Source: an uncultured Pseudomonadota bacterium (GTDB lineage: Bacteria; Pseudomonadota; Gammaproteobacteria; Xanthomonadales; Ahniellaceae). Taken from it: DNA of 43,340 nucleotides. The stretch covers positions 1-43,340 of the forward strand of contig CALKUS010000135.1 of the NCBI GenBank assembly GCA_937996755.1, in the 5' to 3' direction. Made by a program: the position numbers and the translations under genes. Below are positions 1 to 43,340 of this stretch, one piece after another; position 1 is the first letter of the stretch; each line of letters starts with the position of its first letter. The notes under the pieces are model-generated. The model worked only from the letters and a program-made list of their open reading frames with translations, did no database searches and was not told the origin of the DNA.

Positions 1-470
1 CTGTACAAGACTGGTTCGGAGCGACGCCACGCCTTCGCACCCTCGGACGTTCATGCGGAGCGGGGTGCGGTCGGAATTCCTCGACGCACCCGGTCTGGCG
101 GCGAGATTGTTTCAGGGAAGCTTCGGTAGGAGCCCACCCCTGTGGGCGATCGGCGAGTGTCTGCGGTGCTACTCGAAGACCCGGCAGATCGGCTGATCGA
201 AGCGGCTCTGGACTCCCGAGTTCGCCCATCGCTTCGTCGCGCTTCCACGAATCGCTGGAGGACTGCGACGGCTTCGGGGTAAGCGATCTGCCGTCTGTTC
301 GAGTTTGCTTGGAGCACTCGCCGATCGCCCACAGGGTGGGCTCCTACGACATCCTCCCTGCGATTGCGCCGCGGCCAGTTCGGGTGCGTCGAGGAATTCC
401 GACCGCACCCCGCTCCGCATGAACGCTCGAACCTGCGAAGGCGTGGCGTCGCTCCGAAGTCACGTCGTAC
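1..470. repeat. Composite palindromic dispersed repeat (family A). A ~160-bp unit (1-160) and its reverse complement (~318-470) flank a ~155-bp spacer. Each unit ends in TAGGAGCCCACCCCTGTGGGCGATCGGCG (a GTAG-type stem-loop) and starts with a TGTACA-containing end. The element is cut by the window edge.
   Basis: Direct reading: 1-160 is near-identical to the reverse complement of 318-470 and to 15445-15608. The GCCCAC-CCCT-GTGGGC palindrome occurs 4 times in the window. It lies downstream of the pmbA 3' end. Confidence 0.6.
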
Positions 471-500
471 AGCGCGCTCCGTCGGAGCTGCCAGAGCCGA

Positions 501-1856
501 TCACGCCCCCGCCACCGTCATCTTCCCCACGAGTATCGACCCCACGAGGATGTGCGAGCGCGGATCGACGTCGCTGCCGACCGCGCGAATGCCCATCAGC
601 ATCTCGCGCAGGTTGCCGGCAACGGTCACCTCTTCGACCGGAAACGCGATCTTCCCGCTCTGCACCCAGAAACCCGCTGCGCCGCGCGAGTAGTCGCCCG
701 TCACGATATTGACGCCCTGCCCCATGACTTCGGTGAGCAGCAGGCCGGTGCCGAGCGCGTCGAGCATGGCGTCGAAGCCCATCCCGCCGCCGGTCACGAC
801 GAGGTTGTGCACGCCGCCGGCGTTGCCGGTCGATTGCAGGCCGAGCTTGCGCGCCGAATAGCTGCCCAGCACGTAACGCGCGAGCACGCCGTCGCGCACG
901 AGGTCGGAGTCGACCGTGGCAACGCCTTCCGCATCGAACGTGGAGGAGCCGTGCCCGCGGGCGAGGTGCGGGCGCTCGACGATGCCCATCCACGGCGGCA
1001 GCACCGGCTTGCCGGCCTGGCCGACGAGGAACGAGGCCTGGCGATAGAGCGCGCCGCCGCTCGCCGCGGAGACGAGGTGGCTCACCAGGCCGCGCGCGAC
1101 TTCCGGGGCGAACAGCACGGGGCATTCGCGCGTGGAAAGCGAACGCGCATCGAGCCGCTCCAGCGTGCGCTGGCCGGCGCGTCGGCCGATCTCGCGCACG
1201 TCGGTCAGCGAGCCGGCATCGCGCGTCGAGTCGTACCAGTAGTCGCGCTGCATGCCGTTCGCGTCCTCGCCGATCAGCGAACAGCTCACGGAATGACGCG
1301 TGCTGCGCTCGCGACCGAGGAAGCCGTGCGAGTTCGCGTACACGCTGACGCTCTCGGCGCTCGTCACGCTCGCGCCGTCGGAATTCACCAGGCGCGCATC
1401 GAGCGCGCGACCGGCCGCTTCGCATTCGACGCCGAGCTCGATCGCGCGTTCCGCGGACACGTTCCACGGGTGCCAGAGGTCGAGGTCGGGGAAGCTCGTC
1501 GCGAGGCGCGCGGGATCGGCGAGCCCGGCGCACGGGTCGGACTCGGTGAACTGCGCGATCGCGCAGGCCTGCGCGATCGTGGCGTCGATCGACGCGCTCG
1601 TGAGGTCGGCGGTGTTCGCCGAGCCCTTGCGCTGGCCGAAGTACACCGTGACCGACACGCCGCGGTCGCGCGTGTGCTCGAGCGTCTCCACCTCGCCCAG
1701 GCGCACGTTGACCGAGATGCCCTTGTCGAGCGACAGGCCCACCTCGGACTGCGTCGCGCCCGCGCGTTTGCAGCGCGCCAGGACGTCCTCGGCGAGGTTC
1801 GCGAGCCGGTCCAGCTCGGCGTGGCTGTTGTCGGTGCTGGCGACGACTGCGTTCAA
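501..1856 (-). CDS. pmbA: PmbA/TldE metalloprotease (TldD/PmbA family)
   Basis: The 451-aa ORF aligns along its length with E. coli PmbA (for example GDYSRGAAGFWVxxGxI and SYSARKLGLxSTG). It appears to use a TTG start at 1854-1856, and there is no in-frame ATG or GTG nearby. Confidence 0.9.
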   Translation of the reverse strand: MNAVVASTDNSHAELDRLANLAEDVLARCKRAGATQSEVGLSLDKGISVNVRLGEVETLEHTRDRGVSVTVYFGQRKGSANTADLTSASIDATIAQACAIAQFTESDPCAGLADPARLATSFPDLDLWHPWNVSAERAIELGVECEAAGRALDARLVNSDGASVTSAESVSVYANSHGFLGRERSTRHSVSCSLIGEDANGMQRDYWYDSTRDAGSLTDVREIGRRAGQRTLERLDARSLSTRECPVLFAPEVARGLVSHLVSAASGGALYRQASFLVGQAGKPVLPPWMGIVERPHLARGHGSSTFDAEGVATVDSDLVRDGVLARYVLGSYSARKLGLQSTGNAGGVHNLVVTGGGMGFDAMLDALGTGLLLTEVMGQGVNIVTGDYSRGAAGFWVQSGKIAFPVEEVTVAGNLREMLMGIRAVGSDVDPRSHILVGSILVGKMTVAGA

Positions 1857-1873
1857 TGGATAGGCTTCCGTGC

Positions 1874-2431
1874 ATGAACGATGAAGAGCCCGAAGACGAA
1901 GCCCCGCCCGAACGCCTGCCGCGCGACCAGCGACCGAGCCGCAGCTCGAAGCGGCGCGACGCGCTGGCGGTGTTCGACCTGGCCGAGGCGCTCGTGGCGA
2001 TGACCGAGGCGCAGCTCGCGCGCGTCGGGCTGCCCGACGAACTCGCGGCGCTCGTCGCCGAGAGCCGGCGCATCACGCAACACATCGCTCGCAAGCGGCA
2101 GCTGCAGTTCCTCGCGAAGCACCTGCGGCGCAACGAGGACGTCCTTCCCGCGATCCGTGCCGTGCTCGACCACGACCGGGACGAGAAACGCGCCGATGCC
2201 GCGAAGCTGCACCGCATCGAGCACTGGCGCGACCGCCTGATCGACGGCGGCGACGAAGCGCTCGGCGAGCTGCTCGCGGAGCACCCCGGCGCGGACCGGC
2301 AGCACCTGCGGCAGCTCGCGCGCAACGCGAAGGCCGAGCGCGTGGCGAACAAGCCGCCGGCGTCGGCGCGCGAGCTGTTCAGGGTGCTGCGAGCGTTGCT
2401 CGAGGCGCCGGAAATGGGAAATGGGCAATAG
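1874..2431 (+). CDS. yjgA: Ribosome-associated protein YjgA/DarP (DUF615)
   Basis: The C-terminal 150 aa match E. coli YjgA (xRQLQxIGKxLR, WRDRLID, NKPPxSAR). The track ORF starts at 1856 and overlaps the pmbA start by 1 nt. The second ATG at 1874 (MNDEEPEDE) is more plausible. Confidence 0.8.
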   Translation: MNDEEPEDEAPPERLPRDQRPSRSSKRRDALAVFDLAEALVAMTEAQLARVGLPDELAALVAESRRITQHIARKRQLQFLAKHLRRNEDVLPAIRAVLDHDRDEKRADAAKLHRIEHWRDRLIDGGDEALGELLAEHPGADRQHLRQLARNAKAERVANKPPASARELFRVLRALLEAPEMGNGQ

Positions 2432-2490
2432 GAAATCGGAAGAGCGAAGCGCGCTTCGCCGATTTCCGATTTCCGATTTCCGATTTCCGC
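2410..2490. repeat. Family B heptad-repeat hairpin (GGAAATG/GGAAATC units and their complement GATTTCC x4 around the palindrome GCGAAGCGCGCTTCGC). It is the likely bidirectional terminator between yjgA (+) and tldD (-).
   Basis: Direct reading: 2 x GGAAATGGG, then GGAAATCGGAA, a central palindrome, then 4 x GATTTCC. It sits between two convergent stop codons. It resembles the locus at 23419-23562. Confidence 0.55.
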
Positions 2491-2499
2491 GGGCGCAGT

Positions 2500-3963
2500 T
2501 CATCCGCGCGTCCCCCCGACGGTGAGCCCATCGATCCTGAGCGTCGGCTGGCCCACGCCCACGGGCACGCTCTGGCCGTCCTTGCCGCATACGCCGACGC
2601 CGGCGTCGAGCTCGAGGTCGTTGCCGATCATCGACACGCGCGTGAGCACGTCGGGGCCGGAGCCGATCAGCGTGGCGCCCTTCACGGGCCGCGTCACCTT
2701 GCCGCCTTCGATGAGGTACGCCTCGCTCGCGCTGAAGACGAACTTGCCGTTCGTGATGTCCACCTGGCCGCCGCCGAAGTTCACGGCGTAGAGGCCGCGC
2801 GGCACCGAGGCGATGATCTCCTCGCGCGTGTGCTTGCCGGGGCGCATGTAGGTGTTCGTCATGCGCGGCATGGGCAGGTGCGCGAACGATTCGCGGCGCC
2901 CGTTGCCGGTCGCGGCGACGCCCATCAGGCCCGAGTTCAACCGGTCCTGCATCAGGCCGACGAGGCGGCCGTCCTCGATCAGCGTCGTGCACTGCGTGGG
3001 CGTGCCTTCGTCGTCCACGTTCAGCGAGCCGCGGCGATCGGGCAGCGTGCCGTCGTCGACTACGGTCACTCCGGCGGCGGCTATTCTTTCTCCCGTTCGG
3101 GATGCAAACGCGCTTAGTCCCTTGCGGTTGAAATCGCCTTCGAGGCCATGGCCGATCGCTTCGTGCAGCAGCACGCCGGGCCAGCCCGGTCCGAGCACGA
3201 CCGTCATGCTGCCGGCGGGCGCTTCGCCCGCGTCGAGGTTGACGAGCGCCTGGCGCACCGCCTCGCGCGCGAATTCCCACGGCTTGCCGTCGTCGACGAG
3301 GCGGCCGTATGCGTAGCGGCCACCGCCACCGGACGTGCCCTGCTCGCGCCGGCCGTTCGATTCCGCGATCACCTGCACGTTGAAGCGCACGAGCGGGCGC
3401 ACGTCGCCGGCGAGCACGCCGTCGCTCGCCGCGACGAGCACCGTGTCGAGCGCGCCCGAGATGCTCACCACCACCTGCTTCACGCGCGCGTCCAGCGAGC
3501 GCGCGTACGCGTCGATGTCGCGCAGCAGCTTCACCTTGTCGGCCGCGACGAGCGTTTCGATCGGGTCGATCGGCGGGTACAGCGTGCGTCCTTCGCGGCG
3601 CACCAGCGCCTGCGCCGGCGACTCCACGCCGCTGCGCGCGATCGCGCGCGCGGTACCGGCCGCTTCGAGCAGCTGCGGCAACGCGATCTCGTCCGAGTAC
3701 GCGAAGCCGGTCTTCTCCCGGCTGATCGCGCGCACACCGACGCCCTGTTCGATCGAGTGCGAGCCTTCCTTGACGATGCCGTCCTCGAGCACCCAGGACT
3801 CGAAACGCGAATGCTGGAAATACAGGTCGGCGCGGTCGATGCCGCGGCCCATGAGCCGTGCGAACACGCGCTCGAGGTCGGACGGCGCGAGGCCACCGGG
3901 GTCGAGCAGGCGCGACTGGGCGATTCGTTGCGCGTCGGTCATCGTGGGCACGTCGGGGGTCAT
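2500..3963 (-). CDS. tldD: TldD metalloprotease
   Basis: This is the C-terminal 487 aa of the 1775-aa read-through ORF. Strong TldD motifs are present ([17 protein letters not shown], [24 protein letters not shown]). Start [12 protein letters not shown] is at ~3961-3963. Confidence 0.9.
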
Positions 3964-4019
3964 TGGAGCGAGATGGGGTCGGGCGCATTTGCCCGCAAGG
4001 CGGAATGTACCTGAGCGTG

Positions 4020-7000
4020 TCACTCGCCGGACGGCGGCGGCGCCTTCGCGCGATGGCGCGCGGAATGCTGCTTCTCCACCAGGTCGATCTGCGGCTGGTC
4101 CCAGCTGCCCTTCACCGTGTAGCGCGCGCGACCGATCTGCTTGAGCGGGCTGGAGAGCACGTTCTGCACCACGAGGCCCGCCGCCGCGCCCGCCGGGCCG
4201 GCCGCGAGCGCGCCCACCACGGGCAGCACGCCTCCGACCTTCGGCGACACCTCGAGCTGCTGGTCGTAATCGCGCTGCGCGAGCCCGGTCCGGCCCGTCA
4301 CCTTGATCTCGACCGACGGCCCCTTCAGCACCACGTCGTCGGTGTACGCATTGCCGTTCTCGAGCTTGAACTTGCCGGTGATGCGATCGAATGCGAGGCC
4401 TTCGCCGAAGAAATCGCTGAAGTCGAGCGACAGCCGCCGCGGCAGCGCCTGGAAGCTGATGAGGCCGAACACGCGTCCCATGCCCGGCTCGACGTCCGGG
4501 ATGCGGCCCTTGCCGACGCTCACCTCGAGCGTGCCGTCGGTGGTCGAGAGCCCGAATTGCGCGGGCGATCCCGGCCACTGGCCGCGCAACGTGGCGACCG
4601 TCTGCCCCCCTTCGAACATGCCGGCGAAGCCGAGCGTGTCGAGCATCTTGCCGAGGTCCTCCGCGGTGAACGTCGCGTCGAACCGCGACGTCTCGCCCGC
4701 CGGCGCGAGCGACCAATCGCCGCGCGCGCGGATCTCCAGGTTCGGCGTGCGCGTTTCGAGCCGCTCGACGCGCATGCCGCCCGATGCGGGGAACGTTTCG
4801 ACGCGCGCATCGCCGAGCTGCGCCTTGCCGAAGCGCAGGTCCTTCACCCACAGGTGCAGCGGCGGCATCTGGCCGGGGTCGAACGGCTTGCTCTCCGCGC
4901 CGGGACGCGCCTCCGGGAAATGCAGCTTCTCGAATTCCGCCGTGACGCCCGACGTCGCGCGGTCGCCCGGCATCAGCACCGTGCCGTCGATCAGCGGGCC
5001 CTTCGCGCGGATGCGCGTGCCGCCGGCTTCCGGTGCGAGCGACACGTGCGTGTCGGGGAATTCGCGCGAAAACATGTCGAGCACGCCCGCGTCGAGGTCG
5101 ATGTCGACGCCGCCACCACCGCCGTCCGCGCCGCCGATCGCGCTCCACGCACCGAGGTCCAGCGCCGCGACGTCGCCGCGCACGCGCAGCCCGCTCTCGG
5201 GTAACGGGCCGGGTTCGGCAAGGCCGAAGCCGATCGCCGCGGCGAAGGGCTTCTCGCCCGGCAAGTGCAGGTCGGCGCGCAGCAACCGCCCGAGCTCCAC
5301 GCGCATCGGGCTGTCGGCGACCGGCAGGTCGAGCGCGATGCGCGCGGGCATCGCGCTGTCGGCGTCCTTGCGCAGCGGCGCCGGCAGGTCGATCGCGGTA
5401 CCGACGAGGTCCGAGCGCAGCACGAGGTGCTTCGGCGCCACCACGTCGCCTTCGACCTTGTCGATCGCGAGCTCGACGGTCCACGCGGAGCGGCCGGGCA
5501 TCAGGCCGGTGAACGGCGCGAGCATCGGGTAGTCGCGGACGAGTGTAGACACGGGCAACTCGCCGCGCAGGCTCGCTTCCAGCGAATGCGCGGGCGCGAC
5601 CACGAACTCGCCCTGCGCGATCGACAGCGACGCCGGATCGCCATCGGCGAGCACCGCGAGCTCGTCGGCCGAGAAGCCCGCCTGGCTGAAGCGCAGCGGG
5701 CCGTTCGCCTTGTCGAACGCGAGGTTCCAGGGTGCGTGGCGCAGGTCCGCGTCGTGCAGCCGCACGGTGCCGCGCACCGTCGTCGGCTTGTCCGCGATCT
5801 CCGGTTCCTTCGCGATCGGCAGGTCGAGGTCGAACGACACGTCGGCCGTGCCGCCGACACTGAGCCCCGTCATGTACGAGCCGATCTTCTCTTCCAGCGT
5901 GCTGCGATGGATGAAGTCGGTGATCGAAGCGCCCGTGCCCTGCACTTCGGCCTGCAGCGCCAGCTCGGCGTGCTTGAAGTCGGGAATCTCCGCGTGCGCG
6001 GATGCGATGCGGTTGCCCAGCGCCTCGCCTGCTTCGACGTCGAACGTCAGGCCGTTCTTGATGAACACCGCGTGGCCGTTCACGCCGTGCGCGGCAGGCC
6101 AGCGCGGGTGGTAGTCGAGCGTGAGCGCGGCGATGTTCGCATGCGCCTCGAAGCGCCCCGTGTCCTGCTTGAACGGCCAGTCGTCGAGGTCGCCGCGCAC
6201 GATGGCCAGCCCACCGTCCACGCGACCAGCGACGAGCGCGCGATCGAGCCACTCGCGCGTCTTCTCGGGCATCACGTTGATCGGCCAGAACATCCGCGCT
6301 TTCGGCACCTCGCCGGAAACGACGGCGACCGTCGTGTCGAGGCTCGGCTTCGTGCCCTCGGGGTCGAACCACACGCTCGCGCGCGCGCGCGCCGACGCGC
6401 CCGCCACGGTGAAGTCGAGGTCCACGCCTTCGATGCGCCAGCCGTCCGCGCCGCGCCACGCGCCGAACGTGCCGCTGCGCAGCTCGACCGGCAGCGGATC
6501 GCTGAAGACGTGCGGGAAATCGAGGTCGAAGCGCTCGCGTGCGCGCGGCATGAACACGATCGCGTCGCCATCGCCGAGCAGGCGCCCGGAGATCGTGCCG
6601 AAGCCTGGCGTGCGCTCGCCCGGCCGCAGCGAAAGCTTTTCGACGTCGGCCGACAACGAAGCGAGGCGACCGTGGCCGAACGATGCGCGCAGGTTCGACA
6701 GGCGCCCGCGTGGCGCGCCCTCGAACAGTACGGCGCGCAGCTTCGGCGGAACGGCGCTCGAAAGCGCGGCGAGCGGCGCAAGGCGCGAGAGCTCGAGCCG
6801 CGACGCCTCGACGCCATAGCCGCGGCCGTTCGGCGTATCGCGCGCGACGAGCTTGAGCTGCGTGTCGGGCACGTCGTCGTCGCCGCGCCACTCGAGCACG
6901 TCGAGGCGCCAGCCCTGCGCGTCGCGCCGCCAGCGCGCGGCGGCGCGCCAGTCGGTGAGCTGCGTGCGCGGCTCGATCGCGAGCCCATCGCCGAGCGGCA

Positions 7001-7847
7001 CCGGCTCGGTGCCGCGCAGCACCAGCTGCTCGGCTTCGGTTTCGACGCGCAGCGATTCGAGCCGGCCGTCGACGTAGTCGAACCAGATTTCCGCGCTCGC
7101 CTTGCCCGACATCGGCTGGATGCCGGCGAGCGGCATCTGCGCGAGCCACAGCGCGGGCTCGAGCTCGCGCGCGAGCACGTGGCAGTGCGCGACGCGCGGA
7201 TCGGCGACGCACGCGAAGCGCAGCGGCGGCGATTGCGCATCGATCCATGCGACGCCGCCGAAGCGGCGCGACGCGCCGTCGTTCACCATGCGCAGGTCGA
7301 CGCGCGACAGCGACAGCGACGTGCCGCGCTCCTCGTCGCGCAGCTCGACCTGCGCGGAGCCGAGGCTCACGCCGCCGAGGTCGAACAACGTGTTGTTCGC
7401 ATTCGCGCTCTTCGCACCGCCCGCGAGCCGCGCGATCGTGATCTTGCCGGCGGCATCGCGCACCACGTCGGCCTGCACGCCCACGACGCGGAACTCGCTG
7501 AAGCTCGCGTCCTTGCGCATCCACGAATAGAAGTCGATCACGAGCTCGGCGCGATCGATGTCGAAGCTGCCGCCGCCGGTCGGGTCGACGAGGCTCACGC
7601 CGTCGAGCGTGAAGATCGGCCCGCGCGGCGACCAGCGCCCCTGCAGCGCGCGAAACGTGACGGGTCGCTTGAGCTTTTCGCTCAGGAACGCGCGCACCTT
7701 CTCGGGGTGGCTGACGAGCCACGGCATCGCCACGGCCACGCACGCGAGCACGACCGCCCCGCCGATCACGACGAACGCGATCGCGCCCTGGATCGACAGG
7801 CGCAGCCGCCGCCGGCGGCGTTGCCATTTGGTCAGGTGCTGGTGCAT
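4020..7847 (-). CDS. yhdP: YhdP/AsmA-like inner-membrane protein (DUF3971, C-terminal AsmA-like region); E. coli gene order rng-yhdP-tldD is conserved
   Basis: 1275 aa with an N-terminal TM helix. The C-terminus is homologous to E. coli YhdP (FGEGxxFDxI, GPLDDPQI-like end). It sits between rng and tldD. Confidence 0.85.
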
Positions 7848-7854
7848 CGACAGC

Positions 7855-8010
7855 GCTCGAGGCTCGGCGCAGATCCGCGACGCGCCGAGCGCCCGTCGTC
7901 CGAGTCTGGGTCTGAGTCTGAGTCTGAGTGCGAGTACACCGAGGTCACCATGGTCGCCGAAAAGTCTCGTCCGTGCGCACTCAGACTCAGACTCGGACCG
8001 GGCCTTCGCG
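7855..8010. repeat. Family D hairpin repeat: GAGTCT hexamer tract (x5) paired with a downstream CAGACTCAGACTCGG tract, plus a second small hairpin CTCGGCGC-N11-GCGCCGAG
   Basis: Direct reading of the rng stop / yhdP start intergenic region. A ~20-bp stem surrounds a ~50-nt loop. It is probably the rng terminator or a REP element. Confidence 0.5.
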
Positions 8011-8037
8011 AAGCAGCGTTCATTGCCGAGCGGGTCG

Positions 8038-9537
8038 TCAGAGCAGCACCACGTCGTACTGCTCCTGCGAATACTGCTCCTCCGCCTGGAAACGAATCGT
8101 TTTTCCGATGAACTCCTCGAGCTCGGCGACCGCGGCCGATTCCTCCTCGAGGATCTTCGACACCACCTTCGGCGCCGCGAGCACGAGCAGCTTGGCCGCC
8201 TCGAACTGCCGCACGGCGCGCGTGATCTCGCGGAAGATTTCGTAACAGACGGTCTCGGGGGTCTTCAGGCTGCCGCGGCCGCCGCACGCGACGCACGGCT
8301 CGCACAATTGCCGCTCGAGGCTGTCGGTGGTGCGCTTGCGCGTCATCTCCACCAGGCCGAGCGGCGACATCTCGTAGACGGTGGTCTTCGCGTGGTCGCG
8401 CGCGAGCGCCTTCTCGAGCGTGCGCAATACCTGCCGCTTGTGCTCCTCGTCCGTCATGTCGATGAAGTCGATGATCACGATCCCGCCGAGGTTGCGCAGC
8501 CGCAGCTGCCGTGCGGCCGCCTGCGCGGCCTCGAGGTTGGTGCGGAACACCGTCTCCTCGAGGTTGCGCGAGCCCAGGAAGGCGCCCGTGTTCACGTCGA
8601 TCGTCGTCATCGCTTCCGTCTGGTCGATGACGAGGTGCCCGCCCGACTTCAATGGCACTTCCTTCTTGAGCGCGCGCTGAATCTCGTCCTCGACGCCGTA
8701 CAGGTCGAAGATCGGGCGCTCGCCCGGGTAGTGCTCGATGCGGTCGGCGAGCTCGGGCATGAACTGCTGCGCGAACGCCACGCAGCGTTCCCAGGTCTCG
8801 CGCGAGTCCACGCGCACCTTCTCGATGTTCACGCGCATCATGTCGCGCACGGCGCGCAACGGCAGCGAGAGGTCCTCGTAGATGCGGTCGCCGACGCGCG
8901 AATCGGCAATCTGCCCCTGCACCGTGTCCCACACCTTGCGCAGGTAGGCGACATCCTCGGCGAGCGCCTCCGCCGACTGCCCTTCGCCGTTCGTGCGCAG
9001 GATGAAGCCGAACTTGCCGCCGTCCTGCAGCGTCGTGACGATGTCCTTCAGGCGCTGCCGTTCGGTTTCGTCCTCGATGCGCGCGGAAACGCCGAGCACG
9101 CGCGAGGTGGGCAGCAGCACGATGCAGCGCGACGGGATCGACAGGTGCGTCGTGAGGCGCGCGCCCTTCGTGCCGATCGGGTCCTTCACCACCTGGACGA
9201 CGATCTCCTGGCCGTCGCGGACCAGCTCGGCGATCGGCGGCGTCGGCCCGTGGCCGTTGCCATTGCCGTTCCCGTTGCCGTTCGCCTCGTCGCCGGTGTC
9301 GGGCGCGGGCGTGCGCATGATGTCGGATGCATGCAGGAACGCAGCGCGTTCCAGGCCGATCTCGACGAACGCGGCCTGCATGCCGGGCATGACGCGCGAC
9401 ACGCGACCCTTGTAGATGTTGCCGAAATAGCCGCGGCGGGAGGCGCGCTCGAGGTGCACTTCCTGCAACATGCCGTTTTCGACGACGGCGACTCGGGTTT
9501 CGCGTGGGGTGACGTTGATCAGGATCTCTTCGGACAC
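8038..9537 (-). CDS. rng: Ribonuclease G (RNase E/G family)
   Basis: 499 aa, collinear with E. coli Rng (IYKGRVSRVxPGMQAAFVxIGL, DQTEAMTTIDVNTGAF, LGLVEMTRKRT). It has a GTG start. It contains a (Asn-Gly)n low-complexity insert (GNGNGNGNGHG) in the variable S1-adjacent segment. Confidence 0.9.
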   Translation of the reverse strand: MSEEILINVTPRETRVAVVENGMLQEVHLERASRRGYFGNIYKGRVSRVMPGMQAAFVEIGLERAAFLHASDIMRTPAPDTGDEANGNGNGNGNGHGPTPPIAELVRDGQEIVVQVVKDPIGTKGARLTTHLSIPSRCIVLLPTSRVLGVSARIEDETERQRLKDIVTTLQDGGKFGFILRTNGEGQSAEALAEDVAYLRKVWDTVQGQIADSRVGDRIYEDLSLPLRAVRDMMRVNIEKVRVDSRETWERCVAFAQQFMPELADRIEHYPGERPIFDLYGVEDEIQRALKKEVPLKSGGHLVIDQTEAMTTIDVNTGAFLGSRNLEETVFRTNLEAAQAAARQLRLRNLGGIVIIDFIDMTDEEHKRQVLRTLEKALARDHAKTTVYEMSPLGLVEMTRKRTTDSLERQLCEPCVACGGRGSLKTPETVCYEIFREITRAVRQFEAAKLLVLAAPKVVSKILEEESAAVAELEEFIGKTIRFQAEEQYSQEQYDVVLL

Positions 9538-9649
9538 GTGGGGGGACGGGTGGGAAGGTCGATCCAGAGCTTATAGCCCGCCCGTGGACCTACGGCCAGC
9601 CCCGGACTCTCGGTGCGGTCCGGTGCGTCCCCGCCGGCGCGGGAAGCGC

Positions 9650-10255
9650 TCAGCGCGCGGCCGCGACGCCGAATTCCCGCAACAACCGAGCGGTCTCGAA
9701 CAGCGGCAGTCCCATCACGCCCGTGTAGCTGCCGTCGATGCGAGAAACGAACGCCGCTGCACGGCCCTGGATGCCATAGGCGCCGGCCTTGCCGAACGGC
9801 TCGCCGGTCGCGACGTAGGCGTCGATCGCCGCGGCGTCAAGCGCTGCCACGTGCACGGTCGATTCCTGCAGCACGAGCTTCTCGCGTCCGGCGTCCGCGA
9901 TGCAGACGGCCGACAGCACGCGGTGCGCGCGGCCCGCGAGCCGGGCGAGCATCGCGCGCGCAGCGTCGGCGTCCGCGGGCTTGCCGAACACGTCGTCGCC
10001 GAGCACCACTTCGGTGTCGGCGGCGAGCACGACCGCGTGCGGCGTCGCCGCCACCTGCACGAGTCCGGCGCCGGCCTTCTCGCGCGCGACGCGGCGCACG
10101 TAGTCCTCGGGCGGCTCGCCGGGCGCGCGCACCTCGTCGACGCTCGCGTCGAGCACGCTGAACTGGTAACCGAGCTGCTCGAGCAGCTGCCGGCGGCGCG
10201 GCGATTGCGAGGCGAGGAAAAGCACGGCCGGTCCCGTTCGGTGGCGTGTCCGCAT
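9650..10255 (-). CDS. maf: Maf-like nucleoside-triphosphate pyrophosphatase (septum-formation-associated)
   Basis: This is the internal start MRTRHR of the 332-aa track ORF. It has Maf hallmarks (LASQSPRRRQLLEQLG, DTEVVLGDxxFGKP, GKAGAYGIQG). The upstream 130 codons are an Arg/Pro-rich high-GC artefact. Confidence 0.85.
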   Translation of the reverse strand: MRTRHRTGPAVLFLASQSPRRRQLLEQLGYQFSVLDASVDEVRAPGEPPEDYVRRVAREKAGAGLVQVAATPHAVVLAADTEVVLGDDVFGKPADADAARAMLARLAGRAHRVLSAVCIADAGREKLVLQESTVHVAALDAAAIDAYVATGEPFGKAGAYGIQGRAAAFVSRIDGSYTGVMGLPLFETARLLREFGVAAAR

Positions 10256-10334
10256 GATCGCAGCGCGACGGACCCCGGAAAAGAAGCGGGGCCCCGAAGG
10301 GCCCCGCGAATACTTCAGTGAAACTCGATTCGGC

Positions 10335-13325
10335 TCATTCGAAGCCGTTCGAGAACAGCGCGTCCGGCAGGCCACCGGCACAGACGAACGTCGTGGCCGA
10401 GACCACCACGTCGTCGATGCGGATGCCGGGGACACCACCGGCGACGACGCTCGAGTCGGTCGCCGCGAGCCAGCGCAGGCGCACGCTCTGGCCGTTCGCC
10501 GCCGCCGGCAGCGTGACCGTCGACGTGATGTACGCCGGCGCCGCCGTCGTGCCGCCGGACAGGCCGGACCAGGCCTGGCGACCGCCGATCGGGCTGCTGA
10601 AGCCGGTCGAGATCGTGTCGGTGTAGCCACCCGCCGTGAACGTGCCACCGGCCGTGACGATGTCGGTGAACGCGCCGGCGCCGATGCTGATCTCCAGCAC
10701 CATGCCGTCGTACGTGTCCTCGTAGTTGAAGAGGTTCTTGAACGTGACGGATGCGCCGCCAGCGGGCACGGTGAAGGCCTCGGAAACGAGCTCGCTCGTC
10801 GACACCGTCCCGACCTCGTTGACGAACGCGGCGTTCGGCGCGGAGGACGGCGTGGTGGCGGACGTGGTCCACAACGCGAGCGGCGTGGCGCCGGTCACGG
10901 CCGAGGTCCAGCCGGCCGGCAGCGCCGGTGCCGTGGCGCCGTCGAAGTTCTGCGAGAGCGCCGTGTTCACCTGCGCAACGCCGATGCGGATCGGCGCATA
11001 GGCGACCGCCGGGAACGCGGTGGGCCCGTCCTGCAGGCCGAGCGTCGGCGTGACGAACTGGCCGCACGTGCCGCCGACCGTGAACGCGAAGTCGCGCGAC
11101 ACCGTCGGGCCGCCGGCGACGACGACACCGTAGGTCTGCGGGGCACCGGGCAGCGTGACGTTGCCGCTCGCGGCGAGCGTGCCGACGAGGGCGGCCGACG
11201 AGTCCGCACCGCCGTTGTTGACGACCGGCAGGCTCAGCGTGACGACCTCACCCGGATCGGGCGCGCCGTTCGGCGGCGTGAAGCTCTCGGACACCAGCGT
11301 CACCGGCGTGCCCGCGGACAGCGTCGGGACGCCCGTGAGGCACCCCGTGAACGTCACGGTGCCGTTGTTCGTCACGGTGAGCGGGCTGCTCGTGATCGAG
11401 CCGAACGTCGGCTTCGAGGCGGTCGCCGTGTACGTACCCGGCGGCAGCTTGAAGTTCGAGTCGAGCGTGCCGTCGGCCTTGGTCGTGCGCAGCAGGCCAC
11501 CCGGCAGTGTGACGACCGCGCCCGCGAGCGGGAGGCCGGAGCTGCAGATGGTGAGGTTCGCGGCGATCTGGCCGCGCTGCGGCGCCGTGCAACCCGGCAG
11601 GATGAACTTGCCGAAGCGCGTGGCCCAACCGGCGCTGCTCGCCGCGGTGTAGTACTCCTGCGTGTACCAGAACGTGCACTCGTCGTTCGGGTCGACGCTC
11701 ATCGAGCTGTAGTCGCCCCAGCGACCGCTGGACGAGCTCTGCGCGCCGCCCGTGGCGACGAACACGGTCTCGCCTTCGTTCATGCCGACGCCCGTTGCTG
11801 CGCCCGTGCGGCCGGTGACGACGATGTTGGCACCGAACGGCGTGGGCTGCGGCGCCTGGCTGTAGCCGAGGCCGAGGTTGCCCTGGCCGTCCTGCGCGAT
11901 CGAGCCCATCCAGTTGTTGATGCCGGCGCCGTTGCCCGGGGCGAGGTTCTGCGTGCCCTGGTCGCGGACCGTCATCGGCGGGTTCGACAGGTCGGTGCTG
12001 CGCAGCTCGAACCAGCGCACGCCCGTCTGGTACGTGGCGGCGCTCGTGGGATTCACACCGGACACGTTGACGGTGAAGTTGCCGACCCACGAATTGATGG
12101 GCGCGGCAGGCGTGCCGAGGTTGCGGTAGCCGACGCGGAACAGCAGGCGGTCGGAAATCGCATCGAGCGCCGTGCCGGCACCCTGCTCGATCAGGTTGCG
12201 ACCGCTCGGCGCACGCGCGTCGAACTCGGCGAGCGGCGTGTCGGCGCGCACGTTGAACGTGGACGACGCGGGCGTCGCGTAGTTCGGCACCAGCTCGTAC
12301 GTGCGGATGCCGTCGATCGGGTCGCCGAAATCGTTGGCGCGGAACTCGAGGATGCGGTTCGGCAGGCCGGTCGGCGGCGGGATCACGCCGTCGATGTCGG
12401 TCGGCAGCTGGCCGCCGGCGTTCGGGTCGATGCCGAACACGTCACGATAGATGTACGACGCGGTCGGGTCGCCGACCAGCATCTTGGCGCGGTCGAACGC
12501 GAAGATGCCCGCGCCGGTGAACGCCGTGCCCGCCTGGTTGAACTGGTTGACGGTGAGGTAGTAGCCGTCGGGCCAGACGCCGTAGTGCGGGTAGTCGAAG
12601 AAGTTGTTGTTCGGCATCACGAACGCGTACGAGTAGTACGCCCCGAGCGGATCGGGCGTGCGCGAGATCGCGATGCACTGGCGGCCGGGCACGCCGTCGA
12701 CTTCGAACTGCGAAATCATCCAGCGGTCGGCCAGCGGGTCGTACAGCACCACCGGGTCGCCGTCGTCGCCCGTGCGGCAGGCATCGCCCGCGGGCAGGCC
12801 CTGGAAGAACTGGGCGCTCTGCAGCACCGGGCCGATCTGGCGGCCGCCGGTCGTCTTGTCGTACACCGAAACGGAGATGTTGACCGTCTGCACGTAGTGG
12901 TTCGGGCCGACGTCGCCGTTCGTGTCGGGCGGCAGGCAGCCGCACAGCGATTCGGCGCCGGTCTGGCCGAGGAACGTGGTGGGCGCACCGATCGTCGACG
13001 GGCCGCGCGCGTTGTTGTTCGCGAGCAGCGGGTCGAGGAATGCACCATCACCCGCGCCCGCACCGGGCTTGCGGTACTTGATGCGCGCGTTCTCGTTCTG
13101 CTCCTTCGCCTGCGACTCGTTTTCCTTGACGATCCGGCGCACCGGCACCTGGTCGCGGATCGGCTGCGTGACGCCGAATGCGGCGGCCTTCGCGGTCATG
13201 AATTCGCCCTGCGCGCTGACCAGCGGCGGGCCGTCCGCAGCGAACGCGGGCGCAGTGACGAGCAGAACGGCCATCGCCGTCGCCAGGCGCGTGCACGCCT
13301 GGAGCTTGTTGAATCGACGCATCAT
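10335..13325 (-). CDS. Large secreted multidomain protein of unknown function. It has a signal peptide, an unrecognised ~550-aa N-terminal domain, Ig-like / carboxypeptidase-regulatory-like beta-sandwich repeats, and a C-terminal jelly-roll-like domain ending DALFSNGFE.
   Basis: Start MMRRFNKLQACTRLATAMAVLLVTAPAFA is preceded by GGGGGA. The long Thr/Gly/Ser-rich beta-strand segments (TICSSGLPLAGAVVTLPGGLLRTTKADGT...) are typical of extracellular proteins. The antisense 1108-aa ORF (10254..13580 +) is a GC artefact. Confidence 0.75.
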   Translation of the reverse strand: MMRRFNKLQACTRLATAMAVLLVTAPAFAADGPPLVSAQGEFMTAKAAAFGVTQPIRDQVPVRRIVKENESQAKEQNENARIKYRKPGAGAGDGAFLDPLLANNNARGPSTIGAPTTFLGQTGAESLCGCLPPDTNGDVGPNHYVQTVNISVSVYDKTTGGRQIGPVLQSAQFFQGLPAGDACRTGDDGDPVVLYDPLADRWMISQFEVDGVPGRQCIAISRTPDPLGAYYSYAFVMPNNNFFDYPHYGVWPDGYYLTVNQFNQAGTAFTGAGIFAFDRAKMLVGDPTASYIYRDVFGIDPNAGGQLPTDIDGVIPPPTGLPNRILEFRANDFGDPIDGIRTYELVPNYATPASSTFNVRADTPLAEFDARAPSGRNLIEQGAGTALDAISDRLLFRVGYRNLGTPAAPINSWVGNFTVNVSGVNPTSAATYQTGVRWFELRSTDLSNPPMTVRDQGTQNLAPGNGAGINNWMGSIAQDGQGNLGLGYSQAPQPTPFGANIVVTGRTGAATGVGMNEGETVFVATGGAQSSSSGRWGDYSSMSVDPNDECTFWYTQEYYTAASSAGWATRFGKFILPGCTAPQRGQIAANLTICSSGLPLAGAVVTLPGGLLRTTKADGTLDSNFKLPPGTYTATASKPTFGSITSSPLTVTNNGTVTFTGCLTGVPTLSAGTPVTLVSESFTPPNGAPDPGEVVTLSLPVVNNGGADSSAALVGTLAASGNVTLPGAPQTYGVVVAGGPTVSRDFAFTVGGTCGQFVTPTLGLQDGPTAFPAVAYAPIRIGVAQVNTALSQNFDGATAPALPAGWTSAVTGATPLALWTTSATTPSSAPNAAFVNEVGTVSTSELVSEAFTVPAGGASVTFKNLFNYEDTYDGMVLEISIGAGAFTDIVTAGGTFTAGGYTDTISTGFSSPIGGRQAWSGLSGGTTAAPAYITSTVTLPAAANGQSVRLRWLAATDSSVVAGGVPGIRIDDVVVSATTFVCAGGLPDALFSNGFE

Positions 13326-13519
13326 TTCATCCCCCGGGATGAGGTTGTGACCTGCCGGAGACGCCGGAAAAATCTGATGGAACCCGTCCCCAGCCACTTG
13401 ACATCGTTCCCGATGGTAAGCCCGTCCGGCCGATCCGTCGAGAGCCGGTGGCGGCCGGCCGACGGGCGGCGCCGCGAGCCGCGCCCTGCACGGTCGCGCC
13501 GCCGTGCTTCAATGCCGCC

Positions 13520-15226
13520 ATGCCCCACCTGGACCTCGCCCTGCTGGTCTGCGCGGCGCTCGTCGCGCTCGGCATCGTGACCAGCCTCCTGTCGCTGCGC
13601 TTCGGCGCGCCGCTGCTGCTCGTCTTCCTGGGCGTCGGCCTCGCGGCCGGCGAGGACGGGCTCGGGGGGATCCGGTTCGACGACGCGCACCTGGTGTACA
13701 CCATCTGCAGCATCGCACTGGCCGTCGTTCTGTTCGACGCCGGGTTCGAGACGCGCTGGCAGAGTTACCGCGTGGCCGCGCGCCCGGCGCTCGTGCTTGC
13801 GACGGTCGGCGTGCTCGTCACCACCGCCGTCTTCGCGTACGCCGCGCGGCTCGTGCTCGGCTTCGACTGGCCGCACGCGTTGCTGCTCGGCGCGATGGTG
13901 AGCTCCACCGACGCGGCAGCGGTGTTCTTCCTGCTGCGCGTCGGCGGCGCCGTGGTGCGCGACCGCGTCCGTTCCACGCTGGAAATCGAATCGGGCACGA
14001 ACGACCCGATGGCGATCTTCCTCACGACCGCCCTGCTCTCTTTCGTCGCGACGCGCAGCGAGATCGGCGGCTGGCACCTCGTGCTGGAATTCGGGCGCGA
14101 AATGGGCCTCGGCAGCGTGCTCGGCCTGGCCGGCGGATGGGCGATCGCTGCGCTGCTGCGCCGCCTGCCGCTGGAGCGCGCGCTCGTGCCGTTGCTCGCG
14201 ACGAGCCTCGCGCTGTGCCTGTTCGCCGCGACGAACATGCTCGGCGGCAGCGGCTACCTCGCGATCTACCTCGCCGGCCTGGTCGTCGGCAACCTGCGCA
14301 TCAACGAAGGCGTCGCGCTGCGCCGCTTCCAGGGCGCGTTCACGTGGCTCGGCCAGATCGTCATGTTCATCACGCTCGGGCTGTTCGCGACGCCGAGCGA
14401 GTTCGTGGGCCTGCTCGGCGAGTCGCTCGTGCTCGCGGCGGTGCTCGTGCTCGTCGCGCGCCCGCTCGCCGCGGCGCTTTGCCTGTTCCCGTTCGGCTTC
14501 TCGCGCGACGAGACGCTGCTCACCGGCTGGGTCGGGTTGCGCGGTGCCGTTTCGCTCCTGCTCGCGATCCTGCCGCTGCTCGCGGGCGTGGAACACGCGC
14601 GCACGATGTTCAACGTCACGTTCGAGATCGTGTTCGTGTCGCTGCTCGTGCAGGGCTGGACGCTCTTGCCGGTCGCGCGACGACTGCGCCAGGTGGTGCC
14701 CGCACGTAGCGGGCCGGTGGAACGCAGCGCGCTCGACATGCCGGGCCTCGATGGCCACGAGCTCGTCTGCTATCGCATCGCCGAGCACAGCCCGATCGCC
14801 GCCGGCGCCACGCTGCCGCGCTGGTCGCGTCCGTCGCTCGTCGTCCGCCGCGGCGAATCCATGCGCATCCGCGAGGCGGGCCCGTTGCAGGTGGGCGACC
14901 TCGTCTACCTCATCGTCACCGAGGATCGCATCGCGCTGCTCGACCGGATCTTCGCCGCGACGCGCCGCCCGGAGAAATCCGACCGCCAGTTCTTCGGCGA
15001 CTTCGCGCTCGCGCCCGACGTCACGCTGTCGGACATCGCGGCGAGCTATGGCGTCGCGGTGCCGTTGCGCGATTCGGGCTTGACGGTATCCGAAGCGCTG
15101 GCGCGTGAATTCGATTCCGCGCCGACGGTGGGGGACCGGTTGCGGCTCGGCAAGGTGGAATTGATCGTGCGCGACGTCGGCAACGACGGACGCGTGGCGG
15201 AGGTGGGGTTGGCGTTGAAGCCGTAG
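13520..15226 (+). CDS. nhaP2: K+/H+ antiporter NhaP2/CvrA (CPA1 family with C-terminal TrkA-C domain)
   Basis: Collinear with E. coli NhaP2 (TLEIESGTNDPMAIFLT, WVGLRGAVSLLLA, RFFGDFxLAPD). Start is MPHLDLALLV (ATG ~13520). The upstream part of the track ORF is unlikely to be coding. Confidence 0.85.
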   Translation: MPHLDLALLVCAALVALGIVTSLLSLRFGAPLLLVFLGVGLAAGEDGLGGIRFDDAHLVYTICSIALAVVLFDAGFETRWQSYRVAARPALVLATVGVLVTTAVFAYAARLVLGFDWPHALLLGAMVSSTDAAAVFFLLRVGGAVVRDRVRSTLEIESGTNDPMAIFLTTALLSFVATRSEIGGWHLVLEFGREMGLGSVLGLAGGWAIAALLRRLPLERALVPLLATSLALCLFAATNMLGGSGYLAIYLAGLVVGNLRINEGVALRRFQGAFTWLGQIVMFITLGLFATPSEFVGLLGESLVLAAVLVLVARPLAAALCLFPFGFSRDETLLTGWVGLRGAVSLLLAILPLLAGVEHARTMFNVTFEIVFVSLLVQGWTLLPVARRLRQVVPARSGPVERSALDMPGLDGHELVCYRIAEHSPIAAGATLPRWSRPSLVVRRGESMRIREAGPLQVGDLVYLIVTEDRIALLDRIFAATRRPEKSDRQFFGDFALAPDVTLSDIAASYGVAVPLRDSGLTVSEALAREFDSAPTVGDRLRLGKVELIVRDVGNDGRVAEVGLALKP

Positions 15227-15229
15227 CGT

Positions 15230-15675
15230 ACAGAGCGGGTTGTACGGCGCGGCTTCGACGAAGCCATCTGCCACCATGTCGAAGTGCCCGAACCACGCGC
15301 CGATCGCCCACAGGGGTGGGCTCCTACGAAATCCTCCCTGGATGCCTTTCGAGACGAGTCCCGTGCGTTGCGTCGCTCCGTGAGCTGGGTTGTACAGCGC
15401 GCGCTGTTGCCATCGACAGAGCGGCATCGCCTTGAGACTTCGGTCGGGCACGATGTACAACTTCGTTGCGGAGCGACGGCACGCCTTCGCGTCCTCACGC
15501 GATCATGCGCAGCGGGGTGCGATCGTCGCGCCTCGACAAGACCAGACTGGCCACACCCCGTTCACAGGGAGGATTCGGTAGGAGCCCACCCCTGTGGGCG
15601 ATCGGCGCGCCGCCGCAGGAAATGCGAGACACGGCAGATCGGTTTCGTCGGAGCGGCGCTGTACAACCCCGCTCT
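15230..15675. repeat. Family A repeat, second locus. It has a truncated reverse-complement unit (15290-15410), a full forward unit (15445-15608) and a partial spacer-like segment (15608-15670). It lies between the convergent nhaP2 and rlmH 3' ends.
   Basis: 15290-15335 (CGCCGATCGCCCACAGGGGTGGGCTCCTACGAAATCCTCCCTG) matches 318-360. 15445-15608 matches 1-160 along its length. TGTACA-type termini are at 15240, 15410, 15453 and 15660. Confidence 0.6.
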
Positions 15676-16146
15676 TCACGCCCGGTGATAAGGGTGACCC
15701 TTTCGAATACTCCACGCGCGGTACAGCTGCTCGATCACCACGAGCCGCACGAGCATGTGCGGCAGCACGAGCGGCGACAGCGACCACTTCGCGTCGGCGC
15801 GCGCCATGACCTCCGGCGCATGCCCGTCCGCGCCGCCGATCAGCAACGCGACGTCACGTCCGCTCTGCTCCCACGCTTCGGTTTTCTTCGCGAGCTCGGT
15901 GGTGGACCACGCCGCCCCGCGCTCGTCGAGCGCCACGACGTACGCGTTCTTCGGCAGCGCGGCGATGACACGCGCGCCTTCTTCCGCGATCGCGCGGGCG
16001 GGATCGCGTGTCGCGCTGCGCGCGCCGGGCGGGATCTCCACCAGCGCGGGCGCGTGCGGGTGCGGCAGGCGCTTCGCGTAGTCGGCGTAACCTTCCCGCA
16101 CCCAGGACGGCGGCTTGTCGCCGACCGCGATCAGCGCGATGCGCAC
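15676..16146 (-). CDS. rlmH: 23S rRNA (pseudouridine1915-N3)-methyltransferase RlmH
   Basis: 156 aa, SPOUT-class RlmH signature (VALDExGxxxSTxxLA, LLIGGADG). It lies immediately downstream of rsfS, as in E. coli. Confidence 0.9.
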   Translation of the reverse strand: MRIALIAVGDKPPSWVREGYADYAKRLPHPHAPALVEIPPGARSATRDPARAIAEEGARVIAALPKNAYVVALDERGAAWSTTELAKKTEAWEQSGRDVALLIGGADGHAPEVMARADAKWSLSPLVLPHMLVRLVVIEQLYRAWSIRKGHPYHRA

Positions 16147-16162
16147 TGGTCGCGCGCGGAGC

Positions 16163-16627
16163 TCAGCCGACCGCGGCGTTCGCCGGCATGTCGTCGCCCA
16201 CGGTCCACAGGCGCTCGAGCCCGTAGAACTCGCGCACGCGCGGCAGCATCACGTGGACCACGATGTCGCCGAGGTCGACCAGCACCCATTCGGCCTCGCG
16301 CTGGCCTTCCACGCCCAGCGGCGCCACGCCCGCGCGCTTCGCGAACTTCACCACCTCGTCGGCGATGGATTTCACGTGCCGGGTGGACGTGCCACTGGCG
16401 ATGACCAGGAGGTCGGTGATGGAGGTCTTGCCGCGGACGTCGATCTCGCGCACGTCCTTCGCTTTCAGCTCGGCGACTGCGTCGAGCACCTGCTGGCGCA
16501 GGGTGGGTGGAGCGGCGGGTTTTCGGGAGCGGGGTGCAGCGGCCTTCTTTCGAACCGTATTCGTCGTCTTGATGACCAAGTGGGGTAGCACCTCTGCGGT
16601 CGCGCCGGCGGTGGCGGGATTGCGCAC
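16163..16627 (-). CDS. rsfS: Ribosomal silencing factor RsfS (YbeB/DUF143) with a basic Pro/Ala-rich N-terminal extension; start uncertain
   Basis: Residues 45-154 align with E. coli RsfS (DVxGKSSITDxxIIxxGTSxRHV, VHVMxxExRxxYxLExLW). The track start is GTG with no Shine-Dalgarno sequence. A TTG 12 codons downstream with GAGG-N11 spacing is an alternative. Confidence 0.8.
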   Translation of the reverse strand: MRNPATAGATAEVLPHLVIKTTNTVRKKAAAPRSRKPAAPPTLRQQVLDAVAELKAKDVREIDVRGKTSITDLLVIASGTSTRHVKSIADEVVKFAKRAGVAPLGVEGQREAEWVLVDLGDIVVHVMLPRVREFYGLERLWTVGDDMPANAAVG

Positions 16628-16816
16628 CGTCGAAAGCAGTATAGACCTCGCACGACGGGTGAAAAGGGGGTCGCCCGCGGGTGCAATGCGACGATTCAGC
16701 CGGCCAAGCCTTGTGTTGCGCCGGTCGTCGGAATGCCGCGTTCGCGCATGTCCCGGGCACGGCGTGAACGCCGTTGTGCCAGTCTCGTGACGCGACTTTC
16801 ACGAATCGAGGTTTCC

Positions 16817-18169
16817 ATGTCGCAAATCCTTGCCGATGCGGCGCAGCGCGCGCGGGCCTATCTCTCCGACCTCGGGAATCGCGGCGTCGCGCCGGATCCC
16901 GGCGCCGTTGCGCGGCTGGCCGCGCTCGACGTGCCGTTGCCGGAACACTCGTCCGCGCCGGGCGACGTCATCGCGCAGCTCGACGCGCTCGCGCCGGCCA
17001 CGATGGCGATGGCCGGCCCGCGCTTCTTCGGCTTCGTGATCGGAGGCTCGTTGCCGGTCGCGCTCGCGGCGAACTGGCTCGCGGGCGCGTGGGACCAGAA
17101 CACCGGCCTCTACCAGTCGACGCCGGCCACCTCGATGCTCGAGCAGGTCGCGCTGCGCTGGCTGCTCGACGTGCTGCACCTCCCGCCCGGCTGTGGCGGC
17201 GCGTTCGTCACGGGCACTTCCGTCGCGCACGTGAGCGCGCTCGCGGCCGCGCGCCACGCGGTGCTGGAACGCGCGGGCTGGAATGTCGAGGCCGACGGCC
17301 TGTTCGGCGCGCCGCCGATCACCGTGGTCACGAGCGCGGAAGCGCACCCGACGCTGTACAAGGCGCTCGGCATCGTCGGCCTCGGGCGCAATCGCGTCGT
17401 GAAGGTGCCCACCGACGGGCAGGGCCGCATGCGCGTCGACGCGTTCCCGGAGATCCGCGGTCCGGCGATCGTCTGCGTGCAGGCCGGCAACGTGAACACG
17501 GGCGCGTTCGACCCGATCGCGGAGATCGTGCCGCGCGCGAAGGCAGCGGGCGCATGGGTGCACGTCGACGGCGCATTCGGGCTGTGGGCCGCCGCGGCAC
17601 CGTCGCGCACGCATCTCACGGCCGGCATCGCGGACGCGGATTCCTGGGCGACCGACGGCCACAAGTGGCTGAACGTGCCGTACGACAGCGGCATCGCGTT
17701 CGTGCGCGATCCGCATACGCTGCGCGCCGCGATGGCGATCACCGCGGAGTACCTGCCGACCGACACGCCGCAGCGCAATCCGTCCGACTACACGCCGGAG
17801 CTCTCGCGCCGCGCGCGCGGCGTCGATATCTGGGCTGCGCTGCGCGCACTCGGGCGCGAAGGCGTGGCGGAGCTCATCGAGCGCAATTGCCGCCAGGCGC
17901 GCCGCTTCGCCGAGGGTTTCGCCGCGGCCGGCTATCGCGTGCTGAACGACGTCGTGCTGAACCAGGTGCTCGTGTCGTTCGGCGATGCCGAAACCACGCA
18001 ACGCACGATCGCTTCGATCCAGTCCGACGGCACGTGCTGGTGCGGCGGCACGGTGTGGCAGGGCCAGCCCGCGATGCGCATCAGCGTGAGCTCGTGGGCG
18101 ACGACGGACGACGATGTCGAGAAAAGCCTCGTCGCCATGCTGCGCTGCGCCGCGGCCGCGAAGCGCTGA
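16817..18169 (+). CDS. PLP-dependent group II amino-acid decarboxylase-like enzyme (aspartate aminotransferase fold)
   Basis: 451 aa from MSQILADAAQ (ATG preceded by GAGG). It has the DGHKW PLP-lysine motif and xHVDGAFG, typical of aromatic-L-amino-acid/glutamate decarboxylase relatives. The substrate is unknown. Confidence 0.8.
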   Translation: MSQILADAAQRARAYLSDLGNRGVAPDPGAVARLAALDVPLPEHSSAPGDVIAQLDALAPATMAMAGPRFFGFVIGGSLPVALAANWLAGAWDQNTGLYQSTPATSMLEQVALRWLLDVLHLPPGCGGAFVTGTSVAHVSALAAARHAVLERAGWNVEADGLFGAPPITVVTSAEAHPTLYKALGIVGLGRNRVVKVPTDGQGRMRVDAFPEIRGPAIVCVQAGNVNTGAFDPIAEIVPRAKAAGAWVHVDGAFGLWAAAAPSRTHLTAGIADADSWATDGHKWLNVPYDSGIAFVRDPHTLRAAMAITAEYLPTDTPQRNPSDYTPELSRRARGVDIWAALRALGREGVAELIERNCRQARRFAEGFAAAGYRVLNDVVLNQVLVSFGDAETTQRTIASIQSDGTCWCGGTVWQGQPAMRISVSSWATTDDDVEKSLVAMLRCAAAAKR

Positions 18170-18176
18170 AACAAAA

Positions 18177-18205
18177 AAGGCCGTGGTGCGCATGCACCAC
18201 GGCCA
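18177..18205. terminator. Bidirectional intrinsic terminator: the perfect palindrome GGCCGTGGTGCGCATGCACCACGGCC, flanked by an A-run (plus strand) that reads as a T-run on the minus strand
   Basis: It sits between the decarboxylase stop (18169) and the SPFH stop (18208). It has a 13-bp stem and runs into CCTTTTTTGTTT on the minus strand. Confidence 0.7.
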
Positions 18206-18207
18206 AT

Positions 18208-19350
18208 TCACTTGCCGAGCTTCACGAGGCCTTCCAGCACCCCGTCGAGGCCGCCGAAGACGGTGATCTTGTCGATCTTCTCCGTCACCTTCTCGAGCGT
18301 CTCGAGCTCCTTCAAACGCTTCAGCACCGGGCTGCCTTCCATGAGCTTCGCGGTGTTGAGCAGCGAGCGCGTCGCCGCAGTCTCCTCGCGGCGCTTGATC
18401 ACGTTCGCCTGCGCGGCCTTCTCGGCCTGCACCACCTGGTTGAGGATCTCCTTCATCTCACCCGGGAGGATCAGGTCCTTGACGCCCACGCTGTCGAGCT
18501 CGATGCCGAAGGCGGCGAGCTTGCCCGACGCGTACGCGGCGACCGAAGCGTCCAGCTCGCCCTTGTTGCCGAGCAGGCCGTCCAGCAGGCGCGTGCCGAT
18601 CGCCTGGCGCAAGCCGAACTGCAGCTCGCGGTACAACGTCGACTGGTAGTCGGCGAGACGCGTACGCGCGGCCACCGGATCGACGATGCGGTAGCTCGCC
18701 GAAAGGTTCGCACGCAGCGAGACCTTGTCGCGGGTCAGGATTTCCTGGCCCGAGACTTCGATCGACTGCTGGCGCAGGTCCATCACCTCGACCTGCACGC
18801 TGCGCTGGAACTTCCAGAAGCCATGCACGCCCGGCTCGAGCGTACGCACGAAGCGACCGTTCACGAACAGCATGCCGACGCTCGCGGCCGGGACTTCACG
18901 CTGCACGATGGCGGCAGCCGCCTCGCGCAGCAGCGACGTCGAAACCGGCTGCGCCAGCGCACGCACGATCGCATCCGGCACCGCGAGCTCGCTCGCGATG
19001 TCGACGCACTCCACGCGCACCTGCACCGGGCCCTTCCAGAAGACCTGGCGCGCGCCCGGCGACAGGATCGCCGACAGCTTGCCGTCCTTGTGGACGAGGC
19101 CCACCTCGTTCTCGCCGACCACGACGAGCTCGAGGTGCCGTTCGGTCAGCGCGCGGTTCTCGCGCACGTACACGTCGGCCTTCGCGAACTTCGCTTCCGG
19201 CTCGGTGACGTCCTCGACCGCGAACTGACGGCGGCCGAACGGATCGAAGATCCAGTACACGCCCGGGCCCAACACGGCGCTCAAGCGCCCATTACGGAAC
19301 TCGAGGCCACGCTGGTACTGGGCGATGACGAGACGATTGATCAAAGCCAT
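18208..19350 (-). CDS. SPFH/band-7 (stomatin-prohibitin-flotillin-HflC/K) domain protein
   Basis: Start MALINRL is preceded by AGGAAA-N6. It has the SPFH core (LDxVGVKDLILPGEMKEILNQVVQAEKAAQANVIKRREE) and a coiled-coil C-terminus. No NfeD partner lies adjacent. Confidence 0.8.
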   Translation of the reverse strand: MALINRLVIAQYQRGLEFRNGRLSAVLGPGVYWIFDPFGRRQFAVEDVTEPEAKFAKADVYVRENRALTERHLELVVVGENEVGLVHKDGKLSAILSPGARQVFWKGPVQVRVECVDIASELAVPDAIVRALAQPVSTSLLREAAAAIVQREVPAASVGMLFVNGRFVRTLEPGVHGFWKFQRSVQVEVMDLRQQSIEVSGQEILTRDKVSLRANLSASYRIVDPVAARTRLADYQSTLYRELQFGLRQAIGTRLLDGLLGNKGELDASVAAYASGKLAAFGIELDSVGVKDLILPGEMKEILNQVVQAEKAAQANVIKRREETAATRSLLNTAKLMEGSPVLKRLKELETLEKVTEKIDKITVFGGLDGVLEGLVKLGK

Positions 19351-19714
19351 GATCGTTTCCTCATTCATCGCGCATCGCGTTCGATTCGCCGACGCTCCCC
19401 GCGTCGTACCCGGGCCGCGATGCATCGCCCGGTGTTGCTTCGGAATATGGCCGGGCCCACCCCACGCCCGCGCGCGGGAGCGGAAGGCCGGCGTCGCGTC
19501 GCGCGCATGGCGCATCGCTTCGTTGCGACGTCATCGACGGCGCAGCGAACACGACGCCGCATGCGCGGCGCATCGACGCCGGGCACTCCGCCCGCAGGCG
19601 CGACGTGCGCCGTGCCGCATCGATCCGATGACGCGATCGACCGCACCGGGATGGAGCCCGGTGGAACGCGTTGCCGCGTCCCGGTGTTGCTTCAGACAGC
19701 AGTCTTTCCACGAC

Positions 19715-19785
19715 TGTTTCGGAGCGGGATTCGAACCCGCCACCTCAAGGGTTGCCTTGAGCTCTGACCGACTGAGCTATCCGAT
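19715..19785 (-). pseudogene. tRNA-like remnant X1. It has tRNA D-arm and T-arm sequence, but its anticodon arm is replaced by a 7-bp stem with a 4-nt loop (CTCAAGG-CAAC-CCTTGAG). The acceptor stem pairs at only 5 of 7 positions, and the 5' end abuts the CCA of tRNA-Asp.
   Basis: Reverse complement: GCCATCGGATAGCTCAGTCGGTCAGAGCTCAAGGCAACCCTTGAGGTGGCGGGTTCGAATCCCGCTCCGAAAC. There is no 7-nt anticodon loop and no encoded CCA. Confidence 0.4.
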
Positions 19786-19859
19786 GGCGGCCCCGGCCGG
19801 ACTCGAACCGGCGACTTCCGGTTCGACAAACCGGCGTTCTCACCTCTGAACTACGGGGC
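19784..19859 (-). tRNA. tRNA-Asp (anticodon GTC), CCA encoded
   Basis: Hand-folded: GGCCCCG-TA-GTTC-AGAGGTGA-GAAC-G-CCGGT-TTGTCGA-ACCGG-AAGTC-GCCGG-TTCGAGT-CCGGC-CGGGGCC-G-CCA. The acceptor pairs 7/7, there is a GG in the D-loop, and the discriminator is G73 as expected for Asp. Confidence 0.8.
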
Positions 19860-20290
19860 CCGTGCCTGCACGCTCGACGCCGCGGATCGGTACGCGGTGG
19901 CCCATCGGGCTCCGCGCCAGGCGAACCGGGATCGCTCCCGGAGCTCGCTATCGCTGTTCCGCAGCGTCGCTACGCACATCATGTCGACGCCGCTCGCGCG
20001 AGCTCGCGCGTTGCGTTCGTCGGAATTGGTCGGGCCCATCCCACGCCCGCGCGCGGGAGCGGAAGGCCGGCGTCGCGTCGCGCGCAGGCGCGTCGCTTCG
20101 ATGCGACGTCGTCGACGCCGCAAGGAACACGACGCCACAGGCGCGCGGCATCGACGCCGGGCACTCCACCCGCAGGCGCAACGAGCGCCGTGCCGCATCG
20201 ATCCGTTGCGAGCGATCGACCGCACCGGGATGGAGCCCGGTGGAGCGCGTTGCCGCGCTCCGGTGTTGCAAGGACAGCAGCCGTTTCAGG

Positions 20291-20364
20291 GCTGTGGAGC
20301 GGGAGTTGAACCCGCGACCGTCGAGATATCATCTCGATGCTCTACCCGTCTGAGCTATCCATTG
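20291..20364 (-). pseudogene. tRNA-like remnant X2. It has a canonical cloverleaf body with an Ile-type anticodon GAT, but the acceptor stem is mispaired at positions 2-3, its 5' end overlaps the CCA of tRNA-Arg by 2 nt, and it has no CCA.
   Basis: Reverse complement: CAATGGA-TA-GCTC-AGACGGGTA-GAGC-A-TCGAG-ATGATAT-CTCGA-CGGTC-GCGGG-TTCAACT-CCCGC-TCCACAG-C. It is homologous in position and sequence to X1. Confidence 0.4.
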
Positions 20365-20439
20365 GCTTCCCCGGCAGGATTTGAACCCACGACCTCCGGC
20401 TTCGTAGACCGGTGCTCTACCTGGCTGAGCTACGGGGAA
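20363..20439 (-). tRNA. tRNA-Arg (anticodon ACG), CCA encoded, U1-A72 first pair
   Basis: Hand-folded: TTCCCCG-TA-GCTC-AGCCAGGTA-GAGC-A-CCGGT-CTACGAA-GCCGG-AGGTC-GTGGG-TTCAAAT-CCTGC-CGGGGAA-G-CCA. The acceptor pairs 7/7, and the anticodon arm resembles E. coli Arg-ACG. The T-stem has two wobble pairs. Confidence 0.7.
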
Positions 20440-20845
20440 CGAGTACGAATCCCGTCGCGGAACGGTACGCGGTGGCCCAACGGGCTCCGCGCCAGGCGAT
20501 CCGGATTCGCATCCGTAGATCGCTATCGCTGTTCCGCAACGTCGTTACGCACGCCGTGTGACGAGCCGCGCATCGCGCGTCGCATTCGTCGAATCCTGAT
20601 CGACGTCTCTCGGGTGCTGCAGCAATCGCGCGTCTTCGCCATATCGCTTCGCGCATCGATGCGCGTCGCCGCCCGTTCGCCCCGTTGCAGGGCGACTGGC
20701 GCATGGCGGTGGCGCCACGCTTCGCGTGTCGCCCTTGCTGCAGCACCCGCAGTCCGGCCGCGCGTCCGTCCCGAACGCGTCGACCGTTCGCCGCGCCGGC
20801 ACTCGGCCGGAGCGGCTCGCGCACGACGACACGCGTCGGCATGCG

Positions 20846-20920
20846 CGGAAAACAAAAACCCCCGGAAACTCGCGTCTCCAGGGGTCTTTTGCACCCGTGG
20901 AGGCCTGCGCCGCAGGCCTC
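20846..20920. terminator. AT-containing bidirectional intrinsic terminator downstream of nadD: an A-tract, hairpin CCCCCGGAAACTCGCGTCTCCAGGGG, a T-tract, and a second perfect hairpin GGAGGCCTGCGCCGCAGGCCTCC
   Basis: GGAAAACAAAAACCCCC...CAGGGGTCTTTTG. Read on the minus strand it gives hairpin + TTTTTGTTTTCC. It is about 220 bp beyond the nadD stop. Confidence 0.65.
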
Positions 20921-21136
20921 CCGTTGTCGGTGAGGCCTACGCCGTCGTATCGAGTCCGCGCGGCATCGCGCAGCGACCGAAGTCGCCGGCGCTGATCAGC
21001 GCGTGTTCGTTGTGGCGGTTGGCGTTCATGCGTCTCTCGAATTCCCGTGGGAGCGACTTCAGTCGCGATCTTCCCGTCGAAGGGCGCGCACTATACGCCG
21101 ACGCAACCGCGCGTCAATAGGTTCCGGCAAATATTT

Positions 21137-21793
21137 TCAGCTGCCGTACAACGCGTGCTGGCGGATGTAGTCGTCGACGGCGGCGGGCACGAGGTAGCGC
21201 GCGCTGCCGCCACGCGCGAGCGCGGCGCGTACGGCGCTCGCGGAGATTTCCAGCGCGGTGACTTCGAGCGGTGCGCAACGTCCCGCCGGAGAATCGCCGA
21301 GCTCGGCGATGTCGCCGACGCGACGCGCGTACCACTCGCTCGCCAGCTCCGCTTCGAAGACGCCGCCGTGGCCGGGCCGCGTGAGCGCGACGATGTGCGC
21401 GTGCGTGAACAGCTCGCGCCAGCGATGCCAGGTCGACAAGCCGGCGAATGCATCGGCGCCGAGCAGCAACACGAGCGGACGCGACGGGCCGTATTCCATG
21501 CGCAGCTGCGCGAGCGTGTCGACCGTGTACGACGCGCCCGCGCGCTCGAGCTCGCGCGGATCGGCGAGCAGGCGCTGCTGCCCGGCGAGCGCGAGCTCCA
21601 GCATCGCCATGCGCTGCGCGGCGCTCGCGAGCGGCTGCTCGCGGTGCGGCGGCACGCTGGCGGGGATCATGTGCACGTGCGCGCCGAGCGCCTCGCCCGC
21701 CTCGAGCGCGACGCGCAGGTGCGCGTTGTGGATCGGATCGAACGTGCCGCCGAGCACGGCGACGGGACCATGGCCGTCGGCCAGGACGCTCAT
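21137..21793 (-). CDS. nadD: Nicotinate-nucleotide adenylyltransferase NadD
   Basis: 218 aa from MSVLADG with the (H/T)xGH motif (GGTFDPIHNAHL). The start overlaps the holA stop (ATGA). The upstream part of the 586-aa track ORF is a fusion artefact. Confidence 0.9.
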   Translation of the reverse strand: MSVLADGHGPVAVLGGTFDPIHNAHLRVALEAGEALGAHVHMIPASVPPHREQPLASAAQRMAMLELALAGQQRLLADPRELERAGASYTVDTLAQLRMEYGPSRPLVLLLGADAFAGLSTWHRWRELFTHAHIVALTRPGHGGVFEAELASEWYARRVGDIAELGDSPAGRCAPLEVTALEISASAVRAALARGGSARYLVPAAVDDYIRQHALYGS

Positions 21794-22851
21794 CGCGAAA
21801 CCGCGAGCGACTTCGCGGCGCGCGGCTGCGCGACCATCGCGAGCAGGCGCTCGAGCTCGCGCCACGCGTCGACGCCCTGCCCGGCGCGCCCCTTGCCGGC
21901 GCGCTCGACGTGCGCAGCCTGCGCGAGCATGGCTTCCCAGTAGTTCGCGCGCGCGCGCTTCATCGCGGCGCGGAAGATGCCCAGGCGCGCCTGCGGCCAG
22001 ACGCGCTCGTTGCGCATCGCGGTGTCGACGTCGGCGCCGCGCTCCATCGCGACCGCGAGGCGCAGCGCGACCTGCAGCTGCATCGTGAACCAACCGAGCA
22101 GCGCGGGCACGGCGTCGCCTTCCGCCTTCAGCGAGGCGGCGATGCGCAACGCGCGCGCGCTGTCGCCGAGCAGCGCGGCGTCGACCAGCTGGAACACGTC
22201 GAAGCGCGCGCTGTCCGCCACGTACTGCTCGAGCTGCGCCGCGTCGACGCGACGTGGTGCTGCCGGCGTCGCGCCCGCGAGCAGCGCGAGCTTGTCCACT
22301 TCCTGCGCGCCCGCGAGCAGGTTGCCCTCGATGCGCTCGACCAGGAGCTCGACGGCGTCCGGACCGAGCTCGACGCCGCGCTTGTTCGCGCGCGCCGCGA
22401 TCCACGCGTGCAGCTCGTTGCCCTTCAGCGGCCAGAAGATCGCGACGGTGCCGATCTCGTCGATCGCCGCGCTCCATGCCGCGTCGTGCTGTTTGCTCCA
22501 CGTCGTCGCGGTGACGAGCAGAATGGTGTCGGGCGGCGGCGACTCGCAGTAGCTGGCGATCGCCTCGCCGCCTTCCTTGCCGGGCTTGCCGGTGGGCACG
22601 CGCAGGTCGATCAGGCGGCGCGTCGCGAAGAGCGACATGGCCGCGCCGGTGTTCGCCAGCTCGTACCACTCGAAACCGGAGTCGCTCGACTCGAGCACGA
22701 CACGCTCGCTGTAGCCCTGCGCGCGCGCCTTCGCGCGCAGCGCATCGGCCGCTTCGAGCACGAGCAGGTGCTCGTCGCCCGCGAGCAGGTAGGCGGGCTT
22801 CAAGTCCCCGCTGGCGAGGTGCCTCTCGAATTGGGCGGCGTTGAGGGCCAT
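21790..22851 (-). CDS. holA: DNA polymerase III delta subunit HolA
   Basis: 353 aa, with the conserved N-terminus (LKPAYLLAGDEHLL) and the order lptE-holA-nadD as in E. coli. Confidence 0.85.
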   Translation of the reverse strand: MALNAAQFERHLASGDLKPAYLLAGDEHLLVLEAADALRAKARAQGYSERVVLESSDSGFEWYELANTGAAMSLFATRRLIDLRVPTGKPGKEGGEAIASYCESPPPDTILLVTATTWSKQHDAAWSAAIDEIGTVAIFWPLKGNELHAWIAARANKRGVELGPDAVELLVERIEGNLLAGAQEVDKLALLAGATPAAPRRVDAAQLEQYVADSARFDVFQLVDAALLGDSARALRIAASLKAEGDAVPALLGWFTMQLQVALRLAVAMERGADVDTAMRNERVWPQARLGIFRAAMKRARANYWEAMLAQAAHVERAGKGRAGQGVDAWRELERLLAMVAQPRAAKSLAVSR

Positions 22852-22854
22852 CGT

Positions 22855-22950
22855 CGTCAGGGGAGAGCGGGGAGCGGCAAGAGCAGCCTGCGGGCACCTT
22901 GCAGGTTGCGCGCTGTTGCCGCTCCCCGCTCCCCGCTCACCGCTTTCCGC
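22855..22950. repeat. Family C hairpin repeat (stem GCGGGGAGCGGCAAGAGCAG / CTGTTGCCGCTCCCCGC) in the lptE-holA intergenic spacer
   Basis: Direct reading. A second copy is at 27660-27760. It also carries short CCGCTC(A/C)CC direct repeats. Confidence 0.55.
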
Positions 22951-23508
22951 TCACCGTGTAGCCGCCTCGATGCGGCGCAGCACCTGCTGCACCATCTCGC
23001 GCTGCAGCTCCTTGCGGATGAGCGCTTCCTCGGTCGCGGCGCCGAGCGCCTGCGTTTCGTCGAAGCTGTACTCCCGCTCGAGCTCGATCGGGCCGCGCGG
23101 CACGATCGTCGCGCCGTTCGCGCCGGCAACCTCGAGCTCCACCCTGTAGCGCACGGCGTACTCCTGCACGCGCGCCGTGCCGCCGACCGTGAGCACTTCG
23201 GTCTTGAGCTCGTTCACCGGGATGCGCACGACGCCGGCCCCGTCCGTGCCCGTGGCGACCACGGTCGCGCCGGCGCGCTCGAGCGCGGCCTCGAGGTCGC
23301 GCGCGAGCGGGCTGAACGGATCGGAGATCTCCAGCGACACGCGTTGCAGCGACGGCGGCAGCGCGACTTCGTCGCGCAGCTGGAAGCCGCAACTGGCCAA
23401 GACGAAGCAAAGCGCCACGGAGAAAACGGAAATGGGAAATCGGAAACGGGAAATCGGGAAAGCCGCGGCTCTCCAGTCAGCGCATGCGGTCCGGTCGGAG
23501 CGGTCCAT
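22951..23508 (-). CDS. lptE: LPS-assembly lipoprotein LptE, with an unusual 40-residue signal peptide that contains a family B repeat arm
   Basis: 185 aa with a lipobox (VLASC, then GFQLRD) and an LptE-like body. Start ATG MDRSDRT has a GAGG-N9 Shine-Dalgarno sequence. Codons ~15-30 (AAFPISRFRFPISVFS) are encoded by the GGAAAT heptad repeat. Confidence 0.75.
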   Translation of the reverse strand: MDRSDRTACADWRAAAFPISRFRFPISVFSVALCFVLASCGFQLRDEVALPPSLQRVSLEISDPFSPLARDLEAALERAGATVVATGTDGAGVVRIPVNELKTEVLTVGGTARVQEYAVRYRVELEVAGANGATIVPRGPIELEREYSFDETQALGAATEEALIRKELQREMVQQVLRRIEAATR

Positions 23509-23562
23509 CACTTCATACCTCGTTTCGCTGTTCCGATTTCCCATTTCCGATTCCCGGTTTCC
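23419..23562. repeat. Family B heptad-repeat inverted repeat. An 18-bp perfect stem GGAAATGGGAAATCGGAA / TTCCGATTTCCCATTTCC sits within longer GGAAA(T/C)(G/C) heptad arrays. It spans the leuS-lptE junction and the first ~30 codons of lptE.
   Basis: Direct reading of both strands. The loop (~70 nt) contains the lptE Shine-Dalgarno sequence and start codon. It is related to the locus at 2410-2490. Confidence 0.55.
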
Positions 23563-23579
23563 GGCCGCGCGAAGCGCGG

Positions 23580-28668
<5,089 letters not shown>

Positions 28669-28713
28669 AGGAGCCGGCGGCGGAGCGCGGCGTGCTCCGC
28701 GTCTGCCTGCCGT

Positions 28714-29244
28714 TCAAGCGCCGAACCCCCCGACGATGCGCAGCGCGAGCGCGCACACCTGCTCCACCGGCTTCGCCGCATCGACGACCACAACGCGCGC
28801 ATCGGGCTGCTGCAACCGCTGCAGCACTTCGTCGACGAGCGCCGGCTTGCGGTCGCCCGCGACGTGCGGATGCCCAGCTGCGAGGTCGCGCGCGATACGT
28901 GCGCGCGCGACGTCAGGCGGCACCTCCAGCCAGATCGGGAGCAGGCGCGCGTTGAACGGTTCGACGGTGCGCGCGACGCGCTCCAGGTCGCGGCGGCGCG
29001 AGAACGTCATGCCGTCGATCACGCTCGAATGCCCCAGCGCGCAGTTCACCTCGAGTGCGTGCAGGAGGCTGCGGAACGCGGCGCGCTTCTCGAGCACGGA
29101 ATAATCGCAGCGCGGGAACAGCGCGGCGCGGATCTCGTCGCGATCGACGCGGCGCAGGCCCAGATTCGTGGCGAGGTGGCCGGAAACCGTGCTCTTGCCG
29201 GCGCCCGGCAGGCCCATGAGCGCGACGACCGTCAATCGCGCCAT
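28714..29244 (-). CDS. P-loop NTPase / small predicted kinase (AAA_33-like)
   Basis: 177 aa from MARLTVVALMGLPGAGKST (Walker A). The substrate is unknown. The 31 upstream codons of the track ORF are unsupported. Confidence 0.65.
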   Translation of the reverse strand: MARLTVVALMGLPGAGKSTVSGHLATNLGLRRVDRDEIRAALFPRCDYSVLEKRAAFRSLLHALEVNCALGHSSVIDGMTFSRRRDLERVARTVEPFNARLLPIWLEVPPDVARARIARDLAAGHPHVAGDRKPALVDEVLQRLQQPDARVVVVDAAKPVEQVCALALRIVGGFGA

Positions 29245-29383
29245 GACCAGGTTCGCGGCCTTCTGCGCCACGTTCGGCGCGTCGCTCGTGGTCGTCACCT
29301 TCCTTGACTCCCCTGGCACGCGCGTCGTGCGCCAAAGCACGATGTGCGCAGGGGTCGTAGACTAACATCGCGCGTCCGCCGCC

Positions 29384-31579
29384 ATGCGCCACGCCATGAC
29401 CCTGCCCATCACCGACACGTTCAGCACGCGCATCCCGGAGATCCCGGGCTACCGCGTCGTGCGCCGTCTCGGCGAAGGCGGCATGGCCGAGATCTACCTC
29501 GCGATCCAGCTGTCGCTGCAGCGCCAGGTGGCGCTGAAGGTGCTCGCGTACGAGCACTCGGTGTCGGAGGAGCTGGCCGAACGCTTCGAGCGCGAGGCGC
29601 GCACCATCGCGCGCCTGGATCATCCGCACATCGTCGCGATCCACGAGGTCGGGCGCACGCGCGGCGGTTTGCTGTACTACACGATGCCGTACCTGCCGAA
29701 CGGCGACCTCGCGCATCGCGACCTGCGCACGAAGCCGACCGAGGTCGCGCGCGTCGTGCGCTCGGTCGCGCAGGCGCTCGCCTACGCGCACGCGCAGCAC
29801 GTCGTGCATCGCGACGTGAAGCCCGAGAACATCCTGTTCGACAAGACCGACCGGCCGCTGCTGGCCGACTTCGGCATCGCGCTCACGCGCGACGAGAGCC
29901 ATCGCGTGACGAATCCCGGGCGCACGCTCGGATCGTCGGGCTACATGAGCCCGGAACAGTCGCGCGGGCAGGAGCTCGACGGCCGTGCCGATCTCTACAG
30001 CGTCGGCGTGGTCGCCTACGAAATGCTCGTGGGCGAACTGCCTTACGCCGGCGCGGACGCGCTCGCGATGGCGATCGCGCACATGCAGGACCCGCTGCCG
30101 CGTCTGCCCGCGGCGCACCGCGCATGGCAGCCGTTCATCGACCGCGCGCTCGCGAAATCGCTGAACGACCGCTTCCAGTCGGCGGAAGAATTGCTGCAGG
30201 CGCTCGACGAGGTCGATCGCCGCCTCGTGCCGAATCCGGCGGACGCGGACGCGCATGCGCCGCGCCGGGGCGTGCGCGGCTCGCTGCTCGCGGCGTTCGG
30301 CCTGGTCGCCGCGCTGGCCGCGATCGTCGTCGTCGGCGGGCTCGGCCCGTTCGCGCCGCGGTCCGCCGACGAAGCGGCGCCGGTCGCATCGCCGCCCGGC
30401 CCCGCGGTGACGGCCGTGACGGTGTCCGACATGGACGAATGGCTCGCACAGGCGTATGGCGCGCTCGGCGAGAACCGCCTCGTCGCGGTGGACGGCAAGG
30501 ACGCCGCCACGCCGATCCTGAGGCTGCTCGGCGTGCAGCCGACGAATCCCGAAGCCCTGCAGGCGCTCGACAAGCTCGCCGACGCGCTCGCGAAGCAGGC
30601 CGAGCGCGCGCTCGCGGCGAATGCCGGCGATCGCGCCGCCGCCGCGTGGGATGCCGCGAAGCAGGTTCGCGAGCGCGGCGGTGCGCCGGCGGAACCGGCC
30701 TGGAAGGCTTTCGGCACGCGCTATCGCAGTGCGTTGCTTGCCGCGCTCGAGCGCGCCGCGGCACGCGGCGACGTGACGGCGGCCGCGCCGCTCGCGCCGG
30801 CGCTCGCGCGCGTGCCGGACGACTCGCGCATCGCGACCGCGTCGACGCGGCTCGGGCAGATGCGCCGCGCCGGCGAATCGCTGCGCGACGCGAGCGGCCC
30901 CGCGCTCGTCGTCGTGCCGAAGGCGGTCGGCGGCAGCACCGTCGCGAACGAGTTCGCGATCGCGGTCGACGAAGTGACGAAATCCGAGTACGCCGCGTTC
31001 GCGCGCGACACGAACCGCGCGGCGGGCAAGTGCCGCGACGTGGGTGCGCTCGCGCTGCTGCGCAAGCGCGACTGGCGCGAGCCCGGCTTCGCGCAGGCGA
31101 ACGACGAGCCGGTCGTCTGCGTGACGGTGGACGACGCGCGGGCGTATGCGCAGTGGCTGTCGCGGCGCACCGGCCAGCGCTATCGCCTGCCGACGCGCGC
31201 CGAATGGCGGCACGTGGCGGCGAGCGTCGGCGGCGGCGACACGTGCCGGCTCGGCAACGTGCTCGACGCGAGCACGGCCGGCGGCATCGACGTCGTCGAC
31301 CGCCACGGCTGCGACGACGGCCGTTCGCACACGGCCGCCGTCGGCCGTTACGCCGCGAGCGCGCTCGGCGTGCACGACCTCGTCGGCAACGTCGCCGAGT
31401 GGACGTCGGACTGCAAGCCGTCCGGTTGCACCGTCGCCGGCAGCTCGTGGCGCGACGGTGCGAAGACCGCATTGCTGCCGCAGCGCGAGCGCGACGCCGC
31501 GCTCGGCGCGCCGTGGATCGGCTTCCGCGTCGTGCGCGATCTCGAGCCCACCACACCCGTCGCCGCCGCCGCGCAGTAG
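29384..31579 (+). CDS. Transmembrane Ser/Thr protein kinase fused to an extracytoplasmic FGE-sulfatase (SUMF1/formylglycine-generating-enzyme-like) domain
   Basis: It has the Hanks kinase subdomains (GEGGMAEIYLA...ALK, HRDVKPENIL, DFG, SGYMSPE), one TM helix (LLAAFGLVAALAAIVVVGGL), and a C-terminal FGE fold (DDARAYAQWLS...YRLPTRAEW, GNVAEWT). Confidence 0.85.
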   Translation: MRHAMTLPITDTFSTRIPEIPGYRVVRRLGEGGMAEIYLAIQLSLQRQVALKVLAYEHSVSEELAERFEREARTIARLDHPHIVAIHEVGRTRGGLLYYTMPYLPNGDLAHRDLRTKPTEVARVVRSVAQALAYAHAQHVVHRDVKPENILFDKTDRPLLADFGIALTRDESHRVTNPGRTLGSSGYMSPEQSRGQELDGRADLYSVGVVAYEMLVGELPYAGADALAMAIAHMQDPLPRLPAAHRAWQPFIDRALAKSLNDRFQSAEELLQALDEVDRRLVPNPADADAHAPRRGVRGSLLAAFGLVAALAAIVVVGGLGPFAPRSADEAAPVASPPGPAVTAVTVSDMDEWLAQAYGALGENRLVAVDGKDAATPILRLLGVQPTNPEALQALDKLADALAKQAERALAANAGDRAAAAWDAAKQVRERGGAPAEPAWKAFGTRYRSALLAALERAAARGDVTAAAPLAPALARVPDDSRIATASTRLGQMRRAGESLRDASGPALVVVPKAVGGSTVANEFAIAVDEVTKSEYAAFARDTNRAAGKCRDVGALALLRKRDWREPGFAQANDEPVVCVTVDDARAYAQWLSRRTGQRYRLPTRAEWRHVAASVGGGDTCRLGNVLDASTAGGIDVVDRHGCDDGRSHTAAVGRYAASALGVHDLVGNVAEWTSDCKPSGCTVAGSSWRDGAKTALLPQRERDAALGAPWIGFRVVRDLEPTTPVAAAAQ

Positions 31580-31599
31580 CCGTCGCTGTTGGAGCCCCC

Positions 31600-31735
31600 C
31601 TTGAGTCAGGGGGGGCGGCCGATCGCTCGGCGATCGGCCAGGGGTTGTGGAGACAGCCTGCGTCGATCCGGTCGCGAAGCGATCGGATCGAATCTCGCAC
31701 CGTCCCTGACGCTGCGCGTCAGGGACGGTGCGTAA
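31600..31735. terminator. Cluster of three hairpins between the convergent kinase gene and the NHL gene: CCCCCTTGAGTCAGGGGG, GGCCGATCGCTCGGCGATCGGCC, and a perfect 17-bp stem CGCACCGTCCCTGACGC / GCGTCAGGGACGGTGCG that overlaps the NHL stop codon
   Basis: Direct reading. The last palindrome includes the final four codons and the TGA of the minus-strand gene. Confidence 0.65.
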
Positions 31736-33035
31736 ACCACGCCAGGAACACGGTGTCGTCCGGCGCGACGTGGATCAGCAGGCCCTCGCCGCTGCGCGAG
31801 TCGCCACCCCACCACGTGCCGTTCATCCAGTCGTTGCCGTTCGCGTTCGCGAAGCCCTGCTGCTCGCATTGCGTCGTGAACGCGGTCGGGATCAGCACGC
31901 TGAGCGGGTAGCCGCCGTCGCCGAAGCCGGCGGAGTCCGCGCCCGTCGAATCCCAGGTGAGCGTGCCGCTGCGGCAACCGGTGAACGCGATGCGCAGCGA
32001 GCCCCAGCGCCTGCGGACGACATCCTGCGCGCGGAAGGCGGGGCCGAACGCCGTGCCCGTGGCGCTCACCACGTCGTCGAGCACGATCTCGCGCGCGCCG
32101 GCGATGCCGCTGCCCACGACCCAGTACTGCGTGCCGACCTGCGTCGCGTCGACGCCGCCGCCACCGCCGGCCGGCACGAACAGCGCGAACGTCGCACCGG
32201 AAAGGCCGCCGCGCGCGAACGGGAACACCAGCCCCTGGTTGGCGCCGTCGGCGGCGACGCGCGACACGCTGTCGCCCGCGGCCACGAACAGGCCACCGTC
32301 GCCGTCCGGCCCCATGCCGGCCGGCAACGGCAGGTCGCTCGAGTACACGCCGAGGAAGTTGCCGCTCGCGGCGTAGCGCAGCAGCTGGCCCGTGCCTTCG
32401 CTGGCCACGAGCACGGAGCCGTCGGCGAGGAACACGATGCCGCGCGGATGGATGAGGCCGCCTGCGTTGCGCGCGATGAACGTCGAAGCCTGGTTGGTGG
32501 CGGGGTCCCACGCGACGACGTTGTTCGCGTCGTAACCCGGGATGTAGAGCCGGCCGTCGGGCCCGAACGTCATGCCGTTGTCGGCGCCGTCGAGCCCGGC
32601 CGCGCGCGGCGGGACGACCGTCGCCTCGAGCTGGCGCGTCGTGCCGTCGTAGCGACGAACGCTGTCGCCGGCGTAGCCGCAGACGTACACGTCGCCGTCC
32701 GGCCCGAACGCGAGCCCGGTCGGGTTGAAACCGGCACCGGTGCCGGTGAAGACGTCGACGAAGTCGAGCGTCGCGAGGTCGTAGCGCAGGATCGAGGCGC
32801 TCTCCTCGCTCACCACCCACAGCCTGCCGTCCGGCCCGACGCGCAGCGCCTGCGGGCCGCGGATGCGGCTGCCCGGCTCGAGCACGCGCTGGAACTCGCC
32901 GGTACACGCATCGTAGACGTGCACGTTGTTGCTGAAGTAGCCGCTCACGAACAGGCGGCCGGCGCAGGCGGCGGAAGCCTGGTTGACGGCGGCGAGGAGG
33001 ACGATGACCGCGAAGAGCCGAATGACCGGATGCAT
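31719..33035 (-). CDS. Secreted NHL-repeat / six-bladed beta-propeller protein (SMP-30/gluconolactonase/LRE-like fold)
   Basis: 439 aa from MHPVIRLFAVIVLLAAVNQASA (signal peptide). It has repeated GPDGxLYV / GxAFGPDG blades. The 73 upstream codons of the track ORF are unsupported. Confidence 0.75.
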   Translation of the reverse strand: MHPVIRLFAVIVLLAAVNQASAACAGRLFVSGYFSNNVHVYDACTGEFQRVLEPGSRIRGPQALRVGPDGRLWVVSEESASILRYDLATLDFVDVFTGTGAGFNPTGLAFGPDGDVYVCGYAGDSVRRYDGTTRQLEATVVPPRAAGLDGADNGMTFGPDGRLYIPGYDANNVVAWDPATNQASTFIARNAGGLIHPRGIVFLADGSVLVASEGTGQLLRYAASGNFLGVYSSDLPLPAGMGPDGDGGLFVAAGDSVSRVAADGANQGLVFPFARGGLSGATFALFVPAGGGGGVDATQVGTQYWVVGSGIAGAREIVLDDVVSATGTAFGPAFRAQDVVRRRWGSLRIAFTGCRSGTLTWDSTGADSAGFGDGGYPLSVLIPTAFTTQCEQQGFANANGNDWMNGTWWGGDSRSGEGLLIHVAPDDTVFLAWFTHRP

Positions 33036-33207
33036 GGCGTTCCGTGTAGCCCGATGGGAGGCACCGATCCTGCCGACCCGACCTGCGTCACCGCCTGAGG
33101 ATTTCCTCCCCTTTTCCTCTCCTGCCCCGGTGTGGCGTTGCGTATAGTGCGCGCAACGCCCACGGCATCGACGAACAGCGCGCGCAGGCCGGCGCGCGAC
33201 GCCCGAA

Positions 33208-35292
33208 TTGGCAGCGACCGACCCCAACGCCGGACCTGCCGCTGCATTCCGCATCGGCGAGTGGATCTACGACCCGCGCAGCCTGGAGCTCGCGCGCGAC
33301 GGCGCGCGCGAGCGGTTGCCGAAGCGGCTCGGCCTGCTGCTCGAGCGGCTGGCGCGCGAACCGGGCGCCGTCGTGACGCGCGAGACGCTGCTGCGCGACG
33401 TCTGGGGCCGCGTGCACGTCGACGAGGACCTGCTGTCGCGCAACGTCGCGGCGCTGCGCCGGGCGCTCGGCGACGACCCGAAGGACCCGCGCTACGTCGA
33501 GACGATCCCGAAATCCGGCTATCGACTGGTGGCGCCCGTGGCGCCGGAGCGGGCCGGGCCGGTCGTGGCGCCCTTCGCACGACGCGCGCGCCTCCTGCCT
33601 GCCGCGATCGTCGCGACGGTCGTGCTCGCGACGCTGCTCGCGGCCTGGCTGCTCGCGCCGAAGCAGGCGATCGCGCGGTTCGACGCCGACGCGCTCGCGC
33701 GCGCGCAGCCGCTGACGAGCGAGCCGGGCTGGGAGCTCGGGCCTGCGCTGTCGCGCGACGGCCAGCTCGTGGCGTACGCGGAAGCCGTGCGCGATCGCCG
33801 CGGCACACACCTCGTGGTGCGCAGCGTCGATGGATCCGCGGGACGTACGCTCGTCGAGCCCGAAGGCGCCGTCGTCGGCCCCGCGTTCCTGCCCGACGGC
33901 AATTCGCTCGTGTTCCGCGCCGTCGCGTCCGGCAGCTGCGAGCTGCGCGTGCGGCCGCTGTTCGGGCAGTCGCGGCCGCTCGCGGCGTGCGCGCCCGGGG
34001 TGTCGAGCACGGTCGACGTGTCCGCCGACGGCACGCGCGTGGTGTTCACCGCGGCGCCGGCGGCGCGCGATCGCGCGGCCGGTCTCGCGATCGTCGCGAT
34101 CGCCACTGGACGCGTGGCGCCGCTCACGTCGCCCGCGCTCGACGAAGGCGCGGACATCGACGCGCGCTTCGCGCCGGACGGCCGCGTGACGTTCGCGCGC
34201 GGCGACGAAGGCAGCCAGCGGCTGTTCGTCGCCGATCCGGCGAGCGGCAGGGTCGAGCTGCTCTGGCCGGTCGTCTCGCGCATCTCCGGCCATGCCTGGA
34301 CGCCGCGCGGCGACGCGATCGTGGTCGCGAGCGACGACCCCGGCTATCGCGCGCTGCTGTTGCTCGACCCGGCCACGCGCGCGGCGACGCTGCTCGGTGC
34401 CCGCGAAGGCCAGCGTCCGGCGTTCGCGCGCGACGGCAGCCTGGTCTACGAGCTCGCGCGCTTCGACGCGAACGTCTGGGCGTGGCACGCCGCCGACGAC
34501 ACCGTGCGCCAGGTCGCCGGCTCGACGCGCTACGACGGCGTGCCGCGGCTCGCGCCCGACGGCAGGCGCTTCGCGTACGTGTCGACGCGCGCCGACCAGG
34601 AAAGCGTGTGGATCGCGTCGCTCGACGGCGCGCCCGAGCAGCGCGTACCGCTCGATCCGGCGTTGCGCTGGACGCTGCCGGATTTCTCGCCGGACGGCGC
34701 GTTCCTGCTGCTGACGGCCTGGTCGGGCAACAGCACGGCGCTGTACGAGCACGAGCTCGCGAGCGGCCGCACGCGGCGCATCGACGCCGGGCCTGATGCG
34801 TTCGCGGGACAGTACGCGGGCGACGGCGCCACCATCGTGTTCGCGCGGCGCGAAGGCGGCGCATCGAAGAGCCTCTGGCGCGTGACGCGCGACGGCGGCG
34901 CACCCGCGCGGCTCGCGCCGCGCATCGACCGCCACGTGGTCGCGGGCGATCGCGTGCTCTACGGCCAGCGCGGCCGGACCGGCCTGACGTCGCTGCCGCT
35001 CGCCGGCGGCGAGCCGCGCGCCATCGCGGTCGACATCGGCGCGGAGAACCGCCAGGACTGGACGGTCGCCGGCGACACGCTCTGGTTCGCGGCGATCGCA
35101 CCGGACGGTCGCGCCGCGCTGTTCCGCCACGACCTGCGCGACGGAACCACGCGCGAAGCGACGCGCGCCGTCGTCCCCACCACGACGACCGCGACGTTGA
35201 GCGCGACGCCGGACGGCAACCTCGTGCTGTTCGCGCGCGTCGACGAGCTCACCATCGACCTCATGCGCGCCGTCGGAGCCGCACCGCCGCAC
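33208..35292 (+). CDS. CadC-like membrane-bound winged-helix (OmpR/PhoB-type) transcriptional regulator with a periplasmic TolB-like beta-propeller
   Basis: It has an N-terminal trans_reg_C domain (RIGEWIYDPRSLEL...VETIPKSGYRLV), a TM helix (LLPAAIVATVVLATLLAAWLLA), and then a WD40/TolB-like repeat region. It has an apparent TTG start. Confidence 0.75.
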
Positions 35293-35342
35293 TGAGACGC
35301 AAGTGGCTGGCGCGCACTGCGGCGAGCGGGCAACATCGCCGG

Positions 35343-36038
35343 ATGCCCATCGCCGACCGCATCGCCGCGCTGCGCCTGCAGCGCTACCTCATCACGGGCG
35401 CGCTCACGCTGTTGCCGTTGTGGCTCACGTGGGTCGTCTTCAAGTTCGTGTTCACGCTGCTCTCGGACATCTCCGTGCCGTGGATCGCGGCGGTCGCGCA
35501 GCCGCTGGCGCAGGCGTACCCGCTGGCGTTCGGCTGGCTCGATGCGCCATGGGTGCAGTCCGCGATCGCGGCGCTCGCCACGGTGCTGCTGATCTACGTC
35601 GTGGGCTGGGCGACGAACCGCGTCGTGGGCCAGCGCCTGATCGGCGCGTTCGATCGCGTCGTCGCGCGCATCCCGATGGTCCAGACCATCTACGGCGGCA
35701 GCAAGAAGCTGCTCGAGTTGATGCAGACCAAGCCGGACGGAACGCACCGGGTCGTGCTCATCGACTTCCCGCACGCGAACATGAAGACGGTCGGGCTGGT
35801 GACGCGCACGCTTCGCGACCACGACACCGGCCGGGAGTACGCGGCCGTCTACGTGCCGACCACGCCGAACCCGACGTCGGGCTACCTGGAGATCGTGCCG
35901 CTCGATCGCGTCACGCCGACCGACTGGACGATGGACCAGGCGATGGCGTTCATCATCTCCGGCGGCGCGATCGCGCCGTCGCGGTTCCGCTTCGACCCGG
36001 CGCCGGTCGCGCCGGCGGCGCCACAGGACAAGGACTGA
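35343..36038 (+). CDS. DUF502-family membrane protein
   Basis: 231 aa with 2 N-terminal TM helices and the conserved IPxVxTIYGGSKKLLE motif. It sits 5 nt upstream of yhhQ and is likely co-transcribed. Confidence 0.7.
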   Translation: MPIADRIAALRLQRYLITGALTLLPLWLTWVVFKFVFTLLSDISVPWIAAVAQPLAQAYPLAFGWLDAPWVQSAIAALATVLLIYVVGWATNRVVGQRLIGAFDRVVARIPMVQTIYGGSKKLLELMQTKPDGTHRVVLIDFPHANMKTVGLVTRTLRDHDTGREYAAVYVPTTPNPTSGYLEIVPLDRVTPTDWTMDQAMAFIISGGAIAPSRFRFDPAPVAPAAPQDKD

Positions 36039-36043
36039 AGACG

Positions 36044-36808
36044 ATGTTCGACTCCACGCGCGCGCAGCGGCTGTTCGTGGTGCTGGCCGGGTTCTTCGTG
36101 GCCAATGCGCTGATGGCCGAGTTCATCGGCGTGAAGATCTTCTCGCTCGAAGGCACGCTCGGCGTGGCGCCACTCGGCTGGAACCTGTTCGGCACCGCGC
36201 GCGACCTCAACCTCACGGCCGGCGTGCTGCTGTGGCCCGTCGTGTTCGTGATGACCGACATCGTCAACGAATACTTCGGTCGCCGCGGCGTGCGCCTGCT
36301 CTCGTGGCTCACCGTGATGCTGATCGCATGGGCGTTCCTGTTCGCGTATGCCGCGATCGCGCTCACGCCCGCGGCGTTCTGGATCGGCGCCGGCGAGTCG
36401 CAGGGCGTGCCGGACATGCAGGTCGCCTTCGCCGCGATGTTCGGCCAGGGCCAGTGGACGATCGCCGGCTCGATCGCCGCTTTCCTCATCGGCCAGCTCA
36501 TCGACGTCGCGATCTACCACCGCGTGCGCCGCGCGACGGGCGAGCGGATGGTCTGGCTGCGCGCCACGGGCTCGACGCTCGTTTCGCAGCTCGTCGACAG
36601 CTTCGTGGTGCTCTACATCGCGTTCGTGCTCGGCCCGCAACACTGGTCGATGCAGCAGTTCCTCGCCGTCGCGACGGTGAACTACGCGTACAAGTTCTGC
36701 GTCGCGATCGCCGCGACGCCGCTCGTCTACGCGGGCCACGGCGTGATCGACCGTTACCTCGGTCCGGCCGACGCCGCGTCGCTCAAGGCGCGCGCGGCGG
36801 CGGCGTAA
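36044..36808 (+). CDS. yhhQ: Queuosine-precursor transporter YhhQ (DUF165/VUT family)
   Basis: 254 aa from MFDSTRAQRL, polytopic. There is a YhhQ-like PxVFVxTDxVNEYFG motif. It is in frame 0 of the 501-aa track ORF, but only from the ATG at 36044. Confidence 0.8.
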   Translation: MFDSTRAQRLFVVLAGFFVANALMAEFIGVKIFSLEGTLGVAPLGWNLFGTARDLNLTAGVLLWPVVFVMTDIVNEYFGRRGVRLLSWLTVMLIAWAFLFAYAAIALTPAAFWIGAGESQGVPDMQVAFAAMFGQGQWTIAGSIAAFLIGQLIDVAIYHRVRRATGERMVWLRATGSTLVSQLVDSFVVLYIAFVLGPQHWSMQQFLAVATVNYAYKFCVAIAATPLVYAGHGVIDRYLGPADAASLKARAAAA

Positions 36809-36820
36809 GCGTCTTCGCGC

Positions 36821-38479
36821 CTATTCGAATCCGTCGCGCGACAGCGCGTCGTTCCCGAACACGGGCGCCGAGAACACCGGCGACACGCCACCGGCGACGT
36901 ACCAGCGCCCGCGGATGGTGTCGCCGCTGCGCACGCGCGGCGGCGCGAGCTCGACGTTCAACGAGGCCGTGCCGTTCGCGGCGACCACGATCGTCGCGTC
37001 GTACACGTCGCCCGTGGCCGGCGCTGGATCCGTGCCCGGGTCGGCGTGCGCGACGACGAGGCGCGCCGTCGCGCCGGCCGGTGCGTTCGCGAGCGCCACC
37101 GTGAAGTTCTGGCTGCCGAGCAGCGCCGGCTCGAGCGCGACGATCGCGGGCACGCCGTTGCCACCCGCGACGCCGGCACCCGCGACGACCGGCACGCGCG
37201 CGCCTTCGCCGAACAATCGCGGGCGGTCGAACGGCGCGGTTTCCGCCATCGCGCGCGGATCGGTGAGCGGCCGGCGCAGGAAGGCGACGATCGCGGCCTT
37301 CTGCTGCGGCGTGAGGCCGCGCGGGCGCACGCGCGGGTCCTTGTTCGGCGCGTTGAAGTCGCCGCCGCGATCGTAGAAGTCGACGACGTCCGCGAGCGTG
37401 GCGAAGCGGCCGTCGTGCATGTACGGCGCGCGCAGCTCGACGTTGCGCAACGACGGCGTGCGGAACGCGCCGCGATCGGCCGGATTGCTGGTCTGCGCGA
37501 AGCGGCCCAGGTCCTCGGCCGGCGGGCGCACGCCGATGTAGTGGAACTGCTGGTCGCTGAGCAGCGCGCCCGCATGGCACGCGGCGCAGTCGTTCGCAAC
37601 GAACAGCTGGCGGCCCTGCAGTTCCTGCGCCGTGAGCGACGGCGTGCCGCCGTTCTCGGCGTCGAACGGCGTCTGCGTCGGCGCGAGCGTGCGCTCGTAG
37701 GTCGCGATCGCGAGCGCCATGCGCGCGGGCGTGATCGCCGGCGTGCCGAACGCTTCGGCGAACAACGCGGGATAGTCGCGCGTGCCCAGCCATTGCGCGA
37801 GCGCGGGCGGCACGTTCTCGGCGAGCGCGAGCGGCGCCGCGCCCGCGACGCGCGCGGGCAGCGCGGCGACCGTCGCGCCCGAATACGCCATCTCTGCCGA
37901 GTCGAGCATCGGCGCGAGCGACTGGTTCTCGAGCGCGCCGCCCGCCTGCAGGATCACCGACCCGGTCACCGGGTCGGCGAACGTGCCGCCCGCGCGGCCG
38001 TCCCAGAACAGCAGGGGCGCATACGCGGCGCCGACGGCGGAGGGCGACTTGCGCCGGCCCACCTGTGCACCCAGGCCGAAGCTAGCGCTCGCCGCATACA
38101 GGCCATCGGCGCCGTGCGCGGGCACGCCGAGCGAGCCGCGCACGTCGTCGGGCGTGCCGAACACGTTGTCGAAGCCGGGATTGACGCTCGGCGCCAGGAC
38201 GGACGCGCTGCGCGGGTCGCTGCCGCCCGCGGCGCTGCGATGGCACGTGCCGCACGCGACGGTCCCGGTGAGCGAGAGCTGCTCGTCCCAGAACAGCGTC
38301 TGGCCGAGCGCGACCTTCGCGGCGGTGATCGGGTTGCCGGCCGGCACGGGCGGCGGACCCAGCGGTTGCGGCGGCGGCGGCGGGCCACCCTGGGCCTGGG
38401 CGCAGAACGGTGTCAGCAGCGACGCAGCGGCGAGCGCGGCGCGCAGTGGCAGGAAGTGCAGGAATTTCAGGAATCGCAT
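36821..38479 (-). CDS. ccp: Di-haem cytochrome c peroxidase (CCP/MauG family) with a ~130-aa C-terminal extension domain ending DALSRDGFE
   Basis: It has a signal peptide (MRFLKFLHFLPLRAALAAASLLTPFCAQA) and two CxxCH haem motifs (CGTCH, CAACH) plus PxxxRxxxLRNVxxxxPYMHDG. The stop is 12 nt from the yhhQ stop. Confidence 0.85.
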   Translation of the reverse strand: MRFLKFLHFLPLRAALAAASLLTPFCAQAQGGPPPPPQPLGPPPVPAGNPITAAKVALGQTLFWDEQLSLTGTVACGTCHRSAAGGSDPRSASVLAPSVNPGFDNVFGTPDDVRGSLGVPAHGADGLYAASASFGLGAQVGRRKSPSAVGAAYAPLLFWDGRAGGTFADPVTGSVILQAGGALENQSLAPMLDSAEMAYSGATVAALPARVAGAAPLALAENVPPALAQWLGTRDYPALFAEAFGTPAITPARMALAIATYERTLAPTQTPFDAENGGTPSLTAQELQGRQLFVANDCAACHAGALLSDQQFHYIGVRPPAEDLGRFAQTSNPADRGAFRTPSLRNVELRAPYMHDGRFATLADVVDFYDRGGDFNAPNKDPRVRPRGLTPQQKAAIVAFLRRPLTDPRAMAETAPFDRPRLFGEGARVPVVAGAGVAGGNGVPAIVALEPALLGSQNFTVALANAPAGATARLVVAHADPGTDPAPATGDVYDATIVVAANGTASLNVELAPPRVRSGDTIRGRWYVAGGVSPVFSAPVFGNDALSRDGFE

Positions 38480-38559
38480 CTCGGCCCCCGGTCGACGATC
38501 CAACCGGGGGCAAGTTTGCGCGAGATTCTGCAGCGACTATCGACCGCGGGCGAAAATCC

Positions 38560-39093
38560 TCATTCCGTGCACATTTTGGCTTCGACGAAGCTGGTGCGCG
38601 CGTCGATCGGCGGCTTGCACTCGAGCGCGGCGATCTTCGTGCCCACTTCCGCGCGCAGCTTGCAGCTCACGTGCGTCGCCTTCGCGCCGTACTCGGCGAG
38701 CGTCTGCTGCTTCATCGCGTCGGCCGCGGCGCGGTGTTCGGCCGGGATCATGCCGTCCAGCTTGTCGCGCGCCTTCACGTAGTCGCCGTAGTTCGACTCG
38801 GCTGCCGAGGCATACCATGCGAGCGCGCGCAGCGCGTCCGGCTTCGTGCCTTCGCCGAGCAGGTACATGGTGCCGAGCGCGAACTGGCTGCTCTTGTCGC
38901 CGGCGCAGGCATTGCGCGTGTAGAGCTCGACCGCGCGGTCGAACTTGCCGCGCTCGTACGCGAGGTGCGCTTCCTTGATCATGATGCGCCAGTCCTGGAA
39001 CCGCATCTTCTCGAAACCGGGCTGGACGGCGAGCGCACCGGTCGAAACGGCAACGAGCGTGGCGGCAACCAGGATCTTCACGGAACGACGCAT
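38560..39093 (-). CDS. Secreted Sel1-like (TPR-like) repeat protein
   Basis: 177 aa from MRRSVKILVAATLVAVSTGALA (AAGGAG Shine-Dalgarno sequence). It has Sel1 consensus (ALGTMYLLGEGTKPDALRALAWYASAA). It lies upstream of ccp on the same strand. Confidence 0.7.
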   Translation of the reverse strand: MRRSVKILVAATLVAVSTGALAVQPGFEKMRFQDWRIMIKEAHLAYERGKFDRAVELYTRNACAGDKSSQFALGTMYLLGEGTKPDALRALAWYASAAESNYGDYVKARDKLDGMIPAEHRAAADAMKQQTLAEYGAKATHVSCKLRAEVGTKIAALECKPPIDARTSFVEAKMCTE

Positions 39094-39161
39094 GTCGCGC
39101 TCCTTTCGGGGTTCGTCGATGGATCGGATGCGCGAAGCGGCGAACGCGTCGCGCGCAAGCA

Positions 39162-39779
39162 TTGCAACGCAACGGAGCGCAGCGATTGAGTGCCAGTGGT
39201 GGGAGTGACCTCCGGCAGGGGAACCACGGCGAGCGCCTGTTCGTCGCCTGGTTGCCCGACGCCGCCGCGCGCGACGCGCTCGCCGCGGCCGCCGCCTCGT
39301 GGCGCGCGTCCGGCGACGTGCCCGGTTTGCGCTGGGTCGCGCCAGCGAACCTGCACCTCACGTTGCGCTTCCTCGGCGCCTGCACGGCCATGCAGCGCGA
39401 CGGAATGGACGCGGGCCTCGCGGCGCTCGCGGCCCGACGCGCGCCCTGCGCCGCACGCACGGCGGGCTGCGCAGCCTGGCCGTCGGCGCGCGCGCCGCGC
39501 GTACTGGTGCTCGAGCTCGCTGCTCATCCTGCGCTCGCCGAGCTCGCTGCCGCCTGCGAGACGCTCGCGCGCGACTGCGGCCATGCCGCGGAACCGCGCC
39601 GTTTCCGCCCCCACGTGACGCTGGCACGCGTCCGCCCCGGCACGATCCTGCCGTCGGCCCCGCCTGCCGTCCCCGCGATCGCCTGCCGGGTCGACGCGCT
39701 GGCGCTCGTGCGCAGCACGCCGGGGCCCGACGGCTCGGTCTACGAACCCCTGGCCCGGTTCCCGCTCGCCACCCCCTGA
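39162..39779 (+). CDS. thpR: RNA 2',3'-cyclic phosphodiesterase ThpR/LigT (2H phosphoesterase); N-terminus uncertain
   Basis: It has two HxTx motifs (HLTLRFLG, HVTLARV) and ERLFVAWLP near the N-terminus. The first ~25 codons of the track ORF may not be translated. Confidence 0.7.
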   Translation: MQRNGAQRLSASGGSDLRQGNHGERLFVAWLPDAAARDALAAAAASWRASGDVPGLRWVAPANLHLTLRFLGACTAMQRDGMDAGLAALAARRAPCAARTAGCAAWPSARAPRVLVLELAAHPALAELAAACETLARDCGHAAEPRRFRPHVTLARVRPGTILPSAPPAVPAIACRVDALALVRSTPGPDGSVYEPLARFPLATP

Positions 39780-39881
39780 CCTTCGACACTTTGACGCGCC
39801 CCGCGGCTGCCCTCAGCATCGCCGGGCCCACCGGCTCGCTGCCGGTCGCTCCCCTTGTTCCGAATCCCGGAGATTCAGCCC

Positions 39882-41906
39882 ATGCGTATCCGCATCGCGC
39901 CGCTGGCGTTGGCCATCGCAGTTTCGTTCGCCGCCACGGCGAGCGCCCACACGAACGACCACGGCCTCGACCGCCGGAACTTCGACGAGAAGGCCGCGCC
40001 GTGCACGGACTTCTACCGCTACGCCAACGGCGGCTGGCTCGACTCCAACCCGATCCCGGCCGAGTACTCGGCCTGGGGCATCGGCAACGAGATGCGCGAG
40101 CGCAACCTGAACCTCCTCAAGCAGATCCTCGAGGAGAGCTCGAAGGAAGCCGCCAAGCCGGGCTCCAACGCGCAGAAGATCGGCGACTTCTACGCCTCGG
40201 CGATGGATGAGGCGGGCATCGAGAAGGCCGGTTACGACCCGATCAAGCCCGACCTCGCGAAGATCGACGCGCTGGAGTCGAAGGAAGACGTCGTCGCGCT
40301 CATCGACGCGTGGCACGCGCAGGGCATCCAGCCGCTGTTCGGCTTCGGCTCGCTCGGCGACCTCAAGAATTCCTCGATGAACATCGCGTACGCCGTGCAG
40401 GGCGGCCTCGGCCTGCCGGAACGCGAGTACTACCTGAAGACGGGCGCCGAGGACCAGGCGCTGCGCGACAAGTACGTCGCGCACATCGAGAAGCTGCTCA
40501 CGCTCGCCGGCCAGGAAGCCGCCTCCGCGAAGCAGCAGGCGCAGTGGATCCTCGCGATGGAAACGCGCCTCGCGAAGGCGTCGATGGACAAGGTCGCGCT
40601 GCGCGACCCGGGCAACTACTACAACATCGTCACGGTCGCGGACGCCGACAAGAAGACGCCGAACCTGCCGTGGTCGAAGTACCTCGCGGCGAACGGCCTG
40701 GCGCTCGACACGTTCTCGCTGGCGCAGCCGGGCTTCTTCGACGAAGCGAACAAGATGGTCGCCGACGTCCCGGTCGAGCAGTGGCAGGCCTACCTGCGCT
40801 GGAACCTCGTGTCGTTCGCCGCGCCGTACCTGTCGAGCGCGTTCGTGAACGAGGACTTCGAGTTCAATGGCAGGGCACTGACGGGTGCGAAGGAGCTGCG
40901 TCCACGCTGGAAGCGGGTGATGGACGTGACGAGCAACAACCTCGGCGAGGCGCTCGGCGAGCTGTACGTCGCGCGCACGTTCCCGCCGGAAGCGAAGGCG
41001 AAGGGCCTCGCGCTCGTGCAGAACCTGCAGAAGGCGCTGAAGGCCCGGCTCGAGAAGCTCGAGTGGATGGGCGACGAGACGAAGAAGAAGGCGATGGAGA
41101 AGTTCGCCTCGTTCACGCCGAAGATCGGCTACCCCGACAAGTGGCGCGATTATTCCGCGCTGACCATCACGCGCGGCCACTACCTCGACAACGTGCGCGC
41201 CGGCACGGCGTTCGAGGCGAAGCGCCAGCTCGCGAAGATCGGCAAGCCGGTCGACAAGGCCGAATGGGGCATGACGCCGCAGACCGTCAACGCGTACTAC
41301 AACCCGCTGCAGAACGAGATCGTGTTCCCGGCCGCCATCATGCAGCCGCCGTTCTTCGACCCGAAGGCCGACGACGCGGTGAACTACGGCGCGATGGGCG
41401 GCGTCATCGGCCACGAGCTGATGCACGGGTTCGACGACCAGGGCTCGAAGTTCGACGCGAAGGGCAATTACGTCAGCTGGTGGACCGACCAGGACCGCAA
41501 GCTGTTCGAGGAGCGCACGGCGAAGCTCGTGAAGCAGTACAACGGCTACGTCGCCATCGACGACCTGCACGTGAACGGTGAGCTGACGCTCGGCGAGAAC
41601 ATCGGCGATTTCGGCGGCCTGCTCGTCGCGTTCGACGCATTCCACATGACCGAGCAGGCGAAGAAGGGCGAGAAGATCGACGGCCTGACCCCGGACCAGC
41701 GCTTCTTCCTGTCGTGGGCGCAGTCCTGGCGCCGCACGTACCGCCCCGAGGCGCTGAAGCTGCAGGTCAACACCGACCCGCACTCGCCGTCCAACTTCCG
41801 CGTGATCGGCCCGATCTCGAACATGGACTCGTTCGCGAAGGCCTTCTCGTGCAAGGCCGGCGACAAGATGGTGAATAGCGGCGATTCCAAGGTCGAGATC
41901 TGGTGA
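39882..41906 (+). CDS. pepO: M13-family zinc metallopeptidase (PepO / neprilysin-endothelin-converting-enzyme-like), secreted
   Basis: Start MRIRIAPLALAIAVSFAATASA (GGAG-N9). Motifs are HELMHGFD (HExxH), the NAYY motif and GENIGDxGG, and the C-terminal residue is Trp. Confidence 0.9.
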   Translation: MRIRIAPLALAIAVSFAATASAHTNDHGLDRRNFDEKAAPCTDFYRYANGGWLDSNPIPAEYSAWGIGNEMRERNLNLLKQILEESSKEAAKPGSNAQKIGDFYASAMDEAGIEKAGYDPIKPDLAKIDALESKEDVVALIDAWHAQGIQPLFGFGSLGDLKNSSMNIAYAVQGGLGLPEREYYLKTGAEDQALRDKYVAHIEKLLTLAGQEAASAKQQAQWILAMETRLAKASMDKVALRDPGNYYNIVTVADADKKTPNLPWSKYLAANGLALDTFSLAQPGFFDEANKMVADVPVEQWQAYLRWNLVSFAAPYLSSAFVNEDFEFNGRALTGAKELRPRWKRVMDVTSNNLGEALGELYVARTFPPEAKAKGLALVQNLQKALKARLEKLEWMGDETKKKAMEKFASFTPKIGYPDKWRDYSALTITRGHYLDNVRAGTAFEAKRQLAKIGKPVDKAEWGMTPQTVNAYYNPLQNEIVFPAAIMQPPFFDPKADDAVNYGAMGGVIGHELMHGFDDQGSKFDAKGNYVSWWTDQDRKLFEERTAKLVKQYNGYVAIDDLHVNGELTLGENIGDFGGLLVAFDAFHMTEQAKKGEKIDGLTPDQRFFLSWAQSWRRTYRPEALKLQVNTDPHSPSNFRVIGPISNMDSFAKAFSCKAGDKMVNSGDSKVEIW

Positions 41907-41964
41907 TCGGCCGCGCCTCGAACGAGGCGCCGCTTCTTGTTTCCTCCCCTGCGCATGCGGGGGT

Positions 41965-42013
41965 CATCGCCTGACGCTCAGCGGTCGCACCAGCGACCGC
42001 TGTCAGGCGATGG
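41965..42013. terminator. GC-rich hairpin CATCGCCTGACGCTCAGCGGTCG / CGACCGCTGTCAGGCGATGG downstream of pepO (no U-tract)
   Basis: Direct reading of a ~20-bp imperfect stem between the pepO stop and the convergent lipoprotein gene. Confidence 0.5.
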
Positions 42014-42083
42014 CTGAGGACATGGATGTCCGAAGGGGCGGCCCAACGAAGCGCCGTCGCGACAGGGACGTCGCAGCAATGAG

Positions 42084-42509
42084 CTACTTCAGCTCCGCCA
42101 CGTAACAGACCCATTCCCCGTCGACGAGCCGCCATCCGCTCTCGATGTCGAGATGCTCGCCGGAATCCGGCAGCAGCCCCTCGCCGCCCGTGACCAGCGC
42201 GTCCACGCGCACCGTCGCGCGATCGCCCTGCACCTTCACGTCGAGCGGGCCGAGCGTCACGCCGAGCGACTGCTTGCGCATCATCTGCGCCGCCAGGAAC
42301 CCGCGCAGCGATTGGCGGTCGAAGCTGCCGTGGTCGCCGTCGAAGTCGTCGCTGACGTGCGCGATGAAGCCGCCGGCATCCTTCGACTCCACCGCGTCCG
42401 CCATCGCCGCGATGGTGTCGCGCAGGCGCTGTTCCGGCGAGTCGCCCGCGCATGCGGCGAGCATCGTCGCGAGCAGGAGCAGGCATGCTCGTTTCAGCTT
42501 GTCTGGCAT
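42084..42509 (-). CDS. Small lipoprotein with NTF2-like/SnoaL-like (DUF4440-type) fold
   Basis: 141 aa from MPDKLKRACLLLLATMLAACAG (lipobox LAAC, GGAG Shine-Dalgarno sequence). The rest of the 402-aa track ORF is unsupported. Confidence 0.65.
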   Translation of the reverse strand: MPDKLKRACLLLLATMLAACAGDSPEQRLRDTIAAMADAVESKDAGGFIAHVSDDFDGDHGSFDRQSLRGFLAAQMMRKQSLGVTLGPLDVKVQGDRATVRVDALVTGGEGLLPDSGEHLDIESGWRLVDGEWVCYVAELK

Positions 42510-42602
42510 GGTGGCGTGTGCTCCAATCGAGCGGTTTCCGAAGTCCCGGCGCAGGGTTGCGCGCGATCCGGGGGCCGGCGGTACGGGGAGGATCGGCCGA
42601 TC

Positions 42603-43340
42603 ATGAGTGTCGACAAACCTTGGCTCAAGAGCTACCCCGCGGGCGTGCATCCCGAGGTCGACCTGAGCCAGTTCGCTTCCGTCGTCTCGGTGCTCGAACA
42701 GGCCTGCGACCGCTTCCGGCACCGGCCGGCGTTCCACAATATGGGACGCACGCTGAGCTACGACGACGTCGACCGTCTCAGCAGGCAGTTCGCCTGTTTC
42801 CTGCTGCACGAGCTCAAGCTCAAGAAGGGCGACCGCGTCGCCCTGATGCTGCCGAACGTGCTGCAGTACCCGATCGCGATCTTCGGCGTTTTGCGCGCCG
42901 GGCTCACGGTGGTGAACACGAACCCGATGTACACGGCCCGCGAGCTCAAGCACCAGCTCGAGGATTCCGGCGCCGTCGCCATCGTCGTGCTCGACAACTT
43001 CGCGCACACGGTCCAGGAGGTCCTGCGCGAGACGCAGGTCCGCCACGTCGTCACGACCGGTCTCGGCGACCTGCTGCCGTTCCCGCGCTCGCTGCTCGTC
43101 AACTTCGCGGTGCGCTACGTCAAGAAGCTCGTCCCCGACTTCGACATCCCGGGCGCGCTCCGATTCAACGATGCGCTCGCGCGCGGCGCACCCCACAAGC
43201 TGCCGCGCGTCGACGTCGGCTTCGACGACATCGCGTTCCTGCAGTACACGGGCGGCACGACGGGCGTCGCGAAGGGCGCGATGCTGACGCACAAGAACCT
43301 CGTCGCGAACATGCAGCAGTCGTCCTCATGGCTGGGGACG
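42603..43340 (+). CDS. fadD: Long-chain-fatty-acid--CoA ligase (FadD), 5' partial; it runs off the window
   Basis: N-terminus MSVDKPWLKSYPAGV and the AMP-binding motif LQYTGGTTGVAKGAMLTHKNL. There is no stop before the window end. Confidence 0.85.
   Translation, partial: MSVDKPWLKSYPAGVHPEVDLSQFASVVSVLEQACDRFRHRPAFHNMGRTLSYDDVDRLSRQFACFLLHELKLKKGDRVALMLPNVLQYPIAIFGVLRAGLTVVNTNPMYTARELKHQLEDSGAVAIVVLDNFAHTVQEVLRETQVRHVVTTGLGDLLPFPRSLLVNFAVRYVKKLVPDFDIPGALRFNDALARGAPHKLPRVDVGFDDIAFLQYTGGTTGVAKGAMLTHKNLVANMQQSSSWLGT

Follow-up and report, generated by a model that had tools for sequence, protein, structure and literature searches.

The window analysed here, the whole stretch of 43,340 nt, contains the leuS-lptE-holA-nadD operon, and the junction between leuS and lptE is occupied by a hairpin of heptameric repeats (element C; Table 1). 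On the minus strand leuS ends with a stop codon at 23582-23580, and the Shine-Dalgarno (SD) sequence GAGG (23521-23518) and the lptE ATG (23508-23506) come after it. An 18-bp perfect inverted repeat was found at 23428-23445 and 23531-23548, and its sequence, GGAAATGGGAAATCGGAA, has a single plus-strand match in the window (at 23428) and a single reverse complement (at 23531). It is embedded in longer heptad arms (23427-23463 and 23527-23563) of 37 nt each, which are 84% complementary and lie 63 nt apart, so that by their coordinates the SD and the ATG are both inside the spacer. These features agree with the original prediction of a perfect inverted repeat that lies within longer heptad arrays and encloses the lptE SD and start codon. 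The distal arm, predicted to be translated as about codons 15-30 of LptE, corresponds to residues 16-28, and the odd 40-residue signal peptide that had been proposed is consistent with a lipobox Cys at residue 40.

Table 1. Features of the leuS-lptE junction and the other heptad hairpins of the window
Feature	Position	Strand	Remarks
Short GC hairpin CCGCGC-TTC-GCGCGG	23565..23579	-	Directly 3' of the leuS stop; within the lineage-specific 187-nt segment
Arm 1, G-rich array (mRNA strand)	23527..23563	-	Intergenic, begins 17 nt after the leuS stop
Spacer (hairpin loop), 63 nt	23464..23526	-	Core AGCGAAACG, SD GAGG, ATG, codons 2-15
Arm 2, C-rich array (mRNA strand)	23427..23463	-	LptE residues 16-28 (AFPISRFRFPISV)
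Remaining new signal peptide (predicted) FSVALCFVLAS and lipobox Cys40 codon TGC (23391-23389)	23389..23426	-	
lptE, 185 codons and stop	22951..23508	-	Pfam LptE domain at residues 54-180
Element A	2409..2495	+	Same heptad family as element C; between convergent yjgA (darP) and tldD
Element B	22856..22956	-	Second heptad family (CGGTGAG/CGGGGAG); fills the lptE-holA spacer
Element D	27655..27757	+	Belongs to the element-B family; lies 3' of an amidohydrolase gene

Both arms contain arrays of period 7 or 14 detected by TRF (23417-23461 and 23531-23563, 2.9-4.7 copies), and the arm heptads in phase score 5-7 of 7 against GGAAATS. The units of arm 1 are GGAAACC, GGGAATC, GGAAATG, GGAAATC and GGAACAG. 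With at most one mismatch the 12-mer GGAAATSGGAAA has 13 matches in the window, every one within 2410-2488 or 23428-23555, against an expectation of 0.05 from shuffled sequences.

Four heptad hairpins of two heptad types, with their arrays in convergent pairs, are present in the 43-kb window. Element A folds to -54.7 kcal/mol (z -5.4) with the palindrome GCGAAGCGCGCTTCGC at its apex and, as predicted, supplies the last codons of YjgA (PEMGNGQ*), the stop TAG being within a variant heptad of the G-arm. The YjgA protein is closest to that of a Xanthomonadales MAG (89% identical) and then to Tahibacter, which places the host in Xanthomonadales. The label of terminator which had been given to this copy is unsupported because it has no U-tract; moreover, no terminator-like site (a stem followed by a T-run) was found on either strand in 22700-23800 or 2200-2700. 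In element B the lptE stop codon lies inside the first heptad, where close relatives have a 10-nt spacer, and element D folds to -71.6 kcal/mol (z -6.3). Elements B and D can be aligned over about 100 nt, loop flanks included, with a mean column identity of 82% (76.7% by blastn, E = 2e-12). Elements A and C have in common the non-heptad core GGAAATCGGAA(G/C)AGCGAA(G/A)CG, and in an alignment element C equals element A plus a central insert of about 56 nt. Three of the four elements have their G-rich arm starting on a stop codon or shortly behind it and their C-rich arm ahead of the following start; in element A only the G-arm touches a gene end because the flanking genes are convergent.

Replacement of the junction and variation among strains

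The lptE genes of L131/L132 and L133 are 94% identical to that of the window at the nucleotide level. In these relatives the junction reads leuS-TGA-GCTG-ATG, with a 4-nt gap, the lptE-holA gap is 10 nt, heptads are absent and the signal peptide begins MRTVARAA. L007, L128 and L129, with 71-80% LptE identity, are also without repeats. The signal peptides of the repeat-free relatives (L131-L133, L007, L128, L129) have 18-19 residues, the 19-residue ancestral one being MRTVARAAIVAASLALAAC, and the short GC hairpin is absent from L131, L133, L007, L128 and L129. The FPISRF segment is lineage-specific, as it is absent from relatives at both distances, and no relative was seen that has the same long N-terminus and no repeats. 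The idea that the gene has tolerated an insertion is essentially borne out by such close repeat-free relatives.

BLAST homology to every repeat-free relative ends at window position 23580 and picks up again at 23391/23392, the Cys codon; a second break in it runs from the lptE stop to the holA ATG. The gap between the leuS stop and the Cys codon indicates that 58 nt were very recently replaced by 187 nt. By the same comparison a second hairpin was gained between lptE and holA in this lineage. No source for the 63-nt spacer was found in the window and 130 loci, and comparison of the loop with the ancestral 5' region gave a local score of 13, not significantly above that of shuffled sequences (12.6 +/- 2.3). 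Formation in place, insertion of a dispersed element and recombination with another lineage are candidate origins of the 187-nt segment. The spacer also holds the mini-ORF ATGAAGTGA (23516-23508) and an in-frame GTG (23511). Descent of this mini-ORF from an ancestral ATG-AAG start of the kind found in L007 and L127 was rejected because the closest repeat-free relatives start ATG-CGA-ACC and because the loop lacks significant similarity to their 5' region.

Element C is not an assembly artefact, since independent assemblies of at least seven other samples contain the same hairpin structure. The locus L130/P0126, which has an identical mature LptE and a different, normal signal peptide, was left out as evidence as a possible chimera: its contig has 2.35x coverage and both ends diverge from the window. 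P0107, at first sight a QueC protein with the repeat, turned out to be a chimeric contig with the LptE C-terminus and not a repeat match. In other lineages, L127 has a GTCAAAG heptad hairpin at leuS-lptE, L137 has a CCGTCTC array inside the called ORF, and L007 has a palindrome of 16-17 bp at lptE-holA. The independent heptad hairpin and array at the lptE 5' junction of L127 and L137 could mean that a hairpin is selected for here.

The lipobox of LptE is LASC with Cys40, whereas the median Cys position in 107 homologues is 19. The signal peptide has an n-region of net charge +2 and an h-region at residues 24-37, and arm 2 codes for R21, R23 and the start of the h-region; a signal peptide of 40 residues is thus plausible on these features. 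The SD is placed 9 nt upstream of ATG 23508, from which translation would begin, with cleavage presumably at Cys40. The 185-codon frame is kept in 8 haplotypes and contains no indels. The GTG at 23511 is one codon upstream of the ATG and would give an essentially identical product.

Polymorphism among the 8 haplotypes affects 6 of the 40 sites of the signal peptide, compared with 2 of the 145 sites of mature LptE (Fisher p = 0.0015). When compared with strain L005 the signal-peptide codons differ at 6.7% of nucleotides without codon-position bias, while the mature part differs at 1.8%, with 7 of 8 changes at third positions. Constraint on the signal-peptide extension is relaxed. Arm 2, which is polymorphic at codons 17, 21 and 22, and the 3' part of the loop vary among strains, unlike arm 1 and the SD region, where L005 has one substitution in 71 nt. 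This conservation beside a variable arm 2 could reflect selection and not neutrality. The perfect 18-bp core is almost fully kept in all strains, being 17 bp in L005 because position 23445 differs. No paired compensatory changes between the arms were found among strains, the substitutions being too few, and no variation in unit number was seen among the 8 haplotypes.

RNA folding and relation to known repeats

The lptE-junction RNA is predicted to fold into a stem of 23 bp plus 6 bp (-67.3 kcal/mol, z = -4.35; with flanks -87.4 kcal/mol, z = -3.3). The original prediction had proposed that this hairpin could sequester the ribosome-binding site. The SD and AUG are nevertheless in the 63-nt loop, outside the stem, and the mean probability of being unpaired from -15 to +3, calculated by partition-function folding, is 0.51 in the window against 0.01-0.59 in five related junctions (0.59, 0.01 and 0.45 in three relatives without a hairpin at leuS-lptE, 0.25 in another). 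Accessibility in the model is thus about as in relatives, and a control hairpin that hides the ribosome-binding site was rejected on these predictions. With Rfam 15, four tRNAs were the only matches in the window, and in 23300-23700 the best were plant miRNA hairpin models, at no more than 25 bits against gathering scores of at least 168.

The lptE feature is best read from its sequence as two heptameric simple-sequence-repeat arrays in inverted orientation. Period 7 is clearly preferred over its neighbours: 807 kb of genome loci contain 163 perfect arrays of period 7, compared with at most 6 for periods 5, 6 and 8-11; about 100 of the 163 consist of the heptad searched for and about 63 of other units. 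A scan of a genome collection with GGAAATSGGAAATSGGAAA gave matches from many phyla and, among the matches listed, none from this organism, so this unit is evidently not specific to it.

Cyanobacterial STRR or heptamer repeats (Calothrix, Nostoc), with units of CCCCAGT type, are also dispersed tandem heptads, for the most part intergenic and near start or stop codons and sometimes intragenic. Heptanucleotide families of this kind are reported as well from Geobacter metallireducens and Beggiatoaceae (PMC2700814, PMC4679880, bioRxiv 10.1101/2022.06.06.494920). The cyanobacterial, Geobacter and Beggiatoaceae repeats differ from the present ones in their units (also GGGGA(C/T)T, TAACTGA, GGACCGG), in being described mostly as direct arrays and not as inverted pairs that form hairpins, and in belonging to unrelated taxa; post-transcriptional roles proposed for them are unproven.

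A closer likeness is found in the GGGAATC class of Xanthomonas (Rehm 2015, PLoS One, PMC4692102), which belongs to the same order. The class is defined by head-to-tail 7-nt units, at least two (at least 14 bp), of which at least one is GGGAATC and the others GGGANTN with positions 1-4 and 6 conserved. About 40% of these (GGGANTN)n arrays are convergent pairs; they lie within 50 bp of ORF ends and 7-11% overlap ORFs (PMC4692102). The authors report no link to mobile elements, find that most arrays are flanked by the same genes in two species and argue against phase variation for the class (PMC4692102). Both arms of element C likewise consist of two or more tandem heptamers, and elements A, B and D share with it the convergent stem-loop pairs. 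Arm 1 follows the leuS stop closely, and in elements A and B the array extends over the stop codon of yjgA and of lptE, respectively, while the overlap of arm 2 with the 5' end of lptE has its counterpart in the ORF-overlapping minority described for Xanthomonas. In that class too the G-rich units have an AAT core, close relatives differ in the sequence and length of their arrays, and no function is known. Its G-rich strand coincides with the coding strand behind a stop codon, which the array often overlaps, and the C-rich array just precedes the following ORF.

Nevertheless, only one GGGAATC unit is present at lptE (23555-23549, minus strand). Most units are GGAAAT(C/G) or GGAAAC(C/G), with A and not G at position 3, although in an alternative register they read GGGAAAT/CGGAAAT. 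By their sequence the lptE heptads are therefore a variant and not the published GGGAATC consensus. The dominant unit here has a G2 tract rather than G3, and a second, unrelated heptad family (CGGGGAG) coexists with it. Moreover, at lptE the downstream arm is itself coding and the loop contains the start codon; the sections of the Xanthomonas report that were consulted describe no such arrangement.

REP sequences are, like the present elements, short dispersed intergenic palindromes of gammaproteobacteria, often between co-directional operon genes, that form RNA stem-loops. They are however single imperfect palindromes of about 20-40 nt with a GT(A/G)G head and extragenic by definition, whereas here the arms are tandem heptamers. 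The suggestion of a REP insertion does not hold, as a REP palindrome with a GTAG head is missing; a GTAG/GTGG head bounds none of the four window elements, and no RAYT gene was seen in the 43-kb window. With contingency loci the hairpin shares a non-triplet tandem repeat in the 5' coding part of an envelope-protein gene, in which slippage by one unit would shift the frame. It differs from them in its heterogeneous units and in the constant unit number of the 8 haplotypes.

Origin and role of the hairpin

We consider it probable that the hairpin is a tolerated passenger: a heptad-pair hairpin replaced the junction, its coded residues are lost with the signal peptide and it is not a dedicated regulator. 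Heptad hairpins are common in Xanthomonadales, typically between a stop codon and the next start. The ancestral junction was leuS-TGA, 4 nt, ATG and an 18-codon signal peptide, with leuS-lptE translational coupling likely because of the 4-nt gap, and it was exchanged for the 187-nt segment in this lineage. The new segment brings, in order, the GC hairpin, the G-rich arm, the 63-nt spacer in which a new SD and ATG lie, the C-rich arm, and finally another h-region and lipobox. As the heptad arms are free of stop codons in every frame, translation from the new ATG would pass through the distal arm and give the 40-residue signal peptide, in which the repeat would code for Arg residues and the beginning of the hydrophobic core. 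Signal peptidase II would cut before Cys40 and mature LptE would therefore be unchanged. In the mRNA the arms would pair into a long stem with the ribosome-binding site presented in an open loop, not hidden. Initiation at lptE would now be independent of leuS termination, the first ribosome would have to unwind the stem, and the hairpin itself would have no regulatory role.

A possible, if on the whole unlikely, alternative is that heptad hairpins are non-autonomous mobile or dispersed units, MITE- or REP-like, which insert whole. A unit of element-A type would have landed at leuS-lptE and deleted the old start and signal-peptide codons, and would later have acquired, or already carried, the central insert giving the new start. 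The similarity of elements B and D including their loop flanks, and that of elements A and C in their core and single central insertion, would fit such units. Two elements were gained on the two sides of lptE within about 6% nucleotide divergence, each exactly filling the interval from stop to start, and presence is all-or-none at these two junctions (orthologous sites), with copies sharing non-heptad sequence. However, no target-site duplication or terminal signature was recognised and no transposase is linked to the heptad elements in the window. A metagenome scan with the shared core GGAAATCGGAASAGCGAARCG gave only the same locus in another strain and one chance match, and the Xanthomonas arrays are reported to have no association with mobile elements and to occupy, for the most part, corresponding intergenic sites in two species. 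In addition, the ancestral CGCTGAGCG at the lptE stop resembles the element-B heptad CGGTGAGCGG, which fits birth in place by slippage.

It is unlikely that the hairpin controls LptE post-transcriptionally, through a duplex of at least 23 bp (5' UTR with codons 16-28) that forms while no ribosomes are loaded and either delays the leading ribosome or is processed by RNase III. A cut would separate lptE from the leuS mRNA and so fix how much LptE is made in relation to the other genes of the leuS-lptE-holA-nadD operon. The stem is very stable, and RNase III could act on an RNA duplex of 23 bp, in which case the structure would be functionally relevant. The near-complete conservation of the 18-bp core, the near-invariant arm 1 and SD region, and the recurrence of junction hairpins with unrelated sequences (GTCAAAG in L127, the lptE-holA palindrome in L007) also speak for it, and heptamer repeats near starts are reported to affect expression of Nostoc recF and recO (bioRxiv 10.1101/2022.06.06.494920). 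Against control, the SD and AUG in the loop are at least as accessible as those of relatives, a 4-nt junction without any hairpin suffices in very close relatives, and arm 2 substitutions are uncompensated in several haplotypes. The same kind of hairpin occurs at unrelated junctions, including one between convergent genes, which argues against a role specific to lptE.

We regard it as distinctly unlikely that LptE does not start at ATG 23508 and that the whole hairpin is 5' UTR in the usual order (stop, G-arm, loop, C-arm, start), with the start at GTG 23418-23416 (codon 31) or at a near-cognate codon in arm 2. In the other elements and in the Xanthomonas statistics the C-rich arm is directly upstream of the next start; codons 1-22 evolve at about the non-coding rate with 4 of 6 changes non-synonymous, and by direct count GC3 of the extension is about 67% compared with about 90% in the window genes. 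From the ATG to the Cys40 codon the frame offers just two further canonical starts, GTG31 and TTG37, and both are too near Cys40. GTG31, the only canonical candidate downstream of arm 2, is not preceded by an SD and would leave a signal peptide of nine uncharged residues before the Cys, with a hydrophobic core of about five, far shorter than any of the 107 homologues with credible starts. A start at ATT19 (product MSRFRFPISVFSVALCFVLASC) would give a textbook lipoprotein signal peptide of 22 residues, but ATT is a very rare initiator and the nearest SD-like sequence, GGAGAG, is 16 nt away. ATG 23508, by contrast, has GAGG at ideal spacing, and its frame is intact in all 8 haplotypes despite the tendency of 7-nt arrays to frame-shifting slippage.

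A bolder reading, to which we likewise give little credence, is that actively spreading heptad hairpins insert exactly from stop to start and rebuild gene termini, and at lptE replaced a coupled junction and the entire signal peptide. If so, the element would have donated to LptE a new SD and ATG together with repeat-coded Arg and hydrophobic residues, and the arrays of L127 and L137 would point to selection favouring a leuS-lptE junction that is structured and uncoupled and tunes the supply of LptE. Action of the G-rich arm through a G-quadruplex, as proposed for the Xanthomonas arrays, is very improbable: arm 1 has six G-runs (GG, GG, GGG, GG, GGG, GG) 3-5 nt apart, and GGGAATC oligonucleotides form G4 in vitro (PMC4692102), but with only two G3 tracts, where four or more are required for G-quadruplex potential, the mostly GG tracts should give a weak two-tetrad structure at best, in competition with the -67 kcal/mol hairpin on the same RNA, the G2 tract of the dominant unit means that the quadruplex rationale hardly applies here, and the second heptad family and the L127 GTCAAAG hairpin, the latter without any G-tract, share the architecture.

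Implications for lipoproteins and annotation

The lptE hairpin is a curiosity which reveals no new mechanism, and its repeat class is already described in Xanthomonas relatives. The gene lptE is essential in the model organisms studied. As a tolerated passenger, the hairpin offers a clean natural case, datable by close relatives, in which a simple-sequence-repeat hairpin would have rewritten the 5' end of lptE and left the mature protein untouched, and it illustrates the extent to which lipoprotein signal peptides can be remodelled. For annotation, odd terminal peptides such as FPISRF, EMGNGQ and SRLPSPDSR in Xanthomonadales-like genomes flag heptad arrays at gene ends, and start codons near such arrays need care. 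Moreover, all-or-none presence at 94% identity and the shared non-heptad cores provide comparative material on the origin and role of heptameric repeats.

Layout of the inverted repeat at the leuS-lptE junction

A heptad-repeat hairpin (element C) has on balance probably replaced the junction between leuS and lptE together with signal-peptide codons of the latter; the lptE start codon would now lie within the loop, and the hairpin would be tolerated. The inverted repeat itself is real and beyond chance. Its arms (37 nt) are 84% complementary, and the RNA folds into a 23-bp and a 6-bp stem (-67.3 kcal/mol, z = -4.35). In the window the 18-mer GGAAATGGGAAATCGGAA is present exactly once, as is its reverse complement, and a heptad 12-mer has 13 matches there against 0.05 expected, all of them at element C or at a second hairpin, element A. 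Moreover, the identical arrangement has been assembled in several independent metagenomes.

Translation from the ATG of lptE turns arm 2 into residues 16-28 (AFPISRFRFPISV), which are followed by FSVALCFV and by the lipobox LASC, the Cys being residue 40. R21, R23 and the first part of the hydrophobic core thereby come from arm 2; the h-region spans residues 24-37 and the n-region carries a net charge of +2. Judging from the lipobox, cleavage by signal peptidase II should fall just ahead of Cys40 and leave mature LptE unaffected. The codon directly ahead of the ATG is an in-frame GTG, present in every strain seen. A three-codon mini-ORF, ATGAAGTGA (ATG-AAG-TGA; 23516-23506, minus), overlaps the lptE ATG as TGATG and is likewise kept in every strain seen.

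Features of the leuS-lptE junction and heptad hairpins of the window
Feature	Position	Strand	Description
leuS, lptE, holA, nadD		minus	Pfam
leuS stop	23582-23580	minus	TGA
Small GC hairpin	23579-23565	minus	after leuS stop
Element C, arm 1	23563-23527	minus	G-rich heptads on mRNA strand: GGAAACC GGGAATC GGAAATG GGAAATC GGAACAG
Element C, spacer		minus	63 nt between arm 1 and arm 2
Shine-Dalgarno (SD) GAGG	23521-23518	minus	in spacer
lptE ATG	23508-23506	minus	in spacer, 9 nt past GAGG
Element C, arm 2	23463-23427	minus	C-rich array complementary to arm 1
Element A	2409-2495		GGAAAT(C/G) family, as element C; between convergent yjgA (darP) and tldD
Element B	22856-22956	minus	CGGGGAG/CGGTGAG family; lptE stop codon within its first heptad
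Element D	27655-27757	plus	CGGGGAG/CGGTGAG family

The window has a G+C content of 70%. Its YjgA is 89% identical to that of a Xanthomonadales MAG, the next best matches being Tahibacter and Rhodanobacteraceae, and the host was placed in Xanthomonadales because of these protein matches. Two abutting tRNA pairs are found at 19716-20439 (minus): an unassignable tRNA-like gene with tRNA-Asp, and tRNA-Ile(gat) with tRNA-Arg(acg). Within either pair the two genes share 2 nt, and the first members score low (42.7 and 47.8 bits with the Rfam tRNA model). The block around each pair appears to be duplicated, since strain L005 matches two places there.

The junction in relatives

In LptE homologues the lipobox Cys has a median position of 19 and falls at 14-27 in 93%. 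The 90%-identity cluster of the window LptE includes proteins with a near-identical mature part and an ordinary signal peptide. In lptE the window shares about 94% identity with three related loci, L133 and L131/L132; for L131 the figure is 94% in holA-nadD as well. Their junction reads leuS...GGGGTGA-GCTG-ATG CGA ACC..., with a gap of 4 nt; the signal peptide (MRTVARAA...) has 18-19 residues, the lptE-holA gap is 10 nt and heptads are absent. In BLAST comparisons of the window with every repeat-free relative, homology ends at 23580 (the leuS stop) and restarts at 23391/2 (the Cys codon), with a second break from the lptE stop to the holA ATG. In the window lineage, therefore, 58 nt became 187 nt and 10 nt became 99 nt. 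Both replacements came after about 6% nucleotide divergence.

Heptad repeats are absent from the junction in the more distant loci L007, L128 and L129. In L127 (80% LptE identity) another heptad hairpin (GTCAAAG/CTTTGAC; 424-522, -41.5 kcal/mol, z -6.4) occupies the junction, wholly upstream of a normal lptE start (MKTIR...). In L137 (52% LptE identity; 601-790) an array of three to four CCGTCTC units lies within the 5' end of lptE as called, adjoining the h-region on its upstream side, and the 'signal peptide' of 53 residues contains SVSRLPSPDSR; this array is an independent counterpart of the arrangement in the window. The arrays of L127 and L137 thus mark the leuS-lptE junction as a recurrent site for heptad arrays.

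One further locus, L130 (1-260 and 880-1112), carries a mature lptE and an element B near-identical to the window (99.7% nt), with a different leuS 3' end, an ATGA stop/start overlap and a normal 21-residue signal peptide, MKKLPRRLLLVSLAPLALSAC. With a coverage of 2.35x and divergence from the window at either end, this contig is an assembly chimera or a recombinant.

Other heptad hairpins and the origin of the segment

A period-7 self-similarity scan of the 43 kb recovered the arms of three hairpins, and the fourth, element D, was added by reading the sequence. The four belong to two heptad families and have fold z values from -3.6 to -6.3. It is possible, although doubtful, that they are dispersed or mobile elements, an origin compatible with the main account. 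Element C aligns to element A over both arms and a non-heptad core, GGAAATCGGAA(G/C)AGCGAA(G/A)CG, provided that a stretch of about 56 nt, comprising SD, ATG and 14 codons, is counted as a single insertion in the centre. Elements B and D, in turn, have 82% mean column identity, loop flanks included. Both alignments speak for copies of dispersed elements. However, no target-site duplication was seen, no source of the 63-nt spacer was detected and a scan for the core shared by A and C gave no further copies. Against dispersal there is also the similarity of a B heptad to CGCTGAGCG, the ancestral sequence at the lptE stop, as this would fit birth in place. The site of element B is a plain 10-nt spacer in relatives at 94% nt identity.

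Translation, constraint and class of the element

The junction changed from a 4-nt gap, which probably allowed translational coupling, to a structured spacer of 71 nt that has an SD of its own. The original prediction that the hairpin sequesters the ribosome-binding site was not borne out: SD and AUG lie in the loop, and averaged over -15..+3 they are unpaired with a probability of 0.51, the values at four related junctions being 0.59, 0.25, 0.01 and 0.45. The long duplex could still exert structural post-transcriptional control, through the unwinding cost for the first ribosome or RNase III cleavage of untranslated mRNA. This is unlikely, since close relatives have no hairpin at all and hairpins of this same kind stand at unrelated junctions, both of which argue against a dedicated role.

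A start of lptE downstream of, or within, arm 2 is slightly less likely again. The ATG at 23508 has a good SD, and between it and the Cys codon just two further canonical in-frame starts occur, GTG31 and TTG37. A start at GTG31, which lacks an SD, would put nine residues, none of them charged, ahead of the Cys, a length far from the homologue range. The frame is also kept, with unit number unchanged, in eight haplotypes of the 185-residue form. Among these, polymorphic positions number 6/40 in the signal peptide vs 2/145 in the mature part (Fisher p = 0.0015). Compared with L005, a strain with the same form, the 40 signal-peptide codons show 6.7% nt differences without codon-position bias, and mature lptE 1.8%, nearly all at third positions. 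Constraint on the signal-peptide extension is thus relaxed. In the strains compared, no changes in arm 1 compensate for arm 2 substitutions. The leuS alignment with L005 (window 23580-25261) has about 24 gap columns, a sign of indel polymorphism in this gene.

Element C had been proposed to be a REP insertion, and its copy at yjgA/tldD a terminator. REP identity is discarded as there is neither a single palindrome nor a GTAG head, and an intrinsic terminator was rejected at both the element C and element A sites. A search of Rfam with element C gave no family match. Element C does match the heptameric simple sequence repeats described from Xanthomonas (Rehm et al. 2015, PMC4692102). These GGGAATC/(GGGANTN)n repeats form 183-186 arrays per genome, and in 70-75 cases two arrays converge and can form a stem-loop. 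They prefer positions <=50 bp from ORF ends, stop-codon overlaps included, and overlap ORFs in 7-11%; length and sequence differ between close relatives, and their function is described there as not known. Kindred heptanucleotide families are described from Nostoc/Calothrix, Geobacter and Beggiatoaceae (PMC2700814, PMC4679880, bioRxiv 10.1101/2022.06.06.494920). The unit here, however, is GGAAAT(C/G), with tracts mostly of GG rather than the GGG of Xanthomonas, so a G-quadruplex of the type suggested there fits poorly and is very improbable.

Among the matches listed, the exact 19-mer GGAAATSGGAAATSGGAAA has >119 sites (L008-L126) in species-representative genomes from a wide range of phyla (Verrucomicrobiota, Planctomycetota, Bacteroidota, Gemmatimonadota, Acidobacteriota, Chloroflexota, Hydrogenophilales and CPR). 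It often adjoins arrays of other heptads, with an inverted partner array in a subset. Given this spread, the unit itself says little on origin. In 807 kb of these listed loci, perfect arrays of period 7 number 163 (about 63 of them with units other than the one searched) vs 0-6 for periods 5, 6 and 8-11, in line with published reports that heptameric repeats are over-represented. The finding at lptE is real and nicely datable, but of a described class.

No stop codon occurs in any of the six frames of the element C arms. Since 7 and 3 have no common factor, a heptad array encodes one and the same cyclic heptapeptide (PISDFRF-like) whatever the frame; heptad arrays can therefore be absorbed into ORF ends. 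The G-arm of element A forms the final codons of yjgA, its stop included. YjgA relatives at 80-82% identity end without a heptad-coded tail, and such tails are found in other lineages (P0130, EMGNRE; P0153, GMGNGE; P0162, GLGNGE). A further homologue, P0171, is listed among them. These tails indicate that arrays overlap the yjgA stop codon in several Xanthomonadales lineages, and thus that overlap with gene ends is common in this order.

Follow-up and report, generated by a model that had tools for sequence, protein, structure and literature searches.

A nine-residue acidic-aromatic peptide closes two unrelated proteins encoded in the 43,340-nucleotide stretch of DNA analysed here (the window), and recurs in other genomes as a modular C-terminal element on proteins with signal peptides, where it occupies a slot that known sorting domains fill in homologues. 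We interpret the tail as a lineage-specific, modular and functional linear motif, for which a role as a post-Sec sorting or surface-retention tag appears most likely, with a probability of roughly one half. Because the tail is found on dozens of unrelated exported proteins and is absent from Pfam and NCBIfam, it is a plausible new protein-sorting or anchoring tag.

Two carriers in the window

The first carrier is a di-haem peroxidase (36821-38479, minus strand) that ends in ...GNDALSRDGFE followed by TAG, and the second is a 995-amino acid protein (10335-13322, minus strand) that ends in ...LPDALFSNGFE followed by TGA (Table 1). The initial annotation had described the same near-identical tail on two unrelated proteins with signal peptides, and this description holds: both ORFs end as it gave them, the 9-mers are identical at six of nine residues in an ungapped C-terminal alignment (DAL...GFE), and a signal peptide can be read from each translation. 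Its length of 997 amino acids for the large protein becomes 995 from the likely start MRRFNK..., which is also the length at which the assemblies call the gene. An upstream VAGGV, which it had counted as part of the tag, instead sits in the cores of two unrelated domains, on an RWYV..G..SP strand of the beta-sandwich in one protein and an SSV.A.G.RIDD strand of the MAM-like jelly roll in the other. The extra beta-rich C-terminal domains that it noted do precede the tail in both proteins, but they have no relationship with one another and do not belong to the tag. What the two proteins share is the last nine residues only.

Table 1. Positions of features in the two tail-bearing genes of the window
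Feature	Position	Strand	Basis
Di-haem peroxidase			
Predicted Sec signal peptide MRFLKFLHFLPLRAALAAASLLTPFCAQA	38393..38479	-	Translation, by eye; heuristic only
Di-haem cytochrome c peroxidase/MauG-like catalytic region	37241..38320	-	Pfam CCP_MauG and Cytochrom_C
Extra C-terminal beta-sandwich, last folded domain before the tail	36863..37195	-	AF2 model m9fd7cfbc3f54
Tail 9-mer DALSRDGFE	36824..36850	-	ORF translation
TAG stop right behind GFE	36821..36823	-	Sequence
995-amino acid protein			
Predicted Sec signal peptide MRRFNKLQACTRLATAMAVLLVTAPAFA	13239..13322	-	Translation, by eye
MAM/gingipain cleaved-adhesin/CBM-like jelly roll, last folded domain before the tail	10395..10949	-	AF2 model mafe1c338b695
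Linker ATTFVCAGGLP from jelly roll to tail	10365..10394	-	AF2 and paralogue comparison
Tail 9-mer DALFSNGFE	10338..10364	-	ORF translation; matches DNA pattern of genome scan
TGA stop right behind GFE	10335..10337	-	Sequence; four assemblies
GC-rich hairpin and T run (terminator-like), 3' of the stop	10277..10308	-	Sequence reading

The catalytic region of the peroxidase has local NCBIfam matches to MbnH/MauG and matches cytochrome c551 peroxidases in the PDB at 4.5e-33, while the beta-sandwich behind it has no Pfam match. An exact look-up of the peroxidase product returned no record; a homologue with 64% identity ends in ...GRDALLRDSFE directly before its stop. For the jelly roll of the 995-amino acid protein, Foldseek returned 3m1h, 4gwm and 5l73, and sequence comparison gave a local match to NCBIfam NF038111 and 84 homologues; PDB searches with this protein gave nothing. 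In both window contexts AF2 predicts the tail with low confidence behind a confidently predicted domain. The pLDDT of the peroxidase beta-sandwich is 82-97 (residues 10-120 of the model) and declines to ∼69, then to 54, across the final 13 residues, while that of the jelly roll is above 90, with block means that drop from 82 to 53 over residues 181-200 (the linker stretch) and values below 50 for the last four residues.

The two copies of the motif differ in quality. That of the 995-amino acid protein is a full consensus copy, identical in four assemblies, while the peroxidase copy is degenerate, with Ser in place of the consensus Phe at position -6. The GC hairpin and T run right behind the stop show that the 995-amino acid gene truly ends at 10335, and the stop is the same in four independent metagenome assemblies, which speaks against an assembly artefact. 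A convergent Vut_1/YhhQ-like gene ends at 36808, 12 bp beyond the peroxidase gene, and so leaves no space for a downstream module; Vut_1 also lies next to the peroxidase gene in the syntenic locus L124. Read-through or a frameshift into a downstream module was rejected on account of the terminator behind one gene and the convergent gene behind the other. Also rejected was a coincidence with the tRNA T-loop, whose sequence GGTTCGAA likewise translates to GFE (for example at 19727 and 20377); the tails are encoded by GGATTCGAA and GGCTTCGAA, in long ORFs with a GC3 of 0.92. Among the nine GFE tripeptides in the six frames of the window, only the two tails adjoin a stop, and a scan of the window with a relaxed motif found no third carrier.

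Recurrence and placement of the motif

When 185,579 species genomes were scanned at codon level with the pattern D-x-[LIM]-F-x-[DN]-G-F-[DE], at least 119 stretches matched, where roughly 5-10 would be expected by chance (our own arithmetic). The initial annotation was to be abandoned if no other protein carried the motif; dozens of carriers are present in other genomes, and 15 more were found among neighbouring genes that had not been selected by the DNA pattern. The taxon counts describe a sample of the matches, and among those listed most come from Lysobacterales (Dokdonella, Tahibacter, Rudaea, Aquimonas) and Acidobacteriota. Complete genomes in which the motif is present include Dokdonella sp. 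MW10 (NZ_CP197094.1), Tahibacter sp. UC22_41 (NZ_CP170554.1) and the MAG chromosome OY970073.1. From the carriers the consensus is D-x-[I/L]-F-x-[D/N]-G-F-[E/D], then 0-8 mostly Pro/Gly residues and the stop, and Acidobacteriota have a longer form, ...GFESGDTSAWSxxxP.

The motif is concentrated at C-termini. In 79 of the 116 matches listed, no more than 14 residues separate it from the stop of a long ORF, compared to 6.6 expected under uniform placement. Among the matches listed, this bias differs by taxon: 49/62 in Lysobacterales lie 0-8 residues from the stop, 18/22 in unclassified Proteobacteria lie near the stop, 11/20 in Acidobacteriota lie 9-14 residues from it, and none of 18 in other taxa falls within 14 residues. 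The placement is not strict, and ∼18% of the Lysobacterales matches listed have further modules downstream. In a few proteins the motif directly follows the signal peptide (L051, L091), and in others it stands between modules (L004, L032, L073, L083, L119). Among paralogues the linker differs in length and sequence while the motif is unchanged, which implies selection on the motif. The 0-8 trailing residues also vary, and any recognition therefore cannot depend on a free carboxylate at a set spacing from the motif.

Carriers, export and the C-terminal slot

The carriers belong to unrelated types, including beta-helix proteins, trypsin-like and M12B peptidases, FG-GAP, Calx-beta, heparinase II/III-like, PQQ dehydrogenase and MAM-like proteins. 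By a crude heuristic, 53 of the 57 carriers with complete 5' ends have a signal-peptide-like N-terminus, and at least two of the four that it missed resemble signal peptides by eye.

Relatives of the peroxidase C-terminal region, 75 representative proteins beyond P0002, provide an unbiased family test of what follows the last folded domain. The full-length matches examined among them share the architecture of the window peroxidase. Behind the same last strand, these proteins end immediately or continue into the tail (∼12/75), a T9SS type A sorting domain or Soli_cterm. The tailed members end at the stop in sequences such as DNIFAGDFE, TLFDSGFE and DRLGFDGFE. Three relatives of the last domain of the 995-amino acid protein (P0049, P0032, P0045) have IPTL-CTERM in place of the tail, and in other proteins the tail comes directly behind choice-of-anchor Q domains. 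In the broad sense, the element has the distribution expected of a C-terminal sorting tag, being found on many unrelated signal-peptide proteins of one lineage in a slot interchangeable with known sorting domains.

Ten tails scanned in isolation against Pfam and NCBIfam matched no model of the tail; the only matches were to choice-of-anchor Q upstream of it and, weakly, to the start of NTTRR-F1. We found no description of the tail in a full-text search for the motif, in the literature on C-terminal sorting in the carrier taxa or in Haft's myxosortase preprint. An all-vs-all BLAST of ∼1,300 ORFs from the carrier neighbourhoods (119 loci) revealed no sorting enzyme. The only recurrent neighbours were Ser/Thr kinase-TPR and ECF sigma genes, along with spurious antisense ORFs. 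No exosortase, rhombosortase or sortase was seen in the window or in the 8-kb loci of other genomes, and no processing enzyme or receptor for the tail was found in the window and the 119 loci. The candidate tag of the initial annotation thus stands as a recurrent, modular C-terminal element on signal-peptide proteins in a sorting-domain slot, but a dedicated enzyme did not emerge from the loci searched.

Comparison with known sorting systems

The closest positional parallel is the T9SS type A C-terminal domain (CTD; TIGR04183, Por_Secre_tail), which likewise closes multidomain proteins that are exported by Sec and are then secreted or displayed on the surface, lacks a transmembrane helix and recurs as a module on unrelated cargo. 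Among homologues of the window peroxidase it fills exactly the position of the tail, as a separate domain behind the shared beta-sandwich that scores 23.8-44 bits. The T9SS CTD, however, is a folded beta-sandwich of ∼70-100 amino acids that occurs together with T9SS machinery in Bacteroidota and their relatives, whereas the tail is a low-confidence peptide of ∼9 residues in Gammaproteobacteria and Acidobacteriota, and neither window protein matches TIGR04183. The resemblance to a T9SS CTD proposed in the initial annotation is for this reason one of position and not of nature.

PEP-CTERM/exosortase, GlyGly-CTERM/rhombosortase, IPTL-CTERM and LPXTG/sortase systems also use short C-terminal motifs on many unrelated exported proteins per genome, and these tripartite signals similarly come behind choice-of-anchor domains. 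In all of them the motif must be followed by a hydrophobic membrane helix and a cluster of basic residues, while the tail has neither and both window proteins stop right at GFE. NCBIfam sorting-domain models have no match in the window proteins. The absence of a helix, basic cluster and NCBIfam match bears out the earlier view that the tail is not a PEP-CTERM, LPXTG or GlyGly-CTERM signal, and no PEP-CTERM, GlyGly-CTERM, IPTL-CTERM or LPXTG tails were found in the 119 loci. Soli_cterm (TIGR03437, Solibacter) resembles the tail as a lineage-specific C-terminal element of unknown role on many paralogous secreted proteins, and occupies the same slot in peroxidase homologues, but is a folded domain of ∼225 amino acids without sequence similarity to the tail.

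Two further signals can be set aside. Substrates of type I secretion have no N-terminal signal peptide and carry a C-terminal signal that is not cleaved, usually preceded by repeats such as RTX, whereas both window proteins have signal peptides by eye and no match to an RTX family in Pfam or NCBIfam. The beta-signal of outer-membrane beta-barrels places an aromatic residue last in the C-terminal barrel strand, whereas the tail ends in Glu/Asp or a Pro/Gly extension behind soluble beta-sandwiches or jelly rolls.

Alternative explanations

The same sequence motif, F-x-[DN]-G-F-E ... W, forms the first beta-strand of CBM_4_9, LamG or MAM-type domains. In Chloroflexota and Vicinamibacteria, and in some Lysobacterales proteins, the motif is the first strand of a jelly roll of roughly 200 amino acids (170-210), with the pattern ..RYRARFYFDPN..FDxFESRR; in Pfam its beginning weakly matches that of CBM_4_9 and of Polysacc_lyase, and a profile of the module returned nothing significant. 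The Acidobacteriota tail corresponds to the first ∼21 residues of this module. The 130-200 further residues that would complete such a domain are found only behind internal occurrences elsewhere (such as L047, L065, L104 and L107); in the window and in ∼80% of the Lysobacterales matches listed a stop follows within 0-8 codons, so that no jelly roll lies behind the tail, and AF2 leaves the tail unpacked against the preceding domain. From this relationship the tail could be a docking or binding peptide, a detached first strand of a CBM4_9/LamG-like jelly roll that acts at any position by strand complementation or by binding a surface polymer, in a non-covalent tethering like that of dockerin and cohesin. 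The copies behind signal peptides and between modules fit this idea, and a pure C-terminal signal fails to predict them. Even so, we consider it unlikely. AF2 predicts a short low-confidence turn with no strand, a partner with an incomplete jelly roll was not found, and a tag that works at any position would not need the strong C-terminal bias in Lysobacterales.

A regulatory or quality-control ligand is improbable. Here the tail would be sensed in the periplasm, for instance by the TPR domain of a kinase or by a tail-specific protease, and the load of exported proteins would thereby control their turnover or the expression driven by ECF sigma factors. Acidic C-terminal peptides, among them the EEVD tail of Hsp70/Hsp90, are known ligands of TPR domains, and a Pkinase-TM-TPR gene is present in 22/119 loci, at most 600 bp from the carrier in at least ten and often together with an ECF sigma gene. 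This adjacency is explained equally well by kinase/sigma modules that merely regulate neighbouring secreted-protein genes, however, and neither window carrier has such a kinase beside it. One common tail would also make kinase-specific signalling impossible, and a carboxylate clamp would not accommodate tails that run on into Pro/Gly residues.

We likewise give little credence to a non-functional origin, in which the tail is the stub of the first strand of a lost jelly-roll module or a recombination junction of domain shuffling. Homologues that either end at the tail (L026, L117) or run on into modules (L032, L004), trailing residues similar to the start of the Pro-rich linkers at internal copies, and orphan tail-coding fragments right behind unrelated genes in L025 and L074 would all be consistent with such events. 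A neutral remnant should decay, yet >80 unrelated contexts in several genera retain the 9-mer next to a variable linker, the peroxidase family ends with no tail or with the complete motif and never with a partial one, and stops fall 0-8 codons from the motif far above chance. Finally, a chance likeness of the two C-termini, suggested by the short shared unit and the weak BLASTP match between the two C-terminal regions alone (E = 0.011), is refuted by the dozens of independent carriers elsewhere; a simulation of 40 random tails of window composition, where such a pair arose with P ∼0.003, also speaks against it.

Proposed role of the tail

As a sorting or surface-retention tag, the tail would act after Sec export in Dokdonella-like Lysobacterales, joined by a variable linker to whichever folded domain is last. 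A dedicated component of the periplasm or outer membrane would then bind the exposed acidic-aromatic peptide and direct the folded carrier to the cell surface or the medium. We infer this binding by a receptor and the destination of the carrier from the features above, and the tail may or may not be cleaved. More tentatively, these Lysobacterales may have a post-Sec pathway for sorting or surface display that has yet to be described and whose cargo signal is the tail, with an extended form in Acidobacteriota, in which a tag of ∼9 residues without a membrane helix marks perhaps tens of proteins per genome and whose machinery may link to the periplasmic TPR-kinase/ECF-sigma modules. Several observations count against the sorting-tag reading: Ser replaces the consensus Phe at -6 in the peroxidase, some copies of the motif lie away from the C-terminus, the number of trailing residues varies, and no processing enzyme or receptor was found among the neighbours of the carriers.

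To our knowledge, little is understood of the way in which diderm bacteria that lack a T9SS select folded proteins for export or surface display, and we know of no linear signal for type II secretion substrates. The tail is easily recognised, and dozens of proteases, lyases, redox enzymes and adhesin-like beta-helix proteins carry it in a group of bacteria from wastewater and soil. Should the tail serve in sorting or anchoring, it would define the exported or surface proteome of these organisms by sequence alone, offer a handle for finding the machinery through peptide pull-down or phylogenetic profiling, and provide a minimal tag with which to engineer display or secretion. As a mere docking peptide, too, the tail would stand out as a module for its small size and wide distribution.

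A shared C-terminal tail in two unrelated proteins

A di-haem cytochrome c peroxidase and a 995-aa protein encoded in the window end in a common nine-residue tail (consensus D-x-[L/I]-F-x-[D/N]-G-F-[E/D]), which is a real, widespread and modular C-terminal motif, undescribed in Pfam or NCBIfam. The peroxidase is MauG-like (Pfam CCP_MauG and Cytochrom_C; PDB cytochrome c551 peroxidases, 4.5e-33), with an N-terminal signal peptide and ∼130 extra C-terminal residues, and ends in ...VFGNDALSRDGFE-TAG. In the 995-aa protein, a signal peptide and a CarboxypepD_reg-like domain accompany a final domain that matches NF038111 locally; the protein ends in ...GGLPDALFSNGFE-TGA, with a hairpin and a T run directly beyond the stop. 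In one assembly from the same population (L123), this gene is present as a 1037-aa variant, which suggests an in-frame insertion of ∼42 aa.

That two unrelated proteins share a tail, as the initial annotation proposed, is confirmed by several observations. The window holds nine GFE tripeptides in six frames, and only those of the two carriers abut a stop. The tails are identical at 6 of 9 residues when aligned from the C-terminus, and in simulation such a pair arises among forty random tails of matching composition with P of about 0.003. The gene for the 995-aa protein also ends identically in four independent metagenome assemblies from one population. “VAGGV”, previously included in the tail, is excluded because it sits within the conserved cores of two unrelated domains. 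A relaxed pattern found no third carrier in the window. Elsewhere in the window lie two pairs of tRNA genes whose members touch or share 2 nt; such tandem tRNAs, with no spacer and one weak member in each pair, are unusual.

Coordinates of the features discussed, in the window unless a locus from another assembly is named
Feature	Position	Strand	Details
Peroxidase ORF	36821-38503	-	Likeliest start 38479 (MRFLKF...), 552 aa
Peroxidase C-terminal region	36824-37222		Relatives P0087-P0161
Peroxidase neighbours	33208-35295 and 35303-36808	+	Vut_1/YhhQ-like, DUF502, CadC-like winged-helix regulator with PD40/TolB-type beta-propeller
995-aa protein ORF	10335-13322	-	Start MRRFNK...
995-aa protein, region with the N-terminal ∼600 residues	10950-13322	-	For these ∼600 residues, no match in Pfam, NCBIfam or PDB
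tRNA pair 1	19716-19860	-	Low-scoring tRNA-like gene (ARAGORN “tRNA-???”, 2-base anticodon call; Rfam 42.7 bits) and tRNA-Asp(gtc)
tRNA pair 2	20289-20439	-	tRNA-Ile(gat), 47.8 bits, and tRNA-Arg(acg)
∼200-aa module, locus L065	3896-4531		Further examples in L104, L047, L107, L064
Orphan tail fragment, locus L025	near 7770-7850	+	
Orphan tail fragment, locus L074	near 1330-1440	-	

Distribution across genomes

We scanned 185,579 species genomes with the DNA pattern GACNNNMTSTTCNNNRACGGCTTCGA, which represents high-GC codons for D-x-[LIM]-F-x-[DN]-G-F-[DE] and leaves downstream residues unconstrained. At least 119 stretches matched, versus roughly 5-10 expected by chance (our arithmetic). Among the matches listed, the majority are from Lysobacterales (Dokdonella, Tahibacter, Rudaea, Aquimonas, Rhodanobacteraceae and Ahniellaceae) and Acidobacteriota (Thermoanaerobaculia, Holophagae and Vicinamibacteria). 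As a measure of position we took the number of in-frame residues separating the motif from the first stop, and among the matches listed 79 of 116 lie within 14 residues of it, compared to 6.6 expected under uniform placement. Stop-proximal matches make up 49/62 in Lysobacterales and 18/22 in unclassified Proteobacteria MAGs (both 0-8 residues away), and 11/20 in Acidobacteriota (9-14 residues away), where the tails read ...GFESGDTSAWSxxxP-stop. The other taxa, whose matches appear to be unrelated cytoplasmic proteins, served as an internal control and gave 0/18. Relaxed versions of the tail also end 15 further genes in the loci listed, none of them matched by the DNA pattern.

The carrier families are many and mutually unrelated, and include right-handed beta-helix proteins, trypsin-like and M12B peptidases, FG-GAP and Calx-beta proteins, delta-60 repeat proteins, MAM-like jelly rolls, one heparinase II/III-like enzyme and one PQQ sugar dehydrogenase. 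By a crude heuristic, 53 of the 57 carriers with complete 5′ ends begin with a signal-peptide-like sequence, and at least two of the remaining four resemble signal peptides by eye.

Closer relatives of the window proteins also carry the tail. A 64%-identical peroxidase fragment ends ...GRDALLRDSFE-stop, and the gene neighbourhood is kept around this homologue, with the CadC-like wHTH-PD40 arrangement syntenic in the peroxidase-homologue locus L124. The last domain of the 995-aa protein finds its best match among relatives in a Dokdonella MAG; its relatives terminate ...DTIFKDGFDPAPL, ...DEIFKDGFDGAAPP, ...DDIFKDDFEGCN and ...DQIFANGFDP, while other proteins sharing the domain have IPTL-CTERM-type signals at the end instead of the tail. 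In paralogues with the MAM-like domain, the linker joining the last strand to the motif varies in length and sequence and the motif is kept. This pattern in the sequences points to selection acting on the motif, and we consider a functionless stub or junction doubtful as a reading of the tail. Two orphan fragments encoding the tail follow immediately, and in frame, after the stops of unrelated genes, one adjoining the end of a membrane transporter (..KRFAN-stop-NSDAIFTDGFESGTTGAWSSTSP-stop) and the other a 36-codon ORF (MAVTPCVPDVAGLACVTAPGAIGGTCVDKIFANGFE-stop); these might be remnants of rearrangements there.

The C-terminal slot

An exhaustive phmmer search with the C-terminal 133 residues of the peroxidase, blind to the motif, gave 75 representatives. 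Among them, an architecture of MauG/CCP-like enzyme and beta-sandwich occurs with five or more different C-terminal endings. Past the last strand (..SPxFxFTxF), some stop immediately and ∼12 of the 75 carry the tail (DIVMADAFD, DRLGFDGFE, DNIFAGDFE, LLYSQGFED, TLFDSGFE, RIFGAGFEQ and LVFRGSFEK, each at the stop, and a FESGDTxxW form in three). Others have a T9SS type A sorting domain (TIGR04183, 23.8-44 bits), a Solibacter C-terminal domain (TIGR03437, Soli_cterm) or, by eye only, apparent FG-GAP/VCBS-like or CarboxypepD_reg-like endings. Partial motifs were not seen among the 75. In other carriers, the tail immediately follows a “choice-of-anchor Q” domain (NF041518), which from the NCBI naming convention we take to be a domain just ahead of alternative C-terminal anchors.

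AlphaFold models show a confident beta-sandwich in the peroxidase and a confident jelly roll (pLDDT above 90) in the 995-aa protein, the latter matching gingipain cleaved-adhesin, MAM and CBM folds in Foldseek. Confidence falls over the tail to 69 then 54 (peroxidase) and 53 then 45 (995-aa protein), and DAL[FS] forms a short turn, itself of low confidence, in both. Together with the alternative endings, this drop indicates that the tail is a predicted low-confidence, optional appendage in place of recognised sorting domains.

Relation to known systems and possible function

Tripartite sorting signals comprise a membrane helix and a basic cluster, whereas the tail has neither, so the initial annotation was right to set aside PEP-CTERM, LPXTG and GlyGly-CTERM. 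Its likeness to a T9SS CTD goes no further than position, as that is a folded domain, unlike the tail, which has no TIGR04183 match. Type I secretion signals differ in that tail carriers have signal peptides, and the outer-membrane beta-signal differs in that the tail ends on an acidic residue and the carrier domains are soluble. There is no model of the tail in Pfam (2025 copy) or NCBIfam (release 20.0), and no mention was found in the searchable literature.

In a search for a sorting enzyme, ∼1,300 neighbouring ORFs yielded no candidate. Only two neighbours recur. A Ser/Thr kinase, with Pkinase and C-terminal TPR domains and a transmembrane segment, is found at 22 of 119 loci among the matches listed, including L003, L016, L023, L037, L046, L048, L055, L062, L092 and L093, and within 600 bp of the carrier in at least 10; an ECF sigma factor gene often accompanies it. 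The latter (Sigma70_ECF) is found at 8 of the loci listed. Most simply, this adjacency is a regulatory association; for the kinase, it could reflect regulatory coupling or something more direct. The window peroxidase instead neighbours the CadC-like regulator. A periplasmic regulatory or quality-control ligand is an improbable reading of the tail.

The motif is not confined to C-termini. In ∼18% of the Lysobacterales matches listed, it is followed by a Pro/Gly-rich linker and further modules (DUF11-like and jelly-roll, a ∼190-aa “..NYDDL..” module, or RHS repeats), and residues past Lysobacterales tails (P, GP, PATP, PPPA and others) resemble the starts of these linkers. A few matches (L051, L091) have the motif directly after the signal peptide. 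In Chloroflexota and Vicinamibacteria, the motif and SGDxSxW form the first strand of a ∼200-aa module that opens with D-x-IF-x-DGFESGDxSxWS, includes RYRARFYFDPN and closes with FDxFESRR; the Acidobacteriota tail corresponds in essence to its first 21 residues. Pfam gives this module no significant match (weak ones only, to the beginnings of CBM_4_9 and Polysacc_lyase), and a sequence search of the PDB finds no relative. In a Chloroflexota locus (L047), it lies upstream of RHS-type C-terminal toxin regions. These occurrences complicate a simple signal model, and a docking strand that derives from jelly-roll strand 1 and acts regardless of position is conceivable, though unlikely.

The best reading, to which we give a probability of about 0.5, is that the tail is a putative tag for sorting or surface retention after Sec export, recognised as a linear peptide; we infer its function, destination, cleavage and machinery alike. 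The MauG/CCP-like and beta-sandwich proteins, with their alternative endings, are a useful natural series for studies of C-terminal sorting elements.
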